DNA of 64,000 nucleotides from Pocillopora damicornis (GCF_003704095.1 NW_020845410.1:558001-622000); one strand, 5' to 3'; counted from the first letter of the stretch, positions 1 to 64,000 are shown. Program-made: numbers and translations. Notes: generated by a model not told the origin, from the sequence alone.

Positions 1-875
<875 letters not shown>

Positions 876-1213
876 CATTGGTGGAATGATTTCATCTTTC
901 TTTAATGGTATGTCTTTTATTAGTTATCAAGGAGTTTCACATAATCTAGAAAGCTTAAGGCGTACAGATGGACATTTTGTGGGTTGCTAAGGGGTTCATT
1001 CCATAAGTTCTCAAGAGTGGAGGTATGCTTATTTTAGGAGGCAATCATTGTGGACAAAAATAATGAATTTTGTAATGATTTATCATTACATTGTTTTTTA
1101 TTCTTTATTTTTTTTCATTTCTATTCTCGTTGTTATTCTGAATCAGAGAGATACCCTATTTGGTGTAGATAAGTAATAAAATTATTTCAGTGTTATATGT
1201 AGGTCTCAGGTTT

Positions 1214-1423
1214 TTAACCCTTAACTCCCAGACCAAGTTTCTAATTCTCCTTACTGTCAACCATTCAATTCTTATAATGTTAGCACAGAGAATTTAGTAG
1301 TGAATCAACTAATTATCCCTTGACTGATATTTTTCTCTATTCTCATTACTTCTCTGGTTGATATTGTATTGATACTGTAAGGAGAAATTCTGTCTTGGTC
1401 ACTCATGGGAGTTAAAGGGTTTA
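1214..1423. mobile_element. ~210-bp MITE-like element with TTAA-CCCTT terminal inverted repeats
   Basis: Starts TTAACCCTTAACTCCCA and ends TGGGAGTTAAAGGGTTTA, which are inverted termini. Related copies occur elsewhere in the window. Confidence 0.7.
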
Positions 1424-2585
1424 GTGCCTTTCCCTATTCATGAAGCAGGTACAATGTTTGAAATGCCTTGGGTTGTGTAGGGTCAGGGAAGTATTATACT
1501 TGATTTATTTGGACAAAATGTTTTTACATGCAACATATTTTGATACCGACACCTTATTTAATTGTTTAACATGTAGTAAGCATGGTTATTTTGTAAGTTA
1601 CATTGTATTTTACCAAGCCATGTAGGGATAAGAAAAAAGTGAGCGATAAGCAGTAGCTAAATGTGTGTTTGTATTACCATATGTCAAACCATCAATTAAA
1701 GAATAGGTTATTCCTCTATTATTTGATTTCTAATAATTTATCTTGAAGTTTTTAAAACTGCTTCCAAGAGCCTTGTCTGAGCATCGTATTGATTGCATAA
1801 GGCCTGCGCAAAAGATGAAAACAATGCAAACAAATCCATTAAAATTTCCTGTGTGACCAACGAAAAATCTTATGAGCTTAACAGTTTGTTTCTTTGAAAA
1901 TCATGCAGTAATCAAAAAAATCAGTCAAAGTATTGGTGTAATAATAATTAATGATTAATAATATCAGATTTTCTATGTACCCACATATACATGTAGACTG
2001 GTATATTTTGGAGTTATAACAATATGAGTTTATAGTCATTCAAATATTCATTGAGGTAATTTATTTTAATGCTGTTAGGATATTAGTTTAGTTAAGCAAC
2101 CACATATGTGTTGCAGATTAGTGAAAACATATCATTATGGTAAATGTTTTTAATCCAAGTACTTGATATTTAACATACATTTGTAAGAGTATATTAGTTG
2201 ACATGAAGCTGGTAGTTATTCAAATGTTCAATTTCAAATTTAGGGCTAGCTCCTGTTGATCAGGGTGAAATTTATTTAGATAAAATAAAATGTATTTAAT
2301 TTCACTGAGAAACATTCAGTGTCTAGCTTTTGTCAATAGCATTTTCATAAGGTAGCTTTGACTTATGACCATGTTTATAGTGGATCTGAAGTGAGAAGCT
2401 GTTTCATCTTAGTTGCTGCAATATTATCCTTTTAAACTTAATCAAAGGTGGGGTTGGAAATGCAGGATATTGGTCTCATTTCACACACATTTGAGAAAAA
2501 TTCAAGCGTCATATATATTTTAAACAGCATTTCAGGTGTCAAATTTAAAAGGGAAATGTTCAAATTTCTCATCTCATGCAAAAAC

Positions 2586-2873
2586 AAAGTAAAGCCTTTA
2601 TACAGGCCCAGGTGGCCCATGGGGCAGGCACTTAGCTCTAGTTTCCTTAACATGAAGTGGCCAGGAGTATTGTTACTCCCCCCTGGATGGGATGTTAGTC
2701 CATCACAGGGTTACCCCCTGCATATTTGCTGGTACCCATTTGTACACCTGGGTGAAGAGAAACACTGTGAGAGTAAAGTGTCTTGTGTAAGAACACAACA
2801 CAATGACCCCAGCCAGGGCTCGAACCCGGACCACTTGATCCGGAGTCGAGCGCACGAACTGTGAGGCCACCGC
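2586..2873 (-). mobile_element. tRNA-headed SINE
   Basis: The minus strand begins GCGGTGGCCTCACAG (A-box-like) ... GGGTTCGAGCCC (B-box), followed by ACACTTTACTCTCACAGTG...CCCAGGTGTACAAATGGGTACC and GATGGACTAACATCCCATCCAGGGGGGAGT, and ends in a CTTTA-type tail. It is a GC-richer island in an AT-rich 3' region. Confidence 0.7.
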
Positions 2874-4486
2874 AAAACCTTTCATCTCGTGCAAGGTTTC
2901 AGGGAAATCATGAGGTTTTCACAAAATGAAAGTAACAATCATGGGTCACTTATACTTCAGGAGACAAATTACAGTTCATGCTGATTCATAAATTCAGTAC
3001 AAATAAATCCTTTACCACCCTTGGAAAGGAATAATAGTGATGTATGCTAAATACAGATTGGAAAGTACAACTTGCAGAACTATAATATGTGCCCTACCTT
3101 AATTTTTTAAGTTCCAGAATGTTTTCTTTTCAATTCATTCTCAGTTCAATTTTGCTGCATGACTTAATTTACAGAAGTGATTCCAGGGAAGACATGGCTT
3201 CTCTCTACTCCCTTTCAAAGAAAAACTTGTCCTCTGCTTTAAACGCTTTTAAACTGCTGTTTTTTGTAGACTGTTGATTACAGAGGAAAAGGGGATACTC
3301 CAACAGTAATTGTGGTCTGACTTATGGTTTTACACATGCGTGATGAATAACAATGAGTTGTGTACCGTGAATAACCATAGAAATTGCTCCAACATAGGGA
3401 GGTAGGCTTTACTCGGTGAACAACTCTCCATTGGTGCCATCTTTTCTCAAGAAGAACTTCTCAAATTGATGGATACATATGTAAGGGTGGTGTACAATTT
3501 TGCACGTTTTGCATCATTTTATTGTAATTGGGAATAATTCAATCAAAGCATGGAACAAAATGATTATTTATTCAGTATATATCTGTAACTGTGAAACGAG
3601 ATGACATATGTTCTTATCTTATCGTATTTGAAATACTAAATAAATGATTCTTTAGTTACTTATGAGTTGTGAATCTTGTTAGAGTTTCTGAAAGCCTGAT
3701 ATATATACCTGAAGCTTGTGGTTTTTTTTACCAGTTCATCTCCATTAATCCATTAAACCACTGGGTTGTATACTTTCCCCCACTTGCCATTTTTCAAGGG
3801 ACCTTCGGTGTTTTTGACTTGTGAGGTGGTTTGTTTTGTCTCGTTTAGCTGTGTCGACAATCTAAAATCGTATCTCCATTATCTTCATCATTTAGAATAT
3901 TTGATCTTCTCGTCATTGGAATGTTGCTTGCGGTCCGAAGCTGTCAAACAAATAAAACTTTGACGCAGTATGCACAAAAAGCACTTTTTTCGAGCTCAAA
4001 ATACAGATGTGGCAACCACAGAGTACATAAACTGTTTAAAATTCCTTTCACGTATGTGTCCACTCGGTTTATAAGACCCCAACCTGATAAACCCAGGTGT
4101 GACGTTACAAAAACCAAGCTGCTTCCATGGATAGCGAATTTTTTCAATGTTCCTCTTATGTTTAACCTCGGAGCTTCAGGGGACAGAGGTTTAAGGGGTT
4201 TTAGGGTAAAGTAAAGGTAAATGCAAGTCACCGATCGCATTCGTTTGGTATTCACCCAGCTTTCAAAAATTTTGATCATTCTTTCATGAGGCATTGGCGC
4301 CCCTCGTTAAAATTTACCCCCACGCAGTGCAATTGAAAGGGGGAAATGACATAGATGTGTTTATATTGGGAAAGAAAATTTTGTAAATTTGTACAAAACA
4401 CCTAGGGAAAACAAACTCCAATTATAATAAATCATGAAGGAGGAGAGGACAACAATAATAAATAAAATTATCGCTTTTGTTGGTCA

Positions 4487-4526
4487 TTTCTTTCTTTTCA
4501 TTTGGTGGCTTCTAAAGAAGCCGTTT
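4487..4526 (-). terminator. Histone mRNA 3' stem-loop and purine-rich histone downstream element (HDE)
   Basis: About 30 nt after the H1 stop, the minus strand reads AAAAC-GGCTTC-TTTA-GAAGCC-ACCA (6-bp stem, 4-nt loop, 4507-4522), followed by AAAAGAAAGAAA, an AAGAAAGA-type U7-binding element. Confidence 0.88.
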
Positions 4527-4551
4527 TTGTTTTTTGTTTTTTTTTGTTCCT

Positions 4552-5217
4552 TTACTTCTTAGCCTTTGCTTTGGTCTTCTTGGCTGTCTTCTTTTTAGGT
4601 GTAACTCGCTTTTTAGGGCTCTTTGTCTTTTTCTTTGCAGCAGTCTTTGCTGCAGATTTCTTTGCTGCGGTTTTCTTCTTGGCTGGAGACTTTCCCTTCT
4701 TAGCTGGAGTCTTCTTTTTCTTTGTGGCTTTCTTAGCGCTTGTCTTTTTCGTTGTTCGCTTCTTAGGCGTGCCAGCCTTCTTTTTGGACTTTTTAGCGAC
4801 TACCCTCTTTGCTGGTTTCTTCTTTGGCGCAGCAGGTGCTTTTCCAACTTTGAAGGATCCCGATGCACCAGTTCCTTTAGTGTGTATCAGCTTGCCGGTC
4901 TGCACGCCGCGCTTCAAAGCTACCTTCAAATGCGAAGATGGATCTCCGGTGATTTTGTTATTTGCTTTGATGTATTTCTCAATGGCCTGCCTCGAAGAAC
5001 CACCTCGCTCCTTCATCGCAGTTATGGCAGTGACGACCATGTCAATGTACGGTGGATGCGCTGCAGCAGGACGACGAGCTGGTCTCTTTGCCCTTGGATT
5101 TTTCGCCTTCTTCATTTTGCCGCCGGGACTTTTCGACCTTGATCTCGAGCGGGATCTTGAGCGTGACCTCGATCTCGATCTGGATCGCGAACGGGATCTT
5201 GGTAAAACAACAGACAT
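4552..5217 (-). CDS. Linker histone H1 family / protamine-like (PL-I-type) protein with an N-terminal (RS)11 tract
   Basis: 221-aa intronless ORF. It has an H1/H5 winged-helix domain ([30 protein letters not shown]...[10 protein letters not shown]), a Lys/Ala/Pro-rich tail with S/T-P-K-K motifs, and 11 RS dipeptides at the N-terminus. Confidence 0.93.
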
Positions 5218-5294
5218 TTTGATTACTAATGAGGCGGGTGTAAAAAAAGTTGCTCGGAAAAGATTTCACGATGCAAGTAGCGTAATTTCATACT

Positions 5295-5396
5295 CGCGCC
5301 AATTTTATTTTGAAAGACCTGACGCCTGAGGGAACAGTCCTCTGTCACGAACCAGTTTGAATATCAGAGGCCGACATTTTGGAATTTGTGTTTCTT
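5295..5396 (-). promoter_or_regulatory. H1 promoter elements: H1 box (AAGAAACACA, 5387-5396) and E2F-like TTGGCGCG (5295-5302)
   Basis: An exact AAGAAACACA lies on the sense strand ~170 nt upstream of the H1 ATG, and TTGGCGCG lies ~80 nt upstream. Confidence 0.55.
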
Positions 5397-7920
5397 CCTG
5401 AAAGTTTTTAACCGCTTGCTGTTATGCAGAGCTTCGCAAGCAAATGGTAAGTCGGGAAAAATTTAACTATGAGAACTATCTTTTCGTACGTGGTTCCAAA
5501 GTTGTCTCCTCTAAATGTATACCTGGGTATTTTTAATATCTTTCTCATCAAGCGAGGTGTCACAAATTAATGTAAATGGTATTTAATGCAAATCATTTAA
5601 CGACCTCGGTCAGGATACCCTTAAAAACACTATGGGATCAAAAACTGATGATTAGGAAACAAGTTAAGCCAAAAATGAACGACGATAATTTAATTCCAAG
5701 TTTCTGTTGGCTGCTGCGAATGCGTGAAACAAAGACAGATTGCACAGTCGCCATTTTGCAATATCCAGAGGCGCCAGACTTATAGTGAAGAAATGAGGCT
5801 CCTTGTCACTTTTCCCCACCTAGATTTTAATGAATTCATGTTTCTATGCTAGTAGCAAAGAACTAAACTGTTTTTGGTGAGATTCTTTCATAATTCAAAG
5901 AGTATTTCAGAAAGTGAACTCAGTGAACCCTCTCTGTGTTTTGGTTATAGCCATGCCCAAAGCCCAAGTAAGGAAACAGATTTCCTATAAAATCTCATTC
6001 AATTGTGTGTGCCTGATTTGCAAACGGAACTTTGTAAAGAAATGCTTACAAATTTTCTCCTGAGAGAGGGTTCTTAACTCATCGAAAAGAAGTTTTAGCT
6101 ATACTTTAATGCTGTAAGCTTCGGATTTTGATTCTCATCGGAGAGTCTTTACTCTCAGTGAATTCCGTTTTCACGGTTGACGCCTGGGTTCCTCATTAGA
6201 GGCGCTTTTTCTGATAGTTAAAAGCTTTCCTGTAGTTTAATAAACAAGGTTTGCCAAAACACAGCACTTGCAAAATGTAGCAGACGACAATCCTAGTTAT
6301 CTAAGAGGTTTCAAACTTTATTGAACGACAAGCTAAGAAAATTTAGTCCTTCAGTGTGTCAAGTCAGTACCACCATTTTGGGTGACAAGAGCATGCTTCA
6401 TCTTGGACCTGTAGCACTTTGTGCCACTTTGCTCTATATTGAAATCACAGAATACATTCTAAAAAGGTTTAATTTATACTATTAATCTTATAAAAACATT
6501 TCAGGGCTTCGTCAGAATGGTTGGAGACACTTTTAGTGCTATAAAGAGTATAATCAACCGGTAGTTTTACATACGGCCGTGTAACTTAGACTCATTTTAA
6601 AGGCGTAGTGATCGATAAAACTCAACCAAGTATTTATTTATCTAAGAACACCCATATCAATAATATCAAACAATAGACAACCTACTGACCGATTGCATAT
6701 GGTGCCGTTTATAGCAGCTTGATTTTCTTCAAATTGACTATGAAGGTTTTCAGCAATAGCAAACACTGTTTGTATAAATTTGGCGAGAGTAAAAAGTTGA
6801 TAACAACATTTTGGAACTTCTTCTGTGACGGTCTCATTGATATTGTATCTTACCTTCCTTTCTTTATTATTGGCTTGTTTTGTAATTTTTTTTTATGTGT
6901 GACATCAAGGGAAGATATCCTCTCTCAGGATTTCATCCAATCGCTTTGAAGTTTCAGACTTTTCCGAGATGAAAATTGGAATTTTTTCCTATTTACAAAA
7001 GCACAAAAAAATCGTGAGGGAACAGGCGTTTAGGTGGTGCACAGCTGTCTTGACGTTAAAATCTATTTCAATCCAGGTATTCCGTTCTCAGAATATTTTC
7101 TTTCTGAGCACGTACGCATGTTTTTCTTTCATTTTCCTAAACTGATAGGCTGATGAGGTGCCGTGATAAAGAATGAAACTGAGTTAGTGATGGACAAACA
7201 CGCAAGACAGTTGTTTTGTCAGAGTGCATTGATGCTGTAAAGGCATCTTTTTTTTATCTTTTTCTATCGGATTAGGGTCCAACATCGACTGATATATGTT
7301 GGAATCTAACGAAATAATTTAGAAAATCAAACGGGAAGCTGTTCTACAGGAAAAAAAAAAAAAGAAAGATGACTAGATCGGGTTCAGGAATTTTCCCATA
7401 GGAGTTCCACATACTTTCGGTTTTCACTTCCGCGAAAACATTCTAGGAACTTGAAAGCAAAACATGGACAAAAGGAAACTGCTTCATCCGGTCAGCCAAG
7501 CAAGGATCCGTTACTTTAAAACAGATTCTGAAATATTTCTTCAATATCATTTTAGTAATTTCCCCGCGGAGTTCACTTCTTTATTCTTGAACAGCACCTA
7601 GTTTGCCTTACACGATGTGACTTCTTATATAAATACCACTTTTCACAGCGCTGTTTTTATTGCTGACCACTTGTACTGAAGGCTTCGAACAGACTCAACT
7701 TGAAGAGTATTATTGTCTGTTTCGCGTTTTTCGTCACCCAGGCCGCTTTCAGATGAATTACTTTTGCTCCTGGGGCTTGTGATTCTGCAGGGGAAAGGTA
7801 GATTAATGGTTAGATCTGCAAAAATACACATCTGTCGTGCAATGCGGAATGTTGCGGTAAAGAGGAAATAGATTCTAAGCATCATTCTTCTGGAAACGAA
7901 GCAACGTGCCGCTAGCCGTC

Positions 7921-15166
<7,246 letters not shown>

Positions 15167-15510
15167 CGAGTGACTGGTTGCAATGCTTACTGATGAAAAT
15201 GAAATGAATTGGAGTATTGGCACAGAACAAGCTTAGTACTCTTATTTAACTTGCATCAAGAAAATGACGGAATACATGAAAAGGTCTTATATGCATTGGA
15301 ATCTATTAATTGTGGTGTGTATTGGATTCAGAGCAGCGAAAAACTGCCTTGGTTTGGGAGGGAATGTAAACAAGTTGCAGCCTCTTGGAGATGCAAACAA
15401 TTATCAGAGTNNNNNNNNNNNNNNNNNNNNNNNNNNNNNNNNNNNNNNNNNNNNNNNNNNNNNNNNNNNNNNNNNNNNNNNNNNNNNNNNNNNNNNNNNN
15501 NNNNNNNNNN

Positions 15511-15628
15511 TGCTGAAGAACCTCCTTTGCAAAATCATCAAATAGTTTTATGTTTCTACAGTTAACATAGATCACCACAGTACGTCCGTCAGAATTCAGT
15601 ATGTCGTTTGCCACTTTAATCGCCACGG
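15511..15628 (-). CDS. Fragment of STAND NTPase paralog A (just after Walker A), isolated between gaps
   Basis: Translates VAIKVANDILNSDGRTVVIYVNCRNIKLFDDFAKEVLQ, which aligns by eye to TAVKAVNEILDADSETVVAYVNCRFLASLDDLAGKIAKQ in the 22658-24334 gene. Confidence 0.8.
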
Positions 15629-16094
15629 NNNNNNNNNNNNNNNNNNNNNNNNNNNNNNNNNNNNNNNNNNNNNNNNNNNNNNNNNNNNNNNNNNNNNNNN
15701 NNNNNNNNNNNNNNNNNNNNNNNNNNNNNNNNNNNNNNNNNNNNNNNNNNNNNNNNNNNNNNNNNNNNNNNNNNNNNNNNNNNNNNNNNNNNNNNNNNNN
15801 NNNNNNNNNNNNNNNNNNNNNNNNNNNNNNNNNNNNNNNNNNNNNNNNNNNNNNNNNNNNNNNNNNNNNNNNNNNNNNNNNNNNNNNNNNNNNNNNNNNN
15901 NNNNNNNNNNNNNNNNNNNNNNNNNNNNNNNNNNNNNNNNNNNNNNNNNNNNNNNNNNNNNNNNNNNNNNNNNNNNNNNNNNNNNNNNNNNNNNNNNNNN
16001 NNNNNCAAATAAGAGTATGTCATCCAACAATTAAGTTATTGTCAGTTTCACTTGTTACAAACATATCTTAACATAAAAAATGACAGATATTGAC

Positions 16095-16167
16095 CTGAAG
16101 CTTCCGGGGTTCCTGGATTACTTTCTTGAATTCCTGTTCCAGCAAGTGGATCTGGTCGCCCTGCCAT
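16095..16167 (-). CDS. Candidate first coding exon of STAND paralog A (MAGRPDPLAGTGIQESNPGTPEAS)
   Basis: Polypyrimidine/CAG acceptor directly followed by ATG; 73 nt; phase-1 donor CAG|GTCAAT; lies upstream of, and on the same strand as, the 15511-15628 fragment. Confidence 0.4.
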
Positions 16168-17341
16168 CTGTGGGAGAAAGTATTGAGTTCTCAACGAAAT
16201 ATACCTGGCTATGCATGCAGTCTTATTTTATTTTCATAAAAAGCTGAGTAGGGGCCTTGGGGATGAGGCCTGCTGCCCGTGTTATTTCTAAGACACCCCT
16301 CTAAGCGTACGAAACGAAAACTAGACAAGTAGTCTTTGATTTGTTAATTGTGAGTTTTAGATGAACAACATTCAGATAAACCGCATGTAAATCACTTTGG
16401 CGTCGACTTTTCTGTTTGAATGTGATGTCATGTGTACACTTAGCACACTGTTAGACCAGCCATGGTAGGGAGATCCCATCAGAGGCACTTTCATTATTTC
16501 AAGCTGTGCCAATAACGATTGAAAATTGCCCCGAGGTGAAATAAAATTTGACCATGTTTTTGTGTCTTCGAGACCCGTATGTACCACGTACGACTGAGGC
16601 ACTAAGTACCTTGAGCAGTCCGGTTAACGACGGAAAGGAAAAGGTCGATTAAAAAGGAATTGGTATTTATCTCAATAATTTAGAAAATGGCTGGAGATCT
16701 CTACTATCTCTTACGACACCAGACCTCGACTTCAGCATAATATGTGACATGTGTAAGCGGCGTTGAGTTCTGAATAGTGTGTTCCCGTTGTCAGACAAGA
16801 CAAATGTTGGTGACTGAAAGATGGTGTTTAAGATGTGTACAAAGTTTTTAACACACGTGCGGAGCTTTTGCTCCACTTTTTCTGCTCGTGAAATCTTTTG
16901 TTTGTCCCGTTCTTACTCTATTCAGTTTAAAACAGAAACACAAACAATTCGTGGTCGGTTTCCCTGTTCTCAGACCACGCAAATTTGGGTGAATGTGTAT
17001 GTTGATATTTTGCCGAGGGCGCTGAGATGTACAAATTGTTAAACGCACGCGCAGAGCTTTTTCTCTGCTCGTGAGATATTTTGTTTTGTCGTGTTCTCGT
17101 CGCCGTGGCCGTCGCCATCATGGTTTGCTAAAGATCGTACTGTGACCACAACTGCGCTATTGATTTAAATCCTTCTAGTATTTTCAGAATTAGCATACTT
17201 TCAAGGTGCGATCAAACTCTTCTATTCTTTCCAACTCGTAANNNNNNNNNNNNNNNNNNNNNNNNNNNNNNNNNNNNNNNNNNNNNNNNNNNNNNNNNNN
17301 NNNNNNNNNNNNNNNNNNNNNNNNNNNNNNNNNNNNNNNNN

Positions 17342-19366
17342 TGAAAAGCCAAGATTTTTACACGATTTTGTTATTGGATAATTTTGAATTTCTTCTTCAT
17401 TTGGATGACAGAATGCAGCTCCCCGAAAATGAATTGTCACTCCAGCAGATGAACCCATCTGAGGAAGGATCGAGGATTAAGAAACTAATCAATGAAATTT
17501 TAAAGGTTGCAGGCAAAGTCAAGCTTCTCCTCACTTCTTCAGAGAAAGTTTGTTTTCCGGAGGCAGGTCGAGAAATGGTTCATCTGTCGCCTTTTAAGCC
17601 AGAAGAATCCGTTGAGCTTTTTAAAAGAGTTTGGAAGGATAGGCAAGTCGACACAACCCAAGCACATGGCTTGTCAGAGATTTGCAGTGGTATTCCCCTG
17701 GTCCTTTACACCCTGGCCTCCTCCCACAATAACCTGCTAAGTCTCTTGAAAGAGATGACCTGTTCTTCGCCTCAAGAAAAATTCGAGTTCTTGACAAAGA
17801 TTCGAACGGTATCAGAGGATATGAAGATCAACGTTTGTATCGATTATTGCTTCGAGAGGCTTGTTTCGAAAGAAAAGTGTGCCCTTATCAGATTTGCATT
17901 ACTTAGAAGGCGTTTTTCTCTGTGTGAAGCAGAGAAAATATTTCAATCAACGGAGATGAGTGCGTCCCAGCTCAGACGATGTGGACTGGAACTGTCCCAG
18001 CGATCACTTTTGGAAGAACACATTATTGGAGATGAATGCTCCTATACCCTCCTTCGAGTAATTCGTGATTATTGTGAAACTAAAGCAATGGAGCAGGAGT
18101 TTTGTGAAGTGATCTTAGATGCTCGGAGGGCGTTTATCCTTCATTTTTTAACCTTTCTGGAAGACATCTTTAAAATGTTCCTGAGCCAGAACGCGTCAGA
18201 AGCTATTGCAGCCTTTCAGAAAGATGAGGCAAATGTCATGCAGCTCGTTGAATGGTGCAGAAATGGTAAAATGGATGAAGAACAAGCAGGAAAGTGCATT
18301 GATGTTTTCAACAACGTGGCGGAGCTACTGGCGAAGATGATGGCAAAGGCCAAATTTAAATTTGCCTTTGAATCTTTACGAACGAGATGCGAACAGATGG
18401 AAGATCAGACGAGACTGAGCGATTGCCTCACATCCTTGGGGATGAAAGAAGTATTCAGCTGCTCCTGTCCTCCAATTGGTCTGTGTGCTTCCGCCGCTGA
18501 AAGAGCCAAAGAATACTTCACGAGGGCTGACCAAATCCAGGATAATCTTGGAGTTAGAACCGGTAACAGCCGAGCTCAGTGCCTTGCCAAACTTGGTCGA
18601 TGTCTCGCCAAAGAAGGCTATTTTGAGGAGGCAAATGAAAAAGTCCAACAGGCAATCGACATTCGATGGGCTCAAGGAGAGAATGACATCGTTATGCTCG
18701 GTGCAACGTTTAATGATCAGGGAGGTAAGTGTACAGAATGATTAAGTACCAAATTAATTTGCGAGCACAATGATCATACATTTTGCAAGGCAGTTTGTGA
18801 GATCGTATTTTAAGGTTATATTGAGCATTTGTTTATGTATGAATCTTCAAAATCGATGATAAAAGATTCACGATTGAAAATGATGTACAAATTGTGGCCT
18901 GTGCTCTGAGCGAAAAAAGCAAGAGAAGCATCCAAATCCACCATTATGATTCTAGCCTCTCATTAGTCAAGATTCAACTGAATAGCCGTCATTCATTTAG
19001 TCTGGACCTTGAAAGGATGCTTAGAACATTGAGAAAGTGAATTGTATTGAAAAGTGTCTTGATAATTGTAATCAACTACTAGATAAACGAAATCCTTCAC
19101 ACGAATTATAATGTATACTACTTTAAAGGGGTTTACGGCTGCTTCAAAAATCCTTTCTTTAAGAAAACTAAAATCACTTTTACTACCTCTCTTTATATCT
19201 TCATGGTCAGCCGAAAATGACTGAACTGGAATTATTGTATTATTTTATCACTTCTTGAAGGATAAGCATCTTTACATATTCAGTGATAAAACCGTGATTT
19301 CCTTGTTAGTGATCCTTTCGCTCGAGGAAAATCATGAGCAGGCAATCAAGGTCAGAGAAGATCAGA
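17342..19366 (+). CDS. STAND (NB-ARC/AP-ATPase-like) NTPase-TPR protein, paralog A, partial (exons 17342-18724 and 19310-19366+)
   Basis: Walker B ILLLDNFE, sensor LLLTSS, GxP motif CSGIPLVL, winged helix ELSQRSLLEE, and TPR helices (RAQCLAKLGRCL...AIDIR). Phase-1 donor GGAG|GTAAGT at 18724. The next exon VILSLEENHEQAIKVRED matches paralog B VALSLEGNHEEAIKVREG. Both ends are truncated by N gaps. Confidence 0.88.
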
Positions 19367-21176
19367 NNNNNNNNNNNNNNNNNNNNNNNNNNNNNNNNNN
19401 NNNNNNNNNNNNNNNNNNNNNNNNNNNNNNNNNNNNNNNNNNNNNNNNNNNNNNNNNNNNNNNNNNNNNNNNNNNNNNNNNNNNNNNNNNNNNNNNNNNN
19501 NNNNNNNNNNNNNNNNNNNNNNNNNNNNNNNNNNNNNNNNNNNNNNNNNNNNNNNNNNNNNNNNNNNNNNNNNNNNNNNNNNNNNNNNNNNNNNNNNNNN
19601 NNNNNNTCTATCACTATAAACTTTGCGTTTCAGTAGGGCTCCTTTAGGCATGCATGTGTTGATGAATTAAACATTAACACCTTTACCCACCTCCTTAATT
19701 CTTTAGCTACTAAGATCTCATTGTTAATTCTCCTCTCTGGCGGCTTCATATTTTCTTGTGGATTAGTTACAAGAATTTGGTGTTAGATCAAAATAACTTC
19801 TACCTGATAAGTTNNNNNNNNNNNNNNNNNNNNNNNNNNNNNNNNNNNNNNNNNNNNNNNNNNNNNNNNNNNNNNNNNNNNNNNNNNNNNNNNNNNNNNN
19901 NNNNNNNNNNNNNACTGTTAAGTATTGCTGACTTTTATTATACACCATTAGTTTGAGTTAAGAACCCCAAAACAGAATTTGTGATGTAGTTGACAGCTTT
20001 CAAATTCCTTGTTAACTTTTAAATAGATTAAATAACTGAAATAATTCAACAGGGTCAGAAAAACGCTTCAAAAACGACAAGGTTTCTGATAAATAAGTAA
20101 TTGTCGGTTAACATCATACATTCATGAGGCTCGATTTGATAGTGTCTACTACTGACACGAACGTCCGAAGGGACTCCATCATCCTCGTTCCCGGGACTTT
20201 TGAAGATGGAAAAGAGAAAGTCTTGGGAATGACATTATGGTTCCAGTTTTGGCGTCTTCTTGGTGTCGAAGACACAGAACATGTCACAATAGAACGCCGC
20301 CTCATTAACCAATTATTTTCGTTGTTTTCCTCTTTCTTTGGTCTTTTTCTTCTCCATTCTTTCATGTAAACTGTGTCTTCTACACTAAGTAAGAGCCCCA
20401 GTTTTGTACTGATGCTTGTGCCAAATTATATTGTTTCCAAAACAAACTACATCTGATGTTTTAAACTGACTATTTGTACTGTCACAAATACAAGAACACG
20501 TGAAGAAGATTTCTTACACAATTAGCTGAAAAAATTAAAAAGTCTGCAAAGGTTACAACTTAATACAAATTTTAAATCCCTGTTCAGGGGAATCCAATAT
20601 AGAGAATTCCTAGACAGAATATGTTTTCGGAAGAACGCGACCGTACATAGCGCCTTAGTTTCCCTCGATCTGATGCACCTGCTCATCGTCCTCGTCACCC
20701 ACAGTAAGACAGTAAGGGGAGAGGAGATTCGCAGAGATGACAATTCAGTGTAGGTTTAAATTTCTGAAATTACTTCCATGCAACCAAAAAACATTACCTT
20801 AAATCTCTTTTAACTTTGAAGTATTAATTTTGTGAAAAAGCAAATGTAAATACCTGAATAACAGTCTGCGTGGCTTGGGTAAATTTCATCATTAAACGCG
20901 AAGCAAGGGCTTTGAAGGAGGACATGGGCGCTGTGTGATTTCCTCGGAACTTCGTGTTCACATTGATTTCGTTCCTTTCTCAGTTAAACCTATCGGCAAA
21001 ATCATGATCAATGGCTATGAAACCCGTCAGACTTGTTACATATGATCAACCAATAGTGTAAAATAAACTGATCCAGATTTCCAACCACTTAATAACATCA
21101 AAAACAGAACCCAGAGTTACAAGTTAAATAGTTTTCTGTGTAATCCTTGCGCTTGCATCATGTTCGCCGCCTAAAG

Positions 21177-24100
21177 TTATTGTAAGGTGATCGACTTTCC
21201 TTCTTGCCCAAGATCATCATCTGATTTCGTGAGTTTTTCTTTTCCTTCGTTGAGCATGCATTCCTCCACCTCTTTTATGGTTCTGTTCGAAAAGATCATT
21301 TAATTTAAGAGGTCGATCAAAAGTTTTGTGGATACCTCTAGATTTTAGACTGAACACGAGGCAACTGCTTCATCTTGCCAGGACTTATTCCGGCTTCGTT
21401 TGCGATAATTAGCCAAGAGTAACTAACACTTACTGGATGGCATGTTGGTCTATTGGTTTCTCACCGTCATAGTCATCCCCATCATCCTCATTGTCATTAT
21501 CGTCATCGTCATCGTCATTGTCGCCATGTATGTCGATGACGTTATCTTCTCTAACGAAATCTTCGTTATCGATATGATTGTCATTATCATTATTATAACC
21601 CCGGGCCTTTCGATTCGGAGTCGATGCGTTAACCATATTTGACTATAATGCTTCCTACAGCTTATTGCAAACACTGCAATTAATTTAGGTGGAATTTGCA
21701 AGAATGAAACCTAGTGGCATTGTTAAGGAAATTTGCAACATTTCACGAAACCAAAGACACAACAATTTTGTTTAGAGGAGGTAAGATCTATACTGTTTTA
21801 TGTTCGCTCACACTGAACGCGAACCAACGCAAAAAATTTTTAGCTGAGAGCTTACTTGAACTGTAAGTTCTTAAAACCGGGAGCAAGTAAATTCAATTTC
21901 CTTCGTTTTTTAGCAGACATGTTTCAGAAAAAAATGTTTCCTAAGCTAGATAAGGACGCAGCCTGTCTTGGTACCAATAGAAATGAGAACGAGTATGTAC
22001 CTTAACAAGCTCTCACGCAGCTTACAGGATTACCGTGTAAACTAACCTTTCAAGCTCGCTGATCATGGTAGGGTCATCCAGAAACCTTTGCATGCTTTCA
22101 CATTCTCTCAGGTAAGCTTTGGCATCCTTGAATTCTTCCCTATTTTTGTGAACCATCCCGAGATCAAACAAGGACTTAGCCGTGTCGTAATGGTCTTTCA
22201 GCAGCTCACGCCGAATCTTCAGCGCTTCCTCTGAATATTGTTTGGCGATGTCGTACTCACCTAGGGCAGAGTAGTTGTTGGACAGATTGTTCAGGATGGT
22301 TGCCGTAAAGGGATGCCGGTCTCCCAAGTGTTTTCTGTATATTTCTAACGTCTCTCCTTCTCTAACTTTTATGGCCTCTTCATGGTTACCCTCAAGGGAG
22401 AGAGCCACTAGACAAAAAGGAAAAAAATTCAAACACTTGTTTTCTGGAAGCAGAAAGAAATATGTTCGTAAGGAAAGGAGCTGAAATACTTTCTCAAACT
22501 GATAAAGGTGGGGGAATACTCGCAAAGGTGGGAAGGGGCGAACTTGCACTGAGGTGAAATATCCACAAACCAGAAAAATTTTTATACAACGCTTTGTTGA
22601 ATTTCCTGTCGGCTTATTCAGCTTGAGAAGAAAGTTTAAGTACGAAACCTCACCCACCTGCTAGGTCATTGTATGTTGCACCTAACATAACAATGTCTGC
22701 TTCCCCACGTGCCTTTCGAATGTCGATCGCCTGTCGAATCTTTTCTTTTCCTTCAGTGAAGCTTTGTTCCTTTACGAGACACCGACCAAGTTTGGCAAGA
22801 CATTGAGCTCGACTGTTACCAGTGCTGATATCAAGATCACATTGGATTCTATCGGCCTCCAGCAGATAGGGCTTGGCTCGTCCAGCAGCTTCATCACACA
22901 GGTCTGGAGAGCAGCCGCAACTGAACACTTCCTTGATTCCCAGGGACGTGAGACATTCTCCCAATCTCTTGGGATCTTTACTTTCCTTACACTTATATTT
23001 CAGTTGTGTAAAGGCGCCGTCAAATGTTTTCTTTCCCATCATTTTGCCAAGCAGTTCTCCCACCTTGTTGAAGACATCGGTGCACCTTTTCTCTTGATCT
23101 TCCTCCATTGAACCTTTTACACCAAACCAATCGATGAGCTGCATAATGATTTCATCTTCACGTCGGTATTCGACGATAGCCTTTGAGACATCAGTGCTAA
23201 GGAAGCTCTGGAAGGTTTCTTCAAGGAAACTGAGAACGTAATTGATGAACATCTTACGGGCGTCGGAAAACACTTCCTGGAAAGGTGTTTCTATGGTCTT
23301 GTTCTGGCAGTAGAGGCTGTATACTGTGAGGATACTGTAATGATATGGGTCGGAAATATGCTGCTCCAGAAACGACCTCCTTGCTAGCTCATCTATCGCA
23401 CCTCTTAACTCGGCAGACTTCAGGATTCTTGAAGCTCTTGAGGTGGTAAAGAGACCTCTGAATACTGTTAGAGACACAAGGGTATTCTGATGGTGTGTAT
23501 CTAGTCTCTTGAAGCAAACGTCGATACAAACGTCGATCTTCTCATCTTCAGTTGCATCTGAAATTCTTGTAAACTTTTCTTTGCGGTCCGGGTTCGTCAG
23601 CATTTCCAGAAGATCTGTTGGGTTATCCTGCCACGCTGCCAAGGCAAACAGGACGAATGGAATACCTCCACAACAATGTGCTATTTTGCAGGCAGTTTCT
23701 TTTTCCAGAGGGGTGTCACCATAGACCTTCTTCAACAGTTGTAAAGAATCATCTTCATTGAAGGGAAGCAACTTGATCCACTGCTGACCAGTCTGAAGGA
23801 TATCGATATTCTTCGATGAGGTCACCAGCAGATGCGCTTTTTTTGACTTTGTAGCGATGTCTCTGAAGAACTTCATGATCTCTGTCTTTTCGGATGGAAA
23901 TCTTCTTTCAGCCTGCATCTCCATGCTTCTTCCATCGTCCAACTGAACTAAGAATTCAAAGTTGTCGAGCAGCAGTAGAGGATGGAAATTCTCTTCTTCA
24001 ATAAGGAGACTTTTGATTCTACCAATTGCCGGCTCTCTGAAAGGGAAGTGGTACAGCTGCTTGGCAATCTTCCCAGCGAGATCATCAAGGGAGGCCAAAA

Positions 24101-24995
24101 ACCTGCAGTTTACGTAGGCAACCACGGTCTCGGAATCGGCATCTAATATCTCGTTTACCGCCTTGACTGCAGTTGAAGTTTTCCCCATACCGACAGACCC
24201 ATGTAACAGGATGCATCTACAGTCGTTCTGTGAGTCGTTCTTATTAAGAAACCGTTTTATCTCGCTGAGCTCTCTCTTTCGGTTGACGAAATGTCGAATA
24301 GGACGTGGTAGCAAAGACATCTCTCTACGGACGTCTGAAATATGAAATCATGTACTTTTCGTTATTCACAATTGGTACGTTTGGAACGAGGTTGTAGATT
24401 AAATTGGGTAATTTTGTATTATCAACTGAGTTGAAAACGTAAATTGGCCACCATAAAGAGTTTCAAAGCTGACGTTTCGAGCACTAGCCTCTCGTCGAAG
24501 CTACTGGTGGGAACATGGTAACAAGAAAAACAAGAATAAATTACTTGAATGAAAAGTGTTTGTTTATACCTGAGGATAATAGTGCCGATTTGAAAGATAA
24601 ATTTTTCCTTCAGAGGTTTACGGCTTTCCAAACTGCCTGGATGTAAAGAAAGGCCATAAACTGCCATATGCTCCTGAGAATGATTGGGGAGATTAAAGAG
24701 TCTAACGACCGGTTTGGATGCGTCCTTGTCATTCCTTTCACGGAATCAGTCACCTAGCCGTCTTCCTGTTTAACCATTGTATATCTTTTTGTTATTTAAG
24801 TCGTTATTGCGAGCTTTTAGGTGATTCAAAATGGAATCTTTCAATGTAATGTTACCTAGGCCGTTTTTACCGCTAATCATAGATTCATGCAAGACCGACA
24901 CTGTTTAATACCTGTGGGATGCTGAGAAGGTATGTATTCCTCTTCCTTGCCATCTTCTTTTTGTCCTCCTTCTGTTTCCTCAGAGTAATCAGAAC
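21177..24995 (-). CDS. STAND (NB-ARC/AP-ATPase-like) NTPase-TPR protein, paralog B (exons 24995-24912, 24334-22658, 22407-22047, 21282-21177)
   Basis: Walker A LHGSVGMGKTS, Walker B LLLLDNFE, LLVTSS, CGGIPFVL, ELARRSFLEQ, then kinesin-light-chain-like TPRs (HPFTATILNNLSNNYSALGEYDIAKQYSEEALKIRR). Exons join in frame via phase 1/1/2 GT-AG introns. The 84-nt acidic linker exon has a phase-1 acceptor, so an upstream coding exon is required. The terminal exon is less certain. Confidence 0.9.
21460..21597. repeat. Degenerate (CAT/CGT)n trinucleotide tract
   Basis: Runs of tcatcgtcatcgtcatt...; this tract produces the spurious Asp-, Ile- and Met-rich ORFs in the track. Confidence 0.7.
24395..24502 (-). 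repeat. Dispersed repeat (Penelope-like terminus) with a degenerate hammerhead-like motif
   Basis: GGGTAATTTTGTATTATCAACTGAGTTGAAAACGTAAATTGGCCACC...AGCTGACGTTTCGAGC. The same block recurs at ~27140-27223 and ~36410-36501, and inverted at ~54390-54490. Confidence 0.55.
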
Positions 24996-26313
24996 CTGGA
25001 AAAGACAACACAAGAGTGAAATAAATGGAATCAGGTAAGTATTCCGTCCATGGGGATCCACAAACCGAAGGCCAGAAAAAACTTTTTTTCCAACCACCCA
25101 CGAAACAGCAAAGTCCTGTAGACTCAGAATTTTCACTGATCTTACTCGATACGGGCCCTCACCTGAGAGTACCACGCGTGGAATTAATCCACTTGAGCAA
25201 AATAATACAACTAAATCTAGCTTTAAAAATATTGAGTGGAAGCTTGAATAGCAGAGTTACACCCGGCTGTGATAATAATTCATCTAATACATGTTACCTA
25301 GTGTCTCAGATTTATACCAAACAATAATTGCTAGACTAAATAACTCGCCAAAAGGTTNNNNNNNNNNNNNNNNNNNNNNNNNNNNNNNNNNNNNNNNNNN
25401 NNNNNNNNNNNNNNNNNNNNNNNNNNNNNNNNNNNNNNNNNNNNNNNNNNNNNNNNNTTAGCTCTTAAATACTTTTCGTGTGACGTTGTGTTATTGAAGA
25501 CTTTAATTCCAAAGTATTCTATTCGCTTCGCATATTTACTGTAGATAAGATTTCTGTCAAACAGCCACCTCTAATTGGCGGACGGGGTAAACCTTTAGTC
25601 TTACTAAACTTATCAGGACCTAAATATTTAGTTCCATCATGTGTGATCCACCATGTCAAACAATCACCCCCACTTTTGAAATTGTGCCCGAGAAGATGGA
25701 ATGTTCTGGGCCCCAGAACATTCCGTATTTATTCCATTGTGGTTATTTAAACTCTCGCCGGTGACAAGCACACTCAGTGTTTGTTTCAAAGAGAAGCGAA
25801 ACTCTCGTTTACAGATCATTGTTTCCTATTCATTTAGCTTATTTCACTTCACGAAGACACTTGCCTCACTAACATAGTTGTTTGCAAGAAGATATAACCG
25901 TGTTATTAGGACAACTGTCGAATTCAATTTTCAAAAAGTGTCAAGCTGATTTGCGTGATGCCTTTTATAACACCCTCGTAAAAATCAATCTATATTTTTT
26001 CAGTAATTGTTTTCATTAAAGCTGAAAAGCCATAATTAATGAGGATGTGGTAATTAAAGATACTCTATTCAGTAATTAATAAAAAATAAATTTAATTGTT
26101 TGTTTATCGATGTATAGTTTGCTTTGGTACTACTTTAAGCGCCGTGGGGTGAGGCGAATTTCTTGTCTTGCATTCTGTGAATCTCGGGAAAATGACTCAA
26201 AGAAGGAAAAGGAAAAAGCCATCCTACGGCCCTTTCTCGATTGACATTAAATCGCAAATCAGAGAATATTGCATGACCTTTTAAACTTTTTTTGCAGGAG
26301 ACGCACAAACGAA

Positions 26314-27052
26314 ATGGCAACTGCTTTTGCCACAGCTAACCAAGAGCTCCGTTCAACGTTTGAAAACGAAAATTATCAGCGTCTTTCTCGACTGATTATG
26401 CGTGCGGGTACCGAGTTATTGAGAGCACAGTTTGACTCCTTTTACCCACCAAGCAGTCTCGCCAACAAACTGAGTGAGTTTGCCACCAAGCAAAAGTTGC
26501 TCCACGTTCTCCTGAAGCCTCAACGTGATCTTGTTTATCCAGCAACAGGATTGTTTGGAGAATCAAGAGACTTTGACATCAGCCTCCTTTCTCAACTATT
26601 AAAAACTCTTTGTTCGACGCAACTACCTCCTCTGCGCAGCGGATGGGATCGTCCCCCAAGTAGAGATGATTTTAGCTTGACTGCAGACATCGTCAGAATT
26701 AAGTTTTACCGCAATGATATTATTCATAAGTTTCACAGTGGAGAGTTGAGTGATGCAGAATTTTGTTCCCTCTGGGATGAAATCAAAATAGTCCTTTTAC
26801 GTATAGCTTCCCATATCAGCGCAGAAGCAAAACTGGAATGGGAAGAAGCAATCAACAAGCTGCGGCATGATCCCTTAACCCCAGAGGCTGCAAGAAATGC
26901 CGAGGAACTACAGGAAATGTACCAGAAGGACACAGACACAAAAGAACTTCTCGCTCAAGTGGTGAGGCAACTTCAAGACGTGAAGAATCAAAATGAACAG
27001 ATTCGCAAATTGGTGACAAATCGGGCTGGCTCTTCATCGGCAGAAGGAGGAG
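26314..27052 (+). CDS. DZIP3/hRUL138-like HEPN domain plus coiled-coil exon (probable N-terminal effector exon of STAND-TPR paralog B)
   Basis: Acceptor TTTTTGCAG at 26297, ATG at 26314, phase-1 donor GGAG|GTAGGT at 27052. The sequence NYQRLSRLIMRAGTELLRAQFD...SRDFDISLLSQLLKTLC...GWDRPPSRDDFSLTADIVRIKFYRNDIIH fits the DZIP3-type HEPN pattern (FDI-LL, GW--P---D-S, RxxxxH). A heptad-rich helix follows. Confidence 0.85.
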
Positions 27053-29751
27053 GTAGGTTTAAGGAAGAAATTGTTTTACTATAAGAAATACATTGAATAT
27101 TGAATTACATAGCCAACTTCGCCATTATAAGGGTAAGTCTCTAAAGAAAAAACTGTGCTGCTGTGTCGATGGGAAAGTATAACAGGGTAATTTAGTTTTA
27201 TCAACTGAGTTGATAACGTAAATNNNNNNNNNNNNNNNNNNNNNNNNNNNNNNNNNNNNNNNNNNNNNNNNNNNNNNNNNNNNNNNNNNNNNNNNNNNNN
27301 NNNNNNNNNNNNNNNNNNNNNNNCAATAAGGTGACATATTCTTAAGATCAAAAACCTCGTTTGGGTAATTGTCTTTGTATTCCGTACGGATGAACGCGTT
27401 AACAAAGGGACCTCTTTTTTTCCCAAACATTATAACGTACGTTACAGCGACTAGCAGTGAGTGTTAGTGAAAATATTTTTTTGAATTAGGATGTTCCGCG
27501 ATGGAATTCGAGCGCTAGTTAAGGGACGATTTGTGAAATTTAGTGACTTCGGCGAACAAAGTTCCGAAAACTTGATAGTTAGTTGAAGTTTTAAAGTCTA
27601 AGTTTTGGTTTAGTTCTAAATACCATGTTTCCAATCCTGCAAATTCATGCGCGCTTGTAAAGTGAATCTGATGTTTTTCGACGACGCTGAAATTACAAAT
27701 AGAGAGCTAAAACCTTCACATTTGCCTTATTGCGTTACGTTGTTTTATTTCATTGTTTGAACTAGGGTTTTTTCCCTCCTCAACAGTGACGGCTAATGTC
27801 AGACATCTGACAGTTGATTCCATCTATTTTGCCATGAATCGTGATCCAAAGCACGATCTTACAAAATTATCCATTAATACAACATAAAATTATCGGAAAC
27901 ACTTTGACTAAGTTACCTACCTTACGCTTCTCATAGATTGGGAGATTTGTCTTGGTCGTTTTCCACACAATGTTTGTGGGCTCTATTGAAAGCGAAAACA
28001 CTTCCCGTCACGCTTCAAAGGGCAAGTAAATTAATGCTGAATTCCACAAAGAAAAATATCAGAAATCATATTTTATTCATGGCTTGTCTTCTTTTCCTTT
28101 TTTCTTTAATTAGGATTGAAAATCGCATTGAAGCACAATCTCGACCTGCATTAGAAAAATTCTCAGTTCCATATGATGGTGGCTAAATCCGACATGGATG
28201 AAAACATTGGAGAATAAAATACGTAAGAAAAACATTGCGTCATTTTTAAGTCGGGACTACAAAACTTCATAACAAAAATTCATGAACTGGAAATTTTTTC
28301 ACTTGATAATCTTCAGAAACCTTTAAAACAAATATTTTTTTCGCATCATCATCATGATTGAAAAACAACTGCTGTTGGATGAATTGATCAGCCGGTCGAA
28401 TCATGTAAGATATCTTGGTGCGTTTGGAATGATGTTAAAAGATTTGCATACTCGTTGCTGCAGATGTAAATCGTTTTAGTGTTGGTTGTGATTAACATTC
28501 CTAGTCACTGAAGCATCAATCAAAGAAACAGACTATTCAACGGAAGTCAAGTGTACCTTAACGGTCCTGAACAACACCCCTTTAGACACTATCCGCGATA
28601 CGTTTTCGAATCTGGGCGTCGGCAGGGCAGAGCTGATTAACAAAATGCTACGCCACAGGTATGCGGTCAGTAACGCGGGCTCAAGCGCACGAGGTTTAAA
28701 ATTCAGCTAAATTTGTGAAGAAGAAAGGGGCTGGCATTTAAAACCATGGTATTTTGTTGTCGTCGAAGGTATTTTCCTATTTGGGGGGTTGTTCTGTAAA
28801 AGGAAGCTAAGGCGGCAAGGAAAACAACGCCTCGAAGCAACAAAATGGAAATCAAACATGCAAACGACTCAAAATCCGTTTTCCGCAGTTTTTTCCGCGC
28901 CAAAGCGTGGCGCATGTACAGACGTTATTCAGCTCTGTCGGTGGTAGTTTGGACGAACATCGAGAAAGAACGAGCCTCTAGTGTATCAGCGGTGTCTCTA
29001 AGAATCGGATTGGCCTATGTATCCCGTGCGTTCAATTTGTTACGTAAAACCGTACAAACCAATAATTTCTATACCATTCATAGTCAACGATTGCATAAAC
29101 TAGAATGTCCGTTTAAAAATTGTACTTAGTAGAAATACTAAATCGATTGCCTCCCTTCTCTGACCCTCTAAAATAAAGGTTAAGAGGTGGGTAAAAATTT
29201 CCATTGGGGGTGGGGGAGGCTACAACTTAATTTAACTTATAATATAACCTTTTCTTGTTGAAATAGACAGGTGTCAAATTGCAATCCCAGACCCCCACCA
29301 CTTTCAAATTTCTACGCAAATGAGGTAGTGAATATTAGAGATAAGCAGGGTTAGGGTGTTACGTCAAAAATTGCACAGGAAAAGTACGTGGTGTGCTTCA
29401 CTAATGAGCTCCTAGTTAGGTTTCTCAGTCGATTAAAATGCTGACTCCATTCGCAGTGGAATCTTCCTCGGCTTTGAAACGACGTTCACAGCCTGAGGCG
29501 AAGGGAGACTATACGGTTTAAGGATTAAGAAAATTTAGATGTCCCGTATGGGAACCCAGGCGAATGGTGCATAATGCTTGAGCCAAGTGTGAGAGTTACT
29601 GGGCTCTCAGTGGTTGACACGTAATTATTTTACCGTTTAATTTATGATTTACTTCTGGCTTTTAAACGAGCTCTTATTCGTGGTTAATGTACTCATCAAA
29701 TATCATTGAAAGAAGATCCTTAAATTGTAGGAATATATGTAAAGACGTCAA

Positions 29752-31077
29752 TTAAAATCTTGTTTCTTTAACATTCTGTTCTTCGTCTGATGTTTGCAAG
29801 GCAGAGTTGGCATAAAACAAACTCGCAACTTCTTTGGTCCCGCAATTTCTTGTTTCGATTATATTTGTTACATCTATATCCGTGGTATTTACTATCTGAG
29901 GATGAGACAGACCAGATAAAGTGTTTCCAGCCTGAGCTCTTTCCCCAGTTATGGATAAAGTAGGAGAAGACTGCATGTTTAGTTGTGTGGTTTTAGGATT
30001 ATCAATAATACTTTTGCATTTTAAAGAGCCGTGCACTATAACACCGTTATGGTTTTTTCTTGAATGTCTCGTGCTCGTTCGATTATCAGAAAGGCTGGGA
30101 AGGGCTAAGCGTCTTTCTTTGCAGCAAAAGATGGATCGAAAAAATCGAACATACCCTTGACGAAACCGTCCGGTTAAAGAACCATATGCAATCGGGTTCA
30201 CGCATGCGTGAAGGAATAACAAAGCTTCTGCGCATGTCCAAAAAGCTTTTGTAAGCCCAGCGTACGAGGCACCTCCAAAATCTAAAAGCACCCAAGCAAT
30301 TTGATTTGGTAACATACAGGCCATGAATAGAGTCACAATAACCGCTAGAGTTCGAATGATTTGAATGTTTTCGCTCCTGGTCTTCTGTCTGATGACCTGA
30401 CCGCGAGAGTTTATTGAAGTTCGCATTGGTAACCGGGAAGTGATTAAACGCATAGTAATTCTCAGGTACGCAGTAGCGATTATTGCTAGAGGCAGGACGT
30501 ACTGAAATCCAAATAGTACCGCAGTGTAGGCTTGGCGATATGAAAACTTTGGCCAACGTTCGGTACATAGAACACCTCCCGAACGTGCCGCAATCATAAG
30601 AGGAACAATCGTTAAGAAGGCGAAGATCCATATCAGGAAAATCCATATCAATGTGGCCTGTAGTTTGATTCTCGGTTGCAAAGGGTTTGTGATTCCTCGA
30701 CACCGTTCAACTGCCATGGACGTTAAGGTGAAAACGCTGACTGATAAAGTAACCGACATCATTGGCCAAAGTAGTTTACAGTACAATAAATTCTTGTTAA
30801 ACGGACGATAAAGGTCGTTTGTGTAAAAAGGAAGTGATAGCCATAAAAAAGTTAAATCTGCCACCGCCAGATTTAGAATGAAGTAATCGTTTATAGTTCG
30901 TCTGCTTTTTAATTTCCTTTTTACAACCAAGACGACCAGAAGGTTTCCTAGCGATCCAAAAATGAACAGACAGGAATAGAACACAACTTTAAAGGTTCGT
31001 TCAGCCTCACTCAGACTTGGGGTTCCTTCTCCAGTTTGATTGCTGCTCGCCGAGTTGTTACTGTTTTCTTCGCTCAT
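29752..31077 (-). CDS. Class A (rhodopsin-like) GPCR, neuropeptide-receptor-like, intronless
   Basis: First ATG at 31077 (MSEENSNN...). It has 7 hydrophobic segments, GNLLV (TM1), NLAVADL (TM2), ERC at the DRY position, YVLP (TM5), CMLP (TM6), NPIAY (TM7), and helix 8 followed by CC. Confidence 0.93.
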   Translation of the reverse strand: MSEENSNNSASSNQTGEGTPSLSEAERTFKVVFYSCLFIFGSLGNLLVVLVVKRKLKSRRTINDYFILNLAVADLTFLWLSLPFYTNDLYRPFNKNLLYCKLLWPMMSVTLSVSVFTLTSMAVERCRGITNPLQPRIKLQATLIWIFLIWIFAFLTIVPLMIAARSGGVLCTERWPKFSYRQAYTAVLFGFQYVLPLAIIATAYLRITMRLITSRLPMRTSINSRGQVIRQKTRSENIQIIRTLAVIVTLFMACMLPNQIAWVLLDFGGASYAGLTKAFWTCAEALLFLHACVNPIAYGSLTGRFRQGYVRFFRSIFCCKERRLALPSLSDNRTSTRHSRKNHNGVIVHGSLKCKSIIDNPKTTQLNMQSSPTLSITGERAQAGNTLSGLSHPQIVNTTDIDVTNIIETRNCGTKEVASLFYANSALQTSDEEQNVKETRF

Positions 31078-34000
31078 TTTATAGGCTGGCGTTTCCAAGC
31101 GTCCGTCTTCACTTGAGTAAGGATTGTTGCTTTTAACGCATGAATCCTAATTGTGGTCTTCTCAAGAGCTGGATTGTGTTGACTATTTCGTCTTGCTACA
31201 AGTAAAAAGCACCTGATAAGTTACTAAACAAAACCAGGAGCATAGTACCTAATATATAAATTCATATTTCCTTCTTGAGTGGACAGATGAATCCCTCATT
31301 GGCCAAAAGTTGTCATCACATGTGTCTCACGAATGAAAATTATATCATGTCATCCGCGTGAGTTCCTCTTCAGGAACAAATATATAAAATAAAAATTTGT
31401 CATACGGATGTGCTTCTTAATTTCCTAGCCAAGGAAAGGAAATTTTGTCACTAAGTAAATGAAAACCTTTTAATCTGAGATAATCTTTGGAGTGCACACT
31501 TCCTACGAAGTAACTTCGCAAATATAAAGAAAAATTACTAAGAATATCTCTATTCTACAAAAAAATTACAAAGAATCAATAATAAGAAATTATTAAGAAG
31601 GAACTAGGTAATTTTTTTTTTAGCTGATGCGTTTCAAGTCATTTTGAATTAATTTCGTCTCTCAACAGTTTCAACCAATTTAACAAGGGCGAATACAAGT
31701 CGGATGTAACACTACACGGGTGCATTAGCTGACGATGCGAAATAGCGCAATTTCCACTAGAGTGTCGAACGGAATCCAAGATAATCTGAGATTGCCTTGG
31801 TTTCGCTTTACCTTGCTCTACGGAAAGTTCGTGCCATCCCCGCAACCAATCAGAATTGACGACTAGAACCAATCAGAAGCTACGCACATTTTCCCGCACT
31901 TGACGCCGGGAGTTCGCATCGAGTCCTCATCGTGGTTTGAATCCTTTTTCCTGATTGGTTTTTGTGTTTACTTTGGTTTTGGCTTCATGGCAATCAGTCA
32001 AAATGTGCTCATTCGGTGTAACGAGGAATAGGTTTAACTACTTCATTATTCATCAGTTCCTGTCTGGAGTTTTTTCGCGTAAAGCGACAAGATTTCGATA
32101 AATATTGGCAGACCTGATGTGCAGTAATTATTAAAGACACCGCAAGACGAGGTGGGTGGTAAAAATAGCTGCGGAAGGTTAGCAAGTTGGTCTTAAGAAA
32201 TAAATTTCACAGTCTATCTCCCGGTCCTTCTGATAAAGCTTAAAATTATCGCAAACGAAGATGAACACTGATAACTTTGGCACGTATTTGTGTCTGGCAA
32301 CGTGAGTCCCGTTTTAAAATACTAAAGTTGGCTTAATTAAGAATCGGTTTTTTTTTTCAGAAGAATTTAATGATACGAGGAAAGGGTAGCTTGTTTTATT
32401 CCGGAATTTTATTAGAACAATCTTTTCGTTAAATAAAACCATGATGACTCGTAAAAGCATACTAAAAGCGAGAGGCCGTTGATAAATGCTTCATTTTAAC
32501 TATTAGTACTCGTCGCTTGAAGTATCAAGTAGGAAAAATTAGACTAAACTTAAAAGTACATTTATGGTCTGACGAAACTGATAAAGTATTGACCAGAATG
32601 AATGATGAGCTACAGTAATTAATATTTATCTAAGCTTTTCGCGTCACTCGATAGACTCAACATCTACCTTTGCTTCATATGCTGACTTCATTTGATTCAC
32701 ATCTCGTGCATGATATGTTTTTTTTTCTCTGTTCGGAGCACTAATAGTAAACTTGATTCAAAGACGCTTACGTTTATTTCTTTCACATGAAATTCAATGT
32801 AACACCTGTTATCGCAACTTTTTTAGCAACTGAGAGGGTCCACAAAGTTAATTTCCTTTTTCAAGGCTCTTAGCCTTTCTGGGAGTTCATTAAAACGAAG
32901 AAAAACTTTTATCCCTAGCATAGTTTACACCGGCTTTCGAACTTAAACTGACGGCAGATTCTTGTTGTAAGACTCAGTGGTAGCCATTTGATTGTGCACA
33001 TCTGTTTTTGTTATGGTTTTCACGAGAGCGATGCTTGTACCGTTTTTTCAAAGCTTGAGGAATAATCAGCATCGAGTCAACGGCCGCAGATGGCCAACAC
33101 CGCGCAGAATGCATACTGGTCAAAACTGGGTTTTAAAATTTTTCTACAAAGGACAGAGTATGGAGTATGGTGGGAGTATGGACCGAGCTAATTAGTGAAC
33201 AGCTGCTGACACGTAACCAAAAGTCAACCTCGATTTCATGATCAGTTTGCTCGAGAGAGTGGAAACAACTTTTAGGTTCTTACAGAGGATGTGCAGTATT
33301 ATCAGATGGGAATTTAACATATGGCAGGCCCGTGGTATCAATACATAAAACAGATACCGAAGGGCCATTACAAGACATATCTCTTAGTCGCCTCGTAGTG
33401 ATATTTAGACGTGGAGTTGAGAATCGAATTCCCGTCTTTCCTTCGACTGCTTCTTTGAGAGACATCAACACGAACGGATAGACTTCCTCTGTTGACTTGG
33501 CAGACAATTTTGAATATTATTCACAATTTTCACTTGGAGGGGTAGGAATTTAATTTGCATATCTTTGTAGATTTTTCAAACGTAACTTCAGCTGTAGCTA
33601 AGTTCAAATTGGAAGAATTGGAAACGAAATGAAACTTCGAAACACAGTCTACTGCAGAATATTTTTACCTTCATTTAATTTGGCGTTTAGCCCTTTACGT
33701 TTAATATATGCTGGATTTCTCAAAATTCTGCGAAGAACTCAGAGGGTGGTAAATGTGCTACCGATTTACCCCATTAAACACAACACAGTTCGTGTTTTTT
33801 GTAAATAGATCTGAACCGAGTGCATAAAACCACAGCTGATTTCGGTGAGGACAGGGAATAAAATGAATGCATTATTTCTTTGGCTGGGTCATAAAATTTT
33901 AAGAATGCATTGCATTTATTTATTTTCCGTCAAATGCCAATTACATTTTTAAAACTTTTAAGCATATCATATGCATTTGGGTCGCTTTGAAAATAAAACA

Positions 34001-37000
34001 ATCTGCCTTTGACTTAACTCGACACACAGCACAGTTTTTAAGCACATCCTAAGGAGGCACTGTGAGAAAAAAACACTTGCGTTTTTTGCATTAATGATGC
34101 TCTCTTAGGGTTTGCAAAATGGGCTCAGATTGTAGGATAACAGTTAATAATATGACCGGTGAGTAAGCTTTTAGAGTAAAACCAACAGGATCTTAATCTG
34201 GTTCAAACTGAACTAGTATTAATCGACTTTCTCGCCGCAAGCAGGACACGGGAAAGAATTTTCTTGAAATGATTATTTAAAAACGATAAAAGCATGTTCG
34301 TTGTTCAATTTCCATAATTCATTATTTATTTAAAATTTTTCCGAATAGTTTCTGAGCCCTTTTAGGAGTCTCTAAGCTTTTGGAATTATTTGATCTTCAA
34401 TATCCTCGTCTCTTAATCAAATACGAGATGACAACAGGTTGACGTGATTTTGACTTTTTTAAAGATTTGAATTGTCCATTCACTTTCATAAAATTTGAAA
34501 TCTTCGAAATCTGTGGTTTTTAGCTATAGTTAGAAGAACAAAATCAATTTTTCCCGGTCTTTTCGGCATCTCAAGCTTTCTTTTTCTTCGTGGGATCACG
34601 AAAAATATTTTGAAAACAATAACAATGTTTAAACAGTTCCACACGCACACACTTGTATAATGTTGAGTGGCAGGTCCTGTTATAACAAGCGGTTGTTATG
34701 AGAATAAGATGAAACAAAATAGATCTGTTTCCGTTTTTTTGATGAGTCAGATTATTTTATTTTTCATGTTTAGTAAACAGTTTTCTCCGTGTTTAAATTG
34801 CTATGAATACCAAGGAATATTTTGTTAAATAACCAAATAGGTTTTTACGCTGATCTGAGTGTTGCATTATTCACACTCTTAAAACTAATCTCCATTGCAA
34901 ATCAGATAAATCTATGAATCTACATGCAAATCGGTGTAAAATATCGAAGTGTGTGCGTGAACTGTAGTCATAAGATCAACATAGAGTATTATCTTATCAC
35001 AGGATATTATGATTTCCAAGCGAACTCGGGGGCCATCGCGAATGATGTAATATCAAGATCTTAAAGATTATCTCTTTTTTAGGACTAACCTTCGAAATAT
35101 TTCGTATTTTCGAAGTCAAAGACTGCAAATAGCCCAGAGACAGAAGCGTTATTTCGAAAACTTAATTTCGTGACAAGGAGAAAGGCTGTGATTTTGCTGC
35201 TTTTCGTCTGAGGTGAATAATTCGGTTGATATTTTCTGAAGAAGAATTGCTAACATTTCTCACAAACTTTAGGTGTTAACAAAATCACACAATACATACC
35301 TTCTAATTCAAATCATAAGAGTAAGATCTTGGTAGAGCTGCACGAAGAGCGAACACTTAGTGTACTTTTGCAATGAAAAAGTGATGGATCGACGGTAGAT
35401 TGGTACTATTAATCGGCACTCGCGTCAACAAACATATTTGTTGAACAAACAGAGGTATTATCACCATTGTAAATTTGTCAAACCTCATCAGCCCTGAGAT
35501 TAGCAAAGAAATAAAGAGATTGTCAACATTTATTTACGTCATTTCGCAAATGTTAAGTTTGACACTTTTCTATGCAGCACAGAATTGAAAGAAACATCTA
35601 TTTACAGCACGTAACTTTTTTTCCTTTATTTTACTTTTTTAGCGTGCTCAAAGCACTGACTAAGAGAAAATCTTGCGTTAAGAATTCACCATAGCGCAAA
35701 ATAGAAAATTGACGTGGTCAATTAGAGAGGGTTCTGAGCGTCGAAATTTAAATTTCGTGGCTACATGCTGGCAAACAACCTAAGTGAAGTGACCAGCTAA
35801 ATTTGTAATTTCCTCCAAACGCAAAGCTAAGTGTAAAGCACTCACGTCACTTTTAAACATCTTGAAAACATTTCGTGTATCTTTTGTATTTCGTTGTTTG
35901 GAAACCGTTTCAGTTAATTTTTTTTTCCCGTAATACCCTTGTTATCATTCAATGCCTCGTTAGTATTTTTGTTTCATGGTTGACATTTAAATTTAAAGGT
36001 AATTCTGTTTGTCACAAAAATGTCCTATGACGACGCTGTCTCTGATAACTTCATCCATCTTAAATCGGGCTGATTTTGGAAGTTTTATTTTTACGTTGGG
36101 AATTAGATTGGACATAACAGAACGAACTAAAGTTAAAATTAAAATGTAAAAATTCAATGAAAATTCAAATGACATTGAGCATAAGCGTCGCATGGAATTA
36201 TTCCGGCCACACCATACATCAATTTCGACTGACGTACCACGTATGATTTACTGTTTACTTTTTTTTCGCTCATATTCGCGATCTTTCGATATCCTTAATA
36301 TAAACAGACTCCAACAGAGGTTTGCAGATATAATAAGTCGTTTCTTGGTCTCGGATCAGAGTTTCATTATGACGCTTTTAAAATCTATTCCAATAAAAGA
36401 ATAAAAAGAGTAAGTTCCTAAAGAAACTGTTGTGCTGCGTCGGTGGGAGAGTAAGCAGAACAGGGTAATTTGGTATTATCAACTGAGTTGATAACGTAAA
36501 TCCCATATCCCCATAAATCGTTTGCCGTTGTGAAACGACAGCAGGGATTTATAATGACAAATTTTCATTTGTGAAATACTGACTTGGGTTGGGGATGAAG
36601 ATCTTCGCATCACGTTTTTCGTGCTCGGAAAAGTCAAAGGAAGCCTCAAAAATATTATAAAAACTCTTTAAGTAGAATGACCCAGTCAAAAGGAATTGTG
36701 TTGTGTACACACGCAGTCGCACAAGGGGGTCATCCCGATTATAAAACGCAGGTGAAGGCACTCATCAACATCACTTTACAGCTCATGGATTCAGTTGTTT
36801 ACATATTCATTTATTGCTATTTTATTTACCAGGTTAGGATTGTAGTTACCTTACGACTCGGTTTTAACAGCCATCTCGCTAACCTTTCCATGAGAAGCAT
36901 AGTTTCATCTCAGCTGAAATTTTGAGCAAATGAAAGCGAGGCGCAATACCCAGTTGTTAAAGCAAAACATCTTCACGTTTTTAATCACCAAAGTAAGTGA

Positions 37001-40000
37001 TGTTCGGTTGATTGAAGGTGATAAGATCAAGCTTTACCTTCATCCTGATGAGATTTTTTTGAAACTCCCAACTCTTTCTTTGGGCTTGAAATATTACGTG
37101 CGTTAGACAATGTTCAGTCATGAAAATTAAGTTACTGAGCATGATCTGATGAGAAACACGAAACAAATCAAGAAAATATATCTGAACATATTTTTAAACA
37201 TTTATATAAAAGTTTGCAATGTCACGCAGTGATAGAAATCTGATGATTTTCTAATCGAGTAAAACTCTGGCCTTTTTTGTACAAGTTTAGATAAATAAGT
37301 TTTATTTACGTGAAACACAAAAGACTTATAAAAGGGAATTTTCTTCTACTTTTTATTGGAGTGTTCAGTTGAGTAATCAAACTCATTAAAATCACGGTCA
37401 CATACTTTTTACGTCGAGAATGAAATGCAGCACTTTGACGAATGATGTGTCGTAGATTTTATTGAACAAATCAAATTCTGCTTTGTGAACTTAAAAAAAT
37501 GGACCCTGAGTTATTCTATTTTTGTAAAAAAAATAGCATTAATTGGAGAAAAAAAAAAGGTAATTAATTCCACCCACAGCAACCGTGTTATTGTTTTCTT
37601 CATTTCAGAAAAATGAAAAAGTTTTTTTGTTCGCTCTGTGACAACAGAGAAATGAATGAAATTTTAATCATTGATCGGAAAAGAAATTTACAAGCGCTCA
37701 TTAAATTGAGACGAATGTGATGCTTATCTAACTTTGTGACTGTTTATGATGACCTTTTTTAGAGTCGGTGACACAAGGAAAATGTGGAAAAAGAAATTCA
37801 TATTCCTTTGAATAGGAGTGTAGCTTTTAACAAAGCGATTTCGGATGTTACAGCCCAATTTTCAGCTTTACTGCTTTCATGCAAAGTCCACGTTATTTAT
37901 TTTTTACACAACAGTTTAACCTTGGAAACGTTTTTTTCCAGCCTGTTTGCTCATTTAGGGCTTCATCAAGTAACTTTCAAATCAGCCATAGTTCAGGGCG
38001 AGCGAACACTCAGCTTTCTTTCCGCCATCTTGGATCCCTAGAGCACAGAAATCAAACCAGACGGCTGTTCATACGACTGTAAATGTTGCGCAGTAGTGCT
38101 AGCTCCTTCAAAAAACACGCCTTAATGTTTTAGAGGCATAAACTTGAATCGTGGCTAAATCTCAATTTTTCATCCTTTCATTCTTCATCCTTTAAAGACT
38201 TTCCTAAAGAACCCCTTGTGCTCGTTATGCCATGCAGAATACCCAGCGGGCACACAACTTATGTGATTTTGCGTGATCCGCGTGAACATGATAGACCATG
38301 TATTTTGTGATACAGTCATACCATTTTACTCAGGCAACCTAAAATTTTCATTTAGACATTTTGCAGCCATGCGAAAATATCTGCGGATAAATTTTAGTTC
38401 TTTAGTAATTTGCTTGATCACGGTGCTTATTTGACGACTTCAAAGGCGAATTTGTCTCAGTACCTTGTGTTCCAAACCTGGCTTTCCGTAAATCTCAATT
38501 TAACCATCTCTGAGTCCAATATTATGATATTTTTAGAGACTATTTCCGATGACAAAAATAAAAGCCGCTTCAGTTTTTATGCAGGGAGCCTAGTATCGGT
38601 AAAGTAAGTTAGTAAGGTTTTGTTTAAGTTTTTTTATCCTTGTATAGAGTTAACGTTGAAATGGTTACAGTGGCTTTCATCAAATGAAGTTCCTGTTGAT
38701 AAAAAAAACAGCGCCCACGACTCGCGCAATCCACATGAAGAGCTTCCTAGAAACCATGCATATACATTTCTTTGACAAGTTTGCGCCTCGAGCCTAAAGT
38801 TCCTTAAAAACGTCTACTGGAAAAAAAATTCAGACCAAGAAAATGCGTTTAAGTAACCTATCCATTAGCAGCTTTTAAAGTAACCAGAATGAAAAATGTT
38901 ATATTTAGTTAAAAAAAAAAACAAAAAAAAAATTAATAATTTGCAACAATTCTCTGTTGGTCTCTCGAGTGTATGCTTTTGAAAGCCTAAAACGTCAAGT
39001 GAGGTTCTTTGTTTTGCTAACGTCAGCAAGTTAGCCTAACTCTTAATGAAGGAGTCGGTTTTGTTCTAGACAGACATGAACTTTTTCCTTTCGTCTTTTA
39101 TTTGTCACCAGCTAGTATTTCTCATATCACTGAATTTATTCATACCATTCCAAGAGTCGAGGTTTGAGTGGTAAACTCAAATACACTGCAAACGATGCCT
39201 CCGATTAATAGTTGTTATTTCCACTCATTGTTTGCTAAAAAACGTTACTACCATCACTTTCTCAAGACAAGTTCGACGCGTTTTTCTTTTTTTCAATTGA
39301 ACACTTCAATTATATAAGAAATTTTACCTCTTTCATGTGATAATACGTTGTAGAAGCATTTGCTATCACCACATTTTATTAATAAATTTATAATGATCAT
39401 CGAGGCATCGTAATACACTTTCCATTTTTCTTTTCATTTGCTAACTACGACATTCAGTGTCCGGTTGGCAATAAAGATAACATCCTTATTTTACATTCTT
39501 ATCCCCTGAGGCAAAGGATAAGAGCTTAATTCAACACGAAATCAGAGTCTTTTTGCATAATGTTCATCGGAAATCCCTCTGGTCATTTGTCTGAGATGAC
39601 ATGAGAAGCTGCGGCGACATTTGCTTTAACGCACGATTCTGTTAGATCTCATAAAACTAGTGAGAGATATGTCATGACTTCTAACTTCTAAGGTGAATTT
39701 AGCTCATAAATTTTATTTTTATTCGTAAGATCTCTCTATTTATTGATGTTTATTTATATTTTTCTTAGGCTATGACTGCAGCGAATTAATTTTCTACTCG
39801 GAATGTTTGAATGCTTGTTCTCAAAAGAAATTAATGTCTATCCGGGCCAAAGAAAATAACATCACTTTCCAAGAAAAAGTATTGGAAAAACTTGCCGGAA
39901 AATAATTGTAGACTTTGAGGTTTCAGCTACTGTACGACTGAACACCTCACTGCCTTTAGCTACATAAAACTTAAGATGTAATATTTGTTCTTTGCGTAAC

Positions 40001-41086
40001 ACGGGCAACGTAATGAAAAAATGTAATAACTTCTCATCTAGCAGAAAAAAAATAATGCTCTTATCTAGGCATAAAAAACATAAAATACCTCAATATCTGT
40101 GCGTCATGTACACAATATAAATAAAGAATCGGCAGATGCTATAGTGGGGAAAACATTTTTAACTATGTTGATACTACACCTGAATTTAATAATGGAACTG
40201 CAGTCGTATTGGTTAGTAGAAAACAGTTTATTAATAAAAGAGAAGCCCGATTGTTTTGTTCCATTTTATCGTTGAAGGCATCAGCGACGAAGTCACGAAG
40301 CTGCATTAACAGTTTAAACTTGACTTAAACTACAGAGAGGTATGTTGTGCTTTTACTCACCTTTTCAATTTGACTTTCTGAATTAATGCTTAGAAAGTGT
40401 GTGCTGATGTTGGCTGGAATCACAGTTTTAATAACCATTTGCGGTCTTTAGTAGCGAAGATTTAAAAATTTTATTGACCGAAGTCACTGCTAAAAATTTA
40501 TTGCAAAAATTAATTTTAGAACGGAAACATCCAGCTTTATGCTTAGAATCAGAACCCGATGAGCTATGAATCATTTTAGGGGCTTGGCGTTTCCTTTGTG
40601 TAGAATTGTTTTGAAGTGATGATGGAACAAGATCAACATAGTATGTTTTCATCCGGCCTGACTGTGTACTCATTACTGTTACAAGGTCTGTCTTTAAGGG
40701 AGAATAACGGAATTTTCTTATAAACGTTTTAAACCAAAGATCGACCAACTCCTACATGATTTCTTGAAAAACAAAAAAAAACAAAAAAAAAACGACTGCA
40801 TGGTGTCTTTTAACGGTGTCTGGAAAATGCCTTCACGACCTTATCTTTGTTTGGTTATTGAAATATCCGCGTCTCCTTTTGATTGAGAATTTTTTCAATT
40901 GACTTTTGAAATATTTTTTAATATTTTTTTTTTCCAGTGTAGTATCATCACTATGCGCTGATCTAAACAGATTAAGTCTGTGCAAAAACCCTACCAGAAG
41001 ATGCACGGAACAAACTGATTTGTTGGGAAAGGTTAAGGCTACAAGTCGTAAAATTGTATTTGAAATCGCGCGGAATACAGACATCA

Positions 41087-42001
41087 ATGGGTCACCCAAC
41101 AAATTTTTCCACTGTTACTGAGACAGAGAAATACATCAAACTTGGTTTATACGTGATTACTTTCACTGTTGCCGTCGGAGGAAACTCTGTTGTTCCCCTG
41201 GTACTGTGGAAGAGAAAGCGAAAATCGGTGAACGATCTCCTTATTTTGAACTTATCGGTATCTGACTTAACACTGATGCTTTTGTCTCTACCGTTGAATA
41301 CTTTTCTCCTTGGTGGAATCAATTTTCCGGTGTTTTTTTGCAAGATTGTCTCTCCTCTTATGACAGCCACCTTCAACGTCAGTATTTTTACACTGACATT
41401 CATGGCTGTATATCGCTGGCGCGTCATCGTCAATTCCCTACAACCGGAAATGCGTCATAGACACGTCATCGCTTGGATCATTGTTATTTGGATCGCTGGC
41501 TGTCTGCTTTTGCTTCCGCTCGTGATCGTGGCTGAAAATGACGAGACTGGAGGATGCCGAGAGAGTTGGAAACCTTATCAAAGCCGCGTGTACACATTGA
41601 TCCTTTTTACACTGCAGTATATGCTACCACTGACAATCATTGCGGGCGCCTACATGTTGATTGGAATCGACTTAGGAAAAGCGAAAGAGCGGCATGATAT
41701 CAACGCACAGGATAGGTTTGCTTTAGAGGCGAGAAGAAAAGAAGATCTCCAAATTATCAAGATGATGGGGTTGATTGTAATATTATTTGCTCTCTGTATG
41801 TTGCCAATCCAAGTCGCCTGGCTCATGACGGACTTTGGAGCCGATAAAGATAAGGAATTCTGGAACATTTTCCTGAGAATGGCTGACATAGCAGCATATT
41901 TGCATGCCTGTGTCCATCCCATAGTCTATGGAACAATAACCAAGTATTTTCGCCGTGAATACATGAAGTACGCAAAGACAGTTTTTTGTTGTAAAGGTTG
42001 A
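41087..42001 (+). CDS. Class A (rhodopsin-like) GPCR, neuropeptide-receptor-like, intronless; paralog of the 29752-31077 gene
   Basis: ATG at 41087 (MGHPTNFS). 7 TM segments with GGNSVV, NLSVSDL, YRW, YMLP, CMLPIQVAW and HACVHPIVYG; ends at CCKG. Confidence 0.88.
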   Translation: MGHPTNFSTVTETEKYIKLGLYVITFTVAVGGNSVVPLVLWKRKRKSVNDLLILNLSVSDLTLMLLSLPLNTFLLGGINFPVFFCKIVSPLMTATFNVSIFTLTFMAVYRWRVIVNSLQPEMRHRHVIAWIIVIWIAGCLLLLPLVIVAENDETGGCRESWKPYQSRVYTLILFTLQYMLPLTIIAGAYMLIGIDLGKAKERHDINAQDRFALEARRKEDLQIIKMMGLIVILFALCMLPIQVAWLMTDFGADKDKEFWNIFLRMADIAAYLHACVHPIVYGTITKYFRREYMKYAKTVFCCKG

Positions 42002-42732
42002 AGCGCATCCTTCAATGAAGGAAGAAAGGGGTTATTGCGAGATGCTTTTCACGGCGATACATGGACTATAAAATTGTTTATCTGATTATCTGTGACGCGT
42101 TATTTCCACCTTTTGATGCAAGTGAAACGTAAGTAGGAACCCTCCCCCCTTCTTCCGCGCGCCTCAACCCTCCTCTTCCAGGAATTCGTGACTGTGGGTA
42201 AATTGATGATTCAGTACTTGCGGGAATGTGAAAAAGGAAATTCGTAGTGCCCCACACAGGATTTAAACGATGAGAAGTTACTGTCACATTAAAAGATACG
42301 GAAACCTTGAATTAAGTTCAAAAATAAACGTGGTTATTGTTATTATCATTATTATTATTGCTTTTATTATTATTACAGTTATCATAATTTTTTTGCAATT
42401 TGAACAGCTATCAGTTTAGGAAACTGCATGGTTCCTAAAACTGAATATGATGTACGTAAATAATTGTTGGTGTCGAAAGTTCTCGATTTCAGTCAGTGCC
42501 AGTTTATCTACAGTACATGAAAAAAATAAAAAATGCGATTGAACAGAACAAAATCATTTATTTGGCACTCCATTTCATCACCTAAGGAAGAAACTTGCCC
42601 CAGAGGTAGGGAATGAACTATTATGGGAATGTTTTCTTTGCGGAGTTCTCGTGTTTAAAGCCAAGATGCGGAGCCCAATACCAAAGTCTCTATTGAGCGA
42701 TTCCTACCATTCTTCTCTTTCCACAACTTTTA

Positions 42733-45084
42733 TTAGGGATCGTCATTCGTTCTGTTCTGCTGGCTGAGTTCAGAAATGATTTTATAAAATGATTTTGGCA
42801 AGTCATATCCAAACATTTCAGAGTCTGGTCCAAATAACTGCATAGTTCCGTAAAGCCGCTCCTTGTGGATTTGTTTGTAGAAAAATGGAACTTGTGATGA
42901 GGTTAGCGATGGTTTGACCGAAGGAAATGAGACATTCGCCTTTTTTGTTACACCAGATATTTCCAAAGCATATTGAGCCTCTTCTTCAAGATTTTCGAAG
43001 TGTCCAATGAAATCATAAGAAATACCACAGGGCTGACAGAGGTTGTTGTAAGTTTGCCAGTGCTCGTTCCAGTATCCGTCCCCGATGTGTAGAACATAGT
43101 TTAAATATTCGTCGAATTTGACGTTTTTATCTTCTGGATTACCTCCCGGTCTGTACAGCGTAATAATGCGTTTTCCATAATTATGGTGAAAGGCGGGTTC
43201 ACCTCGTAGGAATTTATCCAAGTAAGCAGATAAAAGCCGCTCGAAAGGTTCTCGAACAAACACGAACTTAAAATATGTTTTCAGCATCCTTTTCACTTCA
43301 TCTGCTGGATAATTACTCAGAAAATTAAAATTTCTTGCATCGTGAATCCCAGGGTACCTAAGTTGTGGACCGTAAAGACTTGCCATGACACTTTTCCATT
43401 GAGTACAAGCAATTTTTGGAATGTAGCAAAATAATATTTTATACTCTTCATTAACGATGATGTTAAGTTTCGAGATATCCTGCAGGGACTCGTTGGTTTT
43501 ATTATTCCTTCTGCAGAAGTCCCTGATCGTTGCCAGTCTCTTTAGGTTCATAGACTCTATTGATCCTTCGTCATTTGGCTGCTGGAAAAACATAAGAAAG
43601 AAATATTGAAGCCTAATGATCGCATAAGAGAGGAAAGGCTCATTATATAGTTAATGAAAAGTACATATCACTTGACATAAAGGAGTTATCATGTTCTGGC
43701 CCAGGCTGTTTCTACTCATCTCGCGGTGTTAATTCGTTGCGATGTGAATAATTGCTTGCAAAAAATGTATAACTTACTCAATCTACTATTTTTTACAATG
43801 TAGGGTTAAAATTACTTTGCTAGCGATGCCAATGACAGTGCTGAATCGTCTGCTAACATAACTTACAGTCGATCAGTTTATGCTGCCCCTAATTTTAGTC
43901 TTTCTCTGGATTCTTGTGTGCAATGTGGGTGGACCTCCGAGGTAAGTTATCAATTACATCAATTTGAAAAAGTAATAAGAAAAACCAAACCTGAACCATT
44001 CTACTTCTGATTACGGTCCATTCTGTGCGATTGTGTAAACCTTAGAAAAAAATTTACAATCGTAAAAATGTTGAAAAAAAAATTAAGTTGTCAAAGAAAC
44101 TGGGTGTTGCGTCGGTGAGGGTTGTTACAAGATAATTTGGTCTCGTTTGGGCTGCTGGTTAACAGAGAGTTATATAAATCAGCTTGCAATTAAATTTACG
44201 ATCTTATTAACATTCATTTAGCCACAGGCAATGTTCGTTCTGCTAATTATTCATTTCATGCTCTCTTTTCCATTCCTTGTCTAGTCAACTTGTGTCACAC
44301 AAATGTATTCTTCAGCAGCTTAAAACGTTACCTTCCTAATCCTACTTTCTATTCTGTGCATATATGAGAGGCAGGACATAAACAAGATGAAGATCTTTCG
44401 CTTTATCAGTCTGACTTTAAGGTTAACGTAACGTAAAAGTTAACATTATTGTTTAGCAGCTTAAAAAATAACCTTCTAACTCTTATGATAATTTTTTGGT
44501 GCTTTTGTGTATGTGAGAGGCAAGATCTAAACAACAACAAGATCTGACTTAAAAGTCAATGTCAAAGTTAATATATTTTACAGGAACTACAGTCCGTTTT
44601 TTTTTAAATTGTTCTTTGCGTGCCGGATGGTAATTAAAAAAGGCTCCGCTACAAAAAACAATCTTGTCTAAAATTCCCATTAAACTCCTTTGTTAAGGTT
44701 TCATATTTATTGCTTTTGAATTTCTGTTGAGTGGATATAAACTATACATTCTCACTTTCACAGAGTATAATTGTTTTGAGGGTCCACTATAAATTGATCA
44801 GTAAAACGTTTTGATAAGTACACACTACATGTGCCGACTTCATCTCGAAACAAATTCAGTAAAAGCCCGATCAAGGCTAACTAAATTTTTTTCAGTTTTT
44901 GGCCAAGAATTTCACTGAAATCACATTAATAATGTTCGAGCTCTTTAATCGAAGGAAGATTAAAATGTATCTTACCTTGAATACGCATAGTTATCAAGTT
45001 AATCCAACCTACGTACAGAACGACAAAAGAAATTGCAATGACAGTTAAAGTGAACAAGGCTGACCTTAAAGTATTGTTCGCCAT
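42733..45084 (-). CDS. Carbohydrate (chondroitin 4-O / HNK-1 family) sulfotransferase, CHST11-like, 3 exons (45084-44976, 44040-43991, 43581-42733)
   Basis: Exon 1 encodes a type II membrane anchor (SALFTLTVIAISFVVLYVGWI). Exons join in frame (phase 1, phase 0). PAPS-binding motifs CYIPKIACTQWK and FVFVREPFERLLSAY are present, as are NEHW...LCQPC and YDFIGHFENL. Confidence 0.9.
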
Positions 45085-48000
45085 CGTGGTCACTTAACTG
45101 AAGGTTGCTCTTTATCTGCTCCTTTATCTCTTCTAAAACGTATTATTTATGTACGTTGTCAATGGTTGTCAAGATTTATGCGTTTGATTTATTCGTACAG
45201 TGACACATTCCAGTGAGTTATTGAGGTTACCATCAACAACCGATTTTTCGTCTATTGAGGGTTGTATTTTGGCTGTGAGAATAATAAAACGATAGGTGGC
45301 ATTAAATACATCGTAATCACATCGCGAAGTTTCGACCTTTTAGGGGGCGTTCAACCCTCGATTAAGTTTTGCATAACGTATTTGTACATGTTAAGTTGAC
45401 ATTAAAACCATCAGAAGTTTTAGTAGTTCGGATAGATATATAAGACATGTTTGATCGGTTGAACTTTAAAAGTCATCATATTAAACTCTGTTCTCACCGA
45501 CTGATTATTTTGTATGACAAGTTTATAAAGCACATGTTGGACATGGGGACCCATCTGGTAATAAGCGAAAAAGAAAGTTAAACAAATTACTGAATTCGCG
45601 AATAGCAACCGAAGTGTGAATGATCGAGAGTTTCGATTGCGTTTTAGTAAAATGTTTTATAAGAGACTTTGACACCAGCCTCTAAAAAAATTATATTTGA
45701 CTTTGCCGGCTGGTTTTAAGTGGGGGCAAGTAAACCAAACACGCAAGGAAGCTTTCGTACCCTATTGTTTCAGTTTCACTTTGTTGTTTGTCCGGCAGTC
45801 ATTGCTCGAAGTGAAAGTCTTGGTATATTGGAAAAGTTCAAGATAAGTCAGGAATTCCTCTCACTAAAGAAGCATTCCAAGTTTTTTGGGAGGCGGTTGG
45901 TCAAGAATTTCGATCTATTTGGGTATGGTCAGTTCTACTTGAGTCGAGTGTTGGAAAAGTTTAAAACCCTTGCTCGTCGATTGTCTTTTTGCCTGTAACC
46001 CTGACAACTCTCATTCGCTCAAAAACAGTGATCTGAAACTCAGTTTGATAAAACAAATAAGTTGTAGTTTGGTAGTGGACATCCATGGACCGATTCCTCT
46101 CATTCACCGTGTCCTGATCGGACAATAGAGAGAGAAAATCCAGAAAAACCTTAAGGAAGGACTCGCGGCAAATATATGCTCCAAAATATTCAGAACACCT
46201 TATAAATTTTCAATTAAGCCTATTTCACCACAGTCACTGCCATTTTGCAGACGCCTTCCATATGTTTACTAAACAAAACACCGATTTCTTGCTTATTTAT
46301 TCAGCTTGATAACCATGGCTGATCTCCGTTTTCAGTAAACATTAGTTCTTAATTAACTCGCGCTCTAGAGCGCTGAGAAGATTAGCACTTTTTAGCTCTC
46401 CCCAGCTCTCATCTCATCTCCCTCAGTCAGTTGTTGTAAAAAACTGAATAGCTTAAGTTTCTCTCTCCGGTTTGGAAGAGGTCAGAACACATGTTCTGTT
46501 TCGGTTGTTTTTGTTTTTGATGGCTGTTTCTGTCATAGGAAAAAGACTTTGCAGCCAAAGATGCGAAACAACTCGTCCTTCCCAGGAGCACTTCAGCGTT
46601 GGCGACTGTATTTGTATGATTTCTTTCGATATCACCACAATAATATTCACTACGCTTACTTAGCTATTCAAGCTGTTCTTGATAGTGCACTCGAAGTTGG
46701 CATATATTTTAATTTTACTGAGGGAAAATTCCTGCTAAATTCAAAAAGGAGAAAATGTGAAAGCAAAAATAAATTGATCAAATTTTAAGGCGAGATCCCG
46801 CCATTAAAAATCTGGCATCGTTTTCAAAATATCGTGTGCTAATCGCGTATGGAAATAAGAGCAAACAAGATATGAGACGCGAGCAATTATTTTTGTTTTG
46901 AATGGTTTTCGATTTAGATCTTGAATGATGCTATCAGAAGTTTTTTTTGTTGTACAGGAAAATATAGGACTTAGTTATCAAGTATTTCTATGGCATGCTA
47001 TCATCGCCCATCATTGTAATGAAAAACAGCTTTTTACATTAAATATTAACTGATTACTTTCCTGCCAAATTGCCTCCGAGTAATTGAACGCATTTTAACA
47101 AACTCATTGGCTGATTGAAAAAAAAAAAAAAGCGTATAGCGTAAAGCACGCAGTTATCGGTCATGTTATTCGTGATTGGTAAGAAATTCAACCAAATGAA
47201 AGGGCAGCAGAAGTTTATTGATATGGGGAAAAAAAATTGAAAATTGTTAAATTTGAATGAAATTCTCCTCGCTCCCAACATGTGGCCGCGTAGCCCAGCA
47301 GGCACCAGTGCCCAATCACTGAAAGGATCGCGCTCAATTGAGCTCCTTTTCGAAGCCTAATTTTACTTTCCGGCTTAAATTTCTATAATTTAAGTTTACC
47401 TCACACGATCTATCCGTCGTTCAAGTCAAAATACGATATAATTCATACATTGTTTGTAGTAATCTAATAACTGATTAATAAAACATTGAACCCTTGAGCG
47501 GAAATTTAAGTTTAAATATATTTGCCTGGATTCTATTCACGATTTTTTCTCTGATTCCTTTTATATTGCATCACAAGTTTTCTGCTTCGAAATACCTTTA
47601 ATTCTCTTTTAAAACTATCATGTCAGGTTTAGCACACTAATACTTCATTTTAAGTCACAAAGGTAAGTTTTCTATTTTTGGCGCTACATGAAACATTATC
47701 TTCACTTCTTTTTATTCCATTCCAAGCAGACAAGTTATTTTTTTATGTAAACATAAATGGAAGCGTTAATGATAATTGCTCAGCCGATTCCTCTTTTTTC
47801 ATCGAAAACATAGATTATTATAATGTTTTTTGCCCGCTCGGATTGACTTGTCATGACGAACTAGCCGATTTCAAAGATGATAACAATACCTTTTTTTCAT
47901 TTATAAATTGCAAATGAAGACAGCAAGGTGCTATATTGAAAACTAATTTCCCCTTTCTCTTGTAAAACCAGCAAACAGTTTTTCAAAATATAAGCAAGAT

Positions 48001-48137
48001 AGAAATGCTAATTACTGAAATTTGTCAGAAAAATGTCAAGGGTATCACAGTCTGTTTGCTTTTTTGGCTCAATATTGGCGATTTTAGCTCAACAATTTAA
48101 TAAGTAAAAATAAGTATCGAGGAGGGGACGATTAATT

Positions 48138-50867
48138 ATGGCTGGTTTTTCACGACTGGTTTTCGCGTTTTGCCTTTTATACGTGATGTATCCTTTGACA
48201 AACTTACAAGAAACAATTGACAGGATTTTCAAAAATGGCGACGTGATTATTGGAAGCCTTCTGGCCGCACATCAGGAGAATTCGGAAGAAGGTTGCCGAA
48301 ACGTACATCTCGTTGGAATAATACGCGTCGAGGCTGCGATATTCACTATTGAGCAAATTAACAAAAACGTAAATATCCTCCCGAATGTTCAACTTGGTTA
48401 TGATATTCGAGATCATTGCATGGACAGAGCAAAAGCAATGGAACATACTTACGATTTCAGCACACACATCCATTTCTTGGAAATAGTCGAAGACTCCAAT
48501 GGCCACCCTGTCGGCAATTCCAGCGCTTGTGCGCAATGCTCTATCTCTAAAAGGAACACAACATTACCAATTGCTGCCATAGTCGGGCCCTACGGTTCAC
48601 GGAACTCACTTCAAGTTGCAGGACTTCTTCAAGTTGTGAACATTTCGGCTATAAGCCCGTCGGCAACAAGCGCAGAACTCAGCTGGTCCTTTTATAAAAA
48701 GTTCTTACGAACAGTTCCTCCGGATGGTTTTCAAGCAAGGGCAATGGCGGATCTTATTGAACACTTCAGCTGGAAATACGTAGCGGTGATCGCTGTGGAA
48801 CATTCGTACGGACTGTACGGTTTTCGTGCGCTTGAGCAAGAATCTTTTCGACGACAGACTTTTTGTATTGGATTAGTGGAATACATCACACCAACTCAAT
48901 ATGATAGTCAGTTAAAACCTGTTATTGCAAAACTTAAACGGGCAGAGAACATCAAAGTCATAATCTTGTGGATCGGAGCAACACACGCCAAGGATCTGGC
49001 AAAAGAAGCGCTCAGTCAAAATCTCATCGGAAAAGTTTGGATCATGAGCGACTCATTGGCTACTAAAACTCCAGAATATCTCGGAAACGATTTGATGAGC
49101 CTTGGAATTTACTTAGGAATTCAACCGAAGCAATTTCAAGACAGAAACTTCGAGGAGTATCTTAAACATCTCACCACAAAAACGTCTTATGAAAGGAGGA
49201 ACATAAATCCTTGGTTTGATATTATCTGGAGGAAAGAATTCAACTGCTCTACAAATAATAACATCCAGGGTTACACGCGTTGTCAGGATAATTTAACAAT
49301 AACTGATGAAGTATTTTCCAAGATGTCCGATGACTTTATTCCATATCAAATTGACGCTATTTACGCAGTCGCGCACGCACTTGATATGATCTACAAATGC
49401 AAGACACCACTCGGTTTGTTACCAAACGGAGCTTGTCCTCAAACAAAACCTTTCGTGCGATCTTCAGACGTTTTTTTGTACCTGCGTAATGTGAGTTTTC
49501 AAGGAATAACAGGTCGAATTGGATTTGACGAAAATGGCGACCCTCTGCAAGCCGTGTATGACTTTGTCAGCTTTCAGAGGAATATTGATGGCAACTATGT
49601 CAAAATGAAAATAGGTTTTTGGGAGGCTAAAGGAAATCCGATGTTAGAAATTAATGGCAGTTTAATTAAATGGAGCAATGGAAACAGCACTTTGAACAGT
49701 CAAACATCCGAAATTCCAAAATCAATATGCCTGGAGCCGTGTCCACCTGGAACACGACAAACAACGACGGTTTCTTGTTGTTGGCAATGCATTGAATGCC
49801 CTGATGGAGCGGTAAATGCGCACAAAGGATCACCAAACTGTACAAAGTGTTCTGGGACGCAGAAGTCAAATGAAAATAGAACCACATGTGTAGATCTACC
49901 AATAGAAAATCTCCATTGGAATAGCATGACTGGAATCATCTTCGCTATTTTTACCATCTTGGGATTTGTTTTTACATTCCTTACAACGGTTCTTTTCATG
50001 CGGCATTATCACACTCCAGTTGTAAAGGCTGCTAATCGTGATCTGAGTTTTATTTTGCTTTCCGACATTGCCGCGGGATTTGTTTTACCATTGTTGACAA
50101 TTTCGCAGCCCTCTCCGGCCATTTGCGCCGTTATTGAACCCTGGCGCTATATAACATCATCACTGAGTGTCTCCGTTCTATTAGTAAAGACCATGAAACT
50201 ACTAAGAGCTTTTCAAATAACTTACGTTGCAAGATGGTTGAAAAAGAGCAGCGCCAGCTCGCTGGGGCAGTTTGTGTCCGTTATTTCGTTAAACTCGATT
50301 CAAGTTATATTTGCAATTATCTGGGGTGCAGTGGATCCTCCTTTCACAAAGACTGAAATCGAAAAAGGACAATTTGTAATAATTACGTGTATTCCTTACC
50401 GAACGAGTCTAGGTCAGTTCATGGAGATAGCTATGCTCACTTATCTTTTATTTATTTGCCTTGTTTGTGCGTTCTACGCTTTTAAAGCTCGCACTCTTCC
50501 CGAGAACTTCAACGAAGCTCGCTGTATTGGTTTTGCAATGTATATCCTTCTGCTATCGTGGATTGCGTTCTTTCCTGTACAGACTTCCTTAGGAGGGTGG
50601 TATGTGGCTGTGGTATCATGTTCAACTGCCCTGGTTAATTCGTACGCTTTGCTTGCCTGCATTTTTGCACCAAAACTTTTTATCATTCTTCGCCACCCGG
50701 AGCAAAACACCCCGGAATTTCTTCGACATGAGTTAAGGACAGCTAACAGCATAAAACCATCCACTTTCTCCCACCATTCTTCGAGGGAAAAAGCTCTCAA
50801 AAAAGAAACAGTTAAAAGTCCTTTCCGACAAAAGCGTCATTGTTCTACACGTCGAAGTAGTTTATAA
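48138..50867 (+). CDS. Class C GPCR, extracellular calcium-sensing receptor / metabotropic glutamate receptor-like, intronless
   Basis: 909 aa. Signal peptide; Venus-flytrap domain (ILPNVQLGYDIRDHC, AISPSATSAELS, FLRTVPPDGFQARAM); nine-cysteine domain (PKSICLEPCPPG...CCWQCIECP); 7TM with TPVVKAANRDLS and LPENFNEAR. Confidence 0.95.
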   Translation: MAGFSRLVFAFCLLYVMYPLTNLQETIDRIFKNGDVIIGSLLAAHQENSEEGCRNVHLVGIIRVEAAIFTIEQINKNVNILPNVQLGYDIRDHCMDRAKAMEHTYDFSTHIHFLEIVEDSNGHPVGNSSACAQCSISKRNTTLPIAAIVGPYGSRNSLQVAGLLQVVNISAISPSATSAELSWSFYKKFLRTVPPDGFQARAMADLIEHFSWKYVAVIAVEHSYGLYGFRALEQESFRRQTFCIGLVEYITPTQYDSQLKPVIAKLKRAENIKVIILWIGATHAKDLAKEALSQNLIGKVWIMSDSLATKTPEYLGNDLMSLGIYLGIQPKQFQDRNFEEYLKHLTTKTSYERRNINPWFDIIWRKEFNCSTNNNIQGYTRCQDNLTITDEVFSKMSDDFIPYQIDAIYAVAHALDMIYKCKTPLGLLPNGACPQTKPFVRSSDVFLYLRNVSFQGITGRIGFDENGDPLQAVYDFVSFQRNIDGNYVKMKIGFWEAKGNPMLEINGSLIKWSNGNSTLNSQTSEIPKSICLEPCPPGTRQTTTVSCCWQCIECPDGAVNAHKGSPNCTKCSGTQKSNENRTTCVDLPIENLHWNSMTGIIFAIFTILGFVFTFLTTVLFMRHYHTPVVKAANRDLSFILLSDIAAGFVLPLLTISQPSPAICAVIEPWRYITSSLSVSVLLVKTMKLLRAFQITYVARWLKKSSASSLGQFVSVISLNSIQVIFAIIWGAVDPPFTKTEIEKGQFVIITCIPYRTSLGQFMEIAMLTYLLFICLVCAFYAFKARTLPENFNEARCIGFAMYILLLSWIAFFPVQTSLGGWYVAVVSCSTALVNSYALLACIFAPKLFIILRHPEQNTPEFLRHELRTANSIKPSTFSHHSSREKALKKETVKSPFRQKRHCSTRRSSL

Positions 50868-50962
50868 TCATGATACTACATTGTTGCTGTGCACATTAAA
50901 GTGGAAAACTAACTTGGTAGGAATCACCTAAAAAATAAAGCCTGTATAAAAAATTGAAACTC

Positions 50963-51177
50963 TTGACCCTCCTTTGACCCCCAACAGTGATATACATCTA
51001 ATTTCTCCTCACAATATCACCCCTGAATCAAACATTAAGGTCACGAGAAAAGAGGAAACGATCACTGACTAAAGAAGCACTTGATTGTTAAACAAATTCT
51101 CCTTCACAGCACCTTTGGAAATGTATAAAAAACCGTATGGAGAATATACATACTGATGTTAGGGTGTAAAGGATTAA
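50963..51177. mobile_element. TTAA-type MITE copy between the class C GPCR and the PAO 3' ends
   Basis: TTGACCCT...CCCCCAACAGTGA...AATTTCTCCTCACAATATCAC...GTTAGGGTGTAAAGGATTAA; same family as 1214-1423. Confidence 0.6.
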
Positions 51178-51732
51178 TGTGATCCGTTCTGATAAAGATA
51201 TTGCTATGATTAAATATATCAGAGGAAAGTTAATTTACTTTCAACATTGATCGCATTTCAAAAGAAAACTGGCTAAGATGAAAGATTTTGCAATATTTCC
51301 AAAGGGAGCGAGTATTCCAATGGCGTCAACTGGGTTCGTGTTGTTTGCTTATCATCTTGTAAATAACCAAGTTTGAATTCTTAACGCGCAGTTTGAATAA
51401 ATGTCACGAAACCAGAAAAAAAAAAGAATGATGCCACGCTAACAACCAATGAAAACAAAAGAAAATATTCCAAGTCTAGAATTAGCAAAACAAACAAACG
51501 CAAGAAAACTAAAAGTGACTCTCATTCATTTAAGAATTTGATTTGTGGAGAGAGCGGAGGAGAGGGGAGGGGGGGGGGGAAGGGCGGGAGCGACCAAAGC
51601 CAATCTAAAACTGCTCTGTTGAGAAGCATCATCGTCAGACAGACATGTTACACAAATGGAGTGAAATCCTTTTATTTGAGGGTCACCAGCACACGTTTAC
51701 AAACATTCTCAGTCACTCCCTGTTGTTACGTC

Positions 51733-54262
51733 TCACTTAACATATTTCTTCGCTTTTCTGTATGGCTTACACTTCTTTCCCTTCAGACAGCTGATTATCT
51801 CCTTGGCCTTAGCTTGTCCAGTGAAGTATCCACCCTGAACGAACCCCATCCACTCAGAGCTGGTGCTCTCCCCAGCAAAGAAGAGATTGCCAAGCCGACC
51901 AGCCATGTTCTCATAGTGACCCCAACTTGTGCCGACTACTGGATCTGTCCAAGCTGCCCTCACATATGGATTCTGTGACCACTTGCTGACATGGATGTCT
52001 AACAAAGAAATTTTTAAAGGAGGAAGATGGGTCAGTTGAGTTACAAGCAGATACTGTAAGCATAAAATAGTCTTTACTCATTCAACGACAGAAATTTCCC
52101 TCTCATGATGTAACTGGCGTAGATTAGTTTAAACAACTAAAACGACTCTCCAAAAGTGGAGGGAAATTAGCAAGAATTCACGGTGTGGACGTCTTGGAAA
52201 ACAGACTTCATTTTCCACTTGAAACAAACAAAAAAAATGAAATAGAATCGACATGTTCCAAAAACATCCTGACTGTTCTCCTATACCTTCTTTCATTTTG
52301 TCTACGGAACATATCTTACTAGCCGATCAGAATCAAGTCATACAAAGATTACTAACCAAAATGATAAAATACACCCAGCTCACCTGTAGCGTTAGGAATG
52401 TTTTCGCCGTAAATTTTCCTCAGAGTGGCCATCACTTCTATCATCGTTTTGGAATTGTCTTGCGCCTCAATTCTGAGTGATTCATCACCAGTCACCGATG
52501 TAAACAAAACACCCGTGCCAGGGAAGAAACCAGGTCGATCTAGGTCATAGAAAGTTGGAAACTCGCCCTTTTTCTTGCCAGCGTGCATAATCCACTCGTG
52601 ATCATCCCAGAAATCTCGCGGAAACTTAAGAAAAATCTTAGTGAAGTAAACTGGACGGAAACGATATATTACTTCCAACTTCCATTTGGGGAAAGGAGGG
52701 TCAAACTCAACTAAGCCACTGCCCAGCACTCCAGAACTGAAGGTTGACAGGGCGTAGTCTGCAATAAACTCATCTCCATCGGCTGTGGTGGCTGTAACGC
52801 TGTTATCAGAGTAGTAGATCTTGGTAACAGGCTTATTTAGCAAAATCTTCTCCCTAAACCGCATATAAAAGTCACTGAAGAGGGTCCAGTATCCTCTCTG
52901 GTCAGTGATAAAGAAATCTTCTCCCGGAAAACCCATGTTATTAAGGGATGTAACGGTTTCATCTCCACCGTACTCGAAATCAATGTCGAACCAGGAGAAG
53001 GTCCTCTTCACCGGGGAATCTGAACGCCATCCGCGCATCTTCAGGTAAACAGAGGCAGGCATGTCTCTGGGTGGGGAGTCCGATTCATCCCTTTTTTCCC
53101 CCTCTGCAAACAGTTCGTCACGAACTTTCTCCCACAGATGGAACGTTTTCAAATTAGTGATGTCGTTCCCAAAGTCATCTCTGTGCAAGAAAATGATTTG
53201 ATCATTGACATTGATTTATTGCAATAATAAGTATTTTGGCCGAGATAACTGGGAAAGGGCTGTAACGGAAAAATTTGTGAATGATATAAAAAATGATGAT
53301 GATGATAATAATATTGTCGATAATATAATAGCCAGCTGGATACACGTGGCTGATCGAGCTTGAGATCGAGCGATTGAGCGTACACTCTGACGCAAGCCAT
53401 GACAAGCGCAATCGAGCCTTACGAATAGTTCTCGCCAATCCAAGTTTTTCCTGGCCTCTAGGACGATTACGTCATAACAAGTAAGCGCCATGTGCAGAAT
53501 ATGCGAAAAGGAACCAGAAAGCCATGCTCGCGTGTTGCCGGGCCGTTCATCGCTGACGCACTCCAAATATGTGAACAATAAAAACGCTGCACCAAAAGTG
53601 CTGTTCTTTGAAGTACTGAGGGACGTCAAGTTTGCCGACTATGTTCATCCGTGGTACCCACGGATGGAACTCAAACCGATGTATGAGTCAAACGACGTGC
53701 AAATAGATTACATGGCGAAGAAGGTGCTGAGTATGGAAGTGAGCTGTCTTTGGTTGGACGACTGGGCGAGAAAGGCCACTAAGAAGATACACGAGCCATT
53801 GTGATGGAAACCTAACAGACAGTACCAGACACTAGTGTCTGGAATCGGAAATAATGTGAATAGTGATGATAATGATTATAAATATGAGTCAACTTACCGC
53901 ATACAGAAATCACTATAATTGGACAGATGTCCCGTCAAGTTGTACTTTTTGTTCAATCGATTAAGGGGATTGTCCTTCTCTTCCACGTAGTGAATCCAGT
54001 TGGCTCCTTCCTCTATCTTCATACCAGCAAAGTGCACTGACTTCATTCGCCCTCCAATGTAATCCTGAGCCTCTAACACGAGGAAGTTCCTGATGCCTCT
54101 ATCGTACAACGTTTTAGCAGCTGTAATGCCAGCAGAACCGGCTCCGAGGATTAAAACTTTATATTTCTGACGTTTCCGTTTTAGGGCGGGGAGGCCAAAG
54201 AGAGGCTGTAGAATAACCAGGATCAAAGCACATGAAAGGAATAGTTTCCAGTTGTTTTTCAT
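51733..54262 (-). CDS. Flavin-containing amine oxidase, polyamine oxidase-like, with signal peptide; 3 coding exons (54262-53898, 53180-52384, 51998-51733)
   Basis: Signal peptide MKNNWKLFLSCALILVILQPLFG; FAD-binding VLILGAGSAGITAA and LEAQDYIGGR; EEGANWI; FTKIFLKFPRDFW; W...PY...W; C-terminal LFFAGE...GFVQGGYFTG. Introns are phase 2 and phase 1 GT-AG and in frame. Confidence 0.92.
53480..53830 (+). mobile_element. Decayed 3' fragment of an RLE-type non-LTR retrotransposon in PAO intron 1
   Basis: CRICEKEPESHARVLPG...KY...NAAPKVLFFEVLRD...PWY...KPMYESND...EVSCLW...K..K..EPL resembles the CCHC zinc knuckle plus restriction-like endonuclease end of R2/R4/NeSL-type elements. The CCHC is broken and the catalytic segment appears deleted. 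Confidence 0.65.
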
Positions 54263-54389
54263 GACGTCACCACTCTGACCTGATGCCAAAACAAAACCAA
54301 ACTTGGATATTACTTCTAATTTCCAAGGGTAATAAGACTTTCAGAGAGACATCATAACGCTGACCTATCAAGCGTTTGCCCTTTGTCAT

Positions 54390-54490
54390 TTGTTCTGACG
54401 AAAGGCCAGCGCTCGAAACGTCGGCTTTGTAGTGTCTTTACGGTGTACAATTCACATCATCAGCTCATTGGATAAATCCAAATTATTTTG
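54390..54490 (+). repeat. Penelope-type terminal repeat with a minimal hammerhead-ribozyme-like core
   Basis: CTGACGA (54395-54401) - AAGGC CAGC GCTC - GAAA (54415-54418) - CGTC. This is the reverse-orientation copy of the repeat at 24395-24502. Confidence 0.5.
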
Positions 54491-55171
54491 TATTGGCCCT
54501 ACCAACAAAACACCAAAAACTCATATTAGCCCCTTTATCAATAGGACTTTCCACTTCGCGTCGCATTTGACGGCGCAATAGAATCCACTGTACTGTATTC
54601 TAATTAACATTCGTTTCTTCGTGATTCGCTCAACTTTTGAATATGATTGCTTTGTTTTACAGCAATATGTATTTACTTATCAATGGCTAAACTAGCACGA
54701 AGTAGGGCAAATAAGTCCGCTCGTTGACGTGTTTTCTCAATAAAATACTGTATGACTAAGTTTAGATAGCTCGTGATAGAGTGAACCTTTCTTGCGTTCA
54801 TGATATTTTACCTCGCTGCAATAAACATCGAAAAAATTAAACTGATCGTCCAAGATCATAGGTCAAAGTACTTTTCCTCTTTGGCGAGGACTGTCACCTT
54901 GATGTTTTCTTCAAAAACAGTCAATGATCTTACAGAAAGCATTATTCACTCTCATCGACGACTAATTCATGTATGAAGATTTGCCTCTGTTCATTAAGTA
55001 AACGGCGAGGAAAGTAACTGTAAGTAAATTCAAAATTTTTATTTTTAAGTTGTGAGAGTTTGCTCGTTTGTTTTCTACAATGGCGTGTGTAAATCTGGTC
55101 TTTCCTCCACAAAACCTAAATTCGGATGATACACTGCAACGGGACATAAGGAGATTTAATGCGGCCTTTTT

Positions 55172-55786
55172 TCATTGAATTCCTTCAGTTTCTTTCGTGC
55201 AAATTACGGTGCAAATGTCCAAACTGAACGGACTTGGAAAGACTCACCGAGAACGTATATTCGTTGTAGAGCTGAAATTAAAACTTTTCTCGCTCTTTCA
55301 CTACGAACAAATTGTTTGAGAAAATTCAGATATTAAATGAATGAAAGTTCCATCAATTAGTTCAACTGTAACCAAATACCTCACGTTTTAACTTTTTTGG
55401 GTACTTTTTGTGAAAGATTAAGTGCCACTCTTGCTAAGAGCGGTCCTCTCANNNNNNNNNNNNNNNNNNNNNNNNNNNNNNNNNNNNNNNNNNNNNNNNN
55501 NNNNNNNNNNNNNNNNNNNNNNNNNNNNNNNNNNNNNNNNNNNNNNNNNNNGGAACTTTCATTCATTTAATATCTGAATTTTCTCAAACAATTTGTTCGT
55601 AGTGAGAGAGCGAGCAAAGTTTTAATTTCAGCTCTACAACGAATATACGCTCTCGGTGAGTCTTTCCAAGTCCGTTCAGTTTGGACATTTGCACCGTAAT
55701 TTGCACTAAAGGAACTGAAGGAATTCAATGAAACTTTTTTCCGACGGGAAGTTGAGAGGACCGCTCTTGGTGAGAGTGGCACTTAA
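55172..55786. repeat. Inverted ~180-bp and ~34-bp repeats straddling the gap at 55452-55551
   Basis: 55552-55731 is the reverse complement of ~55172-55351 with a few mismatches; 55753-55786 is the reverse complement of 55418-55451. Confidence 0.85.
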
Positions 55787-56550
55787 AATTAATTGCAGAC
55801 GGTTTTTAGGCCGCTTGTCAACCAAAGTAATGACACCATTGCTTAAACAAATTCATTCTGAAACCAATATTTTTCTGTCAACCAAAGTGATTTGAGAGAG
55901 AGAAAAGAGAGGATTAATAAGATATTTATCGGCTTGAGGTAGTGACCGACGTCTTTGCTTAAAAATACTGCCCGGCCGGTAAAACTAGATGTATTTATGA
56001 AAGATGGCAACGAAAGCACTAGTAGGGATGTACTCGGCGACTCACACAAGCGTTATCGTTGCCCGTGGGCAGAGATAGGAAAATACTGACCGCGTAAAGA
56101 ACCAATCAGATTGCAGGATTCGTTACCGTGCCCTCTGAGAAAAAAAATAATCTCTCTACTTTAGTCGCTTGGTAACAAAAGTTTTATATTTGGAAAACTC
56201 TTCAGAATGATAATTAAAAGTAATCTCCCGATTTCCAAAAATGCTTATTTTATCGTCATTTTCACAAATTTTCACCTCTAAAATTGACAATTTGAAGTTA
56301 TTTAAGTATTTAACTTGATTCTCTCATATTAAAAAAATAGCAGACGTAATCCATAATTTGTCTTCGTACGCGCCACTATGCACCATTCATGCCGTTCAAC
56401 AAGATTCGCCGCATAGTTGAAGCCATGATAAATCTCCTAACTGCCCTTTTTCTTCTCTCTACCCCATTGGGAGTTTTCGCCAGGATATTAATGTTCCTCG
56501 AGATCAATGACGTTTTTTTTCTTCATCTAGGTCAGTTTAAAGTACTATAA

Positions 56551-57000
56551 GTACGCGAAAGACTAACGTTGCAATCGAATAAACGAGAATCCCAAAATTG
56601 TGCAAGATACTGAAGTACCAATCGAATGAAAGAGAATCCTAAGTGCGCGGGATACTAATGTAACTTACGAATGAAGGAGAATCCTACATTTTGCTAAGTT
56701 GTGCGAGATACTAACGTAACAATCGAATGAAAGAGAATCCTTAAAGTGCACAAAATACTAACGTAACAATTCAGTGAAAGAGGAATCCTACATGTGCGCG
56801 ATATTCTAACGTAACAATCAAAAGAGAATCCTGAAAGAACGTGAGTTACTTACGTAACAGTCACATGAAAGAGAATCCTAAAAGTGCGCGAGATGCTAAG
56901 ATAACTATCCAATGAAGGGAAACCTTAAGGTGTGCGAGATCCTAACATAACAATCCAACGAAGTTGAATTGTAAAATTGTTCAAAATACTTACATAACAC
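56551..57000. repeat. Degenerate minisatellite, ~10 copies of a ~46-bp unit
   Basis: Unit consensus GTGCGCGAGATACTAACGTAACAATCGAATGAAAGAGAATCCTAAA, repeated head-to-tail with decay toward the right end. Confidence 0.88.
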
Positions 57001-57546
57001 TCATCATAATCCATCAATTATTTTTGCTTGCGCGTGATTGGCCTAAAACGCAACATTCATCGCGGCAAACGGTACAAGGTAAGCTATTCATAGTCACAGT
57101 GGCCTCCATTTTTCGTTGAAAAATATGTTCGTATTTTTGTCCTTGGAAATAATCTGTTCCTTATAGCTCACAGCTCTCCTCGAGCTTCGCTCCCGAAAAA
57201 CTGTTTGCATCTCGGAAACCATTTTTGCATTCGGCGCCTTTGTTTCTCTGTACCTTCGCAGTACAGCGATAGATCAAAGTGCTCTGTGAGCAAACTCGTG
57301 ATTCGACAAATGATTTTTTGGATTATGTTTAATGTTATCTGGTATAGGGAATTTTGTGGTCGATTGTCATATCTAGAGTACGAGCAGTAGTGCAGTGTTC
57401 GCTAATGTAGCAAAGAAACAAAGTAACGTTGGGATAAGAAGGCATTNNNNNNNNNNNNNNNNNNNNNNNNNNNNNNNNNNNNNNNNNNNNNNNNNNNNNN
57501 NNNNNNNNNNNNNNNNNNNNNNNNNNNNNNNNNNNNNNNNNNNNNN

Positions 57547-59704
57547 CTTGCGTGACTTACAAAGTAGACAAAGGTGATCGGGAGGCGCCTTCTCGATAAC
57601 TTACGTTGAAATATCAGGTCATGAACTACGCACAGAGTGGAGAAGATCAAAATTAAAGAATAAAACTTGGCACTCTGGTCATAACAGACAGGTCGCGTTG
57701 CTTAAAAGGATACAAAAACAAGTTAAAATAGGTTGCAGTGCTTATATTTACAAAACAACAGGCATACACTCCGAAACAATTCTTGGAGTTTCTCCCGAGA
57801 TTTAGTATGAACTAACCTACTACTATATTTAGTATGAACTAACAGATGAACTAACCCTCCTTTCTGCAAATTTGTTTTCGTCATTAATGATGTTACGCTC
57901 TTACTGAGACCACAACGGTTTTGAGCGACAAACTCGACATTTCCCTGCGACCATTAAAATCAACTGGACAAACCCAGCTTGATGTATTGCCTGACTTGAT
58001 CGTGCAAACTTTTCTCTTTGTCATACGACCTGTTTCGCAGGTTCTACAAGTTGGAACCAAAATTAGTTAATGTAACGAATTAGAATCGAAATTTACATTT
58101 TAATGAGAATTTTATCTTTTAAATGTTTACTTGATTCATGAAAAGCAAAGATTGGAGTGGCTTTGGGTATTTCAGCCCTGATTTGGAAAAAATAAAACAG
58201 TTAGTGGTATGTTCTAAACACCAGAACACCTGAGAGGACACTGGAAATGTAGTAAATATAGTAAATGTAGTATAACCAGTGAAATCCTCGATTACAAGTT
58301 AATTTTGTTTGGTTCCGGTCATTTTAACCACAATATGGAAAAAAATATAACAGTTATTGGTATTTTCTAAACATCCGAACACTTTAAGAAACATCGGAAA
58401 TGCGGTGAAAGTACTTGTTAACAGCCACATGCAGCACAAGGGAAAATGTGAGGCAATTAAGAAAGCCAGACTGACTGGAGATGTTTTTGAAGTTTTTGGA
58501 ATTAAAGCTATAGTCGGATCACATGAGTAATATATTTACAGAGCGAAGGCTATTATTTAACTAAAAATTGGTTCGTAAGTGCCTATCTGGGTTATCTGCA
58601 ATAGCAGACAAAACCAGAATTCTCTTTACAAAATCAAAGGACAAATTGTGTCATGACGAATTTTTGTCTCGATTTTTACATCCGCTTAAAACTTCAAAAC
58701 TGTCAAATTTCGTCAGAGCTTGATCTGCTCATGAGACCAGCTGGCATAGCTTACCAATAGACTCAAACTACAGTTTCAGGATTCATCGTGCGTCGTTTCA
58801 AAGTTTTAAAATCCACGAGTTTCGCGACAAAAGAAAGTTAATGCCTTCCAGGTAAATTTTAGTGGGTTAAATAACAAGCTGGTGGCAGCTTTTACGACAA
58901 ATGGCGTTGAAAACTCAGCCTCCTTTCGCTGCCACACATTCTTCATTTTGCTCTGGACGCTAAAAAATACTTTTACTACATTTCTAGTGTCCTCTCAGGT
59001 GTTCTGGTGTTTAGAACATACCACTAACTGTTTTATTTTTTCCCAATCAGGGCTGAAATACCCAAAGCCACTCCAATCTTTGCTTTTCATGAATCAAGTA
59101 AACATTTAAAAGATAAAATTCTCATTAAAATGTAAATTTCTTCAGTCCATTTGAATAACTTTCGATTCTAATTCGTTACATTAACTAATTTTGGTTCCAA
59201 CTTGTAGAACCTGCGAAACAGGTCGTATGACAAAGAGAAAAGTTTGCACGATCAAGTCAGGCAATACATCAAGCTGGGTTTGTCCAGTTGATTTTAATGG
59301 TCGCAGGGAAATGTCGAGTTTGTCGCTCAAAACCGTTGTGGTCTCAGTAAGAGCGTAACATCATTAATGACGAAAACAAATTTGCAGAAAGGAGGGTTAG
59401 TTCATCGGTTAGTTCATACTAAATATAGTAGTAGGTTAGTTCATACTAAATCTCGGGAGAAACTCCAAGAATTGTTTCGGAGTATATGCCTGTTGTTTTG
59501 TAAATATAAGCACTGCAACCTATTTTAACTTATTTTTGTATCCTTTTAAGCAACGCGACCTGTCTGTTATGACCAGAGTGCCAAGTTTTATTCTTTGATT
59601 TTGATCTTCTCCACTCTGTGCGTAGTTCATGACCTGATATTTCAACGTAAGCTATCGAGAAGGCGCCTCCCGATCACCTTTGTCTACTTTGTAAGTCACG
59701 CAAG
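57547..59704. repeat. Large palindrome: ~710-bp near-identical inverted arms (57547-58256 / 58972-59704) around a ~715-bp spacer
   Basis: CTTGCGTGACTTACAAAGTAGAC at 57547 pairs with GTCTACTTTGTAAGTCACGCAAG ending at 59704. The arms match throughout except for a few substitutions and one ~20-bp indel near 59140-59160. Confidence 0.92.
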
Positions 59705-59806
59705 CANNNNNNNNNNNNNNNNNNNNNNNNNNNNNNNNNNNNNNNNNNNNNNNNNNNNNNNNNNNNNNNNNNNNNNNNNNNNNNNNNNNNNNNNNNNNNN
59801 NNNNNN

Positions 59807-60195
59807 TTTGACAATTTTGAAGTTTTAAGCGGATGCAAAAATCGAGACAAAAATTCGTCAGGACGCAATTTGTCCTCTGATTTTTTCAAGAGAATTCTGG
59901 TTTTGTCTGCTATTGCAGATAGCCCAGATAGGCACTTACGAACCAATTTTTAGTTAAATAATAGCCCTCACTCTCGAGAAATTGCAAATATATTACTCAT
60001 GTGATCTGACTACAACTTTAATTCCGCCTCACATTTTCCCTTGTGCTGTGGCTGTTAACCGAGTACTTTCACCGCATTTCCAAATGCTTCTTAAAGTGTT
60101 CGGATGTTTAGAACATAACAATAACTGTTATATTTTTTTCCATGATATCGTGGTCAAAATGACCGGAACGAAACAAAATCAACTTGTAATCGAGG
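59807..60195 (-). repeat. Diverged inverted copy of the palindrome spacer (58286-58707)
   Basis: TTTGACAATTTTGAAGTTTTAAGCGGATG... is the reverse complement of ...CATCCGCTTAAAACTTCAAAACTGTCAAA. Similarity continues to AACTTGTAATCGAGG with scattered substitutions and a deletion of roughly 50 bp. Confidence 0.85.
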
Positions 60196-63100
60196 GTAGT
60201 ACTTCAAATAACTCGCTACGTCGTCTCGGCATTCCAGGGGAGAAATTTCTAGTGTTCTTATTGGTTCTCTCAATTTCGGTTATCATCTGATATACAACCT
60301 TGTATGGAAATTTGTTATCTAAGTGTCGCTCAGTTAAATCTACTTTTGGCTAGAAGCAATCACTTCTTTTAGTACAGTGGAAATCAACTATAGCAAATGC
60401 TAGTCAACGTCATGTGGGTAACAAAAAGTAAAAGTCAAAAATTTCAATGTAACCTCATTGAATGGTACTTATATTTGAAGTTTCACTTACAGCATTTGCA
60501 CTAGCTTGATATTAACACTTCATGGTCAATAAAAGGTAAAACGTTGCCACAACAGAAAAAACGGCCAGTTACCTTCAAAATTTCACTAGGAATTAAAGAA
60601 TTTGTGTTAAAATATCTACGCTCTAACAGGATCTTTCGATCTTTCATTACAAAAATTCACCTTCGACTGTGGGTCTGTTTAAGTAGCCATAATACTGGTT
60701 TCTCCGTTCGTTACCACGCAGTAAAACATTTGAACATTAGGGTATGCATAACGATTTATTGATTAAACCGAATATTTGTCTCAGTAGGGTTATAACTCTT
60801 ACCTCGTACACTCGGAGCAAGAAATTGAGGTCAGGATATTGAAACGAAAGCTATCCTCGATCACAAGCTTTGCTCCGTTCCAGTTAGGCAAAACACACAA
60901 TCAAACTGTTCACAAAAGTTTTCGCTTGCCGATAAGCTGGAACTCAAAGACACCTGAATGCTTGACTCATATTGTATGTCGTACCCTTTAACGTTTCTTG
61001 GATCGTATATTAATGTATTTTGTGTCCACTGTGTAAATTGCTTAACGTTGAATTTCCATTCAGCCTCGAACGTAACTTAAGCGTTGCTTATGTGATTCAA
61101 GTTTTGCCGTTTCGACGATCAGATGTGACACTGACTTCTAGTGGCTTTAATTTGAAGAGAGATTGAGAGTTAAAACGGACTAAACATTACCAACGAGTGA
61201 AAAATCTAATTCCTCAATTATTTCATTGGCTCCTTTTTCTGACTTGTTGGATACGAGATTGGTATAGCCAACCCATATCAGGTGTGCACTCATGGAACAA
61301 CTGTTAAATATAGTGCACATATTGTAATAAGTATATACAGTAATTGTACGAAAGACAAAGGTTCTTTGATTACGGCTTACGTCCATTTCTTAAGCAAGAC
61401 CACTGAATTAAAAAAAATGCAGGGACTTGGAGTCATTAGCCGGTTATAGAAATACTCCAGTTTATTGTAAAAATGGTGTTATTGTCTTTGAGTGTCCAGA
61501 TGTGCTTTGATAGTTCCGAAAAAAAATGACTGCCCTCTGAAAAACAATTCCCTCACTTTAAGCGTCGTCTACAACGCCAAAGTAACAACNNNNNNNNNNN
61601 NNNNNNNNNNNNNNNNNNNNNNNNNNNNNNNNNNNNNNNNNNNNNNNNNNNNNNNNNNNNNNNNNNNNNNNNNNNNNNNNNNNNNNNNNGAGCGAGCGAG
61701 CGAGTGCCATTCCCCATATCGTATCTACAACTCGCTCTTGCGCATGCGCGCAATTCACGAGTTAAAAAATGGAGCACTTAAAAACTATCGAGGGAAAAAG
61801 AACTTGAAATTTCGCGACTACACTCAGAAACCTCAAAATCACTCCACCGACAAAACAAAAACAAAAATAATTTTCATACCAATTCTTGGAGGGAAAAGAC
61901 ATGTTATTTTTTGAAGTATCATCACTGAGGCTATTTGGAAAACGCTACCCCAATCCACCCTGGGGACTCCATGGAAAAGGAACTGTAGCCTTTTCGTTCA
62001 GACAAATTTTTCGGATTATTTTGGATGAGGGAAACATTGTAATAACTGAAAAGAATAAAAATAAATAATCCCGAATCCCCTTAGTCAGTAGATGGCATAC
62101 TCCACTAAATGGATGGCAACGCGAAAGATGTCAACGCTTCTTAGGAGTGAAAATAATTTTTTCTCCTTTATAAAGAAACCACGGATTAACTTCGAGTCAA
62201 CTTCAGCTTGGCACAAACATTCAGTAGAAGAATACAGGTGTTCAAGGCCTTCATTAGTCATCAGTTTATCTAGGTGCGCCCTCTGTGGCGAATTTGGTTT
62301 CCTCCAAGGCGGAGATTCAAATGGAATAGTCAAGTACTATGATAAATACATAATCCTACAAAGTTATCATTATCATGAATGCCATCTTAATAATTCGTGT
62401 ACTAAATGTCCACGACATTACCTTTATCCAGCTTTGCAAGGAACAGATGAAAGATATAACTGGATGAAACTAGCTTGCACGAAACAACACTGAGGGAAAC
62501 AAAGCCAATGAGTACAGAAGTACAAAGCACCCATCAGAGCAAGTTAATTTACAAATTCCATGATCCCACTTGTAAAACGACTTAACCGCCCGCGGTTTAG
62601 GATTGCTTAATTCGTAGGAGATAAATGCTCAATTTCCGTACACTGATGTCCAGTCACCGGAAAAATAGTTTTTAAAGGATCTATAGCTTTTAACATTTGG
62701 GATGCAAGTGCTTTTGGAATGAATTTGGTGGTATGTCGACTTCTGCTCACTAAAAATATTTATGCAAATTAGGATAAGGAGGACCTGAGATCGCTTGGCA
62801 TTTATTAACTGCCATTTATTATAGAATATGACATTTACGCAATTTAGTTAGATATGTTCACAGTAAAACGCACGTGTGAGAACATTTGACGAAGTAGCTT
62901 TTACCTGAGAATTTTAAGAAAAAAAAATAAGATTGTCTGACAATTGTTATTGTGAGTCATTCGGTTGAGACCAAGAAACTACGAGTGTTTCTACTTCGAT
63001 ATAACCAATCCTAAACCGCGGGTCGTTAAGTCGCTTCACACGTGGGAGTTGATGGGTGCTTTGACTAGAAACAGTGTTTCAGAAATGAATTTAAAGCGAA

Positions 63101-64000
63101 AGGCACAGGTTAGCTTCAAACTTAATGAAGAAATGAATATACATGGATGTTGAATCAACCCACAATGATAAAAAAATGATCGAAGCGTGCAAGTATGTTG
63201 ATATACTTGCAGAGGAAAACAGCACATAATTCGAAAATCGCTAATGACGTGTTCCTCGATCGAGAAAACGGCGTATAAGTTAGCTCGAATTTCCGTGTTT
63301 GTTGACCAAATGATAAATTTAATTCTTTTCATCAGATTGATGGGACAAAGACTTCAAGTGGACAACCCAATCCTTGGCAAATGAAGCGTAGTTTCGGCAT
63401 CGAACTGATGAAGGCTCAGTTTCTTTTAGGGCCAAGGACAAGTATTGAGCTTTTTGGAAACACAATTTTTCTTTCGTAATTCAAGCCTTGCATTTGAGTT
63501 TTATTCATAATATTTCATCCACAGATGTTTGGATTCTCCAGACATGTACATAATTTTTGAATTCGAATTTCGCTTTGACCTCTAATTTCACAAGCGAAAA
63601 CTATGCCCCATGAGTCAGGAGAGGAATCTAGAGTTATCATCATCACTAATGACATCTTAACAATTTTCCATAACACTACCTTTGTCGAGCTTTGCCGGGA
63701 AAGGATAAAATATACAAGTAGAAGCTGAATGAATCTTGTACGCACGCCAACACTGAGAGGAGAAAACCAAATATATTCACAAGGAACCGCCCATCAGAAC
63801 AAACTAACTGTCACGGACCGTGCACGGTCAATTCGAAGTTAATGCACAAAGCATTCCAAGTCCCAAGTAAGCTTGTTACAAATAATTACACCTAAGTCTT
63901 CCTACTTGTGTACACGCAGTAACTTTTTGGAGCTTAAAAGATAGTCTTGAAGTAACGGCGCCTTCTTACAATATCAACTCGTATAATCATGGAAAAGGAA

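Follow-up and report, generated by a model that had tools for sequence, protein, structure and literature searches.

The window analysed here, a 64,000-nucleotide stretch of the Pocillopora damicornis genome (GCF_003704095.1 NW_020845410.1:558001-622000), carries an exon for a HEPN domain on its + strand and a STAND-TPR gene on its - strand. This arrangement raises the question of whether the two form one receptor gene and, if so, how they are joined. A previous sequence-only reading had joined the donor of the HEPN exon at 27052 directly to an 84-nt linker exon at 24995, with a product of ~990 aa. Our analysis points instead, with a probability of about 0.85, to a single coral gene on one strand that encodes HEPN_DZIP3 with a coiled coil, TRADD-like_N, an acidic linker, an NB-ARC-type STAND NTPase and TPR units, the 1,766-bp contig with the HEPN exon being reversed and the TRADD-N exon lying in an assembly gap. 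The predicted product comes to ~1,148 aa. The features of the locus are listed in Table 1.

Table 1. Positions of the features of the locus, counted from the first letter of the window.
Feature	Position	Strand	Remarks
Mis-oriented assembly piece, 1,766 bp	25458..27223	+ as placed	exactly between two 100-N gaps; true strand is that of the STAND-TPR gene
Gap, 100 N	25358..25457	.	in other assemblies ~709 nt link 25357 to 27223 and carry the TRADD-like_N exon
Gap, 100 N	27224..27323	.	true order: 27324 joins 25458, upstream of the HEPN exon
High-copy repeat at the end of the piece	27185..27223	+	second copy at 24406-24444; repeat search, 92%
HEPN exon	26298..27052	+	acceptor AG 26296-26297; ATG 26314; HEPN_DZIP3, then long C-terminal helix; phase-1 donor 27052/GT
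HEPN Rx4-6H motif R-N-D-I-I-H (R133..H138)	26710..26727	+	direct reading, in frame with ATG 26314
Acidic linker exon, 84 nt, GSDYSEETEGGQKEDGKEEEYIPSQHPT	24912..24995	-	AG acceptor, GT donor, phase 1-1; RNA joint 24334/24912 in X1 and X3
NB-ARC-type STAND NTPase exon, 559 codons	22658..24334	-	Pfam; RNA contigs X1 record 4, X3 record 25
P-loop GSVGMGKTS	24174-24200	-	within the NB-ARC exon
TPR exon (TPR_12/TPR_10 units)	22047..22407	-	Pfam; RNA joints 22407/22658 and 21282/22047, GT..AG ends
Last coding exon	21177..21282	-	stop 21179-21177; frame check; X3 record 25

The orientation of the HEPN exon was assessed with contigs from other assemblies that cover this locus without gaps, one of which, L024, is more distant (~90% DNA identity). 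For the region equivalent to the gap, gene tables and alignment coordinates were used, and the letters were read for the TRADD-N exon of L024 and for an orthologous transcript. The piece with the HEPN exon aligned to L026 on the + strand along its entire 1,766 nt at 100%; its flanks (29243-27324 and 25357-19914) aligned on the - strand. The piece was likewise inverted relative to both flanks in L027, L029 and L024. The opposite-strand arrangement is therefore an artefact of a mis-oriented contig and not biology, and the gene appears split over two strands because this contig was scaffolded backwards and its TRADD-N exon lies in the gap. In the other assemblies, the flanks of the gap at 25358-25457 are not continuous as scaffolded; the sequence passes from 25357 through the ~709-nt interval (10911-11619 of L026; L027 and L029 alike by coordinates), within which a TRADD-like_N ORF was called, to 27223 read backwards. 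The interval at the other gap measures 6.8 kb in L026, with THAP and DDE_Tnp_4 ORFs, and ~105 nt in L024.

In all four runs, read depth at 24250-24650 and at 27050-27223 reached the thousands, and the high-copy repeat at the end of the piece is likely the cause of the assembly break. About 10 kb off, a tiny P-loop fragment of a neighbouring paralog (15519-15626) also lies on the wrong strand between gaps. An identical 256-aa HEPN ORF was found in at least 23 contigs; in the six examined, HEPN, TRADD-like_N, a 556-aa NB-ARC ORF and TPR follow one another on one strand without exception (6/6), with TRADD-like_N at the same position. Gene models built on the mis-scaffolded locus would miss the HEPN and TRADD-N domains or split the gene, and other loci in this fragmented assembly are probably mis-scaffolded too.

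Pfam searches, run exon by exon, returned all the domain classes that the sequence-only reading had named (HEPN_DZIP3, NB-ARC/AAA and TPR). [quoted passage not shown] Its R-N-D-I-I-H motif is intact, as had been read, and R133, N134 and H138 do not vary among the nine aligned sequences (alignment A1: paralogs and the ortholog), the paralogs being 27-48% identical. The AF2 model of the domain (pLDDT 85) is all helical, with a helix at 190-240. Neither a Foldseek comparison of the model with the PDB nor a profile-based search of the PDB sequences gave a match. With VIA-align, the best structural match was the HEPN domain of Csm6 (4rgp; rmsd 3.5 over 117 residues) at a Z of 8.5, a value usual for helical bundles, and HEPN proteins were scattered through the top 33 rows (6tug, 7.3; Swt1 4pqz, 7.1; 2hsb, 6.3), again at Z values common for helical bundles.

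The NB-ARC exon matched NB-ARC at residues 16-232 with 30.8 bits (cut-off 23.5) and AAA_22 with 32.9 bits, while NACHT remained below its cut-off (25.5 versus 26.7 bits); TPR_12 was found in the TPR exon with an E of 3.1e-21. Walker A (GSVGMGKTS), Walker B (LLLLD) and a GLPL-type motif (GGIPFVL) are all present in the translated ORF, the latter two after the P-loop and followed by a helical region. By eye, the usual site of the sensor-1 arginine reads LLVTSSKN (TSSK) and holds no Arg, so that the NTPase may behave atypically. Judged from the domain matches, the design is NLR-like and not that of a strict NACHT-LRR animal NLR, since NACHT is sub-threshold and the repeats are TPR and not LRR.

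Transcript data agree with the - strand STAND-TPR gene described before and with its 84-nt linker exon with a phase-1 acceptor. The introns 24335-24911, 22408-22657 and 21283-22046 are backed by RNA contigs from two studies, and the splice from linker to NB-ARC exon (24334/24912) is present in two RNA runs, X1 and X3. The HEPN exon is expressed as well, being covered by X3 records 28 and 29 and by X1 records 6 and 7. RNA contigs on the HEPN part and on the STAND part thus occur within the same runs; none of those examined spans HEPN to NB-ARC. The donor at 27052, correctly predicted to be of phase 1 (739 nt from ATG 26314), is used in RNA: the match of X3 record 29 stops at 27052, and the contig continues for 87 letters that are neither the linker exon nor present in the assembly. 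These letters encode APLRIIIDVE, closely resembling the start of the TRADD-like_N exon of L024 (APLRIIIDVR). A 30-nt loose end past 27052 had no match when up to 3 mismatches were allowed in the window and in L024 and up to 2 in the assembly; its link to TRADD-N was found at the protein level only.

In L024, the TRADD-like_N exon comprises 480 nt (160 aa) with an AG acceptor, a GT donor and phase 1-1. It matched PF20694 with 38.8 bits (cut-off 23.7), as did the orthologous transcript protein P0003 with 33.8 bits. A tblastn search found no TRADD-like_N in the letters of the window, where its place falls in the gap, and no ortholog-grade exon was found anywhere in the assembly (G000), the best match being a paralog at 47%. 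The orthologous transcript (P0003/L022; 82% identical) encodes TRADD-N, linker, NB-ARC and TPR in this order, with the linker directly after the TRADD-N domain, and is the sole place where the TRADD-N/linker junction was seen; all other splice junctions were observed in P. damicornis itself. With this exon included, the frame of six exons closes (739+480+84+1677+361+103 = 3,444 nt), and the internal exons are all of phase 1-1. The 5' end of L022 had been considered as a possible end of the HEPN exon and was dropped, as it lies inside the TRADD-N exon. A same-species contig (L025, via P0001) begins at the NB-ARC ORF and is uninformative upstream.

Direct splicing of the HEPN exon to the linker (27052 to 24995) would give a HEPN–STAND–TPR protein without TRADD-N, and such proteins are encoded by other genes of this genome. 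The join is in frame, as would be an isoform skipping the phase 1-1 TRADD-N exon; yet because the internal exons are all of phase 1-1, a direct-join product is in frame anyway, and hence the frame is no evidence for that junction. Since the sole RNA contig using the 27052 donor runs into TRADD-N-like letters and not into the linker, since the linker is preceded by TRADD-N in the orthologous transcript, and since a 27052/24995 joint is absent among the RNA joints listed, we consider this splicing very improbable. Neither the proposed junction nor the ~990-aa product was borne out, as the 160-aa TRADD-like_N exon stands between the two exons; what holds from the earlier proposal is the class of the receptor (HEPN, STAND and TPR), and the HEPN exon and the STAND-TPR exons are very probably one gene. 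The locus could also consist of two transcription units, a short HEPN–TRADD-N unit and a TRADD-N–STAND–TPR unit with an internal start, so that no polypeptide would hold both HEPN and STAND. This would fit RNA contigs none of which covers all exons, annotated relatives of 684-853 aa without HEPN in Oculina and Desmophyllum, and the calling of P0003 from an internal Met. However, the P0003 reading frame continues without a stop up to the 5' limit of its contig, which falls within the TRADD-N exon, and it is to the opening codons of this exon that the HEPN donor is spliced; all exons are also phase-compatible, and both gene parts carry RNA contigs in the same runs, which makes two units improbable.

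Taking the scaffold as given, the sequenced individual might instead truly carry the inversion as a structural polymorphism, with the HEPN exon orphaned or trans-spliced, and the locus is indeed structurally variable, because the upstream, transposon-sized indel differs between L026 and L024. Against this stand breakpoints that coincide exactly with both N gaps, a piece that ends in a high-copy repeat, the P-loop fragment of the paralog that is likewise on the wrong strand between gaps, and a DNA contig of run X21 whose 249 letters past 25357 do not match 25458 onward; a real inversion is thus extremely improbable.

The single gene with a TRADD-N exon belongs to a large family. At least 74 HEPN_DZIP3 matches were found in the same genome, a HEPN exon is followed by a TRADD-N exon at five further loci, and unbroken ORFs (951 and 958 aa) code for HEPN_DZIP3–NB-ARC–TPR. 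Fusions of HEPN_DZIP3 with NLRs and of HEPN with TRADD-N have already been described in silico in cnidarians (PMC3710099, PMC8260672, PMC10236652, PMC8195603), in line with the statement of the sequence-only reading that DZIP3-type HEPN and STAND domains co-occur in invertebrates. The cnidarian HEPN-NLRs of earlier surveys (Anantharaman 2013, PMC3710099; Emery 2021, PMC8260672; Noel 2023, PMC10236652) share the N-terminal HEPN_DZIP3, the STAND NTPase and the C-terminal repeats; they are strongly expanded in anthozoans and in corals pair NB-ARC with TPR, as here. In contrast to these, the present gene has TRADD-like_N between HEPN and NTPase, and it is divided over at least six exons, whereas its same-genome relatives L019 and L020 are single ORFs. 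No functional test of cnidarian HEPN_DZIP3-NLR proteins was found in the literature searched.

Invertebrate TRADD-N expansions (Kaur, Iyer, Burroughs and Aravind, 2021; PMC8195603) include cnidarian proteins with an N-terminal HEPN, TRADD-N and a C-terminal module that varies. Of the HEPN paralogs, the closest fit this description, with TRADD-N followed by PARP14-like KH and Macro (L013) or by TPR (L015), while in the present gene NB-ARC and TPR make up the variable module. The exact order HEPN–TRADD-N–NB-ARC–TPR was not found in the main text of PMC8195603. Word searches (queries: the NB-ARC ORF, P0003 1-175 and whole P0003) returned no annotated protein with all four domains, a result weakened by database length limits and exon-level ORF calls.

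The domain order also invites comparison with better-known systems. Bacterial Avs proteins carry a nuclease-type effector at the N-terminus, followed by a STAND NTPase and a sensor of TPR units, and oligomerise when the ligand binds; their effectors are mostly DNA endonucleases, and Avs proteins are not known to carry TRADD-N. The logic is the same as that proposed for the coral protein, but sequence membership is not detectable, as no family of the PADLOC models matched the NB-ARC exon or the HEPN exon at E ≤ 0.01. In RNase L/Ire1 KEN, Csm6 and Cas13, HEPN RNase activity needs two paired HEPN units. The coral protein shares their Rx4-6H HEPN, at a sequence identity of ~8-10%; the regulator is a STAND NTPase with TPR here and ankyrin-pseudokinase, CARF or crRNA there.

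By analogy with these families, the TPR region would sense a ligand, ATP-dependent STAND oligomerisation would bring the N-terminal HEPN domains together, and the paired domains would make up an active site for RNA cleavage, whose outcome would be arrested translation, death of the cell or the loss of viral RNA. We infer such oligomerisation-activated HEPN RNase activity from family membership, and TRADD-N would serve as an adaptor or switch between NTPase and effector. A fuller scheme, which we put forward tentatively and hold to be rather unlikely in its entirety, is an animal receptor resembling Avs and RNase L in which a ligand-driven NB-ARC–TPR oligomer would pair HEPNs into an RNase; the TRADD-N exon cassette shared with the HEPN–TRADD-N–PARP14-like paralogs would let HEPN–TRADD-N proteins co-assemble as a death or antiviral platform, and phase 1-1 exons would offer a shuffling route among coral immune genes. 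It is a possibility, though likewise a doubtful one, that the gene is as described and its HEPN domain is no nuclease, acting as an RNA-binding or protein-interaction module with output through TRADD-N adaptor signalling. DZIP3-type HEPN is described as binding RNA or as a predicted RNase (PMC10236652, PMC3710099), a demonstration of RNA cleavage by it was not found in the literature searched, and in vertebrates TRADD-N works as an adaptor of death-receptor signalling (PMC8195603). The motif residues R, N and H are nevertheless invariant over the divergent paralogs, and Anantharaman et al. (2013; PMC3710099) list the family with catalytic residues 'mostly conserved', both of which argue against a HEPN domain that is no nuclease.

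STAND proteins armed with HEPN_DZIP3 rank with the most strongly expanded groups of putative immune receptors in corals. The present gene is an ordinary further member of a protein type known from coral genome surveys and adds no new principle to the proposals of earlier comparative surveys; as an expressed, intact copy with a defined exon structure, it is a reasonable construct for first RNase and oligomerisation assays. Beyond the coding exons, X3 record 28 carries 125 extra letters upstream of the HEPN-exon acceptor, and an additional 5' exon therefore lies elsewhere, while the 3' UTR extends ~1.4 kb toward lower coordinates (1,477 letters past 21282 in the 3,545-nt X3 record 25).

The gene studied is real, expressed and intact, and it belongs to a known family that is much expanded in corals. 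The window (G000:C2045:558001-622000) was taken from a 234-Mb assembly of 4,393 contigs and contains 12 N gaps. Contigs from two RNA runs of different studies (X1 and X3) and two DNA runs (X19 and X21) were aligned to 21250-27223, the runs containing the window being labeled as coral or marine metagenomes, while searches and folding were done separately, exon by exon. The coordinates of the features are collected in the table.

Coordinates of the features of the HEPN–TRADD-N–NB-ARC–TPR gene and its relatives (window positions unless another contig is named)
Feature	Position	Strand	Evidence
HEPN_DZIP3 (PF18738) ORF	26314-27052	+	Pfam E 4.5e-30
R-N-D-I-I-H motif	26710-26727	+	in frame, R133..H138
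NB-ARC ORF, 556 aa	22650-24320	-	30.8 bits, above cut-off
Intron	24335-24911	-	GT..AG ends, both RNA runs (X1, X3)
Intron	22408-22657	-	GT..AG ends, both RNA runs (X1, X3)
Intron	21283-22046	-	GT..AG ends, both RNA runs (X1, X3)
TRADD-N exon of relative	L024 3249-3728		AG acceptor, GT donor, 480 nt, phase 1-1
Upstream flank	L026 411-2313 = window 29243 to 27324	-	alignment coordinates
Piece with HEPN exon	L026 9145-10910 = window 25458 to 27223	+	100% identity, entire piece
STAND-TPR gene	L026 11620-17066 = window 25357 to 19914	-	alignment coordinates
HEPN to TRADD-N cassettes, closest paralogs	C1462:527700-537700 (L013), C2969 (L015), C386 (L014)
P-loop fragment of neighboring paralog	15519-15626	-	108 nt (36 aa), between two gaps

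The sequence-only reading had the STAND-TPR part begin with an 84-nt linker exon with a phase-1 acceptor, and both the frame and the RNA introns agree. The frame is open from this acceptor (24995) to the stop at 21179-21177, and an X3 contig of 3,545 nt runs from the linker through NB-ARC, TPR and the last exon into a 3′ UTR of ∼1.4 kb. The 556-aa ORF also matches AAA_22, with a NACHT match below the cut-off, and the ORF following it matches TPR_12/TPR_10. In one X3 RNA contig, position 24993 rejoins 24910 (going back 84), so that the linker exon is repeated in tandem (24910-24993). The linker is single-copy in other assemblies, where the alignment is collinear, and the self-join is either a back-splice or circular RNA or an assembly loop.

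The layout of the gene on opposite strands is an assembly artefact. The HEPN exon is carried on a 1,766-bp piece (25458-27223), the borders of which coincide exactly with two 100-N gaps, and its exact 256-aa HEPN ORF is found on at least 23 contigs from other assemblies. The six listed contigs with an identical HEPN ORF (the gap-free 306-kb L026 and five Tara scaffolds) all show the same order on one strand, namely HEPN_DZIP3, TRADD-like_N (∼290 nt 3′ of the HEPN_DZIP3 ORF), the 556-aa NB-ARC ORF, TPR and the convergent paralog. Orientation was compared with three of the other-assembly contigs (L026, L027, L029) from alignment coordinates alone. The piece aligns on the plus strand and both of its flanks on the minus strand, so that its orientation is the reverse of theirs; the same arrangement was observed in L027, L029 and the more distant L024 (∼82-92% DNA identity). 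The 100 N at 25358-25457 represent ∼709 nt joining 25357 to 27223, and the TRADD-like_N ORF lies within them.

The end of the piece falls within a high-copy repeat with a second copy at 24406-24444, which probably caused the assembly break. A same-species DNA contig (X21 record 21) continues for 249 letters beyond 25357, none of which lands on 25458 onward. The P-loop fragment on the minus strand, 10 kb from the gene studied, is probably a second mis-oriented mini-contig, the remainder of its gene being located at 17350-18717 (+). The repeat, the DNA contig and this fragment all fit a scaffolding error better than a biological inversion.

Positions 24250-24850 and 27050-27223 are covered by a short repeat of very high copy number, whose word depth reaches the thousands in RNA and DNA runs alike. 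Many contigs link its copies at 24406-24444 and 27185-27223, and a MITE-like element within introns of the gene is the probable source. Upstream of the HEPN exon, the same-species contig L026 has a 6.8-kb segment (2314-9144, between window 27324 and 25458) that contains ORFs for THAP and DDE_Tnp_4 (Harbinger-type transposase), where L024 has only ∼105 nt; this segment has the appearance of a transposon insertion, polymorphic and close to the 5′ end of the gene.

The direct splice from 27052 to 24995 that had been proposed was not borne out, as this junction misses a TRADD-N exon. An X3 contig (record 29) reaches the 27052 donor over 192 nt with no mismatch and continues with 87 letters that differ from the linker exon. 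A 30-letter stretch of these had no match within the window or anywhere else in its assembly, and in the HEPN frame it encodes APLRIIIDVE, which is TRADD-N-like. The TRADD-N exon of L024 (38.8 bits against PF20694) starts with APLRIIIDVR, identical to the RNA-encoded residues at 9 of 10 positions. In an orthologous Logan transcript (P0003/L022; NB-ARC 82% identical, ORF open at the 5′ end), TRADD-N is followed by the linker (GSDYLDEREAEQ…), NB-ARC and TPR. No TRADD-N exon was found in the window, and none of ortholog grade in its whole assembly, the best being a paralog at 47%. With the exon length of L024, the coding sequence amounts to 739+480+84+1677+361+103 = 3,444 nt, or 1,148 codons. The direct join, omitting 480 nt, is likewise in frame, which is uninformative on the junction because all internal exons are phase 1-1.

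The HEPN domain with an intact RxxxxH motif was confirmed by the Pfam match and the in-frame motif. When aligned with seven same-genome paralogs (27-45% identical) and one ortholog, the domain shows no variation at R133, N134 and H138. The AlphaFold2 model is all-helical (pLDDT 85), and residues 190-240 form a long helix at its C-terminal end. Foldseek returned no PDB match for it, and exhaustive VIA-align ranked a Csm6 HEPN domain at the top (4rgp_B; Z 8.5, rmsd 3.5, 117 residues), with further HEPN proteins lower (6tug, 4pqz Swt1, 2hsb). The Csm6 result agrees with a predicted HEPN fold, though weakly for a helical bundle. RNA contigs also map onto this exon, which has an acceptor at 26296/26297 (window 26296-26298), 16 nt 5′ of the ATG. 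One of them carries 125 letters 5′ of this acceptor that are absent from 21250-27223, and a 5′ UTR exon therefore lies elsewhere; it is expected beyond 27324 on the minus strand after turning the piece. Between the window (26314-27051) and the Tara contig L024 (2175-2957), identity is 84-89% for the HEPN exon, whose coiled coil has a 15-aa indel, and the exon is thus less conserved than that of NB-ARC (96%). Judging from these identities, the effector end may be evolving faster than the NTPase.

HEPN_DZIP3 is matched at least 74 times in the assembly, and several of these matches fall within ORFs of 950-1,670 aa. Two loci (L019, 951 aa; L020, 958 aa) encode HEPN_DZIP3–NB-ARC–TPR in uninterrupted ORFs, and the architecture therefore holds whichever splice model is adopted. 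Each of the closest HEPN paralogs (41-48% identical) has a TRADD-N exon on its 3′ side, and beyond that exon L013 has PARP14-like KH and Macro domains and L015 has TPR. Five of 15 TRADD-N matches lie directly downstream of a same-strand HEPN exon. The paralog HEPN exons share the terminal '…GG' with that of the window. This pattern suggests exon shuffling of a HEPN–TRADD-N effector-adaptor cassette.

Fusions of DZIP3/hRUL138 HEPN to TPR, NACHT, CARD, DEATH and LRR, and its expansions in Nematostella, have been described (Anantharaman et al., 2013, PMC3710099). In many cnidarians, P. damicornis among them, no domain accompanies NACHT more often than this HEPN (Emery et al., 2021, PMC8260672). 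Many coral NLRs carry an N-terminal DZIP3-like HEPN and NB-ARC is paired with TPR (Noel et al., 2023, PMC10236652), and cnidarian TRADD-N proteins have HEPN at the N-terminus and variable C-termini (Kaur et al., 2021, PMC8195603). A literature search for a functional test of the DZIP3-type HEPN family found none, and PADLOC models recognized neither the NTPase nor the HEPN domain. The proposed mechanism is modeled on STAND receptors and HEPN RNases: a ligand would be sensed by the TPR and the helical C-terminal region, the P-loop NTPase would then oligomerize, and pairing of the N-terminal HEPN domains would create an Rx4-6H RNase site that cleaves RNA. TRADD-N might serve as adaptor or switch, following Kaur et al. 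(PMC8195603).

A paralogous NB-ARC–TPR gene (17342-19366, +; 45-46% identical) is convergent to the gene studied, and gaps have removed the N-terminal part of this paralog. An unrelated adjoining gene contributes an exon at 13253-13552 (+) with a partial protein kinase domain (Pkinase/PK_Tyr_Ser-Thr), which looks MAP2K-like.
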